Virus record (IMG/VR): IMGVR_UViG_3300011430_000011 | Span: 1 to 63,600 of that record | Length of the DNA stretch: 63,600 nucleotides | From: a virus | Taxonomy: Duplodnaviria; Caudoviricetes | Strand: one strand, 5' to 3' | Shown: one piece after another, positions 1 through 63,600 of the stretch | Numbering within the stretch: position 1 is the stretch's first letter | How the letters are laid out: each line of letters opens with the position of its first letter | The notes under the pieces: model-generated | Database searches by the model: none | Told to the model about the DNA's origin: nothing | The model's input: only the letters and a program-made list of their open reading frames with translations | Position numbers and translations under genes: made by a program

Positions 1-228
1 CGGACAGAGAGAATAAGCTCTGCTCGGGTACGACCCGTTGTCCGATCAAAGCGACGATCTGGACAAGGAGGAGTAAACCACATGTCAAATCTGTGGAAGA
101 TGACCCAACACGAGCGTCTCATGAGAGACGCCATCAGCAAAGCCGGAAGGAGATAACTATCATCGCCTATCTCAAGAAACTCTGGATCATCATCACCACC
201 CCTCGTAACCGGAAGGACTGGTAACACA

Positions 229-480
229 GTGGAAGAGCCAGGAGAAGCATATTACGTCGATCTGGCCATTCGGACTGTCCATCACCATATCAAAGACACC
301 GACCTTCCACCGCCACACATTGGCCACCCGCACCGCGAGGCTTATCTCAAAGCCTTCCGCGAGACACGTACCAGCATTAGAGAAAAAGACCTCTCATACT
401 TTTACACCCACTGCTCGAAGTGTGGTGGAGAGTTTGACAGCGAAGGATGGTGCCCCAACTACTGCACAAACGAGGAGTAG
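229..480 (+). CDS. Hypothetical early protein with C-terminal Zn ribbon
   Basis: CSKC...CPNYC; GGAAGGA upstream. Confidence 0.65.
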   Translation: MEEPGEAYYVDLAIRTVHHHIKDTDLPPPHIGHPHREAYLKAFRETRTSIREKDLSYFYTHCSKCGGEFDSEGWCPNYCTNEE

Positions 481-482
481 CA

Positions 483-689
483 ATGGAACCAAAGCAGAAA
501 AGCTACGTCACCACGGATCAGCTGCAAGAGCTTGATCTGGTCGGACGCTCTTATTACATCTTCTGTCTCGAGCTGGCTGAGGCAGCCATCTACCAAGCTC
601 GAATGCTTGTGAGAGACGACATCACCGACGAAAATCACGCTCTTGGTCAGATCGAAGCTCTGATCATGCAGGCAATCGAGGCATCATGA
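483..689 (+). CDS. Hypothetical early protein
   Basis: GAGGAG RBS then ATG 483; ATGA overlap with next gene. Confidence 0.7.
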   Translation: MEPKQKSYVTTDQLQELDLVGRSYYIFCLELAEAAIYQARMLVRDDITDENHALGQIEALIMQAIEAS

Positions 690-1153
690 CCAAACAATAC
701 TTCGAGCACACTGACCACAACGGCACTACCTGGGAGTTCACTTACTTAGTGGACCACTGGGTTGAATCAGAGGACCAAGTCCGTGACTGCATGCTCTATC
801 GTCGCAAAGAAAAAACAGTATGGACCGATGCTGAGATGTGGATCGAGCCGCCTCCTGGCTTCGAGGATTACACCCACGGTGCCAGGATCGAGGACAAGTG
901 GGACAAACTGGACAACCAAACAATAGACCATATCGCTTCGAACTTCGCACCAAGATTCCAACTTGACCGTGAGTTCATCGAGCCCCTCTGGCAAAACGCC
1001 ACTTCTCAGGTAAGAGATCACCGTGAGAGCAGGGTCAACACTGATGACAAGAGCTTCATAGACTGGTACTCGGCCAGAGAAGTTTCGATCAAGCGTGTAA
1101 TCGGTGCAACTGATCTTCTCCTTTACGGTCAAACCTCTATTGAAGCAATCTAA
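686..1153 (+). CDS. Hypothetical early protein
   Basis: 155-aa ORF, translationally coupled. Confidence 0.75.
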   Translation: MTKQYFEHTDHNGTTWEFTYLVDHWVESEDQVRDCMLYRRKEKTVWTDAEMWIEPPPGFEDYTHGARIEDKWDKLDNQTIDHIASNFAPRFQLDREFIEPLWQNATSQVRDHRESRVNTDDKSFIDWYSAREVSIKRVIGATDLLLYGQTSIEAI

Positions 1154-1166
1154 TCGACTCACGCTC

Positions 1167-1441
1167 GAGCGCATACATGCCCGTCACCGAGCGCATACAT
1201 GCGCTATGCGCGAGTCCAACGAATAGTAAGTAAAAGATGAAAAGAATAAGAACACACAGCCAAAACTGCAACGCGCGTCCCTGCTCTGTCCCCGTACGCG
1301 CGCGCAGGCACAACGCGCATGGGCCGCTAGCTACGTATTGCACTTTTTTTCTTCCCTCGAGCGCATACGTTGTGTCTCTATATGTAGAGAGAACAAAGAG
1401 TATATGGAGACAGAGAAGGTAATGCGCGCATACATGCGCTC
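1167..1441. repeat. Four copies of GAGCGCATAC(ATGCGC) dyad motif in an intergenic region with A- and T-rich tracts
   Basis: Copies at 1167, 1189, 1359, 1426; related copy at 15783. Confidence 0.75.
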
Positions 1442-1525
1442 GGGAGAGTTTTTCGAAACTAACACCACCCATTTTCGGCTAAAGTGCTTCCCGCTGCGCG
1501 CCTGCGCGAGTCGAAGGAGGAGCCA

Positions 1526-1852
1526 ATGTACGAACTGACAGTTAAGATCAACAACGACCAACGAACATTTCATCGAAGGAGGATCTCGGCGATCTTGAAG
1601 GCACTGCTAGACCTAATAGAGCAGTACCCGAACCAGATCGAACTCGTGAGCTATAGTCCAGCTGTCGGTGCAGTAGTAACAAACCCAGCAGCAGGTTACG
1701 AGCACGACACCGAACGCATAACCGTGTCTGTGCTCGACCCGGACGACGGTCATGAGGTTTGGTCGGAAGAGATCGACGCGAGCCAGGTCAACGCTTTCAA
1801 AGCGGACGTCAAGCGGAACCCGAAGAAGGGTCTCGTTGTCACCATCAAGTAA
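1526..1852 (+). CDS. Hypothetical protein
   Basis: AAGGAGGAG RBS before ATG 1526. Confidence 0.75.
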   Translation: MYELTVKINNDQRTFHRRRISAILKALLDLIEQYPNQIELVSYSPAVGAVVTNPAAGYEHDTERITVSVLDPDDGHEVWSEEIDASQVNAFKADVKRNPKKGLVVTIK

Positions 1853-1857
1853 CGACA

Positions 1858-2054
1858 ACGACTGTCTGTTGCGGACACCTTACCGTAACGAGCATCCGGC
1901 CTATTCGCAAGCAAGGCTCAGGATCAGCTGCGCTACCACAAACTTCCCGAGCGGTGTGCCCGACTCACACCGTGCTCAACACAAAGAAGGAGCGGACGGA
2001 TGTGGCGGGAATGAGGTACCCCGGAACAGCGTGAACTCGTCAGCAGACAGTCGT
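1858..2054 (+). ncRNA. Candidate structured RNA, 197 nt
   Basis: 1858-1871 ACGACTGTCTGTTG pairs with 2041-2054 CAGCAGACAGTCGT (one G-U); internal hairpins; intergenic. Confidence 0.5.
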
Positions 2055-2205
2055 GGCGGCCGGTATCTCGGGCTCTGTCGGTCGTCAAACTCTTTCAAGC
2101 GTAACACCTTACATAACTTCGAACAACTTCGGGTCCGAAAAGTAGTAGGATCCGTGGGGCGTACAAGGTACGTCGTCTACAAACAAAGAGAAAGGGAGCA
2201 ATCAC

Positions 2206-2784
2206 ATGGCACGCACCCGTCCCAGCGCTACGAAGCCTCAAGCTTCGAAGCCTACCACGGACAACGGCAAGGCCGACGCCGATGCAACGAAGAAGGCGAA
2301 GGCCGACACCGAGGCCAAGCGTCAGCAGCGCGAGAACCAGGAAGCCAGCCACACGCAAGCTCTGCTCAAGCGTGTCGGCAAGCACCCGGCGCTCGGTACC
2401 GAGAACAAGGGAGAGAGTCTCTCTGCAGTAGCCTCAGACCTTTCCATCACCGCAGGCAAGGCGGCATTCCTGCTCATGATCCAGGCGGTCAAGGACGGAG
2501 ACGTTCCGGCCATCACCGGCAAGGATGACGAGACCCTGCTGAAGAACATCAACACAGCGCGTCTCAAGGTCGACCGCTTCAGCTCTTGGGGATGGCTCGC
2601 GGCGAGGGCCAGCAAGAGCGAGGGCTTCATCAAGGTCGGACTCGAGAAGCTCGGACTCTTCACACCGAAGGCCGAGAACATCGCGTCAAAGAGAGCCGAG
2701 CTCAACCCGCCGAAGCCGAAGGCAACCAAGACGGCCAAGCCGGGAACCAAGCGCACCCGGCCGAAGGCGAAGGGAAACGCCTAA
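2206..2784 (+). CDS. Lys/Ala-rich basic protein, possibly DNA-binding
   Basis: AAGGGAG RBS; basic low-complexity termini; strongly C/G-ending codons. Confidence 0.8.
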   Translation: MARTRPSATKPQASKPTTDNGKADADATKKAKADTEAKRQQRENQEASHTQALLKRVGKHPALGTENKGESLSAVASDLSITAGKAAFLLMIQAVKDGDVPAITGKDDETLLKNINTARLKVDRFSSWGWLAARASKSEGFIKVGLEKLGLFTPKAENIASKRAELNPPKPKATKTAKPGTKRTRPKAKGNA

Positions 2785-3059
2785 CTCTCGAGGACCTCGG
2801 CGACTTAACCAGGCTGAAAGAGATACTCAAGCCTGGTCGACGTATCTGGGTCTATCACGACCGCTTCGACCCGATCGAGTTGAGAATCGTCGGTACACCA
2901 ACTGTCGTCCCTGCCGGTCCTAAGACTATCAAGGTCTTGGACAAGTGGGGACGGCGGACGGTGGACAAAGTTGTCGGGTATGCAGCACAGCCCTATGTCA
3001 AGGTCTACACAGATCACGGCATGAGGTTTCTCGAGATTAAAGACTTCACAGTAGGGTGA
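2772..3059 (+). CDS. Predicted -1 frameshift extension of the 2206 gene (~92 extra aa)
   Basis: G_GGA_AAC at 2772-2778 just before TAA; -1 frame open to 3059 with no own RBS/start near its 5' end. Confidence 0.6.
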   Translation, partial: GKRLTLEDLGDLTRLKEILKPGRRIWVYHDRFDPIELRIVGTPTVVPAGPKTIKVLDKWGRRTVDKVVGYAAQPYVKVYTDHGMRFLEIKDFTVG

Positions 3060-3122
3060 CACGACAACAGTCGCCTAACACTGCGAAGAGAGCAGCGGCT
3101 CTTCAGTCTGGGTCTGGAGGGC

Positions 3123-3193
3123 TCGCTGCCTGAAGGGTCTGGCTCCGTCTACTACGTGGCGTGGGCGACAGGGCTGGACCCTTCAGGGAGCGA
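3123..3193 (+). promoter_or_regulatory. Long hairpin (RNA processing/regulatory candidate)
   Basis: CCTGAAGGGTC 3129-3139 / GACCCTTCAGG 3177-3187 plus TCGCT/AGCGA. Confidence 0.55.
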
Positions 3194-3215
3194 CTAGCTG
3201 AAAGGAGGGAGCTAT

Positions 3216-3368
3216 ATGCAGAAAGACTGGTTCGCCTGGTTCTTCTCAGCCAGATACCCAAATCAAAGCTGCTTGACAGCAGTATCAGGTGAGATGATCG
3301 GTCTCGAACCAGTAACGGACGTCTTGGCGCACGCGCTTGGTGTGTGTCTGCCAAAACCAACCCCGTGA
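3216..3368 (+). CDS. Small hypothetical protein, 50 aa (not in ORF track)
   Basis: AAAGGAGGGAG RBS; MQKDWFAWFF... Confidence 0.55.
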   Translation: MQKDWFAWFFSARYPNQSCLTAVSGEMIGLEPVTDVLAHALGVCLPKPTP

Positions 3369-3378
3369 GTTCACACCA

Positions 3379-3459
3379 GATGCGGCGCAGGGCTAGCCAG
3401 CAAGCCCGGAGAGGCGACAGAGCCGTGCAAGGGTAGCCAGGCTACCCTGACGCCGCATC
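3379..3459 (+). promoter_or_regulatory. Long hairpin followed by tandem CTACAAA and RBS
   Basis: GATGCGGCG/CGCCGCATC plus CAGGG(C)TAGCC/GGCTACCCTG. Confidence 0.55.
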
Positions 3460-3494
3460 CAAACCGCTACAAACCGCTACAAACAAAGGAGTGA

Positions 3495-3686
3495 TTGTCT
3501 ATGCACACTTCGATCACCACCGAAAGAATCATCGAAGCTGTGAATGAAGACGACAGTCTCGGCTTCTGCACTGCGTGTGGTGAGGAAGCGTACAATGTCG
3601 AGCCAGATGCAAGGAAGTACGAGTGTGAGAGTTGCGGAGCAGAAAAGGTCTACGGAGCAGAGGAACTGCTCCTGATGTTGGTCTGA
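3495..3686 (+). CDS. Small Zn-ribbon protein
   Basis: CTAC...VEPDA...CESC, typical small phage protein. Confidence 0.8.
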   Translation: MSMHTSITTERIIEAVNEDDSLGFCTACGEEAYNVEPDARKYECESCGAEKVYGAEELLLMLV

Positions 3687-3868
3687 TGTACACCGTAACG
3701 ATCAAGTTCCCGCAAGGTCCGACAATCAGCGACGACGATAGTACTCTTGTCACTGTCGTCAAATGGGTACACACCAAGGAAGAGGCCAACGATCTTCAGC
3801 AAGCTGCCCTCACACTTGGTGCGGACTCAGTCAACATCCAAAAGCCAAAGAAAGGGAGCACATCATGA
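3686..3868 (+). CDS. Hypothetical protein
   Basis: TGATG overlap with upstream gene. Confidence 0.6.
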   Translation: MYTVTIKFPQGPTISDDDSTLVTVVKWVHTKEEANDLQQAALTLGADSVNIQKPKKGSTS

Positions 3869-4044
3869 AGAACGTGGACATGAAGGTCACCGGCAACAAG
3901 CTCGTAATCACCGTCGACCTGAGCGAGTCTCAGGGCAAGTCAGCCTCAGGGAAAAGCGAGATCATCGCCACAACCGGAGGCAACCAGGATGTCCCTCAGA
4001 AGGAAGGCGTCAAGATCGGACTCAACATCTACCGCAAGGTATAG
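3865..4044 (+). CDS. Small phage protein (SASGKS..IATTGGN motif)
   Basis: AAGGGAG RBS; motif recalled from small phage proteins. Confidence 0.7.
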   Translation: MKNVDMKVTGNKLVITVDLSESQGKSASGKSEIIATTGGNQDVPQKEGVKIGLNIYRKV

Positions 4045-4051
4045 CAGAGTC

Positions 4052-4339
4052 ATGTACCATCTCGACCTGATAAACAAGCTCAGAGTCGAGGCCGACAAGG
4101 TCGCGGCTGACATCAGCGGAGACAATCCAAGCGTTGATGTCAGCTACGACCTGTGGGTTGAGGAGGAGTTCTCATTCTCCGAAGATCAAACCAAACTCAC
4201 AATCGGCGTCATCGACATGGGCGACTCATTCCAGGCTGTCTATCGCTGGTGCGAAGACCGCTGGGAGAGAGTTGATGGCTGGAGCACTTACGAAATCATC
4301 AACCAACTTGTAGAAATGAGAAGCATGCCAGATGGCTAG
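4052..4339 (+). CDS. Hypothetical acidic protein
   Basis: In tandem early array. Confidence 0.65.
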   Translation: MYHLDLINKLRVEADKVAADISGDNPSVDVSYDLWVEEEFSFSEDQTKLTIGVIDMGDSFQAVYRWCEDRWERVDGWSTYEIINQLVEMRSMPDG

Positions 4340-4562
4340 TAACAAGATTGTCGACCGCCGCAGGACCCCAGAGATCGTTGACGGAAAGACCGTCTGGGTA
4401 CACCAGAGAACATCAGCAACACACAGCTTTGGCCGAACAGTAACACGTGAAATCGTTGCACCCGGCCAACGCTCACAGGACCTTGAAGGTGCTCTCTTTG
4501 ACGTGCGTACCAAGTCAGGTCTCAGCAAGATAGGCTACGAGCGAATCAAGAAGGAGGAATAG
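4332..4562 (+). CDS. Hypothetical protein
   Basis: Overlap-coupled ORF. Confidence 0.6.
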   Translation: MASNKIVDRRRTPEIVDGKTVWVHQRTSATHSFGRTVTREIVAPGQRSQDLEGALFDVRTKSGLSKIGYERIKKEE

Positions 4563-4709
4563 GTGCCCAACTACGAGATCACCATCGTGATCGACAGCAT
4601 CAGCGCCGCAAACGCAGCAGACACCGTGGAAGCTATTGATAGGCTCTTGAAGGAGGACCTATTGCACAAGGACTTTCACATCGAGTACATCATGGCAGAG
4701 GAGGACTGA
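4563..4709 (+). CDS. Small hypothetical protein
   Basis: AAGGAGG RBS, GTG start, TGATG overlap downstream. Confidence 0.6.
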   Translation: MPNYEITIVIDSISAANAADTVEAIDRLLKEDLLHKDFHIEYIMAEED

Positions 4710-5011
4710 TGGGCAGCATACTTTACATCGAAGTACCAGAGCGCAAGAACAAGGCCATGCAACTGGTCAGCATGCACAGCGCTATCGCCATCATTGGACA
4801 GCCGCTTTTCGAAGCGACACCTGAAGGAGAAGTTCTGTTGTGTGTCGTCGAGAACTCAATGTTTGACGCGATTGCGATTTGCTGCAACTACGACGACTAC
4901 ACCAGACTCCTACCAACGCCCGACGACCTCCGTCCAAGGACGTGGCTTTACCTCGACCGAGCGACAGTCATCAAGCTGCAACCACTGGCTGAGGACTTGC
5001 CTGATGATTGA
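4709..5011 (+). CDS. Hypothetical protein
   Basis: GAGGAGG RBS. Confidence 0.7.
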   Translation: MGSILYIEVPERKNKAMQLVSMHSAIAIIGQPLFEATPEGEVLLCVVENSMFDAIAICCNYDDYTRLLPTPDDLRPRTWLYLDRATVIKLQPLAEDLPDD

Positions 5012-5195
5012 GGACTGTAGATTCAATGGCCTCGAGAGGGAAAACAGATACTTCTTCATGTTCGTTGGGGGAGTCACGCTGGAAGCGGTACTTCACGAGT
5101 TGTTCCCTGACGGAACACTTAAGGTCTCGAACTCGGGTTGGAGTCACTTCCTCAACCCTGACAACATCGTATACGCACGAGATCTCGGGGACTAA
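5004..5195 (+). CDS. Hypothetical protein
   Basis: GAGGA RBS; MIEDCRF... Confidence 0.55.
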   Translation: MIEDCRFNGLERENRYFFMFVGGVTLEAVLHELFPDGTLKVSNSGWSHFLNPDNIVYARDLGD

Positions 5196-5197
5196 TC

Positions 5198-5455
5198 GTG
5201 ATTACAGTCAACGCGCGAGATGTCGTCGGAACAGGAAGAGCTAACGCGCTCGTAGCGGTAGGGAAGCTCGATACCTTACTCAGCGGTGTTGGCGAGCACA
5301 TGTCCGATAGCAGGAGGCTGTCAGGACTTAAGGAAATAGCCGATTTGATCACCGAGGCAGCCAGTGACATCCTGCTTGCTCAACACATGATGTCAGGTGA
5401 TTGGTCTGACACGACTTACGTAGGAAGGTGGAGCAATGACAAAGAAGAAGACTGA
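5198..5455 (+). CDS. Hypothetical protein
   Basis: Tandem ORF. Confidence 0.6.
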   Translation: MITVNARDVVGTGRANALVAVGKLDTLLSGVGEHMSDSRRLSGLKEIADLITEAASDILLAQHMMSGDWSDTTYVGRWSNDKEED

Positions 5456-5735
5456 TCGTCAGTTCCGAGACAGCGCGACTGAGATCAGAACAGCATACCG
5501 ACAAGGTCGGAAATTCATCGAGCTTGACGGCAAGAAGATGAGGATCACCCGTCACAACCACACCGTCAGCAAGATCATGGGAGGTACGTCGTCGGCGCAT
5601 TACACGAAGCGAGAGATGACCCTTGGAGGATACCGCAAGACCTTCAAGGAATCTTGGCTGGTCGTGATGCCCGCCGATGGCAGCTTGATCCCCTGCTATA
5701 ACATCGCTCTCGACTATCACCAAACGAGGGTCTGA
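5436..5735 (+). CDS. Hypothetical basic protein
   Basis: GGTGGAG RBS. Confidence 0.65.
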   Translation: MTKKKTDRQFRDSATEIRTAYRQGRKFIELDGKKMRITRHNHTVSKIMGGTSSAHYTKREMTLGGYRKTFKESWLVVMPADGSLIPCYNIALDYHQTRV

Positions 5736-5889
5736 TGACTCCTGCACAGAAGAATGCTCTGAAAGAGATTATCCTGTGTGTCAACACCGCTCAAATGGAT
5801 GTTGATGAAGTTGTTCTTCAGCTCAAAGAACTTGGTATCTCACAGCAAGAGTTTGAAGATGCGTACGAGGCTGACGCCGCAAGAAAGGA

Positions 5890-6135
5890 GTGGTGATGGC
5901 AAGTGCAGGACTCATCGAGGCGATGCTCAATGCCGTGGCTGAGAAAAGAGACATCCACAGAGAGCAGGTGGCAAAAGCCATCGGGTGTCTAGACTACGTC
6001 ACCAATCAGTACGATGTCGAGCGCAACGGAGCGGCTAAGGACTTTCACGAACATATGGAGAAAGTCTTCATGAACATGCACACCGAGCTTGTTGAGATCG
6101 TTGAGGATGAGCTCGGACCCAACTGGAAGGAGTAA
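5890..6135 (+). CDS. Hypothetical protein
   Basis: AAAGGAG RBS. Confidence 0.65.
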   Translation: MVMASAGLIEAMLNAVAEKRDIHREQVAKAIGCLDYVTNQYDVERNGAAKDFHEHMEKVFMNMHTELVEIVEDELGPNWKE

Positions 6136-6136
6136 C

Positions 6137-6496
6137 ATGAAAGCTCGCATCATCATCGAAGTTGAGAGTGACGAGTACCCCGAACCTCTTGGTGCACTGG
6201 AGAACTTCAGAGTCGCACTTGAGATGCTGCTCTCCTGGCAGTGGGATAACGTCATGGTCTCAGTCGAACGCGATCAAGCTGACGAAGCTGATGAGAAGCT
6301 GCTGAGGCGACTGGAGATGAGCGCGGCGGCTTGCGTTACGTGTGGCGGAACCACGTTCGTACGCGACCAATGCATGGACTGTGGACGGCCTCGCGCCTGC
6401 GCGTTCCCTCATTGCGTCTGTCAGCCCGACGTTGGATGCAGCCCAACGTTCGGCGCTAACGCGCTCCCTGCTGCTGGGTCGGCGGGAGACGAATGA
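6137..6496 (+). CDS. Hypothetical protein with Cys-rich C-terminus
   Basis: AAGGAG RBS; CVTC, CMDC, CxxPHCxC. Confidence 0.65.
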   Translation: MKARIIIEVESDEYPEPLGALENFRVALEMLLSWQWDNVMVSVERDQADEADEKLLRRLEMSAAACVTCGGTTFVRDQCMDCGRPRACAFPHCVCQPDVGCSPTFGANALPAAGSAGDE

Positions 6497-6652
6497 GCGG
6501 CGCGAGCCTGACTCTGTTCCTAATCGTCTGCGCGTTCCTCGTCGTGGTCTTTTCGGTGATGGGACGATGAGCGGGAAAGCGAGCGCCTCGACCAGCGTCC
6601 TCTAGTTGACATCTGCCAGACCTGCGGCAGTGGCCAGGGATATCTATGGCCG

Positions 6653-6853
6653 ATGGCAACTAACGGTAACTCAGAGCATGACTTCGTCGAGCGATGTGGC
6701 AACTGCGATCGTTTTTGGGACGATTGGACTGCCTGGTCGTATCTCAGAGAACGGCTGGAGGAAGAGGGTTTTGATTACGACGGTGGAGAACACTTCATCG
6801 AATCCATTAGGCGTAAGGCTCTATACATCGACAATGTAAGACAGGAGGACTGA
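6653..6853 (+). CDS. Hypothetical protein
   Basis: CGNC; TGATG overlap. Confidence 0.55.
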   Translation: MATNGNSEHDFVERCGNCDRFWDDWTAWSYLRERLEEEGFDYDGGEHFIESIRRKALYIDNVRQED

Positions 6854-7386
6854 TGGATGTTGTAGTGCTAGGGCCAAACCTGAGAGATCAGAGTAAGGGA
6901 ACTTTCCATGTCCATGCCGCCGACTGCTATGACCTCGGCAAGTACGGCCCAGGGCGGCAGTACGGGGGAGATGTTTATCCTTACGCTGAGCCACACATCA
7001 AGGATGCCAGCGTACTAGAGGTTGTAACCCAAACCTACGCTGACCAGATTGACGAGGAGCCTAGAGATTCACAAGCTGAATACATCAGAATGCTTGTCAA
7101 TGACTTCCACTTCTTCCCTTGTGTCGGATCACTTCCATACGATCCTGCTGTGGCTGAGGAGCAGTCTCTGTCAAGGTACGAACTGATCAGTCACGAAGTT
7201 GGTGACAACATAAGTACCGACGAGCTGAGTAGAATAGCCAGATCAGGCTATCTCTACTTTCGAGCTGTAGACATTGGCGGAGACATGTACGACTATCTCT
7301 GCTCCAAAACCCACGACATCAACGAGATGTCCCAAACTGAGGCCGACCTACTCGCCGGCAAAGTCTACTGCCGTCTGACATCATGA
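6853..7386 (+). CDS. Hypothetical protein (FHVHAADC motif)
   Basis: AGGAGG RBS; 177 aa. Confidence 0.75.
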   Translation: MDVVVLGPNLRDQSKGTFHVHAADCYDLGKYGPGRQYGGDVYPYAEPHIKDASVLEVVTQTYADQIDEEPRDSQAEYIRMLVNDFHFFPCVGSLPYDPAVAEEQSLSRYELISHEVGDNISTDELSRIARSGYLYFRAVDIGGDMYDYLCSKTHDINEMSQTEADLLAGKVYCRLTS

Positions 7387-7661
7387 ATGATCTACCGCCA
7401 GGTGTCAACAGCAACATGATTCCAGGCAATAGGTCAGAAGACTTGGCCTACGACAACTTCTGGACAGACTTCGAGAAACGAATGGAACAGGAAAGTGTCC
7501 CGCTCTGGTCTGAAGTTTTCGAGATCTTCGACGACACCCTCATCAAAGCGGTTGACACGGCTTACGAGATGGGCCAGACTATCGGCTATCTTGAAGGGTA
7601 CGAAGCCGGAAAGGAGGAGAGTAGTGTTGAAGGGATACGCGATCTATCGGAGACCAACTGA
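7383..7661 (+). CDS. Hypothetical protein (LPPGV..IPGN motif)
   Basis: ATGA overlap. Confidence 0.7.
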   Translation: MNDLPPGVNSNMIPGNRSEDLAYDNFWTDFEKRMEQESVPLWSEVFEIFDDTLIKAVDTAYEMGQTIGYLEGYEAGKEESSVEGIRDLSETN

Positions 7662-7938
7662 TAGATCTAAGTCACATCATCCGCGACGTATTGGCTACGT
7701 CGTGGCCCAGAGTGAGGTTCTTGCTCTGAAGAGTTTTGCTGGTGACCAGACGCACGAGGTTCACACAGAGAGAGACATATTCGGTAGCTATAAGACTCTT
7801 TACTTGTCCACTACAGTAGGAGTCTCAAGGCTCTATGCATCCCCTGATGCTCCGAGTGACCGCGAGTGGCGGATGATTCTCAACTTCCCACAGCCGTCAG
7901 AGTCCAACCGAAACAGTCTTGTTTTGACGTTCGGCTAA
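7624..7938 (+). CDS. Hypothetical protein
   Basis: AAGGAGGAG RBS before GTG/TTG. Confidence 0.55.
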   Translation: MLKGYAIYRRPTDRSKSHHPRRIGYVVAQSEVLALKSFAGDQTHEVHTERDIFGSYKTLYLSTTVGVSRLYASPDAPSDREWRMILNFPQPSESNRNSLVLTFG

Positions 7939-8002
7939 CTTCGAGCACAAGACGTGCAGTCCACAGGTAGGGTTGTGCCCTGCCGCTACAAAGGAGCTAC
8001 GA

Positions 8003-8212
8003 ATGAAAGAAGTTGAGAAGGCTCAAGCAGCACAACAAGCGATGCTCAACAGGACCATTTACGTCACCGCTCTAGTTGCAATCACTCTTATCGTCGACGG
8101 AGACATGACCGATGATGAGATCTTTGATCTGGCTGGCAGCACCAGTCATTGGGAGGATTGGCAGTTCGTTGGTGACAGAGTTATCGCAAGGGCTGGCGAC
8201 GATGGTCCCTAA
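8003..8212 (+). CDS. Hypothetical protein
   Basis: CTACAAAGGAG RBS. Confidence 0.65.
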   Translation: MKEVEKAQAAQQAMLNRTIYVTALVAITLIVDGDMTDDEIFDLAGSTSHWEDWQFVGDRVIARAGDDGP

Positions 8213-8402
8213 GTTTCCTCATATCAAGGTGACGCTCTTTGGTACAGATGGCAATCATTTTGCAATCATGGGAGTTGTCATCAAGGAGATGAAGCGATCA
8301 GGTGTATCAGCCTCTGTGATAAATGACTTCAGAGCCGAGGCAACAGCTGGTGACTATGACCACCTTCTGCAAACTTGCATGAGGTATGTCGATGTCATCT
8401 AG
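8202..8402 (+). CDS. Small conserved phage protein (G.DGN.FAI.G...GDYDHLL)
   Basis: Recognisable motif. Confidence 0.75.
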   Translation: MVPKFPHIKVTLFGTDGNHFAIMGVVIKEMKRSGVSASVINDFRAEATAGDYDHLLQTCMRYVDVI

Positions 8403-8631
8403 ACATCGTTACCCAGCTCAACCACTCGTCTGGCAAGAGGTCACGAGCAGCAATGTCGAGGCTGTCGCGCACCGGGACGGACGTATGTACGTCCGCTTCA
8501 AGGGAGGCGCGGTTTACGAATATCCAGGTGTGAGCAGACAGCGCGCAGTAGCGTGTCGCTGCTCAGCAAGTGTCGGTCACTACATCAATCGACACATCAT
8601 CCCCAACTTCGAGGCGGTGAAGATAACGTGA
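8386..8631 (+). CDS. KTSC-domain protein
   Basis: VTSSNV.AV....MYVRFKGG.VYEY.GV....SVG.YIN..I matches the KTSC pattern. Confidence 0.85.
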   Translation: MSMSSRHRYPAQPLVWQEVTSSNVEAVAHRDGRMYVRFKGGAVYEYPGVSRQRAVACRCSASVGHYINRHIIPNFEAVKIT

Positions 8632-8846
8632 TTCAAGTCATCTCAATCAACTACGGACCAGGCAGACCAGTCGTCCTTCAAATACGGGGACACCTGACAG
8701 AAGCGGTTTGTAGAGGCCACAATATCATGTCAGAGATACTCGGTGAAGGCAGATGGCGCATAGCCTCTTGCACCTACTCTCCCCCGTCGGCAGATCGATA
8801 TGCAAGTGACGGAGTTGTAGAGATGATGGCGGTGAGGATCACCTGA
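8628..8846 (+). CDS. Hypothetical protein
   Basis: GTGA overlap. Confidence 0.55.
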   Translation: MIQVISINYGPGRPVVLQIRGHLTEAVCRGHNIMSEILGEGRWRIASCTYSPPSADRYASDGVVEMMAVRIT

Positions 8847-9282
8847 TGGCTAGGAGAGCGATTTGGTACAGGAAGCCTCGGGGCGGTATGCGCCGTGTTC
8901 AAGAGATACCGTGCACGATTGAGAAGGTAATCGGAGACCACACCCAAATCAGAGTATTCTCTTGGCGTGGTCGACCGCGCTACGAAATCGTCAAGTCTAA
9001 AAACGTCAAGGAGGTTTGATGCCCACCTATGAGATAGTTATCGGAGCATACGCTGAAGGCACAATGGTGATCGATGCCGAAAGTGAAGCCGAGGCTCGGC
9101 AGATAGCAGAAGACGACGGGATTGAAATCTCTGAAGTCTCAGAACTAAGAGACTTCGAGATCATCAGCATCAAGGAGGACTGATGGCTGAGTACGAAGCA
9201 ATACTTGAACGTGTTCGAGTCTTGCTGGCCAAAGCCGCTAGCACCGAGGTCCCTGGACAGCGCAGGAGAACGGTAGAAACTG

Positions 9283-9549
9283 ATGGGTGAGACACGCGAT
9301 CCGAAGCTTGGAAACTGGGTGGTCTTTGAAGGCGAAGAGAACTGTACTCAGATGACTTACCGTGAGGCATCTCGAGGAAGTTTGTCAATCAACGAGCCAA
9401 TCACTTGGCCGATTACCTTCCGTGTGCATAGGATCAATGGTGACCGCACGATGGAGGCTGTCGACATCATCGTTGATGAAGAGCTCGATGCCAAGATTGA
9501 ATACGGCATCTACGATATGAGGAAGAACAAGAAAATACCAGATCGATGA
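9283..9549 (+). CDS. Hypothetical protein
   Basis: End of a chain of TGATG-coupled small ORFs (8846, 9019, 9183, 9283). Confidence 0.6.
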   Translation: MGETRDPKLGNWVVFEGEENCTQMTYREASRGSLSINEPITWPITFRVHRINGDRTMEAVDIIVDEELDAKIEYGIYDMRKNKKIPDR

Positions 9550-9614
9550 CGGAAGGGTCTCCAGGCCAGAAACTATTTCTGGCGAAATCAGATTTCTAAG
9601 AAAGGAGTCCAGCT

Positions 9615-9863
9615 ATGACAACTGAAGACTGGCTCTTCCTGGCAGGGATAGCATGCTTGATCGTTGCCGCTGTCTATATGCTCGGGAGCTTTATCAGCTC
9701 GCTGCTCAACACGAGAGCTGAGTTGATTGCTGCCGAGAATAAGGAGCGTGGTGAGCTACAAGGAGAAATTCGCAAGTGCATTCTTCGAGCCTGTCGTGGT
9801 GACTTATCTGCAAGTGAAGAACTACCAGGTCTCTTGGCTGTGTATCGCTGGGACGGAAGGTGA
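9615..9863 (+). CDS. Membrane protein
   Basis: AAAGGAG RBS; N-terminal hydrophobic helix. Confidence 0.7.
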   Translation: MTTEDWLFLAGIACLIVAAVYMLGSFISSLLNTRAELIAAENKERGELQGEIRKCILRACRGDLSASEELPGLLAVYRWDGR

Positions 9864-10141
9864 GTTTTCCACAGCACATGGGTGCTTCAGAACCGCAACC
9901 ACAATCGTTGCTAAAGGACTACGACATCATTGCCCGCGATTACGTTGTTGACGAGGAGGGCAACTACTCGAGGCTGCAAGTACAGTGTCCTAGCTGCGAC
10001 GGGATCTTCTGGGTAGACGAAGACTGGTGGTGCCGAACTGTCTACTCAGTCATCAAAAAGGATCTTGTGCTCATCGGTCGCTCTTGCTGCTACTGCTACA
10101 AGACCGCCAAGATTCCCGACAACTACAAGGAGACCATATGA
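9860..10141 (+). CDS. Zn-finger protein
   Basis: CPSC...CCYC. Confidence 0.65.
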   Translation: MSFPQHMGASEPQPQSLLKDYDIIARDYVVDEEGNYSRLQVQCPSCDGIFWVDEDWWCRTVYSVIKKDLVLIGRSCCYCYKTAKIPDNYKETI

Positions 10142-10353
10142 TCAAGCTGACGAAGCATGTGGAGGTATTTGTTGAGCCTCTCAATGAACCAGAAGTGATT
10201 GGTATTCGTTTGCCCGATGGCTGTGTTTTGTCGATCGAGATGATCGATGATGATGAGATCGGGATATTTCATCAGTATTCTGATGAAGGAAAACTCTGTC
10301 TATGGTCTTCTACTATAGAGAGACACAGAAAGAGAGAAAATGCGACTGACTAG
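10138..10353 (+). CDS. Hypothetical protein
   Basis: AAGGAG RBS; ATGA overlap. Confidence 0.6.
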   Translation: MIKLTKHVEVFVEPLNEPEVIGIRLPDGCVLSIEMIDDDEIGIFHQYSDEGKLCLWSSTIERHRKRENATD

Positions 10354-10488
10354 CCTCCTATTCAAAATGGCGAGGGTAAGCGCTGACGCCAACGCGATCA
10401 GACGTGGTCCCGCAGCTGTCGCCAAGCGTGCCATCCGCAAGGGCAAGATCAGAGGTCTCGCCCGCACAAACTTCTTCAGAAATCCCAA

Positions 10489-12387
10489 GTGACTGAGTTC
10501 AGAGGGATCTATGCTGAGCTCGACAAGAGCGAGCGGAGGATCCTTATTGAGATGCCGTACAGTGCCGGAGATACTCGAGCAATCAAGGCTGTGCCCGGTA
10601 GCAGCTGGCGCAAGAAGAGTGCTGTCTGGTCGGTTCCTGCTGAGCTAGAGACTGGTCGGCTGCTGCGAAGACTGTACGGTAGCAGGCTGGTGGTCGGTCC
10701 TCGCATGCTAGCCTGGGGCAAGCTCGAGGCTACCAGGAGTAGAAATCTGTCAAAGATTTCTACAGCTGACGACTATCCACTAGAGCAGATGCGCACTCTT
10801 GATTTGCTGCCTAAGTTGGCTGAATCTCTGTGGCCGCATCAAAGAGCCGATGCCGTTTTTATGTCAAAAACGTCGTGCATCAATGCCAACGAACAGGGGA
10901 CGGGAAAAACACGCGATGTGCTTGCAGCCGTCTACGAAGGCGAGCGCGAGCACATGCCGCAGTTGATCCTATCACCGACCAAGGCCATCGAAGCTACTTG
11001 GGCTGCCGAGCTTGAGCAGTTCATAACTGTTCCCGTACTTGCTCACGAAGAGCTCAAGGACCGTGTCAAGGATGTGGTCGAAGCCTGGCGGCTCTACGAA
11101 GCAGGAGAACCATTCTGGCTAGTCATCAACAAGGATATGGTTCGCTTCGAAGCTGAGTACGAGATGAGATATAGCGAGGCGAAGGGCAAAAAGGTTAGAA
11201 TCGAAACGAATGTTTACGACAAGTATCCAGAGTTATTTGAAATTCTCTGGGGAACTGTAACTGTAGATGAGTTCCACAAGGTTGGACTCTCTAATCTCAA
11301 GACACTAGGTGCTCGAGCTATCGCTTCGCTAGAGCACGAGCGGCTCTACTTCATGTCAGGTACTCCGATGGGTGGTAAAGAGACTAACCTGTTTGGTCCG
11401 TTGCGCTTGCTTGATTCGAAAAACTTTACCAACAAGTCTCGCTGGGAGAACACCTGGCTTGATACTGAGGTCGACTGGGCTGGGTTCAGGAGGGTGGGCG
11501 GTATCAAGAAGGGCAAGGAGCAAGATTTCTATCGCCACCTTGCACCTTACATGGTCAGACGACTCAAGCTCGAGGTCTTTCCAGATCTACCTCCCAAGGA
11601 ATATGAGGATGTCTGGTGCAAGATGACACCCAGGCAGAGAATTCAATATGAATCCTTTGCTCGTGATGCTGAGGTCAAGATTGAAGAGCACCATCTCAAT
11701 GCGACCAACGCATTAGCCGAGTACGCCAGGTTACGCTTCTTCGCAACCGCTCTTTGTCGGGTAGAAGGCAAGGATGTCCCCTGCAAAGAGTGTGAAGGCA
11801 CCGGAGAAGTCAGAGGATACGAGTGCTACGAGTGCATTGGCACTGGAACTATTGAGAAACTCAAACTGTTCCCGACTGAGGACTCTGGCAAGCTACCGTA
11901 CTTGATGGCCAAGCTCGAAGAGTTCGGAGTCGAGCCAGGACAGCACGAACTAAAGGCTCTCATCGGTAGCCAACACAGAGAGACTGTAAATATGGTTTCT
12001 CGATGTCTAGAAGAGAAGGGTTACATAGTCAAGACCATTCTTGGTGGTAGTAAGGAGCCAACTAGAGACATTGTCTCTAGTTTCCAAAGTACCAAGAAGG
12101 GTACTCCTCAGCTTGTGGTGGCTACCTACGGTGCGGGAGGAGTAAGTCTCACACTAGATCGAGCTGATTCAGTTCACCTGCTCGATGAGACATACATTCC
12201 TGATGAGCCTGAACAGTTCGAAGACCGAGCCCACCGTGGCAGCAGGATCCATCGTGTTCGTTGCTGTTACTACCGCAGTCGAAACACAGTAGATGAGGAC
12301 ATCAAAGAGCTGAACGATGAGAAGGGTTTCAGAAACTGGAATATCCTTGACCTACGACGCAAGATGATGAAGAGAGAGGAACAGTGA
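10489..12387 (+). CDS. SNF2-family (SF2) helicase with Zn-finger insert
   Basis: QGTGKT, DEFH, SGTP, MVRRLK, Q.EDRAHR motifs; CKECEGTG/CYECIGTG insert. Confidence 0.92.
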   Translation: MTEFRGIYAELDKSERRILIEMPYSAGDTRAIKAVPGSSWRKKSAVWSVPAELETGRLLRRLYGSRLVVGPRMLAWGKLEATRSRNLSKISTADDYPLEQMRTLDLLPKLAESLWPHQRADAVFMSKTSCINANEQGTGKTRDVLAAVYEGEREHMPQLILSPTKAIEATWAAELEQFITVPVLAHEELKDRVKDVVEAWRLYEAGEPFWLVINKDMVRFEAEYEMRYSEAKGKKVRIETNVYDKYPELFEILWGTVTVDEFHKVGLSNLKTLGARAIASLEHERLYFMSGTPMGGKETNLFGPLRLLDSKNFTNKSRWENTWLDTEVDWAGFRRVGGIKKGKEQDFYRHLAPYMVRRLKLEVFPDLPPKEYEDVWCKMTPRQRIQYESFARDAEVKIEEHHLNATNALAEYARLRFFATALCRVEGKDVPCKECEGTGEVRGYECYECIGTGTIEKLKLFPTEDSGKLPYLMAKLEEFGVEPGQHELKALIGSQHRETVNMVSRCLEEKGYIVKTILGGSKEPTRDIVSSFQSTKKGTPQLVVATYGAGGVSLTLDRADSVHLLDETYIPDEPEQFEDRAHRGSRIHRVRCCYYRSRNTVDEDIKELNDEKGFRNWNILDLRRKMMKREEQ

Positions 12388-12596
12388 TGGCCAAAATCAA
12401 AGAACGCATTCAATGGGGGAGCAAAGTCAGAGTCATAGACTCTGGCTTGATCATGTTCGTTGCTGCTGATCACATCGGGATGAAAGCTCCCTACTTTCTC
12501 CACGAATATCACCCGAGCCAGACGACAGCTCTTCAACGTACAGGAGAACTGAAGGGACCGTTTACACAAGAAGAGATTGAACTGGTGACCGAGTGA
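12384..12596 (+). CDS. Hypothetical protein
   Basis: Coupled ORF. Confidence 0.6.
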   Translation: MMAKIKERIQWGSKVRVIDSGLIMFVAADHIGMKAPYFLHEYHPSQTTALQRTGELKGPFTQEEIELVTE

Positions 12597-12778
12597 AAGT
12601 TTGGGCAGTAATCTTGACAGTCATTCTTCTCTTTACAGGAGATGTGTACGGCTTCGATACAGTAGGAATAATCCTGTTGTGTCTAGTTGCAGGAGCAGTG
12701 CTAGTGGGTATTGCTCAAGGTATCGTCTACTTCATAAGGGAGCACCGTGCCGAAAGTTCACAAAGTTCGGAAGAGTAG
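12593..12778 (+). CDS. Small two-TM membrane protein
   Basis: Two hydrophobic stretches. Confidence 0.65.
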   Translation: MKVWAVILTVILLFTGDVYGFDTVGIILLCLVAGAVLVGIAQGIVYFIREHRAESSQSSEE

Positions 12779-13271
12779 TGCAGGTAAAGAGTACATCTGC
12801 GTCAAGTGTCGCAAGCCAATCGTTGCTGGTCAAGAGTATTTCCACTGGACCAAATATCGTTCGGCTACTCAACAGCAACATGTAGATTGCGGATATCCTC
12901 GTCGTAGTCAGCTCAGCAACTCCAAGATGGGTCCTCTTTGGGATGAGGTTGATGCCTTCACTCCCGATGGCCATGAATCTGCAGACGATCTTCAGTCTGC
13001 TCTTGCAGACATCGCTAACGTAGCCAACGATGTGGCAGCCGAGTACAGTGAGGCAGCAGACAACATCGAGTCAGCTTCTGGCAGCGGAGCTCTCACTTCA
13101 GAAGCTTGTCGCACTGTAGCTGAGGAACTCGAGTCATGGGCCAGTGACCTCGAGAACTGGGAACCAACTGCCGATACAGAAGAAGGTGCAAAGCCTGTAG
13201 ATGACTGGTTGCAGGAGGTCCGTGAAGAGGCTTCCGAACTTGTCGGTAACTGTCCAGAGTATCAAGGATGA
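12747..13271 (+). CDS. Zn-finger plus acidic helical protein
   Basis: CVKC...HVDC; AAGGGAG RBS. Confidence 0.75.
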   Translation: MPKVHKVRKSSAGKEYICVKCRKPIVAGQEYFHWTKYRSATQQQHVDCGYPRRSQLSNSKMGPLWDEVDAFTPDGHESADDLQSALADIANVANDVAAEYSEAADNIESASGSGALTSEACRTVAEELESWASDLENWEPTADTEEGAKPVDDWLQEVREEASELVGNCPEYQG

Positions 13272-13281
13272 GGGGGCAATC

Positions 13282-13509
13282 ATGGCACTAAAAGAGTCAG
13301 GCAAACCACACATCGTCGATGAACTACGAGAAGAGATGGCAATCCATGCAAACAGAATAGAGACCTGGAGAGCATTCTCAAGCACTCATGGCGGTGGGCG
13401 GACAGAGTCGATGATCACTAGGTGTCTAGAAGATGCCGGACTGTATATGCTAAAGCTCGAGGCCGAGTATTGTGGCAGCACTCTTGAGGATGGACTGCGA
13501 GGGGTCTGA
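13282..13509 (+). CDS. Hypothetical protein
   Basis: GAGGGGG RBS. Confidence 0.6.
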   Translation: MALKESGKPHIVDELREEMAIHANRIETWRAFSSTHGGGRTESMITRCLEDAGLYMLKLEAEYCGSTLEDGLRGV

Positions 13510-13706
13510 TGGGAGAGAAAACCGAGCTGATTTCGAAGTGGAAGACAGCCAAGAAAGAGCGTCGCCGTCGCTCTTGGAAGTGCTTCTGGACTTGGCCTTG
13601 GGGCCACTTGTGGAAGTTAAATCGTTACAGGGCTCGCTGGGAGTGTCTCAATTGCGACAAGACCGCTGACACCATTTGGGGGAGGAATATCTCTGATGCC
13701 TCGTAA
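13509..13706 (+). CDS. Small Cys/His/Trp protein
   Basis: C...GH.W...CLNC. Confidence 0.6.
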   Translation: MGEKTELISKWKTAKKERRRRSWKCFWTWPWGHLWKLNRYRARWECLNCDKTADTIWGRNISDAS

Positions 13707-13959
13707 ACGTCCATCAAAGAAGACTCCGACTTATGAATCAGTCTCTACTCAATTCGATGATCAGGACAGACAGACCTCCGAGATGTCCATCGCTATTTGT
13801 GAGCGCTTCGGCAACGCCTTGTTCTACACAGGACTCGCAGTGATGAGGTCAATCGCTACAGGACATACAGACATCGAAGAACACGAGCTAGCCATGGGTC
13901 AGTGGAACTTGTTAGGCAAGCAGCTTGTAACATTCGTCTACGAGACGGGAGATCAGTGA
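13696..13959 (+). CDS. Hypothetical protein
   Basis: GGAGG RBS. Confidence 0.65.
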   Translation: MPRKRPSKKTPTYESVSTQFDDQDRQTSEMSIAICERFGNALFYTGLAVMRSIATGHTDIEEHELAMGQWNLLGKQLVTFVYETGDQ

Positions 13960-13984
13960 TGAGTGGTCCGTTCAGAGAGTTCTC

Positions 13985-14590
13985 ATGAACGAACGTACAG
14001 ATGTTGAATCGTGGGAGCAGTACGCGAAAAGACTTGAGTGTCGTATCAAGGAACAACGTGATCACATCATATCTTTGCAGGAACTTCGCAAGCCAGGAGA
14101 CAAGGTTGCGAGAAAAAAGCTAGAGACCACTGAACGTGCACTAGGAAAGATGACCCGTCGATGGCAGAACGAGGTTGACAACCGCGATGCGCTTCTGAAC
14201 GACCGCGACCGGCTCGCCGCCGAGCTAGCCGAGGCTGAGCGTTATGCCACGCTAGACCCTGGCATCGACTGGCCCAGCGACCGCAACGACTCAGCAGTGG
14301 ACGCCATCCTCGCTGCGTTCGATGACGAGCGAGACTCGGCTGTGCGGCAGGCCGCCACGCTTAGAGCAGCGCTGCCCGAGGATACGCCCGAACTTCGCCA
14401 CTGGCTTGGTTCGCAAGACGTGATCGGCACCAAGACGACGGCGCAGATTGCTCGCTTCGTGCACACAGGGCTACACGCCCGCGCTGCCCTTGCTGCCGCT
14501 GACAGTGAGGCGACCACATGCTCTACCTGTGGTGCGACTCCGGAAACCGGCCTGACTCGCGACTGCCCTGAGTGCTGGGGTGCTTCGTGA
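13985..14590 (+). CDS. Mosaic coiled-coil protein with C-terminal Zn ribbon
   Basis: Heptads; CSTC...CPEC. Confidence 0.7.
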   Translation: MNERTDVESWEQYAKRLECRIKEQRDHIISLQELRKPGDKVARKKLETTERALGKMTRRWQNEVDNRDALLNDRDRLAAELAEAERYATLDPGIDWPSDRNDSAVDAILAAFDDERDSAVRQAATLRAALPEDTPELRHWLGSQDVIGTKTTAQIARFVHTGLHARAALAAADSEATTCSTCGATPETGLTRDCPECWGAS

Positions 14591-14663
14591 GCAGTTGGGA
14601 TAAGGCCCAGGCTGCCATCTTCGTAGCGATCTTCTTCTTTCTGTGGCGACTTTGGAGATCACC

Positions 14664-15221
14664 ATGACTTCGCGGCCGGAACAGACACACAGCGAGACGG
14701 CCGAACGCCTACGCGACAACGCCGACCTATCCGAAAAGGCGCTTCCGTTCTACGACGACAACGAGTTCGCGGACGAGACAAGTGAGGACATCCTCCTGTG
14801 GAGGACTGCCGCCGATGCGCTCGACGCGCTTGAGGCGCGGCTGGAACGCGCAGAGAAGGAGCGCGATGATGAGCGCGTCCGGGCCAACACGTTTCTGGAT
14901 GTCGCACATCACCACAAGGAGAGAAGGGAACGCGCAGAGACAGCGCTACGGGAGGTTGTTGGATTAGATCATCGACACCTGTCGTATCCCGAAGCGGTTA
15001 CCTCCATGAAGGACATTGCCCGCGCCTACTTCGCTGCCGGGGTTGATGCCGAGAGGCTTCAGTTCAATCCGGGGCCGTTGGAAGTCGTAGAGCGCCGCGA
15101 CAACGTGACGGCGGTGCAGTACATCCTCGGGCGCTCGCGTGAGGATCGCCTGCGCGTATGGCTCGCGCTCGGCGGCACGGAAGCCGACTTCCCGGTTGCT
15201 GCCGAGAGGACACCAGAATGA
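14664..15221 (+). CDS. Mosaic coiled-coil hypothetical protein
   Basis: GGAG RBS; GC-rich ORF. Confidence 0.7.
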   Translation: MTSRPEQTHSETAERLRDNADLSEKALPFYDDNEFADETSEDILLWRTAADALDALEARLERAEKERDDERVRANTFLDVAHHHKERRERAETALREVVGLDHRHLSYPEAVTSMKDIARAYFAAGVDAERLQFNPGPLEVVERRDNVTAVQYILGRSREDRLRVWLALGGTEADFPVAAERTPE

Positions 15222-15763
15222 GTGTTGTCTGTATTTGGGCACTTGATCCAGGACACCACTCAGCTATCGCCCAGGGTAGGGTGTGGGAAGAAGGTTCAGT
15301 AATTGAACGACTGAAGGGTGTTCAAATGTTCGAAAGTGAGACCTTTGAGGGTGACGAGATCGAACAGATGCGAAAGCTACATCGATCCTGGCAAGATTTC
15401 CAGTTCAGGTGCCGAAAGGCAGGATTACCTTATGAGATGGTGATAGAGAACTTCACATTAACTCGGATCAAAAGTTCAGAGCGTGAAGGGCTGAGCCCAG
15501 TAAGGGTCACAGCTGCATTCCTGGGTTACAGACACGGTCTGGCTGACGCTTACAACCGTGCTGGCTTCGGTCCCAGCCGAGTGGCGTCACCAATATTTCA
15601 AGAACCGTCAGCAGCGATGACACATGCTACTGACAAACGTCTGAAAGAATGGGATCTTTGGCTACCCGGTTCTGCCAAGGAGCATGAGCGAGACGCCATC
15701 AGACACTTCTGTCTGAGGGTAGCCAAGAGAGCTCAACGCACGTATGTCCGCGAGCCTAGTTAG
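15218..15763 (+). CDS. RuvC-like Holliday junction resolvase
   Basis: WALDPG, VIENF, HERDA acidic motifs. Confidence 0.8.
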   Translation: MSVVCIWALDPGHHSAIAQGRVWEEGSVIERLKGVQMFESETFEGDEIEQMRKLHRSWQDFQFRCRKAGLPYEMVIENFTLTRIKSSEREGLSPVRVTAAFLGYRHGLADAYNRAGFGPSRVASPIFQEPSAAMTHATDKRLKEWDLWLPGSAKEHERDAIRHFCLRVAKRAQRTYVREPS

Positions 15764-16027
15764 TAGTTCGTGTTGCTCCCGCGAGCGCATATACGCGCGC
15801 GAGAGAAGATTGTTAATCACTCGAGCCGTTCATGCGCGCGCGCGAGGGCATTCGAAGTTATGCGTGATTGCTCGAAGTATCAAGCACAGCGGCACGCAGC
15901 GGTCAGCCCCGGTACATAACAGCATGTAACGGTTTAATAGACTCTTTTCACTGGCTAGCGCGACTGTTTATTGTACGCTAGCGTAAGCAACGGCTCTACA
16001 AAATCAAACTACAAAAGGAGCTTTGTG

Positions 16028-16618
16028 ATGAATCGTGAAGTGTATAGTCGGCTCGTCGAGCAGGGCAAGAGACTGATAACTAAAGAGTTTGCACTTCAGT
16101 GGGAGTGGGGAGATCTTGCTTTGAGAGTCGCTCCTATTGTAAGTAAACCGACAAGCCAGAAGGGTATAGCAAATGTCAAGCTTGACTCTACTCTGTCTCT
16201 GGAGAGATGGTTGCTTGACATCGGATACGAGGGAGCTTTCAGAACCATCAGAGAGTATCGCTCAACGTCTTTTGCCTGGCCGAAAGACAAGAGGGTGAAA
16301 GGGGCAAGCTGGAAGGCACACAATATTATTGTGTCTGACAGGAAGAGATTTGAGATTCTCAAGCCAGGCATGACTGTCAATGACACTCTCATTGCAGCCT
16401 CCAGACGACCGAATGCAAATCAACAAGGAACTCATGATGAAGCCTGGGAGTACATTAACGGAGCAGCTCGACTTCTAAAGAGAGCTGCTGTTGTGATCAG
16501 AAATGATCCTGATCTCGATGGTAAAACACTAAGAAAGATTTCAGAGTCCTGTGGCAAAGTGGCTGACGGTCTTGACCTTGTCTATGAAGCAGCTCAGATT
16601 GAGGTTTCGATCGATTAG
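16028..16618 (+). CDS. Hypothetical DNA-binding protein (QWEWGD..SWKAH; LmbU/DUF6192-like pattern)
   Basis: AAAGGAG RBS; motif resemblance only. Confidence 0.6.
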   Translation: MNREVYSRLVEQGKRLITKEFALQWEWGDLALRVAPIVSKPTSQKGIANVKLDSTLSLERWLLDIGYEGAFRTIREYRSTSFAWPKDKRVKGASWKAHNIIVSDRKRFEILKPGMTVNDTLIAASRRPNANQQGTHDEAWEYINGAARLLKRAAVVIRNDPDLDGKTLRKISESCGKVADGLDLVYEAAQIEVSID

Positions 16619-16633
16619 TAACTTCGAAACTAA

Positions 16634-16661
16634 TTGAGCAATCTTCGAGCTATGTTAGGCT
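16634..16661 (+). promoter_or_regulatory. Putative sigma70-type promoter for recombination/replication genes
   Basis: TTGAGC-16 nt-TAGGCT, followed by hairpin 16688-16746. Confidence 0.4.
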
Positions 16662-16768
16662 GGCGCTGGGCTAGGGTGCGCTTGCGCCGCTGATGCCTCC
16701 GTTGATGATCCAAGTCGCGCGGCATGGGGAGACGGAGGGATCAGCGAACTACAACAGAGAGGCTACGA

Positions 16769-17800
16769 ATGAGCGCCAAGTCTACTCCGTACATCTCGTC
16801 GTCCGAAAGATCCGCATTTCGTTCATGTAGGTATCGCTGGTACTGGCTCTACATGAGACGACTAAAGAGCAAGACAAATGCTCCCCCTCTAAGATTCGGG
16901 TCACTGATTCACAAAGCGTTCGAAGGGTACTATAAGCCAGGGATTAAACGTGGCCCTAGTCCTACGTTGCTCTTTGAGAAAGCATACGAGTCTGAACTAA
17001 AAGAGCAGTCAGCCATAGGCTTTAGAGATGAGGACGGTACATGGAACGATGCAGGCGAGCTCGGTGTTGCCATGCTCGACAGCTATGTGAACACCTACGG
17101 GAAAGATGACGAGTGGGAAGTTCTAGCTACTGAGCAACGCTTCGAAGCTCCTATCAAGTCAAGTCGAGGAACTGTCTTAGGTTGGTACGTCGGTGTAATT
17201 GATCTCATCATGAAGCACCGACCGACCAAGTCTATCGAGTTGTGGGACCACAAGGGTGTCAAGAGTATTGACACCGGGTACCTTACTCTAGACAGCCAGA
17301 AGTCAGGATACTGGACATACGGGGTCGATGCTCTCATCGCTAGTGGTGTTATCAAGAGTACTCTTGGACTACGAACAATGCGCTACAACTTCTTGCGTAA
17401 GGCTAAGCCCGATGAGCGCGAGTTCAGAGTAGGTGAGAAGGGACAGAAGATTTATCTGAATCAGAACGGAACCGACTCCAAGGTACAGCCTAGTGCTCAC
17501 TTTGTGAGACATCCCGTTCCGATGACAGACGCTGAACGAGGGCTTGAGCGAGAAATGGTCCTGGGCGAGCTCCGAGATATGACTCTCGTGAAGGCAGGTA
17601 AGCTCACTATATACAAGAATCCAGGCAAGTTCACTTGCATGTTCTGCGACGTCAAGGACATCTGTGAGATCCACCAGGTGGGTGGCGACCACGAAGAGAT
17701 GGCTCGTCTCATGCTTGTGCCCAAGAGGAAGTGGACTCCTCTGGCATACAAGGAAGAGGCCATTGAGCATGAGATTGAGGACAAAATGACAGGAGGGTGA
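16769..17800 (+). CDS. Cas4/RecB-like PD-(D/E)XK exonuclease
   Basis: C.YRW; FGSLIH; E..F; GVIDL...DHK; C-terminal CxxC-x5-C. Confidence 0.88.
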   Translation: MSAKSTPYISSSERSAFRSCRYRWYWLYMRRLKSKTNAPPLRFGSLIHKAFEGYYKPGIKRGPSPTLLFEKAYESELKEQSAIGFRDEDGTWNDAGELGVAMLDSYVNTYGKDDEWEVLATEQRFEAPIKSSRGTVLGWYVGVIDLIMKHRPTKSIELWDHKGVKSIDTGYLTLDSQKSGYWTYGVDALIASGVIKSTLGLRTMRYNFLRKAKPDEREFRVGEKGQKIYLNQNGTDSKVQPSAHFVRHPVPMTDAERGLEREMVLGELRDMTLVKAGKLTIYKNPGKFTCMFCDVKDICEIHQVGGDHEEMARLMLVPKRKWTPLAYKEEAIEHEIEDKMTGG

Positions 17801-17801
17801 C

Positions 17802-18107
17802 TTGAAGTACATCTGTGGGTGTGATCGAGAGAAGAACATCAACTACAGAATGGATCTAAGCTCGGACGGTAAGACCCTTACAAGCATGCGCAAAGATTCA
17901 GAGGGGTACGAGGTCTGCCCGCAGCACGGAGTGAGACTTATTGGATGGCCTCACTTCAAACGAAAGGATACCAATCTCACTCTAGATTTCTCCGGACGCG
18001 ATCTCAGAGACAATCGTGATCCAGAAGAAATAGGACTAGAGTTTCTAGCTGGTCGGAACGGACAAAAGGAGGGAGCATCGCCAAACCACCCGGAATCAGA
18101 CCGCTAA
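17802..18107 (+). CDS. Small Zn-binding hypothetical protein
   Basis: CGC...CPQH; GGAGG RBS, TTG start. Confidence 0.65.
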   Translation: MKYICGCDREKNINYRMDLSSDGKTLTSMRKDSEGYEVCPQHGVRLIGWPHFKRKDTNLTLDFSGRDLRDNRDPEEIGLEFLAGRNGQKEGASPNHPESDR

Positions 18108-18880
18108 GTGCGGCAGATCACATCTTCATTATGCTGTTTGGGATGATGAGTGTGGGGAAGACAGTGTTCGTTGGTACAACTCCTGGCAGGGTGTTGCTAC
18201 TTCGACCACCGACAGACCACACTGACTCGATTGCCAATCCGCATCCTGGTATAGAGCAGTGGGTGATTAGGGACTGGGATGAAATGACTCAGGCTCATGA
18301 GTACCTCAGAGCAGAAGGGTACAAAGAGTATGACTGGGTCTGGCTTGATTCAATCTCGCTCTGGCAAGACATCGGTCTTGACGACATCTGGCAAGCCACT
18401 AAGGACAATAATCCTGCCCGAGACAACAAATATTCAGGCAAGGACAAAGGCGAATACGGTCGCAACATGGATCGTTTGCTCGAATGGGTTCGTCAAACAG
18501 TAGCGCTCGATCTGTTCAACTTCGGCATCACTGCTCACCCCACAGATAAGCTGAACGATCCGACAGGAGAGCGCAGGATGTTGCCGTGGGTGCAAGGCAA
18601 AGGAATGTCAGTCGGGGTATGTGGAATGATGACGGTTGTTGCGTACTACGAGGTTCGCAGGAAGGATGGCGAAACCTATCGTCTTCTACATACCGAAACG
18701 ACAGATGATGTCTACTGCAAGAATCAGTACGCCCGACCTGGGAAACCCTGGCTTCCTCTAAAGAATCCAGATATGCCGTTCCTCCTCAAGAAGATCGAAG
18801 AGGTTCGGGGCAAGCCAGCAAACCAGCCAGTTCAGAAAGCAAAGACGAGAACTCGTCCAACAAGTAAGAAGGGAGCATAG
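18077..18880 (+). CDS. AAA_24/Sak4-like recombinase ATPase (probable ATC start)
   Basis: G-x4-GKT; WLDSIS; ITAH; between exonuclease and SSB. Confidence 0.85.
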   Translation: MAKPPGIRPLSAADHIFIMLFGMMSVGKTVFVGTTPGRVLLLRPPTDHTDSIANPHPGIEQWVIRDWDEMTQAHEYLRAEGYKEYDWVWLDSISLWQDIGLDDIWQATKDNNPARDNKYSGKDKGEYGRNMDRLLEWVRQTVALDLFNFGITAHPTDKLNDPTGERRMLPWVQGKGMSVGVCGMMTVVAYYEVRRKDGETYRLLHTETTDDVYCKNQYARPGKPWLPLKNPDMPFLLKKIEEVRGKPANQPVQKAKTRTRPTSKKGA

Positions 18881-19650
18881 TGGCAAAGGTCAAGTATGAC
18901 AACACGAATGTTGAGCCGAGTCAATTCAAGCAGCCGACGCCTGGATTGTACACGGCAAAGATAGATGAAGCGAATCACCGTTCTGATGACGGCCACAATG
19001 ACATCGAGGTTGTCTTCGTCATTGATGGTGGAGAGTTCGATGGAGCCAAGGTCTGGACCTATGTCGGGCTGAGCGAGGCATCTGGTTGGAAGCTGCTCGA
19101 GCTTACTGACGCTCTTGGACTACCCAAGAAGGGTGAGCTAGACACCAACAAGATCGTCAACAAGAAGGTGAAGATCAAGATTAACCCTGATCAGTGGGAG
19201 GGCGAGTACCGTGCCCGCGTTGGTCGTATCTCTCCACTCACTGCCACGCCTGAAGATGACGCCGAGGTTGAAGCTGAGACTGATTCTGAAGAGACAGCAA
19301 CTGAGGAAGCATCTGCCGAAGAGGCTGCTGACTACAGTGAGTGGGAAGTTGCTGAACTGCTCGAGGTCATCACCGATGACTCAGCACTCGCTGAGAAATA
19401 CCCTGGAGGCTACGACGAGGACAGAGATTACCTGACCGGGTTTCTCGAGGCTGCTGACGCCAACGAACTGGATGAGTGGCTTGCCGAGAACAGTGAGACT
19501 GTCGACTACACAACCTGGGACACCGCAGAGCTGAAGGCAGAACTTGAGCGTCGTGGTCTCGATGTCCCGAAGCGTGCTCCGAAGTCAAAGCTCATCGGCC
19601 TGCTCGAAGAGAACGACGGCGACGGGTCAGACCCGTTCGAGTCGGAGTAG
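18880..19650 (+). CDS. DUF669-like ssDNA-binding protein with acidic linker and C-terminal SAP/HeH-like motif
   Basis: PG.Y.AKI; T..ELKAEL..RGL......K..LI..L; acidic tail. Confidence 0.75.
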   Translation: MAKVKYDNTNVEPSQFKQPTPGLYTAKIDEANHRSDDGHNDIEVVFVIDGGEFDGAKVWTYVGLSEASGWKLLELTDALGLPKKGELDTNKIVNKKVKIKINPDQWEGEYRARVGRISPLTATPEDDAEVEAETDSEETATEEASAEEAADYSEWEVAELLEVITDDSALAEKYPGGYDEDRDYLTGFLEAADANELDEWLAENSETVDYTTWDTAELKAELERRGLDVPKRAPKSKLIGLLEENDGDGSDPFESE

Positions 19651-19654
19651 TTCT

Positions 19655-19942
19655 GTGCTCGACGACAATCTCTTCAGGACGCAAGACCTTGCACTAGCCA
19701 CAATCCTTAGTCTTAGTGGCTATAGATACACTCTTGAGTATCAGCTTGGGTCTACTCGTTACGCTGACTTCCTGTTTGATCTCGGCGACGAAGAGTGGGA
19801 GGAACTGGAGAAGATTGTCACAAGGTACGACGAAGGAGAATACGCGGTGGAGCCCAAGGGATTCGTAGAGAGACAGAAGGTAGTTCGTGAAGCTCTCTAC
19901 GATTTCCTTGGCACCCGCGGAAATAGACGCCTCGCTGGCTGA
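19655..19942 (+). CDS. DUF5659-like protein
   Basis: F.T.DLALA..L pattern; GGAG RBS. Confidence 0.6.
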   Translation: MLDDNLFRTQDLALATILSLSGYRYTLEYQLGSTRYADFLFDLGDEEWEELEKIVTRYDEGEYAVEPKGFVERQKVVREALYDFLGTRGNRRLAG

Positions 19943-19945
19943 ACA

Positions 19946-22747
19946 GTGGCGACTCGTCAAGCACACCTAAAGTTGCTCGCTCCGTACTTGATTGGAGAGC
20001 AGCCGAGGGAAAACGGAGAGTGGGATATGTTCTGTCCTACTCATGTGGATACCAGACGAAGTGCCTCATTGAACATCGAGTCTAGTGAGTGGGTCTGTTT
20101 CGGAGGGTGTATTGGAGGGTCAGTTGTAGAGCTGATACAGAAGAAGGATGAATGGGTACCTCCTCCGGGAACCGCAGGATGGAATGGAGCTAGTAGAGGG
20201 AAGCCACGAGGAAGGGTACAAGAGCTACCAAGCGAGGCCACGATGCAAGGGTGGACCCATTCTTTGCTGGGCAGCAGCGAAAGACTAGATTGGTTGATAG
20301 AGCAGCGGATGCTGATGACTGACACCATCGTTCAGTTCGGGATTGGGTGGGATAGAGACAAACGTCTCTACACCATTCCTGTACGTGATGTCTCAGGTGT
20401 GCTTGTGAACATAAGACTGTACGATCCTAACCCGAAGGATCTCAGACGTAAGATATGGGGATATACCGGACATAACGAGACTAGATTGTTTCCGGTTAGT
20501 TCACTGGATCACAACGAACTACTTTGGCTAGAGGGTGAGTGGGATACTCTATTAGCCATCCAGCTAGGCTACAATGCGATCACCAGAACGGGCGCTGCCA
20601 CATCTTGGCAGAATCAATGGAACCCTCTCTTCAAGGGTAAGAGAGTTTCTATCTGTCAAGATCGTGACACCGATGGAGTTAAAGGTGCTCGTAAAGTTCA
20701 GTACTCCATCTCTTCAATAGCCGCCGACGTAAGACAACTTGTGTTGCCTTACGATGTCGCACCGAAAGCTGGGAAGGACTTCACAGACTTCATACGTGAG
20801 CACGGCGAAAAGGAATTTGCAGAGCTATTCAATAAAACCTGGGAGCAGCAAGAGGAGAGCTTACTTCCTGTCTCAGAAGAACCGATCACAGTAATAGACA
20901 GCTTCGATGCTCGTAGAGTTGGCGAACAAGCGACTCTACTTGTCACGATTAAGGGTAAGAAAGAACCTGGTTACACATTGCCCCAACGTGTGCATCTATT
21001 CTGTGATCAGCTGGCAGGAGACAAATGTACGGCTTGCACTCTTAATGGAGCTGCTGGTGACGATGAATTCGATATTGATCCTAGTGATCCTATGGTGCTT
21101 GAGCTTGTAGACAGCTCGCATCAGCAAGTCACCGCAACAATAGCTAGAGCTTACGGTATTCCTGGAGGTAAGTGCAACAGACTCCATGTAGAAGCCACCG
21201 GGCATCAGGCAGTAGAGATACTTTTCGCTCGACCAAGCATTGACCACGCTCAGGGTTGGGATGTGAATCGCACCGGCTCAAACTACACCAACATCAGGAT
21301 TACATCAGTTGGTCGACACAACACGATGCCTAACACCACAGTCAGAGCTAAGGGCGCACTCTATCCTAGTCCTCGCTCTCAATCTAACGAGTGGTTGGCT
21401 CACGAGGTTGACCAGCAAGCCACGAGTGTTGATCACTTCGAGATAACTGATGACACTGTTAAGCTGATGAAGAGATTTCAACCAAAGAAGGGACAACGGC
21501 CACTCTCTAAGCTAGCAGAGATAGAACGTGAGCTAGCTAGACACGTCACTAAGATCTATGGTCGTCCTGAGATGCACGCTCTGATTGATCTTACCTTTCA
21601 TTCGGTCCTTAGTTGGCACTTCGGTGGAGAACTCGAACATAGGGGATGGCTTGAGTGTCTCGTCTTAGGAGATACTAGGACAGGGAAGTCAGCGGTGGCA
21701 TCTAAGTTGGTTCGTCACTTTGGAGTAGGTGAGGTTGTCGGCGGAGAATCAGCTTCGGTGGCAGGACTTCTTGGAGGCTTGCAGTCTTTCGGGCAAGGTA
21801 AAGAGTGGACTGTTACCTGGGGTGTGATGCCTCAGAATAATCGTAGGCTAGTTGTCATAGACGAAGCGAGTGGTCTTTCCAAGGACGAGATAGCCAAACT
21901 TTCTGACGCTCGCTCTAGTGGTGTGGTCAACATCAGGAAGATTCAGAGTGACGTTGCTGAGGCAATGACTCGGCTTCTCTGGTTGAGTAACCCTCGCGAC
22001 GCCAAGATGGCAGACTTCACCTACGGAATTCAGGCCATCTTCGAACTAATCGGAAAGAATGAAGATATAGCTCGCTTCGATCTGGTGATGTGTGTATCAG
22101 TAGCCGACGTGCCTGCCGAGAAAATGAACCGTCCTGATGAACCAGGTGAGCTGCTCTATACCTCAGAAGCCTGCAATACTCTTGTCAGGTGGGTATGGAC
22201 TAGAGGACCTGATAAAGTTATCTGGGCACCTGGTGCTGAGGATGCAATCTACAAGGCTGCTCTCGAGATGGGGAAGCGCTATGTAGAGGAACCTCCGCTT
22301 GTTCAGCCAGCTAATGTAAGAATGAAGATAGGTCGCCTGGCGATCGCACTGGCAGCGCGCTTGTTCTCAACTGATAAGACCTACGAGAATGTATTGGTCA
22401 AGCCAGAGCATGTCATAGACGCTGTGGCATTCATGGACAAGATCTACGGTATGAAAGCGATGGGATATTCTGAGCGTAGCAAAGAAATAATAGGTGACAG
22501 AGAGCTCGCTAAGAAGAACTATGGTGACGTCAAGATCTATCTACACAGTAAACCAGGACTAGCCAAATTCTTGAAGGTAACTGGCTCGTTCAGGAGACAG
22601 GACATTGAAGAAGTCCTTAACATAGACAGAGCCTCGGCCAATGGAGTTGTGAACAAGCTCCTGAACTCGAGGATGGTCAGAAAGGCAGGGGCAGACATCA
22701 AAGTTGAACCTACGCTCCATGAACTACTTCGTACATTCCGCGGATAA
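19946..22747 (+). CDS. Primase (CHC2 Zn finger + TOPRIM) fused to MCM-type helicase
   Basis: CPTH.D..S...CFGGC; EGEWD; DRD; GDTRTGKS; VIDE; ARFDL. Confidence 0.88.
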   Translation: MATRQAHLKLLAPYLIGEQPRENGEWDMFCPTHVDTRRSASLNIESSEWVCFGGCIGGSVVELIQKKDEWVPPPGTAGWNGASRGKPRGRVQELPSEATMQGWTHSLLGSSERLDWLIEQRMLMTDTIVQFGIGWDRDKRLYTIPVRDVSGVLVNIRLYDPNPKDLRRKIWGYTGHNETRLFPVSSLDHNELLWLEGEWDTLLAIQLGYNAITRTGAATSWQNQWNPLFKGKRVSICQDRDTDGVKGARKVQYSISSIAADVRQLVLPYDVAPKAGKDFTDFIREHGEKEFAELFNKTWEQQEESLLPVSEEPITVIDSFDARRVGEQATLLVTIKGKKEPGYTLPQRVHLFCDQLAGDKCTACTLNGAAGDDEFDIDPSDPMVLELVDSSHQQVTATIARAYGIPGGKCNRLHVEATGHQAVEILFARPSIDHAQGWDVNRTGSNYTNIRITSVGRHNTMPNTTVRAKGALYPSPRSQSNEWLAHEVDQQATSVDHFEITDDTVKLMKRFQPKKGQRPLSKLAEIERELARHVTKIYGRPEMHALIDLTFHSVLSWHFGGELEHRGWLECLVLGDTRTGKSAVASKLVRHFGVGEVVGGESASVAGLLGGLQSFGQGKEWTVTWGVMPQNNRRLVVIDEASGLSKDEIAKLSDARSSGVVNIRKIQSDVAEAMTRLLWLSNPRDAKMADFTYGIQAIFELIGKNEDIARFDLVMCVSVADVPAEKMNRPDEPGELLYTSEACNTLVRWVWTRGPDKVIWAPGAEDAIYKAALEMGKRYVEEPPLVQPANVRMKIGRLAIALAARLFSTDKTYENVLVKPEHVIDAVAFMDKIYGMKAMGYSERSKEIIGDRELAKKNYGDVKIYLHSKPGLAKFLKVTGSFRRQDIEEVLNIDRASANGVVNKLLNSRMVRKAGADIKVEPTLHELLRTFRG

Positions 22748-22756
22748 GGGAGCAAA

Positions 22757-22978
22757 ATGAAAGTCAAAGATCTCGTCAAGCTGTTGAAGGAGAAAGATCA
22801 AAACGCACTTGTGATGCTAGATGCAGGAGGCAGTGTTCAGCATTCTCACTACAGACCAGTTGGCGGTCTTGGAACTTGGAGCAAAGAGACTCCAGACATC
22901 ATCTTCATCATGACTAACGAAAAAACTCCTCACGTATCAGGAGCGCTCCTCGAAGCTGGTTGGAGACCACCAAAATGA
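22757..22978 (+). CDS. Hypothetical protein (MKVKDL.. type)
   Basis: AAGGGAG RBS. Confidence 0.65.
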   Translation: MKVKDLVKLLKEKDQNALVMLDAGGSVQHSHYRPVGGLGTWSKETPDIIFIMTNEKTPHVSGALLEAGWRPPK

Positions 22979-23250
22979 TTGGGGCCAAGGAAATAGAAAC
23001 TGCGGAGAGGCTCCTGAGGATAGTCGTCGGCGACGGCATGGATGTGCAGGGACAGTTCAAGCACTACAGAGTGGACCGAATTGCGTACGACAAGTTCCAC
23101 CAAGAGATGATGTCGATTGTTATCAGGAGGGCTCAGCAAACCAGAGTACCAGTTCACGGAGAACTGGTACCTATTCTCAATACCATCATCGCCCATCACT
23201 TCTTGGTTGGTGTAGTCTGCGGCATACAAGAGAGCAAGGTACATCTATGA
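22975..23250 (+). CDS. Hypothetical protein
   Basis: ATGA overlaps on both sides. Confidence 0.6.
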   Translation: MIGAKEIETAERLLRIVVGDGMDVQGQFKHYRVDRIAYDKFHQEMMSIVIRRAQQTRVPVHGELVPILNTIIAHHFLVGVVCGIQESKVHL

Positions 23251-24077
23251 GCAAGGTAGCGATACTCGGTGCAGGACCTTCAGGACTGCTCGCTGCCTAC
23301 GCGGTTGAACGATCGGGTCACGAGCCTGTCATCATCAGCAATGGTCATGGAGCTACTGTCGACAGAAGTATGTTCCTGATGGATAAGATTCCTGGTCTCA
23401 ACTCTCACAACGAGGATTTCGCTCTCGAGGTTGAAGTCAGAGGTACTGCCGAGGGGTACGCACGTCGTGTCTACCGAGACCCTACTGCTCCTGTCTCATT
23501 AGATACCTTTGCCGCTGGGAGTTACATAGTCTGGGGACTACAGGAGACGTACGCAAAGCTCTGGAATATGTACGGAAGTTCTGCTGAGAGACGTAGTGTT
23601 ACTCCCTACGACATCGCAGAGCTTCTCAGTAACTACGAACTTGTGATAAGCACTCTCTACTCACCAGAATTGTGCATCGATGCAGATCATAAGTTCGATA
23701 AGGTAGACACATTCATCGCTCAGCAAGTTGTAACTGAAGAGCCAGACCGCATCTCAACGATGATTTACAACGGCTCTGATGAATGGCAAGAAGGGGTAGC
23801 ACAAACTGCAATCTGGAACTGGTATCGATACTCAGCAATACGGGGTGTAGAAACTTGGGAGTACACACATCTAATTCCTGGGCAGATGAGTATCGGAAAG
23901 AAGCCCATCAGCAACACCTGCGACTGCTGGCAGAGAGCTCCTTCATCTTTTGATAGACCGCAGCAGTTGCACAGAGTTGGCCGATTTGCAAAATGGGAGC
24001 GTGGTGTGATGAACCATCATGCATTCCAGGATACAGTGGCAATCCTCTCAACAGAAGGGATGGGTAGATCAGTATGA
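23247..24077 (+). CDS. FAD/NAD-binding oxidoreductase
   Basis: VAILGAGPSGL Rossmann motif; C-terminal VGRFAKW. Confidence 0.85.
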   Translation: MSKVAILGAGPSGLLAAYAVERSGHEPVIISNGHGATVDRSMFLMDKIPGLNSHNEDFALEVEVRGTAEGYARRVYRDPTAPVSLDTFAAGSYIVWGLQETYAKLWNMYGSSAERRSVTPYDIAELLSNYELVISTLYSPELCIDADHKFDKVDTFIAQQVVTEEPDRISTMIYNGSDEWQEGVAQTAIWNWYRYSAIRGVETWEYTHLIPGQMSIGKKPISNTCDCWQRAPSSFDRPQQLHRVGRFAKWERGVMNHHAFQDTVAILSTEGMGRSV

Positions 24078-24631
24078 GTCCTATGCCCGGATCATTCAGC
24101 GCCTATCTGGCAGCACCCATCTTCGACCAGCATCAACTGGCTGTTGTCGATAGGTTGTACCAAGAGTTACAACTCAGGGACTTCAATGTGTTCAGTCCGT
24201 ATCACGCCAGCCAAGATATCTTCAGAGGTCGTCCTCCGTCAGAATGTACAGCAGAAGAAAGAGCTCTAGTCATTCAAGGGAATATCTCTAACCTGCACTG
24301 CTGGCTGCTGCTTGCATGGGTGGGTGGATATGAAGCAGGCTTCACTGACCCAGGGGTAATATGGGAGATGGGCTATGCAGCCGCACTCAGCGGCGCACCA
24401 GCCGCTTGGAACAACTCTCCCCTCCGACCGCTTACCCTGGCTTACATCGATGAGTCTGACAAGCGACAGAGCATGAATCTGATGCTGTCTGCGACAGTCG
24501 ATGTGGTAGTGAAGGGGATTGCTGATCTTAGAATTGCTCTTCAACTTGCCCGTCTTTGTAAGTACGAAGCTCTAAGGGAGAGATACCATCCGAGAAAAGT
24601 TCTCGGGGGCGAAATGGAGCCAGTTGTATGA
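24074..24631 (+). CDS. Nucleoside 2-deoxyribosyltransferase / nucleotide N-glycosidase family
   Basis: YLAAPIF, FSP, D.GV.WEMGYA, NLML. Confidence 0.85.
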   Translation: MSPMPGSFSAYLAAPIFDQHQLAVVDRLYQELQLRDFNVFSPYHASQDIFRGRPPSECTAEERALVIQGNISNLHCWLLLAWVGGYEAGFTDPGVIWEMGYAAALSGAPAAWNNSPLRPLTLAYIDESDKRQSMNLMLSATVDVVVKGIADLRIALQLARLCKYEALRERYHPRKVLGGEMEPVV

Positions 24632-24999
24632 ACGAGGGCATTGACATCGAGATTGACGTTCTTTGCGCTCAGGCATATACGAGATCTGAACGAAACGGTT
24701 TCTGGAAACAATTTCCTGATCGCTTCCAAGACGAGCGTGCATGGATTGGAGAGAAGATAGCACTTGCCCACACAGAGCTCAGTGAGGCAATCGATGCTTC
24801 TCGTAAGACTGGAGATGATGCTGCCAGGTACACCTTCATTCTCAAAGAGCTTGGTGACACGATCTGGCGATGTCTCGATATGGCCTACGTCATTCACCAG
24901 TTCAACAATCTTCCGGTTGAGGTCACACTCGGAAAGTTGATGAAGGAACAAGCCGAGAATATGCCCAATCGCGGAGTTCTACACGGAAAGCGGTGGTGA
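24628..24999 (+). CDS. MazG-like NTP pyrophosphatase
   Basis: H.ELSEA.DA.R; ELGD...R; N...R...HGK. Confidence 0.85.
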   Translation: MNEGIDIEIDVLCAQAYTRSERNGFWKQFPDRFQDERAWIGEKIALAHTELSEAIDASRKTGDDAARYTFILKELGDTIWRCLDMAYVIHQFNNLPVEVTLGKLMKEQAENMPNRGVLHGKRW

Positions 25000-25000
25000 G

Positions 25001-25705
25001 ATGAACCTGTTTGAAGCACTTAACGGGAATGTGCGAAGGCTTCGGCACATCAACAGGTACTCAAGCTATCCGTGTATCAAGCCGGAGTCTGTGGCAGAGC
25101 ACTCTTTTCAAGTTGCCTTCATCTCTTTCCTAATAGGGGAAGATCTGTCTCTTGCTCACAACGAGGACATCAACTTCGCCGTACTTCTAGGCAAAGCTCT
25201 GATGCACGACGTTAGCGAATGTATGTCCGGAGATATCATTCGTACTTACAAGTACAGCTCTGAAGAGATGCGCCTCCAGTGTGAGGCAGCAGACGAGCAG
25301 AATATGGGCATTCTCATGGAAGATTTCCACAACATTGGACCATCTGTATATCACGAATGGAAGCACGCCAAGTCTGCAAACATTGAGGGCGATATTGTCC
25401 GTTTTGCAGATCTTGTAGCGGTCGTAATCTACTGCGCTGAGGAGTGGCATCTCGGCAACCGACAGCTTGATGCAACTCTCGAGCGGTGCTACCGCAACAG
25501 CATCCACCAGTATCACAATCATCCTCTCTTTGAGAAGTACGCCGATCAGATGTTTCCGAGCAGGAGTTTGTTGGCTTGGCGAGAGGCATACCGTCTTGAT
25601 ACGACCTACGGGAACGAGCACGATGTGCATCTAGGTGTGCCAGCAAGAGATCTGGCTCTTCGCATGAAAGGTATGATGGATCCTCACTCTGAAGGTCCAA
25701 CATGA
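25001..25705 (+). CDS. HD-domain 5'-deoxynucleotidase (YfbR/DatZ-like)
   Basis: RY......ESVAEHS; LMHD..E...GDI; V..AD. Confidence 0.88.
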   Translation: MNLFEALNGNVRRLRHINRYSSYPCIKPESVAEHSFQVAFISFLIGEDLSLAHNEDINFAVLLGKALMHDVSECMSGDIIRTYKYSSEEMRLQCEAADEQNMGILMEDFHNIGPSVYHEWKHAKSANIEGDIVRFADLVAVVIYCAEEWHLGNRQLDATLERCYRNSIHQYHNHPLFEKYADQMFPSRSLLAWREAYRLDTTYGNEHDVHLGVPARDLALRMKGMMDPHSEGPT

Positions 25706-26130
25706 ACGTCGATCAGATAGCCAGACACATTACCACACTATTGCAAGATGAGTTGGCCCTCGATATTGATGAGGGGGATCGTGAACACCTTGAGATGATG
25801 CTTGAGGCATTTCTTCTGTACAAACAGAAAAACGCAAAGTACAAGAACTTGTGGAAAGTTGGAGGTTGGTGGGACTCAGCGCATCACATTCGTCATAAAG
25901 GTCTGCGAATTGGTGGTCTGCTTGAGGGTTTCAAAGAAGATCACAATCCAAGTGAACGAATTGAAGATGCTCTTGATCTTATCAACTACTGTCTCTTCTT
26001 CGTGCGTAACGTAAGGGCTATGCTCAGGGGTGAGCAGGGTTCAGGTCGTAAAGTGACCGGACGTGCAATGAGAAACATTAGTGAAGGCGAGGTATTCGAT
26101 GTGCTTCAAGACATAAGGATCATCGAGTAA
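25702..26130 (+). CDS. DUF1599/Nmad1-like all-alpha pyrophosphatase-type protein
   Basis: KN.KY...W; K..R; D.LDLINY. Confidence 0.7.
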   Translation: MNVDQIARHITTLLQDELALDIDEGDREHLEMMLEAFLLYKQKNAKYKNLWKVGGWWDSAHHIRHKGLRIGGLLEGFKEDHNPSERIEDALDLINYCLFFVRNVRAMLRGEQGSGRKVTGRAMRNISEGEVFDVLQDIRIIE

Positions 26131-29100
26131 TGGCAGGACATGGCGATCGTCTAGAGAAGTCTGACTTTCATCTAAAGAGTAGAAGGGAACCAGACTGCGA
26201 TCACGACGACCAGCCTGCGTGGATTCGTAAGCGCAAGAAAAGCCGGAGACTTCCAGCTATCTCTCGTCCTATGCGCTTTCAGTCTCTGCACCATCATTCG
26301 ACATACTCACCGCTAGACGGATACCAGATGCCTCAGGCGCACGCTCGGCGTGCAGCCGAGCTGAACATGACACACATCGCAATGACTGAGCACGGGAATG
26401 TATCCTCTCACGTTCCACTCGAGAATTCCTGTACCAAACCGAAGGACAAGTTCGGCAATCCCAATCCAGCCTACGGTATGAAGCCGATCTTCGGAGTCGA
26501 GCTCTATTGTGGATACATTGACGAGGAGCGCCGAACTCAGAAGAAGAATCATCTGACTGTGTTAGCTCAAACCCAAGAAGGTTACTCTAACCTTCTCAAA
26601 CTGGTAGGAGAGACCTATGGAAAAGGATTCTACTACGAACCAACAGCATCAGGACCAATGCTCACCAAACACCGTGACGGACTTATCGTCTTATCGGGCT
26701 GTCAAGGAAGCCTCCTGTTCACCAGTGCCGTCGGAGGTAAACACATCGATATTGATGCTGCTTCCTACAAGCGGGCTCGAGCCGTGGCCAGTCATTTCAA
26801 GCGGAGCTTCGGAGACAACTACTTCATCGAAGTGCAAGCCTTCCCTGAGCTTGAAGCCACGTGTCAAGCGAATCCTCTACTTGCTCAAATCGCCACCGAA
26901 CTAAATATCCCTCTGGTTGCAACACTAGACTGTCATTACACACTTCCTGAGGAGTCTGAGATTCAGCAGGTTCTTCACAACATTCGTGGTGCACACAAGC
27001 AGACACTTGAGGAGCAAGCTCGTTCATGGGGATATACAGCCGAACTCTGCCCTCCTATGACCGATGCTGCTCTGCTCCGCAAGTTGATTGCAACAGGGAT
27101 ATCTAGAGACCAGGCAATAAGAGCGATCACGATCACCGAGGAGATAGCTCAGAGTTGTGATGTTAGGATACCTCAGTTACCGATGCTGAAATTCGAGCTA
27201 CCCTCTGGCTATCTTGATGTCAACCAGCTCTGGAGAGATTGGCTCCGACGCGGTTGGGAAAAAAGGGGAATTAATCGAATGCCCCCTGCGGAACGGGAGC
27301 AGTATCGTCAACGGATGATGCGCGAAGTTAGAGTCATCGAGGAGAAAGAATTCGTCGATTACTTCCTGATTGTCGCCGACGTCGTTCAGTGGGTCAAGAG
27401 CCAAGACGTTACTGTCGGACCAGCTCGGGGTTCAGCTGCTGGAAGCCTAGTGTGTTGGCTGCTCGAGATTACTGAGGTCAACCCAATCAGATATCCAAAC
27501 TTGATCTTCGAGCGCTTCATTGATGAGTCTAGGGCCGACCTACCCGACATTGACTTGGACTTTCCAAGTTGGTTTAGGAACTCTATGACCGACTGGTTGG
27601 CAGCAAAGTACGGACGAGATTGTGTGAACAACATAGGAACCTTCACCACTTGGAAGGCTCCTGCTGCCCTCGATGATGCTGCGCGGGTGCACAAGATTCC
27701 AAAGTGGGAAGTTGAGAAGGTTAAGGACGTTCTTATCGAACGTTCTTCAGGAGACCTTCGTGCTAGTGCTACAATCGAGGATACGGTTGACCAGTTCGAA
27801 GTGGCCCGAGATGTATTCGAACGCAATCCCGGTCTCGGTGTAGCGATGGAACTAGAGGGTAACGTCAAGGGCTTCGGTGTTCACGCAGCAGGCATCGTCA
27901 TCAGCGCTGGCCCGGTCACAGATGTGTGCGCGGTGTACGAGCGAACTGTCAAAGATCAGGTGTACAAAGTCGTGTCGCTCGACAAGTATTCGGCTGAAGA
28001 CAAGAATCTTCTGAAGATTGACTTGCTAGGACTAGCAAATATGTCGTTCATCGACGAGCTAAGAAAGGACATAGGATGGTCACTACACGATCTCTACGAC
28101 TACATTTACCATCACGATGACGACCCAATCGTCATTGATGCATTCAGAAGAAATGATGTCGTTGGCGTCTTCCAGTTTGATGGTAGAGCTTGCAGGTATG
28201 TCTGTGGAGCTTTGGCTCCTGACACCTTTGCAGAAATCTGTGACATTACTGCCCTGGCAAGACCGGGTCCTCTTCATAACGGGGCAGCTAACGAATACAT
28301 CGAGATCAAGCGTGGAAATAAACAACCTGAGGCACAGCACCCCGCTCTGGCTGAGATCACCAAGGACACCTATTATCAGATCGTCTATCAAGAGCAGATT
28401 CTTCGCATCGTTGTCGAGATCGGGCAGTTCGACTGGACGCATGCTGCCGAGATCAGACGCATCATCTCTCGCAAGCATGGAGAGCAGGCCTTCAACCGTA
28501 GACGAGATGATTTTCTACGCGGAGCTTCTACGCTTCACAAGCGATCAGATCACCCTGAGATGGATCCAGAAACTGCCGCCGCCATTTGGGGAGATTGCAT
28601 AACGGCTGGAGCGTATGCGTTCAACGCGAGTCATTCATATTCTTACGGTACCATCGGTTTCTGGGCGCAACGCTTCAAGCAGTACGATCCTGAGCGTTAC
28701 TTTGCTCGAGGTCTCAAATGGATGACAAAAAAGAAGCACACTGATTTGATCCGCGATGCTGTGCGCGGTAACGGACCACGTAGGAAGCTAAAGGTCTTAC
28801 CACCAGAAGCCGGTAAGAGTACCACCACCTGGCGCGTAGAAGACAAGAATACTGTCCGCGCAGGGTACAAGCAGGCTGATGGTATCGCTGAGAAGATCGG
28901 TGGTTTGATTGAGGATTACGAGATTGAGCATTCAATCTCTTCCTGGGACGACCTCCTCAACATCAAAGGTATCGGGCCAAAGACAGTAGACAAGATCAAA
29001 GCTCTTGGCGAAAGCGAGGACCCCTTCGGTGCTCTCTGGATTGACAGAGCAATCGCTGAAGTCAAGAGGTCAATAGACTTTGGTGAACTAGGTGACATCC

Positions 29101-29507
29101 CGAAGCCCACACACACTTCGGTCGATATCCCTTACGCCAAAGGCAAAGATGAAGCGGTGGTATGGCTCGGTGTCGTGCACACCCGAAACGTCAGAGACTT
29201 GTTCGAGTATAATCGTGCTAAGGGAACTGATCTAATCCATGACGAGGAAACTGGAGATTGGTTCTTTCCGGATGGCAAGAAGATTGACCAGCCAGAGTTG
29301 AATGAATGGATGGTCATGGTCGGTGATGATGAACACGACCAGATGGGCCTTCGGGTTGACCGTTACAAGTACCCGAAGTATCGGGACAGACTATGGTCAA
29401 TGCAACCTGGCAGGGATCTACTTCTTGTACAGGGAGTAAAGCCGGGATTCATCAGCACTCGTCAGATTTGGGTACACAATCTCTGGGTGATTGATCCGGA
29501 ATGCTGA
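26130..29507 (+). CDS. dnaE: DNA polymerase III alpha subunit (family C)
   Basis: PHP HHHSTYS.LDG; GPARGSAAGSLV; PDIDLD; HAAG; YQEQ; YAFN.SH. Confidence 0.97.
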   Translation: MAGHGDRLEKSDFHLKSRREPDCDHDDQPAWIRKRKKSRRLPAISRPMRFQSLHHHSTYSPLDGYQMPQAHARRAAELNMTHIAMTEHGNVSSHVPLENSCTKPKDKFGNPNPAYGMKPIFGVELYCGYIDEERRTQKKNHLTVLAQTQEGYSNLLKLVGETYGKGFYYEPTASGPMLTKHRDGLIVLSGCQGSLLFTSAVGGKHIDIDAASYKRARAVASHFKRSFGDNYFIEVQAFPELEATCQANPLLAQIATELNIPLVATLDCHYTLPEESEIQQVLHNIRGAHKQTLEEQARSWGYTAELCPPMTDAALLRKLIATGISRDQAIRAITITEEIAQSCDVRIPQLPMLKFELPSGYLDVNQLWRDWLRRGWEKRGINRMPPAEREQYRQRMMREVRVIEEKEFVDYFLIVADVVQWVKSQDVTVGPARGSAAGSLVCWLLEITEVNPIRYPNLIFERFIDESRADLPDIDLDFPSWFRNSMTDWLAAKYGRDCVNNIGTFTTWKAPAALDDAARVHKIPKWEVEKVKDVLIERSSGDLRASATIEDTVDQFEVARDVFERNPGLGVAMELEGNVKGFGVHAAGIVISAGPVTDVCAVYERTVKDQVYKVVSLDKYSAEDKNLLKIDLLGLANMSFIDELRKDIGWSLHDLYDYIYHHDDDPIVIDAFRRNDVVGVFQFDGRACRYVCGALAPDTFAEICDITALARPGPLHNGAANEYIEIKRGNKQPEAQHPALAEITKDTYYQIVYQEQILRIVVEIGQFDWTHAAEIRRIISRKHGEQAFNRRRDDFLRGASTLHKRSDHPEMDPETAAAIWGDCITAGAYAFNASHSYSYGTIGFWAQRFKQYDPERYFARGLKWMTKKKHTDLIRDAVRGNGPRRKLKVLPPEAGKSTTTWRVEDKNTVRAGYKQADGIAEKIGGLIEDYEIEHSISSWDDLLNIKGIGPKTVDKIKALGESEDPFGALWIDRAIAEVKRSIDFGELGDIPKPTHTSVDIPYAKGKDEAVVWLGVVHTRNVRDLFEYNRAKGTDLIHDEETGDWFFPDGKKIDQPELNEWMVMVGDDEHDQMGLRVDRYKYPKYRDRLWSMQPGRDLLLVQGVKPGFISTRQIWVHNLWVIDPEC

Positions 29508-29540
29508 CCGTAGCTGTCGAACTGCACGGATTGGAGGGCA

Positions 29541-29906
29541 GTGAAAAGAGGCTCCATCACCAGTGGGCTCGTGGCAATCATCTCGGCTTTCTTAGTCATG
29601 CCGGGATATGCGAAGCTCAAGCCGGAAACTATCAGAGCTTGGGAGCGTGTCGCCCAGTGCGAGACAGGCGGGGTTTTAGGATATCCGCTTTGGGATTGGG
29701 GAAAGTATCGACACCGAAGTTCTCTAGAAGGATCCAAATACGAAGGTGGTGTTGGTTTCTACTGGGGAACATGGGATTGGTGGGCAGGAGAACTAGGTCT
29801 GATCAAGAAATATCCTCATGCTTACGACGCACCAAAGCTCGTTCAGATAAGAGTTGCCGACTACGGACTACGAGTCCACAACGGATACTGGGGCTGTCTG
29901 CACTAG
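29541..29906 (+). CDS. Secreted Rpf-like (resuscitation-promoting factor) transglycosylase
   Basis: Signal peptide; WERVAQCETGG; Y.GG..F...TW; A....QI.VA; W.C. Confidence 0.85.
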   Translation: MKRGSITSGLVAIISAFLVMPGYAKLKPETIRAWERVAQCETGGVLGYPLWDWGKYRHRSSLEGSKYEGGVGFYWGTWDWWAGELGLIKKYPHAYDAPKLVQIRVADYGLRVHNGYWGCLH

Positions 29907-29924
29907 CCCCCGAAAGGGAGCGCA

Positions 29925-30095
29925 ATGGATCTATTCGTTTACATCACTGAAGATGGGCTTATTCGGTTCTTCACCAAAGAGCTGACGATTGAAGAGATTG
30001 AAAACTTCGGGGGAGAGCCGTGGGCTTTCGAGGGAAGAACATCAATCTCACTCACAAAGACCACCAACTGGCCAGCTCGGCCAGAGACTGAGTAA
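29925..30095 (+). CDS. Small hypothetical protein
   Basis: AAGGGAG RBS; 56 aa. Confidence 0.55.
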   Translation: MDLFVYITEDGLIRFFTKELTIEEIENFGGEPWAFEGRTSISLTKTTNWPARPETE

Positions 30096-30108
30096 CAGAG
30101 GAGCTGAT

Positions 30109-31083
30109 ATGTCTGAAGAGGTTGTACGGTGGGCCGACGAATCACAGTACGTCGCAGCCCCGATCAAAGTAACACCAGAAGTGCACTTGCTCTGGGCGAC
30201 TCCTGATCCGTTGGGAGCTATCGCAGCCATCTGCAGAATGTTCGAGGGCAAGCCTACCTACAACCTCTCAGAGATCACTGACGAAGAGCGTCATCATTAC
30301 TACAAGGAGTCCTTCAAGTCGCACCTTCGAGCTCCTCATGAGTTCGTGCAGTTCCACTTCTACATCGAAGGTGTCACACGTTCTCATACTCACCAGGCTG
30401 TCCGACAACGTACTGCCACCTTCGCGCAGGAGAGTTTGCGATTCGCGGTAAAGGAGAATCTGGTCGAGGAAGTATGCCTTCCTCCTACTATCATGGCAGA
30501 GAACGATCCAGCTATCGATCCAGCCTCAGTCATATGGCATCAGACCGTTAAGCAGATCGGTGCTGCTTACACCGCGCTGGTCAATGCTGGAATTCCTGCA
30601 GAAGACGCTAGAGGATTGTTGCCCCATGCTGTGGCAACGCGGCTGCACTATCGCACCAACCTCAACGACCTGATCCACCACGCCGGCAATCGTCTCTGCA
30701 CTCAAGCCCAGTTCGAGTGGCGCCACGTGATGGTCGGCATCATGAAAGCGATCAGTGGGTACAGCACAGGGAAGATGATGGGCTACCAGTATCGTCAAGA
30801 CGACAGCTGGCAGTTCGAGCTTCTGGGCAGTCCGATGGCACAGACCTTCTCACCCATTTGCTACAAGACAGGCAAGTGTGAGTTCGAGGCTATCTTCGAT
30901 CGTGACTGCACGATACGTTCGCGAGTTAAGGCATTCAGCAAGGCTGGGATCTCTAGCGACAGATGGGACAAGCTGAATGCTGTTCTTGCTCCTGATCCTC
31001 CTCTGGACAGAATCAAACCTCACGAGTGGCTAGCCGATCCTGCGGCAGCGAGGAGTGGTGATGCAAACAAGAGCCCAGACTAG
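30109..31083 (+). CDS. thyX: FAD-dependent thymidylate synthase
   Basis: HQAVRQRTATFAQESLR; EDARGLLP; RLC..AQ.E. Confidence 0.92.
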   Translation: MSEEVVRWADESQYVAAPIKVTPEVHLLWATPDPLGAIAAICRMFEGKPTYNLSEITDEERHHYYKESFKSHLRAPHEFVQFHFYIEGVTRSHTHQAVRQRTATFAQESLRFAVKENLVEEVCLPPTIMAENDPAIDPASVIWHQTVKQIGAAYTALVNAGIPAEDARGLLPHAVATRLHYRTNLNDLIHHAGNRLCTQAQFEWRHVMVGIMKAISGYSTGKMMGYQYRQDDSWQFELLGSPMAQTFSPICYKTGKCEFEAIFDRDCTIRSRVKAFSKAGISSDRWDKLNAVLAPDPPLDRIKPHEWLADPAAARSGDANKSPD

Positions 31084-31363
31084 GGTGAAACCGATGTGCA
31101 ATGCGATCACAGTGCTGCCCTCACCTGTGGAAGAGGCTGTTAGGGATAGTGGGATCATTGTACCATTCAGTGTTGAGGGAGATCGTGATCCGATTCATCG
31201 TGGTATCATCATCGACATTGGCGCTTCTCCTTGTGAGTCTTGGGGAGAACTACAGCCGGGAATGGTGGTTTACTTCACCAGAAGCACTCGTGTCGCAGAT
31301 GTAGAAATAGTTTTCCACGATCATATACTTGCCTACGAGGAGTCTGATGATGAATCCACTTGA
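31055..31363 (+). CDS. GroES-like co-chaperonin
   Basis: VKP....V.....E....SGIIVP; G.IIDIG; L.PG..V.F; ILA. Confidence 0.75.
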   Translation: MVMQTRAQTRVKPMCNAITVLPSPVEEAVRDSGIIVPFSVEGDRDPIHRGIIIDIGASPCESWGELQPGMVVYFTRSTRVADVEIVFHDHILAYEESDDEST

Positions 31364-31622
31364 GTGCACAATCGATCAGCTTCAAGGATTTGATGTCAAC
31401 GAGAGGATCTCTCAACTTAAAGAAAAGGTTAGTAGTCTAGAACTAGACCTTGAAGATTCACAGAAGGAGTTGATAGAGCTTCGGGAGAGTCACAAAGCTG
31501 AGTTGATCAATATTCTTCAAATAAACGCAGACTTCAAACGAGGCATCAGGACTCTGGGTGAAGTTCTTCAAGCAGGTAAAGATGCTGCTGCAAAGGTTGA
31601 TATAGATACTTATGTGCTATGA
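31347..31622 (+). CDS. Coiled-coil protein
   Basis: GAGGAG RBS; heptad pattern. Confidence 0.65.
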   Translation: MMNPLECTIDQLQGFDVNERISQLKEKVSSLELDLEDSQKELIELRESHKAELINILQINADFKRGIRTLGEVLQAGKDAAAKVDIDTYVL

Positions 31623-31721
31623 GCAGCGCGCTGACAGCCCTGGAGAAGTCACGGCAGTGGCTAAGGGTTAGCCTGATACCCCCAGGGCTACTCCATCGCC
31701 TGCTGTGGCGGCACAGCTAGC

Positions 31722-32171
31722 GTGACACGCTATCTTGATGAGCGGTACGACCCAGCGCTAGTCATTGACCCTGACCTTATCGCAGACAAGATTGTTTCTG
31801 AGGAGATAGATCGTCTTCAGACAGTCTGCGGGGTGGTGTCTACGACACTCCTTCTTCCACGTAGGCTTAGTGAGGCTAGCCCTGCGGAGCTAGTGTTGGA
31901 TAAGAAACGCGCTAGGCGCGTTCTTCACGTAGCAAGGAAGTGTCTTGCGTCCTGGGGTGGCGAGGAGCGCGAGGCTACTGATGAAGAGAAGATCAAAGGA
32001 GCCCAATTAGATTGGCTACTTTGGTTCGAAGATGTATTGCCCAAGCTTGAGCGCAAGGTTCGCTATCTAGCGACCTGGGGAAAGAAGACTCAAGAGTTGA
32101 AGTTCGCTAAGAGTGCAGTAGTAAAGCTAGAGCAAGAGATATCTTGGTTGCGCTACGCTATGCGCGAATAG
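31722..32171 (+). CDS. Hypothetical protein
   Basis: 149-aa ORF, last + strand gene before convergence. Confidence 0.6.
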   Translation: MTRYLDERYDPALVIDPDLIADKIVSEEIDRLQTVCGVVSTTLLLPRRLSEASPAELVLDKKRARRVLHVARKCLASWGGEEREATDEEKIKGAQLDWLLWFEDVLPKLERKVRYLATWGKKTQELKFAKSAVVKLEQEISWLRYAMRE

Positions 32172-32186
32172 CGAGTGATATACTCG

Positions 32187-32585
32187 CTACTTGCTCGTCG
32201 GCACTCTAGGTGAAACACACCTGCTCGGAGCGTACCTCATTCTCTTGAGGTCTCTGGCCTCCCTGGCGATACGGATGATCTCGAGAGTGGGAGTAATTCT
32301 CAAGACCCGTAGATTTTTTCCCAGACTCTTGAAGTTTTCATTGGCTTCATCACGAACGATCTTCTTGAGTGACTCAATCTGCTTACAGTTCTTGACTGAG
32401 AGCTCAGAGATGTTGTTGTTCTGATGTTCAATCTTTGCTGCCTGAGCAGCGAGTCTCTTATTCTGATTTTCCAGTTTGCTTGCTTGATTGTGGAAACTTA
32501 TAAGCAAGACAGCAAACGAAAATGCTGCACAGAGCAAGAGAAATAGGTAGATCCAATGGATATTCTTCTTTATCCAATTATCCAT
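32187..32585 (-). CDS. Single-TM coiled-coil membrane protein (lysis accessory?)
   Basis: GGAGGAAGG RBS; TM helix then coiled coil. Confidence 0.65.
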   Translation of the reverse strand: MDNWIKKNIHWIYLFLLLCAAFSFAVLLISFHNQASKLENQNKRLAAQAAKIEHQNNNISELSVKNCKQIESLKKIVRDEANENFKSLGKNLRVLRITPTLEIIRIAREARDLKRMRYAPSRCVSPRVPTSK

Positions 32586-32775
32586 TCCTTCCTCCATTTC
32601 CGTTTTTCCGCCGCCGAGCAGCATCACCAAAGATGACACCGATCACAGCGACCATCACGGGAGTGGTGATTGTCAGGGCTGTGTAATCCCTTGTGTAGAT
32701 GCTAGCCAGAGCAACAACTGCCCATACTCCGCCCACAAGTAGTGCGATGAATGCGCTGACACTACTCAGTTCCAT
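32578..32775 (-). CDS. Small two-TM holin-like protein
   Basis: Two TM helices, basic C-terminus. Confidence 0.6.
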   Translation of the reverse strand: MELSSVSAFIALLVGGVWAVVALASIYTRDYTALTITTPVMVAVIGVIFGDAARRRKNGNGGRNG

Positions 32776-32895
32776 GATGCCTACGATCACGCCATCCACG
32801 ACTAAACCAACCAGCCGCAAAGCCCGCCATGCCGATGACGAGATAAAGCGTGATCAGGCAAGGACTTAGCTGACAGCAACACATGATAGCTCCCA

Positions 32896-33912
32896 TCACA
32901 ACTTCGCTATCTTGGAGCAGGTGATGAAACCGATCTGATCCTCAGGACGTGTTCCGCCAGGACCACCATCAAGTGATCCAATTGCTGGTGCTCCCGAAAC
33001 TGCCAGAGACCCGAGGCCCGGTGCACCAGTAACCGTCAGAGCTTGTGTGGCAGACGGAACACCAGATGTAAAGGTGCCATCTTGTCCTACGGGAACAACG
33101 CCACCTGAGTCGTGGGCGTCCTCGGTAGGTATAGCGACGTCGTGTGTATGTGAAGAAGAAGCCACAGGGCTTCCGCCCACAGCTAGAGAACCTACTGATG
33201 GAGCGCCAGACACAGCCAGCGAACCTATAGCTGGTGCTCCTGTCACCGTGGTGTTGTGCTTCGGGGAGCGACTAGCCGCTGCTAGACCGTCGCTATCACC
33301 AATAGCATCAACATCGGTATGCGTCCCCTTGCCAATTGTTGAACGACCTTGAGTGTCGGGTTTGACAAGCGTGTTACCAAGATGAGCGTAGAGATCTGCG
33401 TAGATACCAGTTGATGCTGGAAGATTCCCTCCATCGTACAGAACCCACCCCGTCGGCACCGCAGCATCTGGCTTGAACCAGTCAGCTGTTATACCGGCTG
33501 GCGTACTCGTTCTAATCCAGCTGGCCCCGTCTGAGATGTAATCGACCACTTGATCTGTGGCGAAGTATTTTGTCCCTGAGACCACAGCAGCAGCAGCAGG
33601 ACGATCAGCCAGAATTCCGATCCTGTTGATGTTAGACACCACTGTCGTGTGCAGCTTTGCGAAAACTATCGAGTTATCAGCAATCGTCGTAAGATCGCGC
33701 CATGCCGTGTCCCAGAAGTACATTGCCCCTGTGTCAGTCGCTCGATAGAAGTGACCAGCCACAGTAGAGCCTGGACGTGCGGCAAAGGTGCCAAAGCTGT
33801 AAATCGCGACCACCAGATCCAGAGCCTCTGCAAGCTCCTGGATATCCTGCGGAACGTCTGCAGAATCGGTGTCGGCTGGCCATGGCAGGGCAAGTCTTGT
33901 TGTGGCTGGCAT
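32896..33912 (-). CDS. Tail fibre with collar domain
   Basis: TTRLALPWP start; PAG......P.GW..DG...Y.DL...G...PD..GR collar motif; GAP..GSL repeats. Confidence 0.8.
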   Translation of the reverse strand: MPATTRLALPWPADTDSADVPQDIQELAEALDLVVAIYSFGTFAARPGSTVAGHFYRATDTGAMYFWDTAWRDLTTIADNSIVFAKLHTTVVSNINRIGILADRPAAAAVVSGTKYFATDQVVDYISDGASWIRTSTPAGITADWFKPDAAVPTGWVLYDGGNLPASTGIYADLYAHLGNTLVKPDTQGRSTIGKGTHTDVDAIGDSDGLAAASRSPKHNTTVTGAPAIGSLAVSGAPSVGSLAVGGSPVASSSHTHDVAIPTEDAHDSGGVVPVGQDGTFTSGVPSATQALTVTGAPGLGSLAVSGAPAIGSLDGGPGGTRPEDQIGFITCSKIAKL

Positions 33913-33922
33913 CTACCCTCCT

Positions 33923-34540
33923 TTATGTGTCGTCGCGAGCATCTTGATAGTTGCTGTAATTGGCAAGTACGTTTGTGTACAGGGGATTCCCTGAGAGCAA
34001 TGAAGCGTAGTCTTGTCCACTGAGCGCACTATAGAGCAGGATAAGCCCTGCGGGCTTCTGAGAGACCAGAGCTGCCTCCGTCGCAGCGGGTGAAGGAGTC
34101 TCAGCTGTGTAAGTGACCACCGAGATCTGATATGCGTTTCCATTGAAACGCTCTCTGAACACGATCGTCTTGTCTCCAGTAAGAGTATGCTGCGCTGCCG
34201 AGATCATGGAAGCTGCGGTTCCTCTTTTCCAGTTTGCAGTACCAGCGATATAGTCTCGCTGCTCCTGCTCTGTCAAGCCACTAGGAATCCGAGTGCCTAC
34301 AAACTGAGCGAGCCAGGGGAGCGCTTTCGTTGGGCATCGCTCTATGTCCAGCAGCAGAGACCAGCCAGGGTCATCGTCTTCTGTATCTCTGACCCAAGTA
34401 TTAATCTCCTCGATGGTCATCCCTAGCGTCTCGCAGAAGACCATCAGTGGCCAACCGAGGCTTTCATCAGCCTCAGTCACAGGCTCTAGGTCTGCGTATA
34501 GTGCCTCAGCGACCTCACCTATAGTTGGAGCGGGGCTCAT
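33923..34540 (-). CDS. Baseplate wedge / P2 gpI-like tail protein
   Basis: P..ALPWLAQFVG; KRGT; KPAG. Confidence 0.85.
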   Translation of the reverse strand: MSPAPTIGEVAEALYADLEPVTEADESLGWPLMVFCETLGMTIEEINTWVRDTEDDDPGWSLLLDIERCPTKALPWLAQFVGTRIPSGLTEQEQRDYIAGTANWKRGTAASMISAAQHTLTGDKTIVFRERFNGNAYQISVVTYTAETPSPAATEAALVSQKPAGLILLYSALSGQDYASLLSGNPLYTNVLANYSNYQDARDDT

Positions 34541-36222
34541 GCCGGAGTCACCGTGCCAGTGATCACACCAACGGTCGGCACCGGAACTACACCAGGAAGA
34601 GTGATATCAGTTGTTCCCATGGAACCGACAACCAGACCAATAGTTAGTGTGATTATCCTGTCTACCTCAGCAACTGAACCGATTACTTGAACCATCTCCC
34701 AGAAGTAGACTTTTGTACTGTTGATCCAGTCTTGGCTAGAGCCAAAGTTTGACCCAGGAGGCGGGACACCCCAGGTTGTAGGATCAAGATATGATCCTAT
34801 CGCAGCGTCCACTCGAGTCTCGAGATCTGTAATATCTGCACCCTCTAGAGCCAACACATCGTAAGTGACACTGACTGCTGCGAAGTTCGGCTCAGAGACA
34901 AAGACGATGAAATTGACCTCTCTGTTCTCTTCAAGAAATGCATCAAGAATCGCTTTCTCACCAGCTGACAGAGCAGTTCCATCTTCGTTAATCGGGAAGA
35001 CAGTGATCATTCTCTCATTGTCGGTCTCTACAGTTCCACCCGCAGACCAGACAGTCGAGTCACCCTTGTGGAGTGTCGCTTTATCAACGTAGTGAACTTC
35101 ACCGATTCCTGGCCCGGTCACGAATGACTGAATAGAGATCCAAGCTGTATTCGCTGGTGCAGTTCCAGTCACTGTATAGACAGTCCATGCAGTATTGCTG
35201 TCAGAAGCAGCAGAACCGTCGATGGTACCACCAGAGACTATTGAACCTCCAGAATCTCTGAACACCAGCTGAGCTTTGCAAGACCTTGTTGTAGCATTGG
35301 CTCTGATGCTCAGCACACCAGTCCACTTCTGCCCCGGCAACGCAGCAAGTGTCTGTCCTGTTGGGGTCCGAGCTGCCATATCGGCGGCTGCGATCGCTGT
35401 CAGAGATACACTCTTAGTTCCCTCAGCAGCCTGCGCAGAAGAAGATGCGAGAGTAGCGTTGGCGGCATTCCCCCATCCGGTCGCATCAGTTTCGGCGCTA
35501 GCCTGGTTAGCAGTGAGAGCATTATAGTCTGCGTTATAGCCATCGATGGTAACAGCTCTCGCGACATTTGCCCCTTCTACTAGCCTTGCCATCGTTGAGA
35601 AGTCAGCAGGAATGATCGGGCGAGGCGCAACGATTGACATGCGCTCAGCCAAACGATCGAGATACTCGTCAGCTGTCTCCGCATCAGCACCGCCAGCTGT
35701 CGCCGCTACCAAGATCACTGTTGTGACAAAGTCCAATGGCGTAATCAGCTCAGCGACCGCGGAAGGAGCTCCTAGTGCATTGAACTGAGTTCCAGTCTCG
35801 ATAGCGATGAGAGTCACACCACCTGTAGTAGTGACAGTCTGACCTGGAGGAACGACATAGTCAATCAGAACCTCGAAGGTGACAAGCTCGTCACCTGCGG
35901 TGCGGATGCCTACCAGCGTTCCCGCTGGTATCGTATAGCCGAGGCTGTTGATCATTGTCCAGGTAGAGTTGACCGTGGCCTTAGCCCCCTCGAGCGCGGC
36001 AAGACCCACGATAGAGCCAAGATACCGGAAGATATCTTTAGGTACACGAGACGCTAGCCCACGTATCTCAGCGTCAATTCGAGACTTGCTGTCGATCATC
36101 ACGGTTTCGAGGTTTCCTTCTTGAGGAACCCAGCCCGGTATTTGCGACTGAAGATAATCGTACGAGTCCTGGGCTAGATCGTCAGGATTCGTATCTACAG
36201 GAATTCCGATATACCCTGGCAC
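34537..36222 (-). CDS. Baseplate J-like protein with inserted carbohydrate-binding-like domain
   Basis: TIPAGT; GGADAET.DEY..R; insert E....GW......A.EG..S...YVD. Confidence 0.88.
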   Translation of the reverse strand: MPGYIGIPVDTNPDDLAQDSYDYLQSQIPGWVPQEGNLETVMIDSKSRIDAEIRGLASRVPKDIFRYLGSIVGLAALEGAKATVNSTWTMINSLGYTIPAGTLVGIRTAGDELVTFEVLIDYVVPPGQTVTTTGGVTLIAIETGTQFNALGAPSAVAELITPLDFVTTVILVAATAGGADAETADEYLDRLAERMSIVAPRPIIPADFSTMARLVEGANVARAVTIDGYNADYNALTANQASAETDATGWGNAANATLASSSAQAAEGTKSVSLTAIAAADMAARTPTGQTLAALPGQKWTGVLSIRANATTRSCKAQLVFRDSGGSIVSGGTIDGSAASDSNTAWTVYTVTGTAPANTAWISIQSFVTGPGIGEVHYVDKATLHKGDSTVWSAGGTVETDNERMITVFPINEDGTALSAGEKAILDAFLEENREVNFIVFVSEPNFAAVSVTYDVLALEGADITDLETRVDAAIGSYLDPTTWGVPPPGSNFGSSQDWINSTKVYFWEMVQVIGSVAEVDRIITLTIGLVVGSMGTTDITLPGVVPVPTVGVITGTVTPA

Positions 36223-36585
36223 CTAGACCTCCTCGTGCGGTTCGGTTCCGCTGTCCTCTGATCGGGACGATACGGTAAACAAGATTCTGTGAATGAGTTC
36301 GTCTACAGTGTCATCGATATGCTCGACACTGAGATCAGCTCTGGACTCCCACTCGTTGATCTCTTCTATGATCTTATCTTTGTCGAAGTCAGGGCTAAAG
36401 AAGATCTGGTCAGTTACTCCGAAGGTCGGTAGGGTTAGTCTAAACCCTCTCTTGTACCTCAGCACCAGTTCAACGCAGGAGAAGATGTCATCCTCTGAGT
36501 CTTGCTCAGCCACAGCAGCTACAATCTGTCCACCGCCGAATGCTCTGAACTTGAAGGGCAGTGTGAAGTGCGGAATATCAGTCAT
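36223..36585 (-). CDS. gp25/gpW-like baseplate protein
   Basis: G.R...P.FG; I..WE.R. Confidence 0.8.
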   Translation of the reverse strand: MTDIPHFTLPFKFRAFGGGQIVAAVAEQDSEDDIFSCVELVLRYKRGFRLTLPTFGVTDQIFFSPDFDKDKIIEEINEWESRADLSVEHIDDTVDELIHRILFTVSSRSEDSGTEPHEEV

Positions 36586-36847
36586 CGAATGGCCACCACG
36601 AGATCACCCACCACTCTCCTCGGTTGCTTCTCATCGCTAATGCAGTGTCTCCTCTAGCTGGCAATGCCGTATCTGATCTTGCCTGCCAGCGACATGGCCC
36701 CCACTGTAGCGTATTTGAGAACTCCGGGATAGTGATGTAAATCCTCTCATCTTGGTCACCTGGATCGCTAGCAATGATTGCATGCCAGGCACCACCCTGC
36801 ACCTGCGGAGCTCTCTCCGCAAGTATATCGTCTCTAACCGAACTCAC
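36578..36847 (-). CDS. Short baseplate spike / OB-fold protein
   Basis: LP.RGD motif; position between hub and gp25-like gene. Confidence 0.65.
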   Translation of the reverse strand: MSSVRDDILAERAPQVQGGAWHAIIASDPGDQDERIYITIPEFSNTLQWGPCRWQARSDTALPARGDTALAMRSNRGEWWVISWWPFDD

Positions 36848-38925
36848 CCTACTTCCCCCTGTCCCTTATAGCTGCGCTCACCTAGCTTGAAGTAATCCTT
36901 GAGGTCAACTTCGTCCTTCAGGACCCTCACAGGATCAAGCATGTTCTCGTAGTCGTATCCACCCTCCTCAGTCTTCCAGACCTCGATGTGAGCATGAGTG
37001 CTTCCAGGAGCTTTGTCCCACTCAGAGACGTAACCAATAACAGTTCCCTGCAGAACTCTAGCACCTACTTTTCTCTCGGTAGGTTCAACATGTCTGAACA
37101 GCCAAACGATACCGTTGTCTTGCTTCATTGCAACAACGCCGCCAAAACTCTGACTTGTGTGATCTCCGCCACTGTCCTCAGATCGAATGATTGTACCACC
37201 AATCGGGGCAACAACAGGTGTCTTTGCAGGTGCATACCAGTCTTTACCAGCGTGATGATGACGACCAAAGTCATCGGGAGCTCCTTCTTCACCATCAAGC
37301 ATTGTGAATTCACTGACCTCGAGATTTCCGTCAGTCGGAAGAGGGGCAACATAGCCACTAGCCAATGCAGCCGTAGAAGCGCTCTGGTCTGTGCTCTCAC
37401 CGAACTCGTCAAATGCTTCAGCCTGCGTAGGCTCAGGCAAGATTGGTCTTGGCTTCTTCATAGTGATCGTCGCTATCGGACTGAAGAGAGATCTTTTGAT
37501 TGTTGTCACCAGCCATCGACCTCTCAGTACACCGATGTCATCGATCTGCACTATGCTGCCGGGTGGTGCTGCCCAGCGCTTGGCGAATGCAGTCACTGTA
37601 ACCTCAGCATTTGCCTGACCAATTTCGTATCTGAAGTTGAGACTGATGATGGACTCATCGTATTCGTCCTTGATCACCAATCTTGGTCTGCTCTTGAACA
37701 GGAAGGGCTCACTGACGTAGTAGAAGTCTCCGTTTACGATGAAGCGTCTCCAGTTCACTTCATCAGCCATCCGCCCAGAAGCTGACCAAGTGTCCTCTCT
37801 CTTTACCTTCTGACGACCAGTCTGACCTTGCGAGAACTGTCCTCTCGTGAACTGATAGTCAGCTCCAGCTGCTCCTCCTAGGAAGAGAGTTCCATCTTCA
37901 GCTACCAACACACCCTGGCTATTCTCGGTCTGACTTGAGGTCTCACCGTCTGACCCAGCTACACCGAAATTCTTTACTGTATGATTCGCCTCAGTCAACC
38001 ATTGTTGGTAGGCTTCTGGGAAAGCTGATCTCTGAACCGACTGGCAGAGATCTCCATATTGAGCCCACGGTGACTGCAAATCAGCATCCTTAGCCGCATC
38101 ATAGAACTTACCAGCTGCGTATTCAGGACGCATTCTTTCAGCTTTTGTCCCCCAGCTCGAGCGCTGTTGAAAGAGTCCTACGCTATCTAGATCGCCGTGA
38201 TCAAGGTTACGAGCATTACTCTCCACTGTGATCGTCATGACGGCACAGACAAGGAGTTTGCGTCTGACCTTCATTGCCACGCCAACATTGAGGACTCTTG
38301 AGATCATCTCCATTTGCTCTCGGTCTGCTGGAACATTCTTCACAGTTACGCGAGCATTAGCTCGGTCATGAGCGTCTGCGAATCCTGGCTTCCTGTTCAG
38401 GTCGGCAGCAATGTCAGTAGAAGTGTCCGTTCCGATAGGTTTGAGAAGCCCTATCTCTGGACAAATGAAGTCAATCTTGACTTCTTTAACCTCTCTGACC
38501 ATGTCACGAATGAACTTAGCTCTAGTGGTTTTGCCCCACACTGCTGTCTTAGGCTTGTTATACTTTCGAAGAATGTATACTTCACGATCCTCCCAGATGA
38601 GAGTCACGAAGTCGCCACTCTTGTCTACACCGACAAGGGCGAACCAGAGCCCGTCGAGCTCGGTATACACATCAGAGGCGAGATAAGGACTGTTGATTAA
38701 CACTCGATCACGATCAAGCGCGGTAATGGATAGAGTGCTCGCACCTTCACAAGTACGTTCCACAACTGCTTCAGTTATGGCCTCGATGATCCATTCACTC
38801 GCATAACCCTTCAAGGAAAGATTCAACGACTTCAAATCTACGTCGTTGATGATCGCATTGAGCTGACTCTCTTGCAACTTAGGTGCAGGAGTTCTAGGTG
38901 TTTTGGTCTTGTCTACAGCACTCAT
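36844..38925 (-). CDS. Baseplate hub with SLT-like and C-terminal M23 peptidase domains
   Basis: VES..NL..GD.DSVGLFQQR..WG; HAGKD...HAHIE. Confidence 0.85.
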   Translation of the reverse strand: MSAVDKTKTPRTPAPKLQESQLNAIINDVDLKSLNLSLKGYASEWIIEAITEAVVERTCEGASTLSITALDRDRVLINSPYLASDVYTELDGLWFALVGVDKSGDFVTLIWEDREVYILRKYNKPKTAVWGKTTRAKFIRDMVREVKEVKIDFICPEIGLLKPIGTDTSTDIAADLNRKPGFADAHDRANARVTVKNVPADREQMEMISRVLNVGVAMKVRRKLLVCAVMTITVESNARNLDHGDLDSVGLFQQRSSWGTKAERMRPEYAAGKFYDAAKDADLQSPWAQYGDLCQSVQRSAFPEAYQQWLTEANHTVKNFGVAGSDGETSSQTENSQGVLVAEDGTLFLGGAAGADYQFTRGQFSQGQTGRQKVKREDTWSASGRMADEVNWRRFIVNGDFYYVSEPFLFKSRPRLVIKDEYDESIISLNFRYEIGQANAEVTVTAFAKRWAAPPGSIVQIDDIGVLRGRWLVTTIKRSLFSPIATITMKKPRPILPEPTQAEAFDEFGESTDQSASTAALASGYVAPLPTDGNLEVSEFTMLDGEEGAPDDFGRHHHAGKDWYAPAKTPVVAPIGGTIIRSEDSGGDHTSQSFGGVVAMKQDNGIVWLFRHVEPTERKVGARVLQGTVIGYVSEWDKAPGSTHAHIEVWKTEEGGYDYENMLDPVRVLKDEVDLKDYFKLGERSYKGQGEVG

Positions 38926-39581
38926 GGAAGCCTGATCCTTCTGTTCGCCAGGCTCTTGCTAGGATCACGAATGTCATTGAGTTCACCAATCTCAGCCCAG
39001 CGTGAGATGTCACCTAGCTGTGTAGCAGCGATGCTGGCGAGTGTATCACTCGCTTTTGCTACATAGATTCTCTTGCCAGACTTTGCCTCTACTACACGAC
39101 CATTCATCGTAGTAGAACGAGCTCTAGCAGAGGCTTTCTGCTCCCTCAAACGGTCTTCTTTGTTGTATCGGATCAGTGTGACAGTTGCAACTTGTCGCAA
39201 CCTTCGTCCTGACCCGTTTCTGATCGCTTCTCCCCAGGCAATATTCTCTACTACCCAGGGAAGCCCCGGACGAGGAATCTGGACCCCAGTCACCTTCACC
39301 ACAGGAGGCTCTTCACTCTCGTTTGGAGGCAATGCAAGCCGCTCAAGAGAGCTACACAGAATCTCGATTGGATCAAGCTTCTTAAGACCATCGAAGATGA
39401 TGTCGAGAGTCATCGTAAACGGAGGACGACCTGTCCAGAGTGTAACTCCCTGACGACGAGGTCTCTCAACTATCTCCCAACCACCGTAACCGTCAGTGAT
39501 TCGAGCACCGTCAGGACCGAGCAGCCCAGTTACAGAGATAACCGGGTCTTCAGACCTGATCGTTACCTGTGAGGGCTTCAA
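38922..39581 (-). CDS. Tube initiator with C-terminal LysM
   Basis: Y.....DTL.SIA...LGD..RW.EI..LN.I.DP......IRLP. Confidence 0.85.
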   Translation of the reverse strand: MKPSQVTIRSEDPVISVTGLLGPDGARITDGYGGWEIVERPRRQGVTLWTGRPPFTMTLDIIFDGLKKLDPIEILCSSLERLALPPNESEEPPVVKVTGVQIPRPGLPWVVENIAWGEAIRNGSGRRLRQVATVTLIRYNKEDRLREQKASARARSTTMNGRVVEAKSGKRIYVAKASDTLASIAATQLGDISRWAEIGELNDIRDPSKSLANRRIRLP

Positions 39582-41626
39582 TCTCTTGCTCTCTTAGAGA
39601 GTTTGATCTTGGCAACAGCTTCAGCCAATACTCCTGAGTCTAGCATCACCTGTACCGGCGCTGGAATCTCAATAGAAAACTCACCTAGCCCTGACATGCT
39701 CGGGGAAGAATCCAAAGGCACCACAGTAGCGCCACGCGGCATCCACATCATCTCTGGCCCTTGCTCACCTACCATACCCCATCCTGACCAGGGCATCACT
39801 CCACCCTTAGCGAAATGAGGGACTGTAATCAACCCAGACCAGAAATTATCCTCTCCTGGAGCAACGCGCTGTCCACCAGTTATCTGTCTAGCTGCCCATG
39901 ATGGAATACTCTTGATTTTGTCAAGATTCCTGATGATGAAGGCAAGCGCATCGGCAGCAAGAATGATTGGTCTAAACATTGGAATCAGGGCAAGCGCGAT
40001 GGTGTGCCAGTTATCCCTGATGAAGTTGAATGTCCTGTTCACCAGGTTATGGAAAGCTTCCCACTTGAAGTACAAGATTGTAAGAGCTGCAATTGCCAGG
40101 ATGGCCCAGCCAACTGGATTCGTCAAGAAGAATGATAGGACAGCCATCGCAAGAAGCCTAAACGCAGCAGTAAGTCCAAACAATTCAGCTGTCAGCGCGA
40201 ATGCCCCTACGCGCGCCAAACCGAACTTAATCGCGAGTAGTGTCAACGATCTTACCACTGCCCCTCTGATCAGGATAACCATTACCCTCAGAACTCTGAT
40301 TACTCTGGTTACATTCGGGAACAGCAACACAAGTGCTGCTCTTAGCCCTCCGGCTGCTAGAAGAATTCTTGCAAGTGTGATCGTCCCTGTGATCAAACCA
40401 AGAGTAAACATAGCTAACGAGAAAGTTCTGGCTGCAACAGCTGCTGTGAGAAGAGACATTCTTGTCAGAGTGAGATATATGATCAGACCAGCCAGTGCGT
40501 ACCTCAAGATCGTAGTGTGATTAGCCGCAAAATCAAGAGTGTAGGCCAGTAGCAGGAACAGCGGTATCAGCACAGGACCGAGGACTCTCCAGGCAATCGT
40601 GAATGCAGGAATGATCGTCTCTGTAAACAGAACAGCCATTGCTCTACCCGAGATCATCAGGAACATCCATGTTGCTAGCAACCGACCGCTTGCACCGACA
40701 ATGCCATCGAGTGTTGTAATCATTGCAGTGAAGCCTTTACGCTGCATCGTTTCGTCTAGGACCACTAGAGCATCGTTGGTCGCCTCGAGCTTGGTACCAA
40801 AGATCTCAAATGGTCTAGTTAGGATGCGCCCGAACAAACGACTGATGTAGTCCTGGAATGTGGTGAGTCTACCCTGCGCCGTTTGTTGCAGAGCCTCAGC
40901 TGCTCCTGTAAATCTCGGGTCGAGGCTGATACCTCTGACAATTGCCTCGATTGCAACGTCAGCACCTAATCCCAAGCGTCCTATGTTTTGCAGTTGAGCG
41001 TCAGTGAGTCCAAAGGCTCTACGCAGATATTCAGTGGCGTTCACACCAGCCTCGAAGAGCTGGTTGAGTTCCTGCTGCATCACCCGACCCTTAGCTCGCA
41101 TCTGGCCGAATGCCCTGACGATACGCTCGATCACTGTGGTGTCTCCACCAAAACCAGCCACAATATCTGAGAAGGTTGCCAGGTACCTGTTGGTCTGGTC
41201 TAGCGAGAATCCGTAGTTAAGAAGCTTCCTCGCAGCGTCTTGCACACCAGGAAAGTCGAACGGTGTCTTAGCAGCGAGCTCAAAGAGATACTCGAGCTCC
41301 TGAACCGCAGCTTGCTCACTGCCGAGCAGCACGCGGAAGGAGACTCGAGCAGTCTCCATCATCATGTTGAATCTGAATCCAAGGAATCCGACCGCAACAG
41401 CGGCTGCCCCGATCGCGAGTGTGAAGCCGTACACCAGACGACGAACTGTGAAGAGAGCCTGGTTCATCAGCCAGGTACGACGAGTGGTCTCCGCTTGTGA
41501 GTCGCCTAGCTTCTTGGTTGAGTCATCAATCCTGTCCACAGATTTGGCGGCGGCAGCAGCATCAGCCTGGAATTTTCGGCGATTCTGCAACTCAAGACGG
41601 ATGATTGCCCACTCATCGGCTGACAT
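39578..41626 (-). CDS. Tape measure protein
   Basis: A.KTPF; NPVGW; FAKGG...VGEQGPE. Confidence 0.92.
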   Translation of the reverse strand: MSADEWAIIRLELQNRRKFQADAAAAAKSVDRIDDSTKKLGDSQAETTRRTWLMNQALFTVRRLVYGFTLAIGAAAVAVGFLGFRFNMMMETARVSFRVLLGSEQAAVQELEYLFELAAKTPFDFPGVQDAARKLLNYGFSLDQTNRYLATFSDIVAGFGGDTTVIERIVRAFGQMRAKGRVMQQELNQLFEAGVNATEYLRRAFGLTDAQLQNIGRLGLGADVAIEAIVRGISLDPRFTGAAEALQQTAQGRLTTFQDYISRLFGRILTRPFEIFGTKLEATNDALVVLDETMQRKGFTAMITTLDGIVGASGRLLATWMFLMISGRAMAVLFTETIIPAFTIAWRVLGPVLIPLFLLLAYTLDFAANHTTILRYALAGLIIYLTLTRMSLLTAAVAARTFSLAMFTLGLITGTITLARILLAAGGLRAALVLLFPNVTRVIRVLRVMVILIRGAVVRSLTLLAIKFGLARVGAFALTAELFGLTAAFRLLAMAVLSFFLTNPVGWAILAIAALTILYFKWEAFHNLVNRTFNFIRDNWHTIALALIPMFRPIILAADALAFIIRNLDKIKSIPSWAARQITGGQRVAPGEDNFWSGLITVPHFAKGGVMPWSGWGMVGEQGPEMMWMPRGATVVPLDSSPSMSGLGEFSIEIPAPVQVMLDSGVLAEAVAKIKLSKRARD

Positions 41627-41839
41627 CTATTTCTTCACAGCTCCCCAGATTGCATTGGCTATTTGACGAGCTCGATTCTGATCCAGTCTCTGGGACAACG
41701 ATGAGACACGAACGGCGACTGCTTGCATAGCCAGCCGCCGGTCGGAATCTGTGGTTGTTAGGAACTCAATCGGATCCATCCCGGCTAGAGCTACCTGAGC
41801 AGCCACTTCAATCTCATCGCGTCCCTCTAGGATTCCCCC
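41627..41839 (-). CDS. Tail assembly chaperone -1 frameshift extension (gpGT-like)
   Basis: G_GGG_GAA at 41839-41833; -1 frame open to TAG 41627, abutting the tape measure ATG. Confidence 0.8.
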   Translation of the reverse strand, partial: GGILEGRDEIEVAAQVALAGMDPIEFLTTTDSDRRLAMQAVAVRVSSLSQRLDQNRARQIANAIWGAVKK

Positions 41840-42375
41840 AGGAGATCCTCATCGGCTTCTCGGCTCGTATTCATGAACCATCGCTGCAATCTCATCGCAT
41901 GTCCTGCGATGGCTGCGTCGTTGTCGCCGAATAGTCCGAACACAACCTTGCGAGCTGAGTCGGCCGAGAAGCCGAGAAACTCAGCAAGAGCTGGTTCGTA
42001 CTTCAGAGGGAATCCCTGACGGTTTGGATCGAATGGGACATATGCCCCTTCACGCTCGAGATAGAGTCCCTCGCACGCCTCTATGAAAGTATCGACAGCA
42101 GTAAACATACCTCTGTCGACCTTATTCTTGACTTGACGCCTGACCTTCTCAGCGATGCGATCCATCTCTTTACTGTCGAGCAGCTTGTACTGGCAAACGA
42201 GACCTAGATCCTCATAGCCAGTGATCGAGATGTAAGCCGATCTGTTTTCGAACAGCTCCTTACGACGCTGACGGAGCTGCTCGAGCAGGTTCTGGTCTAT
42301 GACCTCGTCCTGCTCGAGCGCCACCGATGGCTCTTCGAGCAAGGCATCTCTTGTTTCTTCATCAATCTCTTGCAT
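41827..42375 (-). CDS. Tail assembly chaperone (gpG-like)
   Basis: Between tube and tape measure; slippery site at 3' end. Confidence 0.85.
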   Translation of the reverse strand: MQEIDEETRDALLEEPSVALEQDEVIDQNLLEQLRQRRKELFENRSAYISITGYEDLGLVCQYKLLDSKEMDRIAEKVRRQVKNKVDRGMFTAVDTFIEACEGLYLEREGAYVPFDPNRQGFPLKYEPALAEFLGFSADSARKVVFGLFGDNDAAIAGHAMRLQRWFMNTSREADEDLLGES

Positions 42376-42398
42376 GTTCGCTCCCTCCTATTACTTGT

Positions 42399-42842
42399 TT
42401 AGACTACGACCGGATCGTTGGTCGGTGAAATCACCAGCTCGATGAATGCGGGATCATTCGACTCTGAGTCATGTTCCGGAGGAGTCGTGGTCTTCAGCTT
42501 CCCGCGCCAGACGATCGGGCTTCCGAACACATTCCCATCAACATCCAAGATGAACTGAGATACGATACACTCAGCTCGCCCTGTCCAATTGATGAGATTC
42601 TGGAACCGAAGGTGATCACGCTCGTGACGGTAGAGCCTAGTGAGTGTGACATCCTCGATGTTCCTGGTACCACCGAGAGACACTTGAGCAGCCATCCCTC
42701 CGGGCTTGTACTTGTAGTCCTCTGAGTCAACAGAACCACCCGTCTTCTTGTCCCAGACTCCGTAGTCCTTCCAGACATTGTTCGCAGGGTCCTGGAGCAT
42801 CAGAGTGATCCGCTGAGTGTCTTGACGAGTCGGGCCAGCCAT
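42399..42842 (-). CDS. Tail tube protein
   Basis: Follows sheath; gp19-like pattern VTL.R, W.G. Confidence 0.8.
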   Translation of the reverse strand: MAGPTRQDTQRITLMLQDPANNVWKDYGVWDKKTGGSVDSEDYKYKPGGMAAQVSLGGTRNIEDVTLTRLYRHERDHLRFQNLINWTGRAECIVSQFILDVDGNVFGSPIVWRGKLKTTTPPEHDSESNDPAFIELVISPTNDPVVV

Positions 42843-42844
42843 GA

Positions 42845-44296
42845 CTAGACCACCGCCTCATTGATTGCACGCTTCACGATGATGAGTTCGATGTACTCAG
42901 CAAACGGTGACATCCTCACAGAGATCACCGCATGCAACTCATTGTTCGCTAGCGTTGCTGGAGTGTTGACCTGAGCTCCCACATCGACATAGAATGCCTG
43001 ATCAGGAGTCTCACCGAACAGCGATCCCTGTTGGTAGTAGTCTGTAAGGAGCCCAACAAGTGCTCCCTTGAGCTCGTTGATCGTGTAGTTACGACCATCA
43101 ATCTCTCTGAACAAGAACGACTCGAGGATATCACCAGCCTCGGCTGTGATCGCCATTCTCAGACGAGAGTTGCCGAAGTTCTTCCAAGCCGGGTTTGCGA
43201 CTGAGTCGACGAGAGAGCGCCAGCCGTAAGCTCTGATGCCACCGAAGATTGTCCTGATGACATCAATGCCTGCTGTGTTGAGCTGATCACGAACTTGAGC
43301 ACTCGGGGTGTTTGGCCCCTCGACACTAAGTCCAACGCAGTACAGTGACTCTCCATTTTGTCCAGCTGCCGGTACGTTGGCTGAGTTCTGAGCATCACTG
43401 CGTGCAATCAAACCAGCGATCAGAGCAGACGGAGGAACGATTCTGTAAGTCCCTGAAGTCAGACCAGGGATTCTGACCCACGGCCACCACATCGATCCGA
43501 AGTCACCGTTGCTCCTGGCAGCAACAGCGTCTGCAAGAATGGTTGCTGTTGTAGAAGTATCGGTTGCATCAAGCAAGGACACACGGTTGTTGTTCATCGC
43601 GTGAGCGTTCAGCTGGACGTAACCGACATCAGTGACCCTGCCGGGTGCTGCGACCTGACCAGGACCGAGATCAGCGGTGAAACGATCAAGTGCTGCTAGC
43701 CAGTTCGAGTCGACGATGCTAGCTCTATCGTCGCTTCCTGCTGAAAGCACACCAGTTTGCACTCGAGGGTTCTCAGGAGAAACACCTAGTGTAAATCTGA
43801 TCCAGCTCGAGTTAGCAGCCCAAGCAATTGCGTCTGCCTGCGTAGCTAGATCTGGTGAAGTCTCGACTATGACCGCCGATACGGTGATCTGAACTCTGAA
43901 GCCAGCAACCAGAGGCGCGATGATGTCGACCGTGATTGTGCTGCTGTACGCTCCTGGACCTAGAGCCGTTGCTGTGAGAGAGACATCGGTGCCTGTGCTA
44001 CCAGCGGCGTCATAAATATCCTTGAAACCGATCGAAGCGGCAGGGCCGACAACTCTACTGAGGTATGCCTCGTTCCCTCCCTCACGGAAGTAGAGCTCGA
44101 TTGCATCGTACAACATTCCGTACGAGACTCTCGCTCCAAACTTGCTTGTGTACTCTGAAAGGCTTCTGATCAGCTCAGCTGATAGTGGACCCTTCTCGGT
44201 GAGGCCAACGACAAAGAACACCCCTGTGTCCGTCGGAGAACTTCTCGGCGGAGGAGTAGTCTGAGTGATGACCTTTGTTCCTGGACGATACGACAT
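42845..44296 (-). CDS. Tail sheath protein
   Basis: PG..V; G.TEKGP; PPS...AG; PAG; G.RSL; AFYVD...N; AEYI. Confidence 0.93.
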   Translation of the reverse strand: MSYRPGTKVITQTTPPPRSSPTDTGVFFVVGLTEKGPLSAELIRSLSEYTSKFGARVSYGMLYDAIELYFREGGNEAYLSRVVGPAASIGFKDIYDAAGSTGTDVSLTATALGPGAYSSTITVDIIAPLVAGFRVQITVSAVIVETSPDLATQADAIAWAANSSWIRFTLGVSPENPRVQTGVLSAGSDDRASIVDSNWLAALDRFTADLGPGQVAAPGRVTDVGYVQLNAHAMNNNRVSLLDATDTSTTATILADAVAARSNGDFGSMWWPWVRIPGLTSGTYRIVPPSALIAGLIARSDAQNSANVPAAGQNGESLYCVGLSVEGPNTPSAQVRDQLNTAGIDVIRTIFGGIRAYGWRSLVDSVANPAWKNFGNSRLRMAITAEAGDILESFLFREIDGRNYTINELKGALVGLLTDYYQQGSLFGETPDQAFYVDVGAQVNTPATLANNELHAVISVRMSPFAEYIELIIVKRAINEAVV

Positions 44297-44469
44297 CAGT
44301 CCTCCTTACCACGGGTCGGGACCTTGATCAACTTACCATCTTCGATCAGACCCTTGTTGTGGCTGTCCTTCTGATCCTCTGCTGAGAGATCAGCGAACTC
44401 ACCGACTCCGACCACACCGCCGTCGGCGAGGTTCTCGGGGTGATCTCCTACATTCCTGAACTTATCCAC
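44296..44469 (-). CDS. Small pre-sheath protein
   Basis: GGGAGG RBS; TGATG overlap with sheath. Confidence 0.65.
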   Translation of the reverse strand: MDKFRNVGDHPENLADGGVVGVGEFADLSAEDQKDSHNKGLIEDGKLIKVPTRGKED

Positions 44470-44480
44470 TAACCCTCCCT

Positions 44481-45122
44481 TCATACCTCGTCGACCTTCT
44501 CGACAAGAACTGAGCCACTCTCAAACTCTTCCCAGCTCGAGCCGGGTTGGGTGTCAGGATCGGCGGGTGAAGTTGGACCGCCGTACCTGTTGACAACTTC
44601 GTGGACCATCACACTGAAGAGCTGTAGCCCAGCGAAGAGCGACCGCTCCAAGTCCCCGGTGACGTCAGGGTATTGCTCGTCGTACCACTGAGTTCCCATG
44701 CCAAGAGGTTCAGCATCAGGATCAGCCCAGTCGCGGAGCGATTGCTTCTGCAACAGGATCATCCTGATAACTGGAAGATACACGTCCTTGACGATGAACT
44801 CTGCATCCTCTATTGTACTAGCTTCTACGACAATCCCAACATTTATTCGCCATTCGGCTCTGAGACCGCCCTCACCGTCTTGCAAGGGCTCGTCGACAAG
44901 TCCGTCACTAACGATGGCGATAAATGGAGTAGCGTGCTCAGGATTCTTGTCGTCCCAAGCGTTCACGATTTTGTATGATCTCGGTCTGGCATAGAATCCT
45001 TCTTCTTTTCCCAGACTGATCTCACGATCTCTGAGATAGGTCTCAAGCCAGTATTGAAGGGTTCCTTGGACAGCCCACTCAACAGTCCTGGCCGAGATAA
45101 CATTCCCGAAGATAGTGCTCAT
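44481..45122 (-). CDS. Tail terminator/completion protein
   Basis: Synteny. Confidence 0.6.
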   Translation of the reverse strand: MSTIFGNVISARTVEWAVQGTLQYWLETYLRDREISLGKEEGFYARPRSYKIVNAWDDKNPEHATPFIAIVSDGLVDEPLQDGEGGLRAEWRINVGIVVEASTIEDAEFIVKDVYLPVIRMILLQKQSLRDWADPDAEPLGMGTQWYDEQYPDVTGDLERSLFAGLQLFSVMVHEVVNRYGGPTSPADPDTQPGSSWEEFESGSVLVEKVDEV

Positions 45123-45616
45123 GGATTCCTTTTCGTTCTGGCTCTACCGGAATATTCCTTCTTCACAAACTTGGCAATCTTCTTTGCCCAGCGCTTCTTG
45201 TCTCCCTGGGTGAATGTGATCACCGGACGCTTAGGCATTCCATGAAGACCCTTAGCATGCATCTCAGCATACGGAACTTTGGTGCCAAAGCGGATTGTTC
45301 CCTCGAGTGGTCTGACATCTTGGATCATTTCAGGGTCACCACGATATGTAAGAGACCTGCGAAGTCTCTTTGTAGCATGCATTGTTCTTGCATCGAGACC
45401 CTTTGCTGCCTTCCTTCTTTGCCATCTCGGTGTTACCCTCTTCCAAGATCCTCCAGCGCGACGACCACCTGAGTTGAATACAGTCTCTTCAATCTCAGTG
45501 ATGTCGTCTACAATCTCGTCCAGTGGATCTTTCATTGACAGCATAGCGTCCCTGCCCATCTTGCGGAGATTGGCAGCGGACTGTTTGAATCCGAATGCTA
45601 CAAAGTGGACACTCAC
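45119..45616 (-). CDS. Virion morphogenesis protein (Mu gpG/HK97 gp10-like)
   Basis: T..LR.SL; GT.VPYA..H..G...MP.RP. Confidence 0.8.
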   Translation of the reverse strand: MSVHFVAFGFKQSAANLRKMGRDAMLSMKDPLDEIVDDITEIEETVFNSGGRRAGGSWKRVTPRWQRRKAAKGLDARTMHATKRLRRSLTYRGDPEMIQDVRPLEGTIRFGTKVPYAEMHAKGLHGMPKRPVITFTQGDKKRWAKKIAKFVKKEYSGRARTKRNP

Positions 45617-46071
45617 CAGATTAATTCCTTGGTCGGAGGGAAGGTACCAGTAGGCTTCGGAAGATGAGTCACAACATCTACTGTTCCATCTTCAGCTGCA
45701 TTGATCACAGCCAGGACTAGCGATCCTGGCTCTTCCCTCGTGCCTATCAGCTCTTCGTAGAGCTCTTTATACTCTGCGTACGCTGATTTCTGAGCTGCCA
45801 CCTGCTCGGGATAGAAGCTGAGTTCGATCATCATCGCAGTAAGGAGTGTCACTGCGTGCTTCGCTTCCGAAAAGAGGGCAGCGGGGATGTCATCTCCAAT
45901 AGACAGAAATACTGTCCCCGCTGCCTTCTCAATGATTCCCAGAACTTGCTGGTCAGTTGGACGAGTCTCCTCAGTGAATGTACCGAGTTCCTGTCCGCCT
46001 GTAGTGAATGTTCGGGCGCGCAGAAGATCTCCGACATCATCGATCCCTGGGGTGTACTCGCTGACCGGCAT
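45613..46071 (-). CDS. Head-tail adaptor
   Basis: T.PT..QV..II; synteny. Confidence 0.65.
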   Translation of the reverse strand: MPVSEYTPGIDDVGDLLRARTFTTGGQELGTFTEETRPTDQQVLGIIEKAAGTVFLSIGDDIPAALFSEAKHAVTLLTAMMIELSFYPEQVAAQKSAYAEYKELYEELIGTREEPGSLVLAVINAAEDGTVDVVTHLPKPTGTFPPTKELIW

Positions 46072-46075
46072 CTAA

Positions 46076-46528
46076 CTAGGCGTCGCCAACGATGGCTGTC
46101 AAGCCCTGAACAAGACCCTTACGAGGCTCATTCCCTGTTGCCTGGTTCTCAGCTTCGAGAACCTTCTTGGCCAGATCCTTGTCGTTGCCGACGTACTCGA
46201 GCAACTCGTTGATCGTCGGCTCATCGCCTTCGATCCACTCGGCCAGCTGAGCAATCGTCATCTCACCGATCGGCTCCTCGCTGGTTGGCTCGTTTAGGTC
46301 TAGTACCGCTGTGTCTACACCAGGGCGATTGACCTGCGCTTCGCCCTCTTTGTAGAACACATCGAACTCCTCAGCCCGAGCTCTGTCCTTCGGGATCAGA
46401 TCATCCCACTCGACCTGCTCACCACGACTGGCAACCATTCTTGTGTGGCTGACCTGGCCCTCGAGATACGGGTGAGGAACCACACGAGCGTACACGAATG
46501 CTCTGACCTTGACTGTCTTCAGTGACAT
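46076..46528 (-). CDS. Capsid-adjacent protein with C-terminal helical E...RK motif
   Basis: Directly after major capsid gene. Confidence 0.7.
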   Translation of the reverse strand: MSLKTVKVRAFVYARVVPHPYLEGQVSHTRMVASRGEQVEWDDLIPKDRARAEEFDVFYKEGEAQVNRPGVDTAVLDLNEPTSEEPIGEMTIAQLAEWIEGDEPTINELLEYVGNDKDLAKKVLEAENQATGNEPRKGLVQGLTAIVGDA

Positions 46529-46538
46529 GTCATCCTCC

Positions 46539-47510
46539 TTACGCTGCGAGCCCGGTGACCTTGTACACCGAGTAAGGGTTGGTGACGAACATCACAGGGG
46601 ACACCGAGGTCTGAACCCATGTGCGTTGACGCAGTGTCGGAGCACCCTCGACTGCTGTCTCGGTTTCCAGCGGGAACTCGACCCTCATCTCTCCAACCAT
46701 GCCTGAAGCGAGCGCGTAAGCCTCACCAGCTGTGACACGCGGAGACACGAAGATAGAGAGTCCTGCCGAGGCCAGGATGTCCAGAAGTCCCTGGCCATAG
46801 ATCGATCCAAGCCTGAGCCATTCCTGCGGATTCAGAAGCCAGAGATCGATGACAACACCAAGCTCGTCATTGTCCGACAGAGTCTGGATGTTCATGAAGT
46901 CGAATGCCGGCCACAGGTTGAAGTTCGATGCGCTTGAACCTGCGGTGATGACATCAGCCCAGCTGTTTCCCACGACCGACTGGCCATAGGTTGTGATCGC
47001 AGCATCGAGTTCAGCAATCGCGATCTGGTTGATCTTGCGAACGACTGTGTTGCCGAGCTGGCGAGTTCTCATCGTGAACTGCGAGACGTTGTTACGCTTG
47101 ATTGCCTCACGAGTCATGAAGTATTTCCCGCCCCACTTCTCAGGCTCAGCGACCTTGGGAGCCAAGCGAGTACCTGTGACGAGAGGGAACTCATCGCCAG
47201 GAGCAACTTGCTTGACATCACGATCGAGGTAGAGCTCGTTGGTGGTCAGAACGTCGTACACCACTGCGCCGCCAGTGACTCCCCCAGCCGATGTGAAGAC
47301 TCTGTCAGCGATGAACCGCTGAAGAGTCAGATCCATGATCATTTGTGTGATCCTGGTCGGTTGGTTGAGGGCAATGTCGACGGTATAGCTGGTACCGCTG
47401 ACAGTCGGAGGACCGAGAGGATGCTCGACTGCTTGCGCGAACGAAAGCTTCGACATCGACTCGTAGCTCAGAATGCCTTCCATGATTTCCTCCTCTCTAC
47501 GAGTCATCAC
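46539..47510 (-). CDS. Major capsid protein
   Basis: VAPGDEFP; KWGG; size and synteny. Confidence 0.85.
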   Translation of the reverse strand: MMTRREEEIMEGILSYESMSKLSFAQAVEHPLGPPTVSGTSYTVDIALNQPTRITQMIMDLTLQRFIADRVFTSAGGVTGGAVVYDVLTTNELYLDRDVKQVAPGDEFPLVTGTRLAPKVAEPEKWGGKYFMTREAIKRNNVSQFTMRTRQLGNTVVRKINQIAIAELDAAITTYGQSVVGNSWADVITAGSSASNFNLWPAFDFMNIQTLSDNDELGVVIDLWLLNPQEWLRLGSIYGQGLLDILASAGLSIFVSPRVTAGEAYALASGMVGEMRVEFPLETETAVEGAPTLRQRTWVQTSVSPVMFVTNPYSVYKVTGLAA

Positions 47511-47959
47511 GCCGCCGGTCCGAGATGCGAGTGGCCATGAATCTTGACGACAGCAATTGCGCCGATCCCTGTACAGTCAGCAAGAGCAATGCCGACTGAG
47601 TAACGGTTGGCAGCCACTGCGAAAGTGATCACACGACCAACTGAGTCAACCATCACTTCCACACCAGCTGAGATCGCCGCTCCACCTTCGCAGGGAAGAA
47701 CGAGACCAGGAGTTGCAAGAACTCCTACCTTACCCCCTGAGGCTGCATCTCTGTTTGCGACACCGAGGACTCTCTCAGCAGTCGCTGTGCAAGGACCGAC
47801 AACGATGTTACCGCCAAGCGCATCAGAGTCTAGACCGATGAAGCCACCACCCTGTGCATCTGCTGTGAGCTTCACAAATCTACGACCTGTGACTGCGCCC
47901 GAGCAATGAGCGGTGATGGTACCGCCAGGCTCGTAGATCGGGATGCAATCGTTTGCCAC
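47507..47959 (-). CDS. Capsid decoration/cement protein (DUF2190-like)
   Basis: GVA..DAA.G..V.V; I.AG..V..D..GR; VGIAL. Confidence 0.8.
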   Translation of the reverse strand: MANDCIPIYEPGGTITAHCSGAVTGRRFVKLTADAQGGGFIGLDSDALGGNIVVGPCTATAERVLGVANRDAASGGKVGVLATPGLVLPCEGGAAISAGVEVMVDSVGRVITFAVAANRYSVGIALADCTGIGAIAVVKIHGHSHLGPAA

Positions 47960-49492
47960 TTAGATCACCCTCTCGTTGTAGACACGAACACCCTGGTGAC
48001 CGTGTTCTGCCTCATGCTTCAACTTCGCTTCTCTGGCCGCGAGCTCAGGGAACCAACCTCTGGGATAAGCTTCCCCTCCAGCTGCCAGCTCGGACGGTGT
48101 CTGAGTGCCACGCTCTTCGACGGGAATCAGACCAGGAGACAGAGCTTCAATCGCCGTACGAGCACCTTCGCGATCTGACTTCATGTAGCTCTGCCAGTGT
48201 TCCATCCTGGCAGGAGGAAACTTACCCTCCTTTAGTGCAGCAGACAGGAATGCACCGTCTTCTGACTCGAGCTGAGTGGCACGAGCTGCTCTGCCATCGG
48301 CGGCACCTGCTCTGAGCTCTTCATACGCTTTCTTGTCGAGTGTTACCGTGTCCGCTGCCGAGTGCGACACCACCGGCTTCTTACCGGCCTCGGTCTCTTC
48401 ACCGTCGCCGTTATCAGTATCGTCTTCGGTATCGTCTTCGGTACCGTTACCGTTACCGTTACCGGCTTCGGTATCGGGATCAGTTCCTGCTGGCGTATCA
48501 CCGAGTGCCTGAGTCTGGAGCTTCGAATTGATCTGCTCCAGCGTCGCGTCCTCGGCGAGACCCAGCTTGGCAGCGAGATTCTTTCGCTTCTCTTCGTCCA
48601 TGCTCTGGCCTCCTTCGGGTCTTGTGACGCGACCAGACTCTTCGGCGGTCGCGTAGCTGGCCATGACCTTACGTCCTGCTTGCTCGATCCCCGCCACTAG
48701 ATAGCTGGCAGCATTCGATTTCTCTGTCTTCGTCTTCGGAACTGGGACGTACTTGACCTTGACTTCCTTCGGCTTCCCGAAGCTGATCTCATCATCGTCC
48801 CCGATGGTGAAGTCGACGAGATACAGTTCACCCTCCCACTCGTCTTCCACCACCAGCTGGTCGGGCTCGAGAAGAACCGCCTTGCACCACCATGAATAGT
48901 TCCCCTCGGACTCGAGCAGCTCGTAGTACGCCCGACGAACATCATCGACATTGACTGACATCAGGCTTCTTGACAACTGCTCTCCTCCCTTCACCATCGC
49001 TGTGCCTAGTTTGAGCACAACATCTTTTGGCTTCTTGTCGCCGTAGTACAGCGGAAGATCCTCTAGCGACATGCAACCTGGCCATTCAACTCCAAGAAGC
49101 TGGACTGCTGTGATTACAGCTTGCCAGGTTCCTCCTGAAGCAGTCTTGACTCCGTGAACTATCTCAACTGACCGACTAGGATATGCAGCCGGTAGAACTT
49201 CAGCGAGCCAAGCAGGAACTCCCTCGAAGTCTCCGTAAACCGTCTGTTCGTCCTCATCAAAACGCATGTTAGTGACACGACCGAAGCAAGGTTCAGTAAT
49301 TGCATCGCCGTGAGTATCTTCACTGTACGTCAACTTCAAACGAGGACTGGGTAGGGTCGGATCGTTATTCGCAGCCGCTACTGCATCCACGAGATCCTCT
49401 CGTGTGAAGGTTACTGGACCGTTCATCGCTGGCCACTTGTATCCGACCTCGACGAGAGGAACATTCGGGATGGTTACTAGCGACGGAGGCAT
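47960..49492 (-). CDS. Prohead protease/scaffold (Mu gpI-like)
   Basis: YP.RSVE; AV.LLG..P; LGL..DAT; A.KEGK.PPA. Confidence 0.85.
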   Translation of the reverse strand: MPPSLVTIPNVPLVEVGYKWPAMNGPVTFTREDLVDAVAAANNDPTLPSPRLKLTYSEDTHGDAITEPCFGRVTNMRFDEDEQTVYGDFEGVPAWLAEVLPAAYPSRSVEIVHGVKTASGGTWQAVITAVQLLGVEWPGCMSLEDLPLYYGDKKPKDVVLKLGTAMVKGGEQLSRSLMSVNVDDVRRAYYELLESEGNYSWWCKAVLLEPDQLVVEDEWEGELYLVDFTIGDDDEISFGKPKEVKVKYVPVPKTKTEKSNAASYLVAGIEQAGRKVMASYATAEESGRVTRPEGGQSMDEEKRKNLAAKLGLAEDATLEQINSKLQTQALGDTPAGTDPDTEAGNGNGNGTEDDTEDDTDNGDGEETEAGKKPVVSHSAADTVTLDKKAYEELRAGAADGRAARATQLESEDGAFLSAALKEGKFPPARMEHWQSYMKSDREGARTAIEALSPGLIPVEERGTQTPSELAAGGEAYPRGWFPELAAREAKLKHEAEHGHQGVRVYNERVI

Positions 49493-49494
49493 TG

Positions 49495-49659
49495 CTACGC
49501 CTTCTTACCTCCGTTTGCTCCAGGCTGCTTGTAGTACGGACCCATTGCAGGCAAGTTCTGGATCAGCTTCGGAGGATGAGCACCATCGCTTGATCCTTGC
49601 GGAACTTCGGTCTTGTCTCCGATCGGCTTGGCATTCGTACCTTCGACTTTGCTTGCCAT
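49495..49659 (-). CDS. Small hypothetical protein, 54 aa
   Basis: AAGGGAGG RBS. Confidence 0.55.
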   Translation of the reverse strand: MASKVEGTNAKPIGDKTEVPQGSSDGAHPPKLIQNLPAMGPYYKQPGANGGKKA

Positions 49660-49713
49660 TCTGGCCTCCCTTGGTTGCTGGGCACTATAGCTGGCCTGTC
49701 GGCCGTTGGCTAC

Positions 49714-50004
49714 TTACGGCGCTATCACCCGCTCAGGGCCGACAACAAAGCTCCTCTCGATTCTCACCGGAATAGGCAGTGTACACTGGATTTCATACCA
49801 GTGTGTACCCTCCAATGTTATGAGGAAACTTCCTTCGTACACACCTGGATCAAGTGTTGCATCAAGAGTTACTGCTGTGTAGGTTATTCCATCTGGGTGC
49901 TTCACATTGCACTCTGGATCAGTAGGAATCAGAGGGGTTTTGTCACGTTGTCTGAATACCCCCTGAAGGATCACAAGATTTCCGGGCTCATACATCTTTG
50001 TCAT
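49714..50004 (-). CDS. Small Ig/BppU-like structural protein
   Basis: P.G....GVY......G.H.Y; ERSF.V. Confidence 0.6.
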   Translation of the reverse strand: MTKMYEPGNLVILQGVFRQRDKTPLIPTDPECNVKHPDGITYTAVTLDATLDPGVYEGSFLITLEGTHWYEIQCTLPIPVRIERSFVVGPERVIAP

Positions 50005-51236
50005 ATCAGGGAGTCCTTTGCCTCGATTGATGGTCCCTCAAAGTCTTCAGCATCAATTGTCGCAGCACTGAGGGTCGTTGACTCTATGGTACCTACTGCT
50101 TCATCTGAAGCTCGCACAGTCCCAAATCTGATCGCTGCGATCAGAGTCCTTATTCCACGAGCGAGCGCTCCAGCAATAGCAGTTCCAGTCTTACCAATAT
50201 TGATGTTCCTGAAACCTATTGCGAGCGCCCCTGCTATCGCTGCCCCCTGTCGGACAAACTCCAAAGCTTTTGCACCAGACCCTCTTGCACCAGCTATGGC
50301 TGTTCCCGCTTTGCTACGCTCCTCCATGTCTGCTCCTGACGCCGTTGCTCCAGAGACAGCAGTTCCTGTTTCATAATACTCTTCCTGAGCGACCCCTGTC
50401 GCTGACGCTCCTGAGCGAGCAGTACCTGTCTTCGTTCCTTCAGCACTACTCTGGCCAGAGCCTTGTGCACCAGAGACAGCAGTGCCAGTCTCAGAGTATT
50501 CAGCAACATCAGCACCAGCAGCGACTGCCCCTGCAATCGCTGTTCCTTCTTTCGGAGCAGACTCCTTTGCACTAGCTCCAGATCCTTGCACACCTGCAAC
50601 AGCTGTACCCATTTCAGAGAACTCTGAAATATCAGCGCCAGTAGAAGTTGCTCCCGCAATGGCCATGCCGCTCTTACCAGCAGATTCTTTGATACCGATC
50701 CCTGCACTCATTGCACCAGCTATCGCTGTTCCAGTCTCTGAGTGCTCAGCAACATCTGCACCTTGAGATTGCACTCCAGCACGGGCAGTACCAGCCTCTA
50801 CCGCTTCAAAGACATCTGTCCCAGTACTCTGCGCGCCGGCAATAGCAGTACCGCCACGGCCTATCTCCTTTTGCTGATCGCCGGTTCCTTGCGCTCCAGC
50901 CATTGCAGTCCCCGCTTCAACGGCCTCAAAAACATCCGCTCCAGAGCCTTGAACTCCAGCTATCGCCAATCCATTCTTAGACTTCTCTGTCGTCCTTGAT
51001 CCTGTGGCGGTCGCACCAGAGAAAGCTGTACCGGCTTCTACAGCTTCCCAAGCTCCCTCCCCTGCTCCAAGCCCAACTGCCCTCGCGGTCCCAAACTCTA
51101 CGAACTCAGAAACATCTGCGCCAGCCGCAGTTGCACCAGACATCGCTACGCCAGATTTGTTGTAAGTCTCCGGAGGTTGGCTGAAACCTTTACGAATAAT
51201 TGGTGGTGCTGGCTGTGCGCGACCGAGACGTGACAT
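50001..51236 (-). CDS. Gly/Ala-rich repeat fibre-like protein
   Basis: Many ~20-aa repeats of GTAxAGAxxxGADxxExxE. Confidence 0.8.
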   Translation of the reverse strand: MSRLGRAQPAPPIIRKGFSQPPETYNKSGVAMSGATAAGADVSEFVEFGTARAVGLGAGEGAWEAVEAGTAFSGATATGSRTTEKSKNGLAIAGVQGSGADVFEAVEAGTAMAGAQGTGDQQKEIGRGGTAIAGAQSTGTDVFEAVEAGTARAGVQSQGADVAEHSETGTAIAGAMSAGIGIKESAGKSGMAIAGATSTGADISEFSEMGTAVAGVQGSGASAKESAPKEGTAIAGAVAAGADVAEYSETGTAVSGAQGSGQSSAEGTKTGTARSGASATGVAQEEYYETGTAVSGATASGADMEERSKAGTAIAGARGSGAKALEFVRQGAAIAGALAIGFRNINIGKTGTAIAGALARGIRTLIAAIRFGTVRASDEAVGTIESTTLSAATIDAEDFEGPSIEAKDSLI

Positions 51237-51707
51237 CTAACAGCGACTCACACTCATGGTTGCTCGAATATCTACACCTGCTGGAGCATTCGCACGGATT
51301 GCCCAACCTTCTGCTAGCGCACAGTCGTACTCATCACCAAGAGGAATGTCGTACCACAGTACTCCCATGAAAGCGGCGATTGTAGCCTCGTCGATGACTG
51401 TAAGAGTTGTGGGCTCAGCAGTCCAGGTCTTTCCAGCAGTGAACCCAGCCGTGAGCACACGACCATTCTTCTGAACTGGTGTGACCGATGTCGAGTTAGT
51501 TCCTGGCGAGTTGGTGGCCCAGGTTGAGTAGCAGATTTCGATGAGCACCGGAACAGCTGAGGCAGAGACACCAAGCACTCCTATCTTCAGCTTTCTGAGC
51601 AAAAGACCTGAGTTCGCATGTGCCTTCGCTCCCAAAATCGACTTTGCTGTGGCAGCAGTCAGAGTGATCGCGCCACCAGTGGGAATTGAATACTCAGGAG
51701 CTGACAT
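51237..51707 (-). CDS. Beta-rich putative virion protein
   Basis: GGAGGAG RBS; Thr/Ala-rich. Confidence 0.7.
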   Translation of the reverse strand: MSAPEYSIPTGGAITLTAATAKSILGAKAHANSGLLLRKLKIGVLGVSASAVPVLIEICYSTWATNSPGTNSTSVTPVQKNGRVLTAGFTAGKTWTAEPTTLTVIDEATIAAFMGVLWYDIPLGDEYDCALAEGWAIRANAPAGVDIRATMSVSRC

Positions 51708-51906
51708 TTGACCACTCCTCCAAAAGATCGTTATTTCTTGCTTCTGACTCTTGCTCAGAGAACACACCAACAACATCAAGATTTCCAAGAGATTGGTCGT
51801 GTGCAAATTGGGTCTCAGCATCTTCCTTGCTGTACGGCCCTAGACGACGTTCACCTGGCCACGGTGGAATCTTGAAATGTTCGTCTCGAACGTGAATGTA
51901 ATACAT
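51694..51906 (-). CDS. Small hypothetical protein
   Basis: AAGGAGG RBS. Confidence 0.65.
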   Translation of the reverse strand: MYYIHVRDEHFKIPPWPGERRLGPYSKEDAETQFAHDQSLGNLDVVGVFSEQESEARNNDLLEEWSNVSS

Positions 51907-51915
51907 GATCCTCCT

Positions 51916-53691
51916 TTACCAGCGCGAAGCGCGCGTGACAGCGGGGCTAGGAACAATTATCGGTGGTGGTGGTACAGTGACAAGAGATTGCTCAGTGATT
52001 GTCTGGGTGAAGGTGATGAATGAATCTCCAGCCGCACCACCTGTTGTACCATCAAATGAAATCTGAGCATTGTGCCCTGAGATCATAGAAGTATTTCCAC
52101 AATCATCGAGGTAAAGACGCAATCGTATTCTTTTCCCAGCAGTAACAGAGACATCATCGCCAGAAATCCACGCTTCGTAAGCACCATCCGAAGTTCCTAT
52201 TTCACCAACAGAGCCATTGGTCGTAAGGGCTTCTATGTTAGCGATTCCCCATGTTGAGGCGTTCCCTCCATCACTGTCACAAACTGCTATCTCAGCCTTT
52301 AGACTCGCATTGGCGCCAGCATTGCTGACGAAGGCTCTGATATTCGCCAACACAAGAGAGCCAAGGGTGAAAGCCTCTACTGTTTTTGAATACCACTCTA
52401 CAAGAAGTTGTCCAGGATCACCAGACGACGATCGCTTGAACTGAACCGGAGTTGCCCAACCCGCCACGGTGTCACAACCAATATTAGCTGCGCCTCCATT
52501 TCCTCTTGCGGTCCACATTTCATAGGGTTGCCCATTTCCTAGAGTGTAGTAGACCTTTACACGAACTCTGTCTATGCTAATAGCTATGTCGGATCCTGAC
52601 GGAAATGAAATGCGAACACCAAAGTCAACATCTTCCACAATCGCTTCTGTCAAAATCTGAGTGAAATATTCGGAAGAGAACAGTATAGTAGCTACTGACT
52701 CAGCTGTTCCCAGCGGAAGCGACAGAGTTTGAGAAAGAGCGGTCGTTCCGTCAGCCCCAACAAAAACAACATCGGCAAAATCAGTCCCGGCGTCTACTTT
52801 TCCTTCTATTTCAGCCTCTAGAGCAAATGGCACAGCACCAGCAGGTAAGGCAAGACCAAGTTGCTTCCCATACAAGTAATCAGTCGGAAGAGTAGGGGTC
52901 GTGACCGAGGTTGTGTATACATCATCACTCGATGCAGCATTGCTTGGACTTGCCCATGCGGCACCGCCGCCATTATCAGCACTTGAAAACGCACCTGGAA
53001 CTACCCATCCCGTATCTTGAACGAATCCTTCACCTGGTTCATTGTTTTTCAAGTAGAGAGTTGAACCTGTTGGAGTAGTTGTTATGAATCCAAACGTCTC
53101 AGTGAAGGTGATGAAGCTGTCACCATCAGCCCCACCAACATCATCATCGAATCCAAGGCTAAAGTTGAATCCAGAGCCCATTGTTCCAGCATCATCACCG
53201 AATACTCGAACTCTGATTCTGTCACCTTTGAGGAATGAAACATCGGTGTAGTCGGCATCAGTCATTCCAGTTGTGAAGTTGTTGACAGCCCTGGTTGTAA
53301 CCGCAACTTCTGTCACCCGAGTGCTTTTCACAACATTGGTAATTGCACCGTTTAGGGCAGCTACCTTGTCGATTACGACGTTAATTGCCACATTCGCATT
53401 CATGCTGCTTTCAGAGGCCCATAAGTTTGCGGTGATCGTCCCAGACATTGTAAAGTCCTGGTCTACAGGCTCAGACAAAAATTCGAATGGCAAACCACCT
53501 ATACCTTCAGTAACCTCGATGCCAAGAGTTGCCCCACCAACAGTAGCCGTAGAATGAGCAACCAAAGTTGTCCCGGCCGTAGGAGACAGCAATTTGGCAA
53601 TCCACCCAGATGCAGCTCCGGCGAGGTTGGCAGTATTTGTGCCTCGGTGGGCAGATGCTGGCGCAATTCGAAGAAAAGTAGTTGTTGACAT
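51916..53691 (-). CDS. Beta-rich adhesin/fibre-like protein with internal domain duplication
   Basis: G.RIR.R..DD...S..FD...GGA.GDSFITFT.T occurs twice. Confidence 0.75.
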   Translation of the reverse strand: MSTTTFLRIAPASAHRGTNTANLAGAASGWIAKLLSPTAGTTLVAHSTATVGGATLGIEVTEGIGGLPFEFLSEPVDQDFTMSGTITANLWASESSMNANVAINVVIDKVAALNGAITNVVKSTRVTEVAVTTRAVNNFTTGMTDADYTDVSFLKGDRIRVRVFGDDAGTMGSGFNFSLGFDDDVGGADGDSFITFTETFGFITTTPTGSTLYLKNNEPGEGFVQDTGWVVPGAFSSADNGGGAAWASPSNAASSDDVYTTSVTTPTLPTDYLYGKQLGLALPAGAVPFALEAEIEGKVDAGTDFADVVFVGADGTTALSQTLSLPLGTAESVATILFSSEYFTQILTEAIVEDVDFGVRISFPSGSDIAISIDRVRVKVYYTLGNGQPYEMWTARGNGGAANIGCDTVAGWATPVQFKRSSSGDPGQLLVEWYSKTVEAFTLGSLVLANIRAFVSNAGANASLKAEIAVCDSDGGNASTWGIANIEALTTNGSVGEIGTSDGAYEAWISGDDVSVTAGKRIRLRLYLDDCGNTSMISGHNAQISFDGTTGGAAGDSFITFTQTITEQSLVTVPPPPIIVPSPAVTRASRW

Positions 53692-53925
53692 CTAACTCAC
53701 CCACCACCGACGCCACGGACGCCATCTAGGTTTTTGAGCGACTGTCCACCACGGAGGCCACCCGTCAAGGCGGAACAGAAGACGCTTCCACCAAGGGCTT
53801 GAAAGTGTATCTAGTCTTTTTGCCCACAACACGAGAGTGTCTGCGTGCTGATCTTTGTTTACAGTCAGCGAGACGATCTCTGCACGCAAATTCTCGATAT
53901 CAGTCAACTTGCCCCTAGACGCCAC
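53692..53925 (-). CDS. Small Trp/Arg-rich protein
   Basis: PWWKRL...WRPWRRWW. Confidence 0.6.
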   Translation of the reverse strand: MASRGKLTDIENLRAEIVSLTVNKDQHADTLVLWAKRLDTLSSPWWKRLLFRLDGWPPWWTVAQKPRWRPWRRWWVS

Positions 53926-54575
53926 GCGGGGTCATACCCGAATCGTTGACCAAGAAGACAATCGCCGCCACCCGGCCCTTGGTTGACGTAGAAGCCATAG
54001 TAGGCGTATCCGTACGAGTGTTGCTTCTTGCGTCCAGTATTCGTAGCCGTGAACGTCACGTAAGAGAGGACGGCCTTGCCCCACAGGGCGGGGTCGGCGT
54101 TCGACCCTTCGATCGGTTGCATGTCGTCGCCGTCAAGGTCGTAGTCCGGGCCGAGGATGCAGGCGACATGCTCCCCGGTAACGGTCTGAGTATGCGGACC
54201 AGATCTGACCGTCACCGTTACCTCGATGTCTTCAGTGGCAGACCGGGCGTAGTGGATGTCCTCCCCAGTGTCGGCGTAAAAGCACTTCGTGATCGACGCC
54301 GTGTGGCCTGGCTCGAACACACCTGAAAATGACATCTCCATGTGATCGTCAGAGTCCCACAAGCACCACTCGTAATTGAAGCCGTGGAATGATGGGTTCA
54401 CGACCCACAGAGAGAAGTCTCGCTGCAACGCACCACCTTGCGTCCACTGCTCGACAGGCTCGTTGAAATTCTGTGAGTAGGTGCGCCAGGAGCCATCTGT
54501 CGGTTTCGCGGGTGCTGCTGACGAGGCAAGAGCCAACCCCGTCAGCAGAGACAAGATGACTAGAGATTTCTTCAT
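53904..54575 (-). CDS. Secreted protein of unknown function
   Basis: MKKSLVILSLLTGLALASSAAPA signal peptide. Confidence 0.7.
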   Translation of the reverse strand: MKKSLVILSLLTGLALASSAAPAKPTDGSWRTYSQNFNEPVEQWTQGGALQRDFSLWVVNPSFHGFNYEWCLWDSDDHMEMSFSGVFEPGHTASITKCFYADTGEDIHYARSATEDIEVTVTVRSGPHTQTVTGEHVACILGPDYDLDGDDMQPIEGSNADPALWGKAVLSYVTFTATNTGRKKQHSYGYAYYGFYVNQGPGGGDCLLGQRFGYDPAWRLGAS

Positions 54576-54576
54576 T

Positions 54577-55143
54577 CTAGTGAAGTAGTTCGATTGCAGG
54601 TGTCACCTTGATGATGTCGTTCTGAGCGAGCACGACTGCCGTCAGATCATCGAAGTTCACTTGGGCAACGCACTTGTCGCCTGTGGTTGAGAGGATATCA
54701 GAGTAGAAGAAACCGTTTACCGTCCCACCTGTAGCACCGACAGTCGGAAATGTGACCTGCGGATAGGTCGTCTTCCTACCTGTCGTCCCATCATCAGCAA
54801 TCGCTCCCCAGGTAGCTGTTGCAAGCTCCTGACGCACATAGTTCGTCCAGGCTGACTCTGTGATGTTCGCCATCGTCTGAGCCTCGGTGATGACTGTCGA
54901 GGCAGTCTGAGATGAGAACAAACACAAATAAATCGATGTCAGCCGTGTATCGTTCTTTGGGAACTGGCCAAGATAGATGTTAAGCCCTTCCTCTGGGAAG
55001 ATCTCAGCCATGAATTCATGAAGCATCTTGTCGATCTTGCTTGACCTGGCATAACCATTCCTTCGAACAGCCCTTGCGATCTTTAGAGCTTCAAAGAAAT
55101 GCCACTGCTGACCGGGAAGAATCACTCCACCGTTACTCCGCAT
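54577..55143 (-). CDS. Putative virion fibre-anchor protein
   Basis: Y..LF; E....Y.RQ; VTFP; V...D.IKVT pattern seen in fibre modules. Confidence 0.65.
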   Translation of the reverse strand: MRSNGGVILPGQQWHFFEALKIARAVRRNGYARSSKIDKMLHEFMAEIFPEEGLNIYLGQFPKNDTRLTSIYLCLFSSQTASTVITEAQTMANITESAWTNYVRQELATATWGAIADDGTTGRKTTYPQVTFPTVGATGGTVNGFFYSDILSTTGDKCVAQVNFDDLTAVVLAQNDIIKVTPAIELLH

Positions 55144-55555
55144 CACTGACCTCCTCGAATGCTTTGGCCTCAGTCTCTGCATGCAACCGAGCTTCAACAG
55201 CACTCTTCAAGATCTCTTGAGAGTCAACTGCTGTTAGAGGGTCTTTCTTGTCGAGAACTCTGGTGTTGATCTCGTCGTGAAGATCCTGATGTGGGTCTCC
55301 TACCTTTTCGACAACTTTGTGCACTTGGATGTTACCATCTTCATCAGCTGTCGATAGCCCGAGCACACCACAATTCGGACAAACCCCCTCGCCGAAGTGA
55401 ACGCCCTCTTCGAAGCTCTCGACAGGCTCACCTGTGAGAAGAGCTCGACCTTCAGGAGTCATCCCTCCAGCAAATCTCCCCTCCTGTTTGCGTGATCCCA
55501 GTGTACACATCGTGTTCTGACACAGGAATACCGCTCTCTCTTCGATCACACTCAT
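55133..55555 (-). CDS. Zn-binding hypothetical protein
   Basis: CQN..C; CPNCG. Confidence 0.65.
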   Translation of the reverse strand: MSVIEERAVFLCQNTMCTLGSRKQEGRFAGGMTPEGRALLTGEPVESFEEGVHFGEGVCPNCGVLGLSTADEDGNIQVHKVVEKVGDPHQDLHDEINTRVLDKKDPLTAVDSQEILKSAVEARLHAETEAKAFEEVSDAE

Positions 55556-55806
55556 GAAATAACTCCTTTCGGCTCAGGAATTGGACCGGCCGGTAGGTGA
55601 ATCGGGAAACCACCACAACTGTCGCATTGTCTGGGTGTGTCGTCAACTGTCGTGAAGAGATTCTCACAACAGGGACAGAGCTGCACCTTCTCTTTTGAGC
55701 GGTCGAAGGTCAGATCAGCAACCTTACGCTTGGCTCGACCATGAACGCAGCAAACTACGACAGCCCCTGATGCCTTGAATCTAGCTCCTGCTGTCCCACC
55801 TGGCAT
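55552..55806 (-). CDS. Cys-rich small protein
   Basis: AAGGAGGGAG RBS; CCVH, CPCC, CDSC. Confidence 0.65.
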   Translation of the reverse strand: MPGGTAGARFKASGAVVVCCVHGRAKRKVADLTFDRSKEKVQLCPCCENLFTTVDDTPRQCDSCGGFPIHLPAGPIPEPKGVIS

Positions 55807-55822
55807 GTTCGCTCCCTCCTTA

Positions 55823-57169
55823 TCAGTCGGACGGAGGGGTAGCGGAGGGAGCATTCACCGACTCCCCTCCATCCGACGTCGCTCCGCCGCTGCTCGTCGA
55901 CGAAGATTGAATTCTTGGATTTGTACCACGAGGCGGAAGTTTCTTTTGCTTTCTGAGTGTGTCCTCAAGCTCGTCATCAGCAATCAGGACACCAGCATCG
56001 ACGAGCGCTACCAAGTCTACTGTTGGGAGTGCTTCATCGACTTGCTTGTCGTAGACGAGCAGGGGGACGAGCGGATCTTCAGGACCGTAGTTCCAGTCCC
56101 AGTAATCCTCGATGAAGTATGCCTGTGTAGTGTCGCGATACCAGTTGGCGATAGCTTCCTGGCCCAGCGAGAAGAAATCGCTGAAGACTTCACCGAGAGA
56201 GTACGACCCAAGTGTCGTACCACCTTGAGCCAACATCGCGACCATCATCAGGACTCTTCTGGCCATCGCCTCATCGTGATAGCGGATAGAGGCGATCACA
56301 TCACTTCCGCTACTTCTGATCTGATTCCAGGTAGTACCGGGAGGAAGTGCTCCTCCTGCGTCCTCACCAACTCTGATCCTTGAGGCGAGTGCTGCCAGAG
56401 CATCGACATCATCCTGATTCGCATCATCAGCGGCAGTCGGCATAGGAATTCCACCGGCGCGCTCGTGATTGATGGCATCGATACGAAGGAGTCTGTCTTT
56501 GATGAGCCAGTTCTTGTAACACTCTCTGAACAAGCTCCTTCCAACCCAGTTACCGCCATCTCCGTCCCAGACATAGGCGACAAGGTTGTCAACAGGGATC
56601 TCCTTTGCCTTCGGATCCCACTGCTTGATCGAGACCAAACCCCCATCGGGAGCTACATTGATCTGCTGAATGGTCTCTGGCATTCTCTCACGAAGATGCT
56701 TGAGAGTCCAGAGACTATCCAGATCAATGAATCCGATGTCTTCGAAGAACATGTGACCGTAGAAGAGCGCGAGTAATGAGCGACGTAGGTGCGCATCGTG
56801 ACTGAAACGGTCTTTCATACGCCCGCGCGGGAGTGGCTCCTCGTCTTTGATGTCCAGGTTCATGTTATTAGCAAGTCTCTGAACTCTGTCAGGGCTCGCT
56901 CCGTTGGCATCAATCAGCCACTTGTAGCGTCGAATCGGCATTGTGATCCCAAAGAACAGAGCCGCGATCTGTGCATCAGTCCTCATCTCGTTGTATACTC
57001 GTACAGAGTTCGGCCAAGTGATGTCAGGGACATACTCCTTGGTGTCTACGTAGGCGGACCAAGCAGGAGTAGCTCCACCGAAGCCACCGCCCATCACAGT
57101 ACCCATCGTCCCCAATTCATTGACTGGAGGCTTAGAGCCTGCTGTGGTTGTGATTCTTGGCCTAGCCAC
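55823..57169 (-). CDS. Portal protein (DUF935/Mu gp29-like)
   Basis: M..DAQ; YG....E; G.SL.R.CY..W..K; I.YHD. Confidence 0.9.
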   Translation of the reverse strand: MARPRITTTAGSKPPVNELGTMGTVMGGGFGGATPAWSAYVDTKEYVPDITWPNSVRVYNEMRTDAQIAALFFGITMPIRRYKWLIDANGASPDRVQRLANNMNLDIKDEEPLPRGRMKDRFSHDAHLRRSLLALFYGHMFFEDIGFIDLDSLWTLKHLRERMPETIQQINVAPDGGLVSIKQWDPKAKEIPVDNLVAYVWDGDGGNWVGRSLFRECYKNWLIKDRLLRIDAINHERAGGIPMPTAADDANQDDVDALAALASRIRVGEDAGGALPPGTTWNQIRSSGSDVIASIRYHDEAMARRVLMMVAMLAQGGTTLGSYSLGEVFSDFFSLGQEAIANWYRDTTQAYFIEDYWDWNYGPEDPLVPLLVYDKQVDEALPTVDLVALVDAGVLIADDELEDTLRKQKKLPPRGTNPRIQSSSTSSGGATSDGGESVNAPSATPPSD

Positions 57170-57380
57170 GCTTCTTCACTCCAATATTAGGCTCAACCTG
57201 AGGAATGAGAGCTCCCAGTCCCAGATATCCCCCGAAAGTTCCGACAGCAGCATAAACCAGATCAACCCATTCAGCTGATGTCAGACCTTCACCGATGCTG
57301 GCCTTCAAAACAGCAAGTACCGCGAGTGCTGCCGCCACGGTGGCTCTAAGCACGTATCTGACTCTGACTGAGTCCATCAC
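57162..57380 (-). CDS. Holin
   Basis: Two TM helices, G.T..EW; follows endolysin. Confidence 0.75.
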   Translation of the reverse strand: MMDSVRVRYVLRATVAAALAVLAVLKASIGEGLTSAEWVDLVYAAVGTFGGYLGLGALIPQVEPNIGVKKRG

Positions 57381-58207
57381 AGTTCTCTCTTTCCTTCGTG
57401 GATGTGTGAAGAGCTTGTTGGCATCCCAGCAACCGCTGCATCACAGATCGTGCCAATCAGCTGACCCTTCTTGACCTCCTGGTTCAGAGAGATAGCTCTT
57501 GAACCGAAGTGAGTCAGATAGTAGTCAGCATGGTCTGCGACGATATACATGCTCCATCCGTAGGCTGAACCCGGAACACCGCCCTCAATCGGATCTCGAC
57601 CTGACAGTCTCCTGACTGAACCGTCAGAGGGGCAGAGGACTTTCTGTCCGGCTTTGCCGAAGACATCTATGGCAGGATATCCGTCCAGACCGGCAGTCAT
57701 GTGAGTCGCTGTGAAATTGGTCGGAAGCTGAATCGCTGTGGGGTCTGGATGCGGCTCAGGAAGAGTTGAAGGGTGCCAGATCTTGTATGCCTCATTGATC
57801 AAACTGATAGCAACAGAGTCCATTGCCATCTGTCCTTCATTTGGCCCTGTGGGTACTCTGATCGAGCGAAGCAAGTTAAATGTACTTGCTCCAATCCATC
57901 CTGTCGGCTCGATTCCTTGCTGCCGCTGAACGCCCGCAACGCCAGAATCTTTGACCATTCCCGTACCTCGGCCGTGTGAAAACTTGTTGTTGAAATATTC
58001 GTCCCAGTTATCAGGATCCCATGGCAGCCAGCGTTGGGCACGACAGACTGTGCGCTTGTACGCCATCACATCAGGTCCTGGTGGAGAGGGTGCCTTATTC
58101 TCGTCAACAGCGTCTGGTGGATAAAGTGATCGTGGGAAACCGTCCACCACAACCATCGGACCACCCTTATACGGCTCTTCGTACCATTCCATCTTTGCTC
58201 CCTTCAC
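57377..58207 (-). CDS. Endolysin: PG-binding domain plus M23 peptidase
   Basis: GPDV....VQR..GI..TG.IG..T...L; H..G....D; H; HIH. Confidence 0.8.
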   Translation of the reverse strand: MKGAKMEWYEEPYKGGPMVVVDGFPRSLYPPDAVDENKAPSPPGPDVMAYKRTVCRAQRWLPWDPDNWDEYFNNKFSHGRGTGMVKDSGVAGVQRQQGIEPTGWIGASTFNLLRSIRVPTGPNEGQMAMDSVAISLINEAYKIWHPSTLPEPHPDPTAIQLPTNFTATHMTAGLDGYPAIDVFGKAGQKVLCPSDGSVRRLSGRDPIEGGVPGSAYGWSMYIVADHADYYLTHFGSRAISLNQEVKKGQLIGTICDAAVAGMPTSSSHIHEGKREL

Positions 58208-59760
58208 ATGACCATGTCTAGAAGGTCACCGGCGATTGAATTGTTCTTTTTCTTTCCTCCGAGCTTGTGCTCGTCTTCCTTGATTGAACCACGCTTGACG
58301 ATGCTAAGGACACAAGCGTCAGCACGGTCTGGGGACGGCAATCCCCTATCCCTCATGTCGTCCTTACTCTCGATCACAATCTGCCCGGCGTCGTTCTCCC
58401 ACCACTTGATGGAGCCTAGCTGATTGATCAGAAGCTCGTCATCAGGGTCTAGATCGATCAAACCGTCATCCATCAGCACTCTGAAGGTCCAATAGATCTC
58501 TGCGCGACGATTGCGGAATCGCTTCGCATTTCTAGGCTTCTCAGAACCGTAAATCGCTCTGACATTAAGCCCTCGGTGCTTGAGCTTGTCGAAAACACCA
58601 GCACCTACGCCAATGGCGTCGATATTGGCTGCGAGCTTCTTAGCACCATGACTTCTAAGAATCTTCTCGATTCTATCAGCACTTTCTTCAGTATCGAGCT
58701 TTGCCCAGTCATCTTCAAGTCTGATATGGAAGCCACGATTTCGATAGACCACGCTGCGATCTGTGCCGAATCGAGCGATGTCTACACCATACTGGCCAGG
58801 CTCGAGGCCCGGCTGCTGGCAAGCAATCGCCTTCTTGATCATTCTAGGACTGAGTAGAGTATCATCGGTGACCTCTGGAAATTCAGCCTCGATCTTTCCT
58901 TGCCAGCTAGGAGAGCCAATCCCCCAGTCCTTAGCACGATCTTTGACCCAGTTAGGGGATATTAGTTCCTTACTGATGTCTTCAGGAACTGATTCCTCTG
59001 GTCCTATGCGTACTCGCTCGAAGAGCTCGCAGACAGCCTGGGTGAAGTTCGGAGTGCACCAGGCCGGAATTGTGATGACATTCCATCCTGATCCTGGCTT
59101 ACACACTTCAGCGAAGTGTGAACTGGGGTCTTCAGGGTTTCCGATAGCGATTACACGACTGTCGTCGTTGGTGGTAATTGACAAGATTGCATCGAAGAGT
59201 TGTTTGGGAACTCCGTTAGCCTCGTCGATCACCCCGAGCACATAGCGTGCGTGGATTCCCTGAAGAGAGTCTTCATCGTAATCAGCAGGCTTCCGACCCA
59301 TAGCAATGAGTTCCTCAGTGCTATCTCCGATCTTCCGTTTAGCGTGAGCTTCTGCCATGTGCCACTGACAATCTCCCGCGATACGACCTGGCAGCTTACC
59401 CTTCGAGTGAACCCTCTTGAGGTAGCGCCACAGGATCGCTTCAATCTGTGGCCAGCTGGGCGCGGTAGTGAGTGAGAATGCACTGCCCAGCTTGTGTACT
59501 CGCGGATCCATCCACCAACCAATTGCGCGACTGACGATAAAGCTCTTCCCGCTCGCGTGGCAGCTCTTGACTGCTGTTTGCTTATGATCTCTGATGGACT
59601 CTATGACCTCGAGCTGTTTCGACCAGATGAACTCTCCGAGGACATCTTCCATCCACATCTTTGGATTCTCGAGGTACATACTAGAGCGCGGATAGAGCCT
59701 ATCAGCAGCATTCTGCCCTGTTCCCGGTGGAAGACCTGGGCGGGAAGTTATGACTGACAT
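58204..59760 (-). CDS. terL: Terminase large subunit
   Basis: SCHASGKS; IDEA; IGNP; GVDIARFG.D; SPDRADA. Confidence 0.95.
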   Translation of the reverse strand: MSVITSRPGLPPGTGQNAADRLYPRSSMYLENPKMWMEDVLGEFIWSKQLEVIESIRDHKQTAVKSCHASGKSFIVSRAIGWWMDPRVHKLGSAFSLTTAPSWPQIEAILWRYLKRVHSKGKLPGRIAGDCQWHMAEAHAKRKIGDSTEELIAMGRKPADYDEDSLQGIHARYVLGVIDEANGVPKQLFDAILSITTNDDSRVIAIGNPEDPSSHFAEVCKPGSGWNVITIPAWCTPNFTQAVCELFERVRIGPEESVPEDISKELISPNWVKDRAKDWGIGSPSWQGKIEAEFPEVTDDTLLSPRMIKKAIACQQPGLEPGQYGVDIARFGTDRSVVYRNRGFHIRLEDDWAKLDTEESADRIEKILRSHGAKKLAANIDAIGVGAGVFDKLKHRGLNVRAIYGSEKPRNAKRFRNRRAEIYWTFRVLMDDGLIDLDPDDELLINQLGSIKWWENDAGQIVIESKDDMRDRGLPSPDRADACVLSIVKRGSIKEDEHKLGGKKKNNSIAGDLLDMVM

Positions 59761-59972
59761 GGCTCTAGAATCCCCTTGTGGTAGGCGAGCGCTACCGCGT
59801 GGGAGCTGTTCCTTGCACCGAGAGCTCTCATTGCACTCCTGCGACGAGATTTGATCGTGTCAGGACCAACATGGCTCTCAGCGCACGACTCAGCAATTGA
59901 CAGACCTTCCGCCAGCTGTAGCAACGCTCCAAGCTCTAGCTCAGAGAGACCCTTCTTAGTTTCAGTAGCGAT
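59748..59972 (-). CDS. LuxR-type HTH protein (probable ATC start)
   Basis: LS..E...L...AEG.....A.......TIK........LGA.N...AVA.A...G. Confidence 0.8.
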   Translation of the reverse strand: MATETKKGLSELELGALLQLAEGLSIAESCAESHVGPDTIKSRRRSAMRALGARNSSHAVALAYHKGILEPCQS

Positions 59973-60268
59973 CAGAAGTCTCCTGTACTCGTCTCTGGAT
60001 CGACATTCGGTGTGGTGTCGTCGGGGTTGTGACCTACGATACGTCTGAATGATCTTGTCGCTGCTGGGAAAATGGGTACGAGGCTGTCCTTCTTGGTGAC
60101 GTACAGATCCATTGGGCCCGGATCGAAGGCGTTGCAGTTCAGACAGTAGCGTGCGTTGGGTTTCGGGTCTCCTGTGCCTGCCTGCTGGACTGCTACCCAC
60201 TCGTGTGTGCCGTCAAGTTCCCGCTCTGTGCAAGGGGTGAGCGGGTCACCCATCCTGATGCTACTCAT
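59972..60268 (-). CDS. Hypothetical Zn-binding protein
   Basis: C...H.W...CLNC. Confidence 0.6.
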   Translation of the reverse strand: MSSIRMGDPLTPCTERELDGTHEWVAVQQAGTGDPKPNARYCLNCNAFDPGPMDLYVTKKDSLVPIFPAATRSFRRIVGHNPDDTTPNVDPETSTGDF

Positions 60269-60560
60269 GAGATCACGCTGTCAGCTCGACCTTCAGCTCT
60301 TCGTCGAAGAGCAGCAGTCGAGCAAAGTATCTAGTACGACCATGCTCCAGCGCTAGGGAGACACCCAGGAGACAACAACCTAGCTGATCAGCTAGTTGTT
60401 CGGCTCTTGCTCTCGCTTTACTCCAGTCATTCCGGTTCATGATCATCTTTACTACCCTCCTTCGGCTCTGTTTGGTACCTTCTGGAGATCTATGGACTTG
60501 GCTGTTAGACTCTTGGTGGCCGAGGACACCCTCCGCACTCACCGTAGAGTCATTGTGCTG

Positions 60561-60773
60561 CTACTCTTTCTCGAAGGTGACTGTGTACGCCTGTCCCTCT
60601 TCGAACTGATCAGCAGCTAGCTCGTTCTTGATGGTCAAACGAATCATGCCTGCGGGTGTCGCTGCAGCCCACTCGGCATTACGGCCTTCGCCGTAATCAG
60701 GAACTAGCTCAACTTCGTGAGCCCAGTTCATATTCGACTTTCTTGCCACCTTGAACTTCGCTGTCACAGCCAT
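60561..60773 (-). CDS. Small conserved phage protein (N..WA.ATP.G.I...I.N)
   Basis: Recognisable motif; GAGGAG RBS. Confidence 0.75.
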   Translation of the reverse strand: MAVTAKFKVARKSNMNWAHEVELVPDYGEGRNAEWAAATPAGMIRLTIKNELAADQFEEGQAYTVTFEKE

Positions 60774-60824
60774 TCCATTACTCCTCTCTTGGTTGACGGT
60801 GGTGAAGCCTAGCTGAGCGGTCGG

Positions 60825-60992
60825 CTAGCGTGCGCCAGCCCGCTGTCTGAGCTGTTTGCGCTTGGTCATGTGGTAGAACCCGCAATACATGCAGAGGTAT
60901 AGTCCGCGGTACACACCTGGCTTGAGGTCTCCTGCTGCTTTACCGGCGTCGAGGTACTTCTTCTTCCCGGTCTTTTCGCATCGCTTAGCCAT
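60825..60992 (-). CDS. Small Zn-finger protein, 55 aa
   Basis: C..GKKKY...YLC.YC.FYH.T. Confidence 0.65.
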   Translation of the reverse strand: MAKRCEKTGKKKYLDAGKAAGDLKPGVYRGLYLCMYCGFYHMTKRKQLRQRAGAR

Positions 60993-61959
60993 GCTCGATG
61001 ACTGGTAGACTCGGGTCGCCGAGTTGTGGCTGGGTGTTGTCGAGCATCATCAACTTCTGTGGTACGATGATCGCTGCCTGATCACGGAGCTTGTTGCGTA
61101 GGGTCTGTGGAATATTCGGGTTGTCCCAGATTAGGGTTGTTAGGATGCCCTCCACAAGTCTACTGATTAGTTCTCCGTACATCTCGGCAGCTCGCACTAG
61201 ACGTTCATTCAGCCCGACATCGAGCGCCATCTTGGCGTGCTTCGCTAGCCGCTCTTGAGCCTGCTCGTACTTCTTGGCAGCGAGCACGAGCTGCTGCCCC
61301 ATGATGGTCTCTTCGGCGTACCACGGGTTGTCGTCTGTATTTGTAACGGTAGCCGTTTTACTCTTACCGTTGGTCTGTTCGTGGATTGTCTGCAAGCGCA
61401 CAACCTCTTGACGCCAATAAAGTGTGTCTCCTGCCGACATCCGTATCAGCCACAAGAGCGCATTTAACGGGTCGATCTCGAATTCTGCTCCTAGTAGTCG
61501 GTTCAGCTCGTCGTTCCAACTCTTTCTGAGGTGCGTCGGAGCATTTCCCCCATGGTATTTGCACCGTCCTGTTCCGGGGTGAGGCGTTCCCCACCCTGGC
61601 GGCATACCGCAAGCTCCGCCTCCGTTCTTTGCCCTCTTCTTGGCCCCACAGATTTCACCTACCATTCTCGCTGCTCCCTTCGGCTTTCTTACTTCATAGA
61701 ATGTTGGGCGATTCTCCATGCTTTCAGGATTGTCCGGGTCCTTCCAGCGTTCTGGTCCGTATGGCCCGTTTTCTTTCGTGCTCTTTTTCTTGATTTTGAT
61801 GCTGGGGAGAGTCCTGGTTTTTGGCCGCGAGGCTTTTATTCTTTCACGTTTGCGGTTCTTTCGATTGTTTCGTAGAGCGTTATCCGATTTTGTTAGATTT
61901 TCTTGTTGTTCCTTTGTTGGATTTTTAATTTTCTGTCCGGGACCGAGGCTGTTGGGCAT
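60985..61959 (-). CDS. Terminase small subunit-like protein (HGGxSTG-type Zn motif)
   Basis: CGAK......C....GWGT.H.G.GRCKYHGG; AAGGGAG RBS; first late gene. Confidence 0.75.
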   Translation of the reverse strand: MPNSLGPGQKIKNPTKEQQENLTKSDNALRNNRKNRKRERIKASRPKTRTLPSIKIKKKSTKENGPYGPERWKDPDNPESMENRPTFYEVRKPKGAARMVGEICGAKKRAKNGGGACGMPPGWGTPHPGTGRCKYHGGNAPTHLRKSWNDELNRLLGAEFEIDPLNALLWLIRMSAGDTLYWRQEVVRLQTIHEQTNGKSKTATVTNTDDNPWYAEETIMGQQLVLAAKKYEQAQERLAKHAKMALDVGLNERLVRAAEMYGELISRLVEGILTTLIWDNPNIPQTLRNKLRDQAAIIVPQKLMMLDNTQPQLGDPSLPVIEHG

Positions 61960-62080
61960 TGTCTTGCTCCCTTCTCTTCGTAACAGGGTACTGTAGCTCA
62001 TCTATATTGATGTGCAAAATGCGAGTAATTTACCGAGAAGATAACAGAGCTCCAAAAGGATGGACGCGTGTCACACCGCA

Positions 62081-62908
62081 ATAGGGGACCCTTCGCGTAT
62101 TTTCGTAGCCTAACTAGTAAACGTTTACTAGGCGGTAAACGTAGCCTAACTAGTAAACGCGGCCGGTACCCCCTAAGGGTACCCGCAAACATCCTAGCCG
62201 GGGGTTCGAGGGTATACCGTAGAGCCCTACGTTTTCCCCGCTAATAGGGGCTTTTTACCGCCCCGTCGGGCTATACCCTCCCCCGGTATTCGGTCGGTAC
62301 CCCTTAGCCCGACGGGGCGTATACGAAGTTTACCGTTTAGGCTACGCCCGGCGGCCGTTTACCGCTTAGGCTACTAGTAGCCTAACTAGGCTACGGACCT
62401 TTACTACTTAGAAGTCGGTATAACCCCTTATACCCCCGGGGGGTAACCCCGCGGCTAAACTACCGGGGCGCGGCCGGAGTTACCTAACCGGCGGCGGCGG
62501 TAAGGGGTACCCGTAAGGGGTCCTAAAAATCCGGTCTAACTAAAGCGCGCTACGCGGCGGTCGCCCCCGCCTCCGGACTATAAGCCTAGCTACCCTAAGG
62601 GGACGGTATAACCTACCCCTAAGGAGGCACTAAGGTGCTAAGCTGCGACGCCGTAAGTAAGCCTACGGTACGCTACCTAAGACGGTACCGTAAAACAGCT
62701 ACGGCTAACGGCCCGGCGGGTAGTTCCTACCTAAGCCGGATCGTAAGCGGGGAGCGCTGCCTAAGTGAAGCCGTAGTAACTAAGACCATAAACGGCCATA
62801 CCGTAAGGCGCTGCCTAACCCACCTAAGTAGCTACGGGATCGGCCCGCAGTAAGCGGACCGTCCCCTTAGGGTAGCGGGGCTAGCCTAAAGGGACCTTTC
62901 GGGTAAGA
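62081..62908. other. CA/TG-depleted, palindrome-rich island (probable genome end or divergent control region)
   Basis: No CA or TG in 62081-62185, 62192-62627 or 62854-62908 by my reading. Confidence 0.85.
62635..62853 (+). CDS. 72-aa basic Cys/His protein with extreme codon choice
   Basis: AAGGAGG RBS, GTG start; all 6 Leu CTA, all 6 internal Val GTA. Confidence 0.65.
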   Translation: MLSCDAVSKPTVRYLRRYRKTATANGPAGSSYLSRIVSGERCLSEAVVTKTINGHTVRRCLTHLSSYGIGPQ

Positions 62909-62938
62909 CATCACCCACCCGAAAGAAAGGAGCCAATC

Positions 62939-63211
62939 ATGGCCCTGAAGATGACTCCCAGCGAGGCTGCCGAGGTAAAGCAGACGAGCGGCACCTACAT
63001 CGAGGCGCAGTACCGCGCACCGATCGAGCAGGCACTCAAGGAGAAAGCCGACCTCAAGCACATCGAGCTCGACTTCCCTGCCGTCCGCCCAGCTCACGTT
63101 CACTTCAAGCTGAAGCGACTTCTCAGCGAGGAGGACGCAAAGCAGGTCCGCGTCGGCAAGCACGAGACTCACGGCGTCTGCCTCATCTACATGAATGGCA
63201 CCGGCAGCTAG
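62939..63211 (+). CDS. Hypothetical early protein
   Basis: AAAGGAG RBS; normal codon usage. Confidence 0.8.
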   Translation: MALKMTPSEAAEVKQTSGTYIEAQYRAPIEQALKEKADLKHIELDFPAVRPAHVHFKLKRLLSEEDAKQVRVGKHETHGVCLIYMNGTGS

Positions 63212-63283
63212 CGACTAGCAACAGGGTAAGATACCAACGACGGTGTCTTACCCGAAGGGTCCCAAAGCGAAAAGCGAACAAAG

Positions 63284-63477
63284 CTCTGCTTCGTGAGGAG
63301 CTCTGGGTGGACATAGAGCGGGAACAGACCGGTAAGCCGGAATGGGAACGCGGCAAACCGTAAACCCCGACACCCGTCCCAGGGTAGCAGCGAACCATAA
63401 GCCGAAGCTGAAGGAGCTCAAGAGGCTGAGAGGTAGCAAAAAGCCAAGCGCAGCCCCGAGCTTCTCACCAAGCAGAG
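63284..63477 (+). ncRNA. Candidate structured RNA, 194 nt
   Basis: 63284-63303 pairs with 63458-63477 at 19 of 20 positions; internal hairpins. Confidence 0.5.
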
Positions 63478-63600
63478 ATCGAAAGGAGCCGAAAATGAAG
63501 AACGGCTTGCACTGGTAAGCAGAGAAACATGTCTCAACCCATGACACAACAGGATAAGTTAGACTTCCTGCAATCCGAAAAGCACCAAAACCACCGTACC

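Follow-up and report, generated by a model that had tools for sequence, protein, structure and literature searches.

Candidate programmed -1 frameshifting at the close of an early gene in a family of uncultured phages

Nearly every annotated frameshift of a phage belongs to a tail chaperone gene or a virion gene; tail chaperones account, for example, for 2397 of the 2476 joined genes in the SEA-PHAGES set (PMC10885494). In tail chaperone pairs such as G/GT of phage lambda, a slippery heptamer of the form X_XXY_YYZ is placed near the 3′ end of the first gene with the 0-frame stop codon close to it, and a -1 ORF without a start codon adds a C-terminal domain. We know of no obligatory strong stimulator of the lambda G/GT shift. 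GGGAAAC is the heptamer at which the tail chaperones of the Microbacterium cluster EE phage Trackstar (PMC13460127), Caulobacter phage Colossus (PMC3556154) and the haloarchaeal virus HCTV-1 (PMC5009743) are annotated to shift. Among virion genes, 10A/10B of T7 and T3 and the capsid gene of Lactobacillus phage A2 produce a minor, longer isoform through -1 slippage at the end of an ORF (cited in PMC5009743). Programmed -1 ribosomal frameshifting (PRF) also occurs in DNA-transaction proteins, as in Escherichia coli dnaX (tau/gamma) and orfAB of the IS3 family, the isoforms of which share a DNA-related N-terminal part; these sites combine the heptamer A_AAA_AAG with an upstream Shine-Dalgarno sequence and a downstream hairpin or pseudoknot, as described in PMC4066793.

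Here, we describe a locus that resembles these systems in the early region of an uncultured phage. The window, that is, the whole stretch of DNA analysed, comprises 63,600 nucleotides of the IMG/VR record IMGVR_UViG_3300011430_000011 (Duplodnaviria; Caudoviricetes). We estimate a probability of roughly 0.8 that an early gene in it yields a 192-aa protein together with a rarer 284-aa form by -1 PRF at its 3′ end, and, as judged from sequence comparison, the site appears to be a real, undescribed case of a known kind. No published account of this frameshift was found in the literature searched, and neither blastn nor tblastn detected a cultured-phage relative in 50,697 phage records, from which the family is absent.

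An ORF of 192 codons starts with the ATG at 2206 and ends in AAG (2770) GGA (2773) AAC (2776) GCC (2779) TAA (2782-2784). Because GGA and AAC are the 0-frame codons, G_GGA_AAC stands in the X_XXY_YYZ phase. Read from 2772, the -1 frame runs as GKRLTLEDLGDL...KDFTVG for 95 codons to a TGA at 3057-3059, and tandem slippage would give a long product of 191 + 93 = 284 aa. A preliminary description of this DNA had given the end of the gene, the in-phase heptamer, the open -1 frame to 3059 and isoforms of 192 and about 284 aa, and all of these are correct by coordinates and arithmetic. Its statement that neither a ribosome-binding site nor a start lies near the beginning of the extension also holds, the earliest ATG, GTG or TTG in the -1 frame past the heptamer being the TTG at 2880 (codon 36), which has no Shine-Dalgarno sequence. 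The features are collected in Table 1.

Table 1. Positions of the features discussed, numbered from the first nucleotide of the window.
Feature	Coordinates	Strand	Remarks
0-frame gene	2206..2784	+	192 aa, pI 10.2; basis: ORF, translation, 30 homologues
Slippery heptamer G_GGA_AAC	2772..2778	+	X_XXY_YYZ phase; proposed tandem -1 slippage GGA to GGG, AAC to AAA
-1 frame extension	2778..3059	+	93 post-slip codons and TGA; modelled as a short helix, then an SH3/Tudor/Sm-like small beta-barrel
0-frame stop TAA	2782..2784	+	One codon past the heptamer
8-bp stem ACCAGGCT (2808-2815) / AGCCTGGT (2830-2837)	2808..2837	+	Begins 29 nt past the heptamer
Very stable RNA hairpin in the extension ORF	2895..2965	+	Spans codons TVVPAGPKTIKVLDKWGRRT
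Chaperone-like pair of this phage	41627..42375	-	Upstream of the tape measure gene; CTG GGG GAA; adjoins a 682-aa tape-measure-like ORF

An outline of the proposed process is as follows: the majority of ribosomes would read GGA AAC GCC and terminate at TAA to release the 192-aa basic protein. In a minority, tRNA-Gly on GGA in the P-site and tRNA-Asn on AAC in the A-site would slip one base back to GGG AAA, and the shifted ribosomes would proceed with CGC CTA through 93 further codons to complete the 284-aa isoform. The predicted junction is ...KGN|RLTLED..., corresponding to a junction peptide ...KGN-RLTLEDLGDLTR. The long isoform would thus carry a C-terminal helix and an SH3/Tudor/Sm-like barrel as an added interaction domain, and slippage at the site would therefore set a fixed ratio between a plain DNA-binding form and a form with an interaction domain. 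We infer the slippage itself as well as the functions of both domains. The efficiency of the shift is probably low and may be very low, because the site has no canonical stimulator and bacteria tolerate the change from AAC to AAA poorly: in E. coli, heptamers ending in A_AAC shift poorly, and re-pairing from AAC to AAA is tolerated less than by eukaryotic ribosomes (PMC4066793). The background in the absence of a motif is about 0.05% in E. coli (PMC4066793).

How does this locus compare with the described systems? It shares with the tail chaperones the heptamer near the 3′ end of the gene, the close 0-frame stop and the start-less -1 ORF that adds a C-terminal domain, and GGGAAAC is identical to the sites of Trackstar and Colossus. 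It differs in that the gene belongs to the early region (2.2-3.1 kb, + strand, among small ORFs) and encodes a basic, HTH-like protein with no kinship to the chaperones in sequence or fold. An assignment of 2206-3059 as the tail chaperone pair was rejected, as it does not lie between the tail tube and tape measure genes; the phage has a chaperone-like pair of its own elsewhere (Table 1). With T7/T3 10A/10B and the A2 capsid it has in common a minor longer isoform arising at the end of an ORF, whereas their products are virion proteins and those of the window resemble regulators that bind nucleic acid or protein. The proposed fixed ratio of isoforms would be comparable to that of lambda G/GT or T7 10A/10B. 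The likeness to dnaX and IS3 lies in -1 PRF within a protein whose isoforms share a DNA-related N-terminal part, but the heptamer of the window ends in AAC, stimulators such as theirs were not found, and the dnaX shift shortens the protein while the shift proposed here lengthens it.

The main evidence comes from relatives of the gene. Thirty protein homologues (42-64% identical) were found, and 29 of them end in GNA (22) or GNAS (7); the rest of the C-terminal tail is unalignable, and G190, N191 and A192 are conserved at 90% or more. Of 14 related loci fetched (L003-L016), 13 extend to the end of the gene, and 12 of these carry GGGAAAC in phase, amounting with the window to nine distinct sequences, which are not phylogenetically independent. 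The 0-frame stop follows one or two codons past the heptamer in all loci, at a distance of 3 nt in most and of 6 nt in L007, L008 and L010. In a DNA alignment of seven sequences GGGAAACGC is invariant. The base preceding GGA is G in all nine distinct sequences, though the residue encoded there is K, R or S, and the glycine codon at the site is GGA in nine of nine, as compared with 24 of the 190 other glycine codons of the same genes (12.6%). Heptamer, phase and open -1 frame, the conservation of which the preliminary description had proposed to check, are kept in all fetched loci of the close family. A distant homologue, L016, has neither the GNA end nor the heptamer nor the extension; on its 3′ side there is a hairpin followed by a separate gene with its own Shine-Dalgarno sequence, and this gene was rejected as a relative of the extension (hhalign probability 0.9%).

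The extension itself appears to be under selection at the protein level from the heptamer onward, as suggested by comparison of the loci. Past the heptamer, the -1 frame is open for 84-100 codons in all seven complete loci and to the contig edge in two truncated ones; over the extension of the complete loci it contains no stop codon, as against one to eight in each of the other frames when all six are considered. The -1 frame is also open for 39-245 codons 5′ of the heptamer; alternative frames that stay open over long distances are a tendency of these sequences, and the open frame is therefore weaker as evidence on its own. The encoded proteins are 27-60% identical, with conservation beginning at the heptamer, and the spacing from the heptamer to a PGR motif varies between 17 and 24 codons, always by whole codons. 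The dN/dS ratio was 0.20-0.59 for the whole extension and 0.11-0.51 for the first ~20 codons past the heptamer (computable for 6 of 8 pairs), values that are subject to saturated dS (> 1) and to a downward bias from a codon alignment built on the protein alignment. In these first ~20 codons arginine codons are exchanged between CGC and AGG among loci.

Could the extension instead be a separate gene of about 60-80 aa with an internal or non-canonical start, GNA and the heptamer being kept, for example, as a peptide motif? Gene callers do report ORFs in it (14, of 51-86 aa), and only three matches to the extension, all of at most 86 aa, came from a full HMMER scan against 1.84 billion representatives. 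In one clade, five members have a called start, M or L, directly before the PGR motif at about residue 17-18 of the extension (MGLLRPGR, LAVLVPGR, MAALRLGR, MAALRPGR and MALRVGR), L003 has an ATG at codon 21 with GGGTAGG in front of it, and the lack of a PRF stimulator in consensus folding and shuffle tests would also suit such a gene. A start of its own, named in the preliminary description as an observation that would speak against frameshifting, is nevertheless not conserved: the called starts fall at several different alignment columns, and the first canonical start lies at codon 13 to 36 depending on the locus, with no conserved Shine-Dalgarno sequence. In the window, a product started at the TTG of codon 36 would lack the helix of the modelled domain as well as its first two strands. 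The 13-36 codons ahead of such starts are conserved as protein, with codon-like substitutions and whole-codon indels, the extension stands in the same phase to the heptamer in all nine distinct sequences, and a peptide motif would fix neither the rarely used GGA nor the preceding G across K, R and S. We consider a separate gene unlikely, though initiation within the extension may occur in some lineages. In termination followed by reinitiation, ribosomes that have reached the stop would begin again close by, in the -1 frame and with no Shine-Dalgarno sequence to guide them, to make separate but coupled proteins. Consistent with this, every locus has its 0-frame stop one or two codons past the heptamer, where the next ORF begins without a Shine-Dalgarno sequence. 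Reinitiation is very unlikely, however, in view of the starts: the listed loci have no ATG, GTG or TTG within 13 codons of their stop, the nearest in the window being 32 codons 3′ of it. Reinitiation also leaves the conservation of the heptamer at synonymous sites unexplained.

Slippage of RNA polymerase at GGGAAA, by which the mRNA would lose one base or gain two and so encode the fusion, would be expected to yield an identical pair of products. Known transcriptional slippage sites are long homopolymer runs (PMC5009743), whereas the runs here comprise only three G and three A and the conserved unit is a phased heptamer rather than a homopolymer, so that this explanation is most improbable. 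As for chance, GGGAAAC is not enriched in the window (5 occurrences as compared with 5.06 expected), and an in-phase heptamer is present within the last 20 codons of 5 of the 107 ORFs that reach 100 aa or more over the six frames, for which reasons the pattern in a single genome is not decisive and could be chance alone. It is rare all the same, since only the 2206..2784 gene and a spurious ORF on the strand opposite the terminase gene are followed by a -1 extension of at least 80 codons. Once relatives are compared, the site goes beyond chance, an identical arrangement being found in nine distinct sequences from many assemblies. The preliminary description had also raised an indel error, by which sequencing or assembly would have split an in-frame 284-aa gene; contigs from four other runs (four studies) span 2580-2965 with no difference and no gap. 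In-frame fusions, which it had regarded as evidence against frameshifting, are absent among the 30 homologues (172-255 aa; the search covered 105-336 aa). The only long homologue, P0031 (255 aa), changes frame along its length and might seem to favour an indel, but its frame switch falls within the second HTH module, about 55 codons 5′ of the heptamer, so that this frame-switched read is not a repaired in-frame fusion. A search with the extension profile for longer proteins found no in-frame fusion either, which is weak evidence because P0031 was also missed. Thus chance, an indel or a decaying pseudogene is close to refuted.

With -1 PRF as the preferred reading, is there an RNA element that would stimulate it? 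Neither a consensus fold nor shuffle tests pointed to a conserved stimulator 5-9 nt 3′ of the heptamer, RNAalifold giving only -2.24 kcal/mol for the DNA alignment of relatives downstream of it, and inspection of the flanks of the loci by eye revealed no conserved Shine-Dalgarno-like stimulator 5′ of it. Two stems had been noted in the preliminary description. The one at 2808-2837 does exist, but the 67-nt region 2779-2845 is unexceptional against shuffled sequences (z -1.22; 22 of 200 shuffles at least as stable), as is the region 2785-2806 with the CGAGG/CCTCG dyad (z +0.18); both stems were rejected as stimulators, being unexceptional and not conserved and the larger one being wrongly spaced. 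Scans for other elements gave nothing on the + strand for promoters and terminators (1700-3600), only a sub-threshold chance match in Rfam (3123-3193) and no tRNA gene suggesting a special decoding tRNA.

Farther downstream, the hairpin at 2895-2965 is far more stable than expected (-44.5 kcal/mol, z -7.17, none of 200 shuffles as stable) and is specific to the sense strand because of its G.U pairs. In L004 and L008 a fold also forms over these codons, with changes of the G-C to A-U and C-G to U-A kind. Strong hairpins begin either 28-38 nt or about 117 nt past the heptamer, the former in L003, L009, L011 and L015, which belong to one clade; hairpins of the FYSD clade have no common pairing register when the folds are read by eye against the codons. 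It seems doubtful that these very stable hairpins in a rarely translated extension are part of the recoding device rather than bystanders. If they are, a shifted ribosome stopped at the base of the hairpin in the clade of L003, L009, L011 and L015 may make the next one queue about one footprint behind it, where GGA and AAC would occupy the P- and A-sites of the queued ribosome, and frameshifting would then be stimulated by collision and reinforce itself; alternatively, the barrel of the long isoform could bind the hairpin, by which the isoform ratio would be autoregulated. Either would amount to a -1 PRF stimulator acting at a distance in a phage gene. The conserved hairpins raise a further question: how is the stability or regulation of sparsely translated recoded regions governed?

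The 192-aa protein is basic, as had been noted (pI 10.2, 38 K + R residues), and consists of a helical core between disordered N- and C-terminal tails rich in Lys, Ala and Pro. An AlphaFold2 model (mean pLDDT 84.6) places two HTH-like modules in the core (residues ~40-99 and ~105-165), with helix pairs 72-78/83-97 and 128-135/139-148. VIA-align matched the model to StbA, DeoR, Tn3 resolvase, KorB and ParB at Z 4.3-5.9, and the best Foldseek match had an E value of 0.49. Searches of Pfam and PHROGs with this protein gave no match, while 4 of the 30 family members matched Pfam HTH_58 weakly (best E 0.007). The protein is probably DNA-binding, as judged from the models; the earlier term 'nucleoid-like' goes beyond them, as they give only two HTH-like modules and basic tails. 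Residues 100-150 resemble KorB (Z 4.8, rmsd 1.6 over 41 residues, 22% identity) as well as ParB and Spo0J (Z 4.6), values within generic HTH similarity; the protein differs from these in having no ParB N-terminal domain. In one homologue, P0030, a ParB-like N-terminal domain (PHROG E 2e-13 to 3e-39) replaces the first half of the protein, the source being a 778-nt contig that is possibly chimeric.

For the extension, the AlphaFold2 model (pLDDT 87.3) agrees with the beta-rich domain previously ascribed to the long isoform: a helix (residues 6-18, pLDDT 82-88), preceding any start codon, leads into a small beta-barrel with an SH3/Tudor/Sm-like shape. Similarities are weak and spread over many barrel families: Foldseek gave PAZ (E 0.034), Tudor (E 0.047) and Sm-like (E 0.056), VIA-align gave a best Z of 5.9 with many families tied, and Pfam gave nothing below E 0.18. 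The long isoform would place an SH3/Sm-like barrel after its HTH region, which is also the layout of regulators such as the WYL-domain proteins PafBC, CapW and BrxR, and UvrD/PcrA has a Tudor domain. In VIA-align the extension barrel matched CapW at Z 4.5, PafBC at Z 4.4 and 4.0, BrxR at Z 4.0 and the UvrD/PcrA Tudor at Z 4.4-4.5, but these values are below 6 and tied with unrelated barrels (TraI Z 5.9, Pelota 5.6, SAWADEE 5.4), and the WYL-domain regulators and UvrD/PcrA encode the barrel in frame, whereas that of the window lies in the -1 frame. As modelled, neither the HTH-like part nor the barrel fits a named family. Pfam, PHROGs, PDB sequence profiles and the ESM Atlas likewise gave no family for either part, Foldseek against BFVD gave nothing at E <= 0.001, and single-protein scans of viral contigs gave no matches. 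A profile scan of 185,579 species genomes was also empty, and hence no prophage copy was seen.

A whole family of such early, DNA-binding-like proteins, encoded by uncultured phages of soil, sediment and groundwater, appears to rely on a canonical heptamer by which a small barrel domain is added to a fraction of the molecules, which would mean that regulatory phage proteins, too, can come as isoforms in a fixed ratio. The family offers a conserved test case for slippage at G_GGA_AAC without a canonical stimulator, probably on the ribosomes of high-GC Gram-positive hosts. The 59-aa ORF reported by gene callers in this region (P0036) is a fragment of the extension, and its annotation should be corrected to assign it there.

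The gene of the basic 192-aa protein ends AAG GGA AAC GCC TAA and therefore presents G_GGA_AAC in X_XXY_YYZ phase. Counted from this heptamer, the -1 frame has 95 open codons and then a TGA at 3057-3059, and tandem slippage would yield a computed product of 191 + 93 = 284 aa. The first canonical start codon in this frame is a TTG at 2880, 36 codons in, with no Shine-Dalgarno sequence. The preliminary description had proposed two isoforms of 192 and ~284 aa, and its heptamer phase, -1 frame and product lengths were all reproduced on recomputation. On this genome taken alone, however, the pattern may not exceed chance: GGGAAAC occurs five times in the window (5.06 expected), 5 of the 107 ORFs that reach 100 aa have an in-phase heptamer within their last 20 codons, and a -1 extension of at least 80 codons follows in only two of these five, the present gene and an ORF, judged spurious, on the strand opposite the terminase gene. 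Therefore, the decision rests on relatives.

Coordinates of the features in the window and in related loci
Feature	Location	Strand	Remarks
0-frame gene	window 2206..2784	+	192-aa protein, pI 10.2
Slippery heptamer G_GGA_AAC	window 2772-2778	+	exact X_XXY_YYZ phase
Stable hairpin in the -1 extension ORF	window 2895-2965	+	over codons TVVPAGPKTIKVLDKWGRRT
Hairpins of the other clade	L003 3392-3460; L009 2228-2290; L011 1194-1260; L015 3484-3550		over L-R-P-G-R codons
Tail-chaperone-like gene, 182 aa	window 41627-42375	-	ends CTG GGG GAA TCC TAG
Distant 124-aa homologue	L016 759-1424		has no basic tails, no GNA end and no heptamer

No cultured-phage homologue of the gene was found by blastn and tblastn against 50,697 phage records. 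A large protein collection supplied 30 homologues (172-255 aa, 42-64% identical), of which 29 end in GNA (22) or GNAS (7), their Lys/Ala/Pro-rich C-terminal tails being otherwise unalignable. DNA was available for 14 related loci, one viral contig and 13 metagenome contigs; L014 breaks off short of the gene's end, leaving 13 that reach it. When conservation of the heptamer and frame was checked, GGGAAAC was found in phase at 12 of the 13 loci, with the 0-frame stop one or two codons past it; together with the window, these 12 represent nine distinct sequences (window = L006, L003 = L012, L004 = L005, L007, L008 = L010, L009, L013, L011, L015). The base ahead of GGA is always G, though it ends a codon for K, R or S, and the Gly codon of the site is always GGA, which makes up 24/190 (12.6%) of Gly codons elsewhere in these genes; in the DNA alignment, GGGAAACGC never varies, unlike its flanks. 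The exception is L016, the locus of the distant homologue, where a GC hairpin comes after the gene and precedes a separate 69-80 aa gene, unrelated to the extension, with AAGGAG as a Shine-Dalgarno sequence ahead of its ATG. Since L016 has neither motif nor extension, the two occur jointly or not at all.

Judged from these alignments, the extension is protein-coding from the heptamer onward. In all seven complete loci the -1 frame runs for 84-100 codons as the sole stop-free frame of six, the remaining five having 1-8 stops each. The translated extensions are 27-60% identical and begin GKR[LV]..[DE]..L..L.PGR; the distance from heptamer to PGR ranges from 17 to 24 codons, varying in whole codons only, and Arg codons between them interchange CGC and AGG. 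The dN/dS ratio is 0.20-0.59 for the whole extension and 0.11-0.51 for the first ~20 codons (6/8 pairs computable), figures made rough by the saturation of dS and by the use of a protein-guided alignment.

Could the extension be expressed in another way, or the frame change be an error? Internal initiation may produce an extension protein in some lineages, as an M or L start just ahead of the PGR motif is common to five members of one clade; however, candidate start positions differ among the loci inspected, none with a Shine-Dalgarno sequence. Gene-caller pieces of the extension (51-86 aa) likewise begin at several alignment columns, the window's own being a 59-aa fragment (P0036). An in-frame 284-aa fusion was not found in a protein search spanning 105-336 aa, a range covering such a product, and the check for fusions among the 172-255 aa homologues found none. 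The only long homologue among the matches, P0031 (255 aa, encoded on a 1219-nt contig), leaves the 0 frame past WGWLAAR, inside the second helix-turn-helix (HTH) module, after which the -1 frame carries it across the heptamer region and on into the extension. This protein was rejected as a fusion, being a frame-switched read probably caused by an indel in its contig; it also shows the -1 frame to be open far upstream of the heptamer there. As to an indel in the window itself, the contigs of four further runs are identical to it across 2580-2965 (0 differences, 0 gaps).

Thus, on comparative grounds, the conserved recoding site appears genuine and its mechanism of a known kind, and we put the probability that ribosomes really frameshift at G_GGA_AAC at roughly 0.8. 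Most likely, tRNA-Gly would slip from GGA to GGG and tRNA-Asn from AAC to AAA in tandem. Excerpts of earlier papers give GGGAAAC as the annotated tail-chaperone slip site of a Microbacterium phage (PMC13460127), a Caulobacter phage (PMC3556154) and a haloarchaeal virus (PMC5009743), and another excerpt describes motifs ending A_AAC as poor shifters in E. coli (PMC4066793). No stimulator was found at the canonical 5-9 nt spacing in the consensus fold of the loci (-2.24 kcal/mol downstream of the heptamer) or in folds of the window. Neither structure noted earlier downstream of the heptamer holds up as a stimulator: the 8-bp stem (2808-2837) starts 29 nt downstream in a region with z -1.22 relative to shuffled sequences, and the region of the short CGAGG/CCTCG dyad has z +0.18. 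A low, constitutive shift rate is therefore expected, which would make the long isoform a minority product, by analogy with lambda G/GT. What is new is the gene family and the functional setting, an early DNA-binding-like phage protein, for a known -1 frameshifting mechanism.

The AlphaFold2 model of the 192-aa protein (30 sequences, pLDDT 84.6) has a long N-terminal helix followed by two HTH-like modules, with disordered basic tails on both sides. Foldseek returned no significant match for it, and VIA-align gave generic HTH matches, to StbA (Z 5.9), DeoR (5.8) and Tn3 resolvase (5.6) for the first module and to KorB, ParB and Spo0J (Z 4.6-4.8) for residues 100-150. The homologue P0030 (193 aa) comes from a 778-nt contig; there, the first half is replaced by a ParB-like N-terminal domain (lowest PHROG E-value 3e-39), which is joined to the family's second HTH module and GNAS tail, reflecting either domain shuffling or chimeric assembly. 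In the extension model (21 sequences, pLDDT 87.3), residues 6-18, which precede every start codon, form a short helix, and a small beta-barrel follows. Only weak matches to a range of SH3-like barrels were obtained, from Foldseek (PAZ, Tudor and Sm-like, E 0.03-0.06) as well as from VIA-align (TraI, Z 5.9; Pelota, 5.6; SAWADEE, 5.4; WYL proteins and UvrD Tudor, 4.0-4.5). No named family fits either part in these comparisons; the models suggest a DNA-binding core plus an interaction barrel.

The hairpin inside the window's extension folds at -44.5 kcal/mol (z -7.17, 0/200 shuffles as stable), and the same codons fold as 81-nt segments in L004 (3612-3692, -45.1 kcal/mol) and L008 (3273-3353, -41.4 kcal/mol), with paired changes from G-C to A-U at pair 10-61 and from CC/GG to CU/AG at 21-22/49-50. 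Conserved G.U pairs in the three point to a sense-strand RNA. The hairpins of the other clade (z -3.4 to -6.7) begin 28-38 nt past the heptamer, and their arms and pairing registers, read against the codons, differ among loci; L003 has a second hairpin ~130 nt downstream. The hairpins may protect a stretch of mRNA that is seldom translated, provide a binding site, or influence frameshifting from afar, for example via ribosome queuing (PMC6815119).

The record spanned by the window is complete (63.6 kb) and comes from an uncultured tailed phage, whose small early ORFs occupy the + strand and whose structural genes occupy the - strand. Terminases of Streptomyces and Arthrobacter phages share 36-40% identity with that of this phage, and no tRNA genes were found in 1-63600. 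The tail-chaperone-like gene is likely a second case of frameshifting, on a G-run with no perfect X_XXY_YYZ heptamer: its -1 frame continues for ~66 further codons to a TAG abutting the ATG (41626) of a 682-aa tape-measure-like ORF. The gene pair formed by the 192-aa gene and its extension is flanked by stretches without convincing genes (1853-2205, ~350 nt; 3060-3494, ~435 nt) and may be its own transcription unit; a scan of the + strand of 1700-3600 found no sigma-70-like promoter. About 65 nt past the extension's stop lies a long imperfect inverted repeat (3123-3193; 73% match to its own reverse complement), with an Rfam miRNA match at chance level only; the repeat may close this unit in the manner of a terminator.

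What the first reader, a model, noticed from the sequence alone, without database searches (positions are those of the whole stretch)
62635..62853. First early gene obeys the CA/TG ban (all Leu = CTA, all Val = GTA)
Seen: strong AAGGAGG RBS and a 72-codon ORF with 6/6 Leu as CTA, 6/6 internal Val as GTA, and Ser mostly AGC/AGT. Most remaining CA/TG steps are forced by the GTG start and Cys, His or Gln codons. The next gene (62939) uses mostly CTC/CTG/GTC. The protein is basic with three Cys and a CxxH. Inference: selection acts on the DNA words rather than translation, and the product may be the first-expressed anti-defence or host-takeover factor, analogous in role to T7 Ocr.
Basis: partly seen in the sequence, partly recalled or inferred. 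Interest (0 to 1): 0.85.

Follow-up and report, generated by a model that had tools for sequence, protein, structure and literature searches.

The report
Real gene inside CA/TG-free island
A small, conserved phage gene for a basic, probably zinc-binding protein lies inside an 830-base stretch of DNA that almost completely lacks the letter pairs CA and TG, and this stretch, which related phages also keep, explains the gene's odd codon choice rather than the gene itself.

Summary
ORF72 (62635-62853) uses CTA for 6 of 6 Leu and GTA for 6 of 6 internal Val. It has 10 CA/TG steps where synonymous resampling gives 28.8±3.3; 7 is the minimum possible.

ORF72 is a real gene. It belongs to a 17-member unannotated family with a conserved Cys/Cys/Cys-x2-His set. 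dN/dS is 0.21 between two relatives.

The codon bias is positional, not a property of the gene. ORF72 lies in an 829-bp island (62080-62908) with 13 CA/TG steps where about 100 are expected. All 5 related records examined have such an island at the same late/early junction.

Unrelated small genes lie inside those islands and obey the ban, and the four in relatives have no His, Gln or Cys. ORF72 homologues lying outside the islands use ordinary codons.

Start-codon avoidance fails: CTG and CAG are banned too. Generic restriction-site avoidance fails: short palindromes are about twice as dense as in control windows. RIP-like mutation bias fails: GC and CpG go up.

The Ocr-like anti-defence role is unsupported. 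The protein has pI 10.15 and no known fold. What reads CA/TG is unknown; my leading guess (about 0.25) is a two-base recognition element such as a 5'-TG PAM.

The parts
62080..62908 (.). CA/TG-exclusion island, 829 bp. It lies between the leftward packaging/late arm and the rightward early/replication arm.
   Evidence: 13 CA/TG steps where about 100 are expected. The CA/TG-free gap 62190-62628 is 438 nt, and the longest gap outside the island is 66 nt. O/E: CA 0.14, TG 0.11, TA 2.79, CG 1.18. Homologous or analogous islands occur in all 5 related records examined.
62621..62627 (+). Shine-Dalgarno sequence AAGGAGG, 7 nt upstream of the GTG start
   Evidence: Read directly. The 4 homologues whose DNA I hold also have AAGGAGG-type sites upstream of the start.
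62635..62853 (+). ORF72: a 72-aa basic protein with conserved Cys4, Cys42, Cys60 and His63. It is a member of a new 17-member family.
   Evidence: AlphaFold2 best model has mean pLDDT 82.6.
62583..62607 (+). 5' arm of a 25-nt inverted repeat that brackets ORF72
   Evidence: 92% complementary to 62858-62882. The stem forms in both the MFE and the centroid RNA fold of 62575-62890; z = -4.06 and 0 of 100 shuffles fold as well.
62858..62882 (+). 3' arm of the inverted repeat that brackets ORF72
62105..62158 (+). Two copies of the 18-mer GTAGCCTAA-N3-GTAAAC (62105-62122 and 62141-62158)
   Evidence: In the window the motif occurs only in the island. It is also present in L005 and at the left end of G001.
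62328..62374 (-). Two copies of the same 18-mer in the opposite orientation (62328-62345 and 62357-62374)
62202..62227 (.). Imperfect palindrome. Contig ends of public assemblies fall at 62213 and 62223, so this is a possible genome terminus (weak hint only).
   Evidence: Palindrome I14. In run X1 a 63,611-nt contig starts at 62223 and ends at 62213, an 11-nt overlap. In run X4 a contig also ends at 62223. That is 2 of 4 runs; contigs of X2 and X3 cross the place.
62939..63211 (+). ORF90, the next gene, lies outside the ban. It is bracketed by a second inverted repeat (62891-62910 and 63244-63263).
   Evidence: 35 CA/TG against 34.7±3.5 from uniform resampling. Codons. Repeat I2 is 20 nt and 95% complementary.
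60985..62001 (-). 338-aa gene upstream of the large terminase gene; first gene of the leftward arm, called 'TerS-like' here. CA/TG content is normal.
   Evidence: phrog_3678, function unknown, E 1.6e-13. TerL at 58204-59760 matches phrog_2. 127 CA/TG against 128.9 expected. The small-terminase reading rests on position only.

Best explanation
Shown.
- ORF72 is a genuine protein-coding gene. It encodes a small, very basic protein with a conserved Cys...Cys...Cys-x2-His set.
- It belongs to an unannotated family. The DNA records I could examine are uncultured siphovirus genomes of about 64-66 kb or fragments of them.
- The all-CTA, all-GTA codon usage is not a property of the gene or of translation. 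It comes from the gene's position inside a 0.5-0.95 kb island from which the base step CA/TG is almost absent on both strands.
- Every examined relative has such an island at the junction between the packaging/late arm and the early arm.
- Whatever small gene lies inside an island obeys the ban, and in relatives this goes as far as lacking His, Gln and Cys codons. ORF72 homologues that lie outside the strict island use ordinary codons.
- In this lineage a second, weaker avoidance of GA/TC and AT narrows the choice further to CTA and GTA.

Inferred.
- The Cys/His set is a structural zinc site, and the protein binds nucleic acid early in infection.
- The island is kept by purifying selection against a two-base element read on double-stranded DNA.
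- My most likely reading, at roughly 0.25 on its own, is evasion of a DNA-targeting agent that needs TG/CA next to its target. A CRISPR effector with a 5'-TG PAM is one example. On this reading the agent acts on the part of the genome exposed first, around the genome end and the first expressed gene.
For: Real gene.
- phmmer over 1.84 billion representative proteins found 8 hits besides ORF72 itself at E<=0.001. Six of them are small proteins that share the Cys/Cys/Cys/His pattern.
- A profile search found 17 family members. R19, G29, Y32, C42, A46, R59, C60 and H63 are invariant.
- dN/dS is 0.21 between the two G001 copies.
- All 5 copies with DNA have a strong Shine-Dalgarno site.

Island in the window: 13 CA/TG in 829 bp, with a 438-nt gap.

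Island in relatives: 5 of 5 records.
- L005 has 0 CA/TG in its terminal 267 nt.
- The G001 junction has 6 in 937 nt. The G001 ends have 0 in 423 nt and 4 in 611 nt.
- L013 has 2 in 452 non-coding nt.
- G003 has gaps of 236, 122, 91 and 86 nt, all within 19395-19930, against a maximum gap of 49 nt away from the 17.8-19.9 kb junction region.
- CA/TG is the only depletion shared by all islands. GA/TC is depleted in the window and L005 but enriched in the others.

Positional effect.
- Genes inside islands: window ORF72 10 CA/TG (z -5.0); G001 geneX 3 (z -7.6) and 2 in the second copy; the L013 gene 15 (z -4.4); the G003 gene 3.
- These island genes show no detectable similarity between lineages: blastp E>=0.05, and tblastn against the window E>=0.79.
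- The four in relatives have 0 Cys, 0 His and 0 Gln.
- ORF72 homologues outside the strict island carry 9.5-10.1 CA/TG per 100 nt, against 4.6 for ORF72 itself. The two that were resampled give z -1.9 and -2.2.

Selection, not mutation bias.
- Island GC (0.55-0.70) and CpG are raised, not lowered.
- dS of the island gene (0.67) is comparable to dS of the gene outside it (0.46).

A precedent for a two-base reader: Cas12c1 uses a 5'-TG-3' PAM (PMC9723637, Introduction passage read).
Against: - There is no expression evidence. No RNA run was listed.
- Zinc binding and nucleic-acid binding are inferred from conserved residues and charge only. Only one of the five AlphaFold2 models is confident (82.6; the others 61.9-67.3), and no fold match was found.
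- The agent that reads CA/TG is unidentified. No host, CRISPR system or spacer was examined.
- A PAM-free island protects nothing if the rest of the genome is exposed at the same time, and staged DNA entry is not shown.
- The physical terminus is only hinted at: contig ends at 62213/62223 in 2 of 4 runs, and the G001 contig ends lie in its island.
- G003 does not fit a simple 'distance from the end' picture. Its island gene points toward the packaging genes, and about 700 nt of normal CA/TG density lie between the island and the ORF72 homologue.
- The island's conservation across diverged lineages would be explained more simply by a phage-intrinsic cause than by a shared host defence.
Confidence: 0.7

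Rival explanations
1. ORF72 is the first-expressed anti-defence or host-takeover factor, analogous in role to T7 Ocr, and the island is leading DNA stripped of restriction or BREX sites.
For: ORF72 is the first ORF of the early arm and has a strong RBS. The gene slot in the island is filled by unrelated genes in different lineages, a turnover that, from my own knowledge, is typical of accessory and anti-defence loci. T7 ejects about 850 bp of its leading end first, and ocr is its first gene (PMC11863960, passages read; T7 annotation). The islands here are of similar size: 829, 937 and 808 bp.
Against: The protein has pI 10.15, whereas Ocr is acidic (recalled). It has no Pfam, PHROG or NCBIfam hit and no fold match. 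Its homologues lie outside the strict island in G001, L013 and G003. The window island holds 60 four-bp and 22 six-bp palindromes, against 40-51 and 2-18 in four control windows of the same length. By simple counting, a CA/TG ban removes only 2 of 16 four-bp and 16 of 64 six-bp palindromes. The T7 left end shows no CA/TG ban.
Confidence: 0.12
2. A phage-intrinsic cause. Either the island must escape an enzyme of the phage itself that acts at CA/TG, such as a frequent-cutting nuclease or a modifying enzyme, or CA/TG-free DNA is a cis requirement of packaging, ejection or replication at the genome end.
For: The ban is conserved in all 5 related records even though the island sequences barely align and differ in every other composition trait. 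It sits next to the packaging genes. It holds repeated 18-mers in both orientations and a palindrome where contigs end. Each of the two complete genomes examined has a single strict island.
Against: The genome has no N6/N4, C5 or Dam-type methyltransferase and no TGT/DpdA-type enzyme. No nuclease was identified among the early genes: 10 ORFs had no Pfam hit. I know of no packaging or replication signal that spans 0.8 kb and overrides amino-acid choice. The depletion fades gradually into the next gene in G001 and L013 (z about -2), which suits graded pressure better than a fixed cis element.
Confidence: 0.2
3. A translation-level cause. The island is a long untranslated leader kept free of start codons (ATG, GTG, TTG) on both strands.
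For: Across 2239 pooled non-coding island positions, ATG+GTG+TTG total 0 where 101 are expected. In the window, the first TG after 62079 is the GTG start of ORF72.
Against: The non-start triplets are banned just as strictly: CTG 1 where 49 are expected, and CAG 0 where 51 are expected. The ban also continues inside the coding sequences and across codon boundaries.
Confidence: 0.04
4. A mutational cause: local hypermutation, RIP-like or deaminase-like, destroys CA/TG.
For: TA is enriched in every island, with O/E 1.05-3.12, as CA-to-TA transitions would give.
Against: Island GC is higher than the surrounding DNA and CpG is enriched in all islands but one. C-to-T deamination would lower GC and would create TG from CG. 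Synonymous divergence of the island gene is not clearly raised (dS 0.67 against 0.46). Forced Cys, His and Trp codons persist.
Confidence: 0.04

Closest known systems
Phage T7 leading end: the ~850-bp 'internalisation signal' followed by gene 0.3 (ocr)
   Same: A stretch of under 1 kb at the start of the early arm, followed by or containing the first small early gene. The sizes are similar: 808-937 bp in three lineages here and about 850 bp in T7 (PMC11863960, passages read; T7 annotation).
   Different: The T7 left end has normal CA/TG density: 18-35 per 200 nt and a longest gap of 38 nt. Ocr is acidic (recalled), while ORF72 has pI 10.15. This phage is a siphovirus with no RNA polymerase gene seen. 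First entry of this end is not shown.
Motif avoidance against host defence: restriction-site avoidance and genome-wide PAM depletion
   Same: Selection at the level of short DNA words, independent of coding, and symmetric on both strands.
   Different: Here the avoided word is only two bases long. The avoidance is close to absolute, confined to under 1 kb, and strong enough to remove His, Gln and Cys from the proteins encoded there. Palindromic sites are not depleted. My three literature searches on this found no description of a localised dinucleotide ban in a phage (listings and abstract starts seen only).
CRISPR effectors with two-base PAMs, for example Cas12c1 with 5'-TG-3'
   Same: A two-base element that must flank a target on double-stranded DNA in either orientation. 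DNA without TG or CA offers no target (PMC9723637, Introduction passage read).
   Different: Nothing links these phages or their unknown hosts to such a system. No spacers were examined. This is an analogy of logic only.
Small zinc-binding modules such as treble-clef or zinc-ribbon folds
   Same: Four conserved ligand-type residues, with Cys-x2-His at the start of a short helix after a beta-hairpin.
   Different: There is no significant structural match: the best Foldseek E-value is 0.78, and the best VIA-align Z is 2.5, to a B-box domain. There is no sequence match to the PDB and no Pfam family.

Membership tests
Ocr-type DNA-mimic anti-restriction proteins | Strongly acidic surface that mimics DNA (recalled from knowledge of T7 Ocr) | tested here: not met
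   pI 10.15 and net charge +7.6 at pH 7.
Ocr-type DNA-mimic anti-restriction proteins | Sequence or fold similarity to a known anti-restriction family | tested here: inconclusive
   No Pfam, PHROG or NCBIfam family at E<=0.1. No Foldseek match below E 0.78 and no VIA-align match above Z 2.5. A missing fold match does not exclude a family.
Ocr-type DNA-mimic anti-restriction proteins | Inhibits a restriction or BREX system | not testable with these tools
   This needs expression and phage or plasmid challenge assays.
Zinc-binding small domain (treble-clef or zinc-ribbon type) | Four conserved Cys/His ligands | tested here: met
   C42, C60 and H63 are invariant in 17 of 17 sequences. The N-terminal Cys is present in all of them but is shifted a few residues in 3 (P0005, P0010, P0018).
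Zinc-binding small domain (treble-clef or zinc-ribbon type) | Fold match to a solved zinc finger, and bound metal | tested here: inconclusive
   The best match is a B-box domain at Z 2.5, with 36 residues aligned. Ligand geometry in the model was not inspected. Metal content is not testable here.
HNH / beta-beta-alpha-Me nucleases | Conserved catalytic His at the end of the first strand of the beta-beta-alpha unit | tested here: not met
   The His before Arg59-Cys60 is replaced by Arg in P0001, P0004 and P0006 and by Asn in P0017. There is no HNH family hit.
Restriction-site-poor first-entering DNA (T5 first-step-transfer or T7 type) | Depletion of restriction-type palindromes | tested here: not met
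   Palindrome counts equal or fall slightly below dinucleotide-shuffle expectation. They are about twice as dense as in 4 control windows.
Restriction-site-poor first-entering DNA (T5 first-step-transfer or T7 type) | Lies at the genome end that enters the cell first | tested here: inconclusive
   Contig ends fall at 62213/62223 in 2 of 4 runs. The G001 contig ends lie in its island beside a palindrome. The record itself is a circular permutation. No raw reads were available.
PAM-free zone against a TG-PAM CRISPR effector | Absence of TG on both strands | tested here: met
   Non-coding O/E is 0.00-0.06 in all islands.
PAM-free zone against a TG-PAM CRISPR effector | The host carries such a system, and spacers against the clade are flanked by TG | not tested
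   The host is unknown and no spacer collection is at hand.
RIP-like or deaminase hypermutation tract | Loss of GC and gain of TA without gain of CpG, with a raised substitution rate | tested here: not met
   GC is 0.55-0.70 in the islands against 0.52-0.59 around them. CpG O/E is 1.18-1.67 in all islands except L005 (0.88). dS is 0.67 in the island gene against 0.46 in the neighbouring gene.

The most novel reading that the evidence does not exclude
The island is an 'immune-blind' genome segment. In this phage clade, the DNA around the genome end and the first expressed gene has been stripped, step by step, of a two-base recognition element (TG/CA). A host DNA-targeting system would need that element, for example as the 5'-TG PAM of a type V CRISPR effector, for interference or for spacer capture from the entering DNA end.

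Each escape mutation would remove one more site. Over time the zone would become completely free of the element, and the proteins encoded there would be forced to do without His, Gln and Cys unless those residues are essential, as the zinc ligands of ORF72 are. The gene slot in the zone would then hold whatever function must be expressed before the rest of the genome is safe.
Probability: 0.25. Interest if true: 0.9.

Novelty: new variant of a known kind. Interest (0 to 1): 0.78.

Why it matters
If the reading holds, a DNA-level constraint in a phage can be strong and local enough to dictate synonymous codons and also which amino acids a protein may contain. That would give a simple sequence signature for finding such zones in uncultured phages: a stretch of at least 300 nt with no CA or TG.

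The agent that reads CA/TG is unknown. Identifying it would reveal either a defence with two-base specificity that shapes phage genomes, or a new requirement of the phage's own DNA handling.

The work also defines a new family of small Cys3-His proteins and shows that unrelated genes occupy the island's gene slot in different lineages. Both are candidates for the earliest functions in infection.

Tried and rejected
Chance ORF. Rejected because of the homologues and dN/dS. ORF length alone is not significant.

Start-codon-free leader. Rejected: CTG and CAG are banned equally.

Generic restriction-site avoidance. Rejected: see the palindrome counts.

RIP-like mutation bias. Rejected.

Structured RNA family. 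Rfam at E<=1 gave only a hammerhead HH9 match at 19.3 bits against a gathering score of 52 (E 0.14), which I take as chance.

Function of ORF72.
- Pfam, PHROGs and NCBIfam gave nothing.
- PDB sequence profile search gave nothing at E<=1.
- Foldseek against the PDB: best E 0.78. VIA-align wide search: best Z 2.5.
- ESM Atlas: best feature score 0.80, which is in the chance range.
- tblastn of P0002 against 50,697 phage records found no match.
- blastn of 60000-63600 against the same records found no match.
- The nearest cultured TerL relatives are at most 40% identical.

Searches for relatives that found nothing: the search for related loci with the 338-aa protein, ORF90 and P0017.

Expression. 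No RNA holder was listed.

Laid contigs. They show no base differences in the island. A short unitig has about 2.7 times the depth of its flanks in 2 of 4 runs. I could not decide between a terminal repeat and a piece shared by co-occurring strains.

Promoter scan. One sigma-70-like site at 61980-62008, where 0.5±0.8 are expected. This is not significant.

Literature. Three searches for a described localised dinucleotide ban or a PAM-free leading region in phages gave nothing relevant among the listings and abstract starts I saw. One preprint (10.64898/2026.10.15.759504), of which I read the abstract and outline only, reports that spacers map to earlier genome positions in Acr-carrying Pseudomonas phages. 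That is context, not evidence for this case. No supplementary files were consulted.

Full report
WHAT THE WINDOW IS

The window is a whole IMG/VR virus record of 63,600 bp that CheckV rates as complete. It is a circular permutation. An ORF starting at 63531 continues in frame into positions 3-224, and a near-identical metagenome contig (L012, 2 mismatches in 3454 nt) bridges the end and the start.

The + strand arm carries a helicase, a primase-helicase, a large DNA polymerase, ThyX and an HD 5'-deoxynucleotidase. The - strand arm carries tail, head and packaging genes, ending with TerL (58204-59760) and a 338-aa gene upstream of it (60985-62001). No RNA polymerase gene was seen. Public runs that hold the sequence are labelled groundwater and freshwater sediment metagenomes.

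THE OBSERVATION

ORF72 (62635-62853) has AAGGAGG 7 nt upstream of its GTG start. It uses CTA for 6 of 6 Leu and GTA for 6 of 6 internal Val. Ser is AGC 4, AGT 4 and TCC 1.

It contains 10 CA/TG steps, of which 7 are forced by the start codon, three Cys, two His and one Gln. Resampling synonymous codons with this genome's usage gives 28.8±3.3 (lowest of 5000 draws: 17), and the theoretical minimum is 7. Three control genes are normal. The next gene uses CTC, CTG and GTC.

THE ISLAND

The ORF is only the right-hand third of a larger feature. From 62080 to 62908 there are 13 CA/TG steps where about 100 are expected. One stretch of 438 nt (62190-62628) has none, and the longest gap outside the island is 66 nt. 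At the genome's CA/TG frequency of 0.141 per position, a 438-nt gap has a chance of about 1e-29; this figure is my arithmetic from the counts.

TA (O/E 2.79) and CG (1.18) are raised. In this lineage GA/TC (0.41) and AT (0.46) are also low, so that A/T runs have the form T...A. That second rule is needed to explain why only CTA and GTA are used, because CTC, CTT, GTC and GTT also lack CA/TG.

ORF72 IS A REAL GENE

ORF length is no argument: 25% of dinucleotide-preserving shuffles of the island have a stop-free run at least as long.

The evidence comes from homologues. A full phmmer scan of 1.84 billion representatives found small proteins at 43-49% identity with the same Cys, Cys, Cys-x2-His pattern. 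A profile search raised the family to 17 members, none with a Pfam domain or an informative name. The longest contigs are 63.7, 65.6 and 66.4 kb. Eight columns are invariant, among them C42, C60 and H63.

The two copies in record G001 differ with dN/dS 0.21. All copies whose DNA I hold have a strong Shine-Dalgarno site.

AlphaFold2 gives a beta-rich model with a C-terminal helix. The best model has pLDDT 82.6 and the other four 61.9-67.3. No search by fold or by sequence found a relative. The protein has pI 10.15. A structural zinc site and nucleic-acid binding are my inference.

THE ISLAND IS CONSERVED AND THE BIAS IS POSITIONAL

I obtained DNA for five related records:
- L005: TerL 79% identical; a contig that ends in its island.
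- L012: the same phage as the window.
- G001: a 129,757-bp contig that is two roughly 85%-identical genomes joined head to tail, with both ends and the junction in islands.
- L013: a metagenome contig.
- G003: 66,437 bp.

All five have an island. In non-coding parts CA/TG O/E is 0.00-0.06, with gaps of 267 nt or more, 392, 423, 303, 424 and 236 nt. In the two complete genomes scanned end to end, the window and G003, there is a single strict island.

The islands barely align. They share no other composition trait: GA/TC is depleted in the window and L005 but enriched in the rest.

Each island contains one small gene. These are ORF72 in the window, a 124/135-aa gene in G001, a 112-aa gene in L013 and a 122-aa gene in G003. 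The last points the other way, toward TerL. They show no detectable similarity to each other or to anything in the window.

All of these genes obey the ban, with 10, 3, 2, 15 and 3 CA/TG steps. For the three that were resampled, z is -5.0, -7.6 and -4.4. The four genes in relatives contain no Cys, His or Gln, and no Met apart from the start codon.

By contrast, the ORF72 homologues in G001, L013 and G003 lie outside the strict island. They carry 9.5-10.1 CA/TG per 100 nt and use mixed Leu and Val codons. Two were resampled and show mild depletion (z -1.9 and -2.2), and the third gene in L013 shows none (z 0.4).

WHAT THE BAN IS NOT

It is not start-codon avoidance. In 2239 pooled non-coding positions, CTG (1 where 49 are expected) and CAG (0 where 51 are expected) are as rare as ATG/GTG/TTG (0 where 101 are expected).

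It is not generic restriction-site avoidance. Palindromic 4-, 6- and 8-mers match dinucleotide-shuffle expectation, and 4- and 6-bp palindromes are about twice as dense as in four control windows.

It is not deaminase-like decay. GC and CpG rise, and synonymous divergence of the island gene is ordinary.

It is not explained by a phage methyltransferase or a DpdA-type enzyme of the four families tested.

It is not a general trait of phage ends. The T7 left end and both ends of Streptomyces phage JackieB, among the closest cultured TerL relatives, have normal density.

WHAT IT MAY BE

The ban is symmetric on both strands and works at the level of two bases. It is nearly absolute, fades over the next gene, and overrides amino-acid choice. 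That points to purifying selection against something that reads CA/TG on double-stranded DNA.

The island sits next to the packaging genes and holds an 18-mer repeated in both orientations. It also holds a palindrome where assembled contigs end: at 62213/62223 in 2 of 4 runs, with an 11-nt overlap in one, and beside a hairpin palindrome in G001. A genome terminus inside the island is therefore possible but not shown.

If the early side enters the cell first, the island would be the DNA exposed before any phage protein exists. That situation resembles the roughly 850-bp T7 internalisation signal (PMC11863960, passages read). CRISPR effectors with a two-base 5'-TG PAM exist (PMC9723637, Introduction passage read). 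DNA without TG or CA offers them no target and no spacer source. I rate this reading at about 0.25. A phage-intrinsic cause is about as likely, and the arrangement in G003 fits neither reading neatly.

VERDICT

The gene is real and new. The Ocr-like role is unsupported. I found no description of such a localised dinucleotide ban in three literature searches (listings and abstract starts seen only).

Noticed in passing
window 62891-62910 and 63244-63263: A second inverted repeat (20 nt, 95% complementary) brackets ORF90, much as the 25-nt repeat brackets ORF72. A related 15-mer also lies at 62085-62099. Successive early genes may each be closed by a long-range RNA stem, which could be processing or stability elements.
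   Followed up: partly
window 62015-62273: In 2 of 4 laid runs a short unitig (62015-62236 in X2, 62046-62273 in X3) has about 2.7 times the depth of its flanks (25.7 against 8.8 and 9.35; 19.9 against 7.88 and 6.96). This could be a direct terminal repeat or a piece shared by co-occurring strains.
   Followed up: no
G001 (loci L007, L010, L011): The 129,757-bp IMG/VR contig rated 100% complete is two different genomes, roughly 85% identical, joined head to tail. The junction and both contig ends lie in CA/TG-free islands, next to a hairpin palindrome.
   Followed up: partly
L017 2200-2900 (G003): Between the strict island and the ORF72 homologue lies a stretch of about 700 nt with normal CA/TG density. 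By eye in the read-out it is full of short repeated motifs, which looks like an iteron-type origin or regulatory array. No repeat search was run on it.
   Followed up: no
L011 3101-3137 and 3645-3684 (G001): Two similar strong hairpins flank the island gene of G001 (read by eye in the read-out). This parallels the stems around ORF72 and ORF90 in the window.
   Followed up: no
window 60985-62001 (-): The 338-aa protein upstream of TerL matches only phrog_3678 (function unknown). It carries a Cys-Lys-Tyr-His-Gly-Gly stretch. Its role as small terminase is assumed from position only.
   Followed up: no
window 24074-24631 and 25001-25705 (+): A nucleoside 2-deoxyribosyltransferase-like protein and a YfbR-like HD 5'-deoxynucleotidase lie upstream of the DNA polymerase gene, with ThyX downstream of it. 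This suggests manipulation of the nucleotide pool.
   Followed up: no
window 2429-2782: A 353-nt stretch without TA, the longest TA-free gap in the genome. By rough arithmetic from the counts it is of borderline significance.
   Followed up: no
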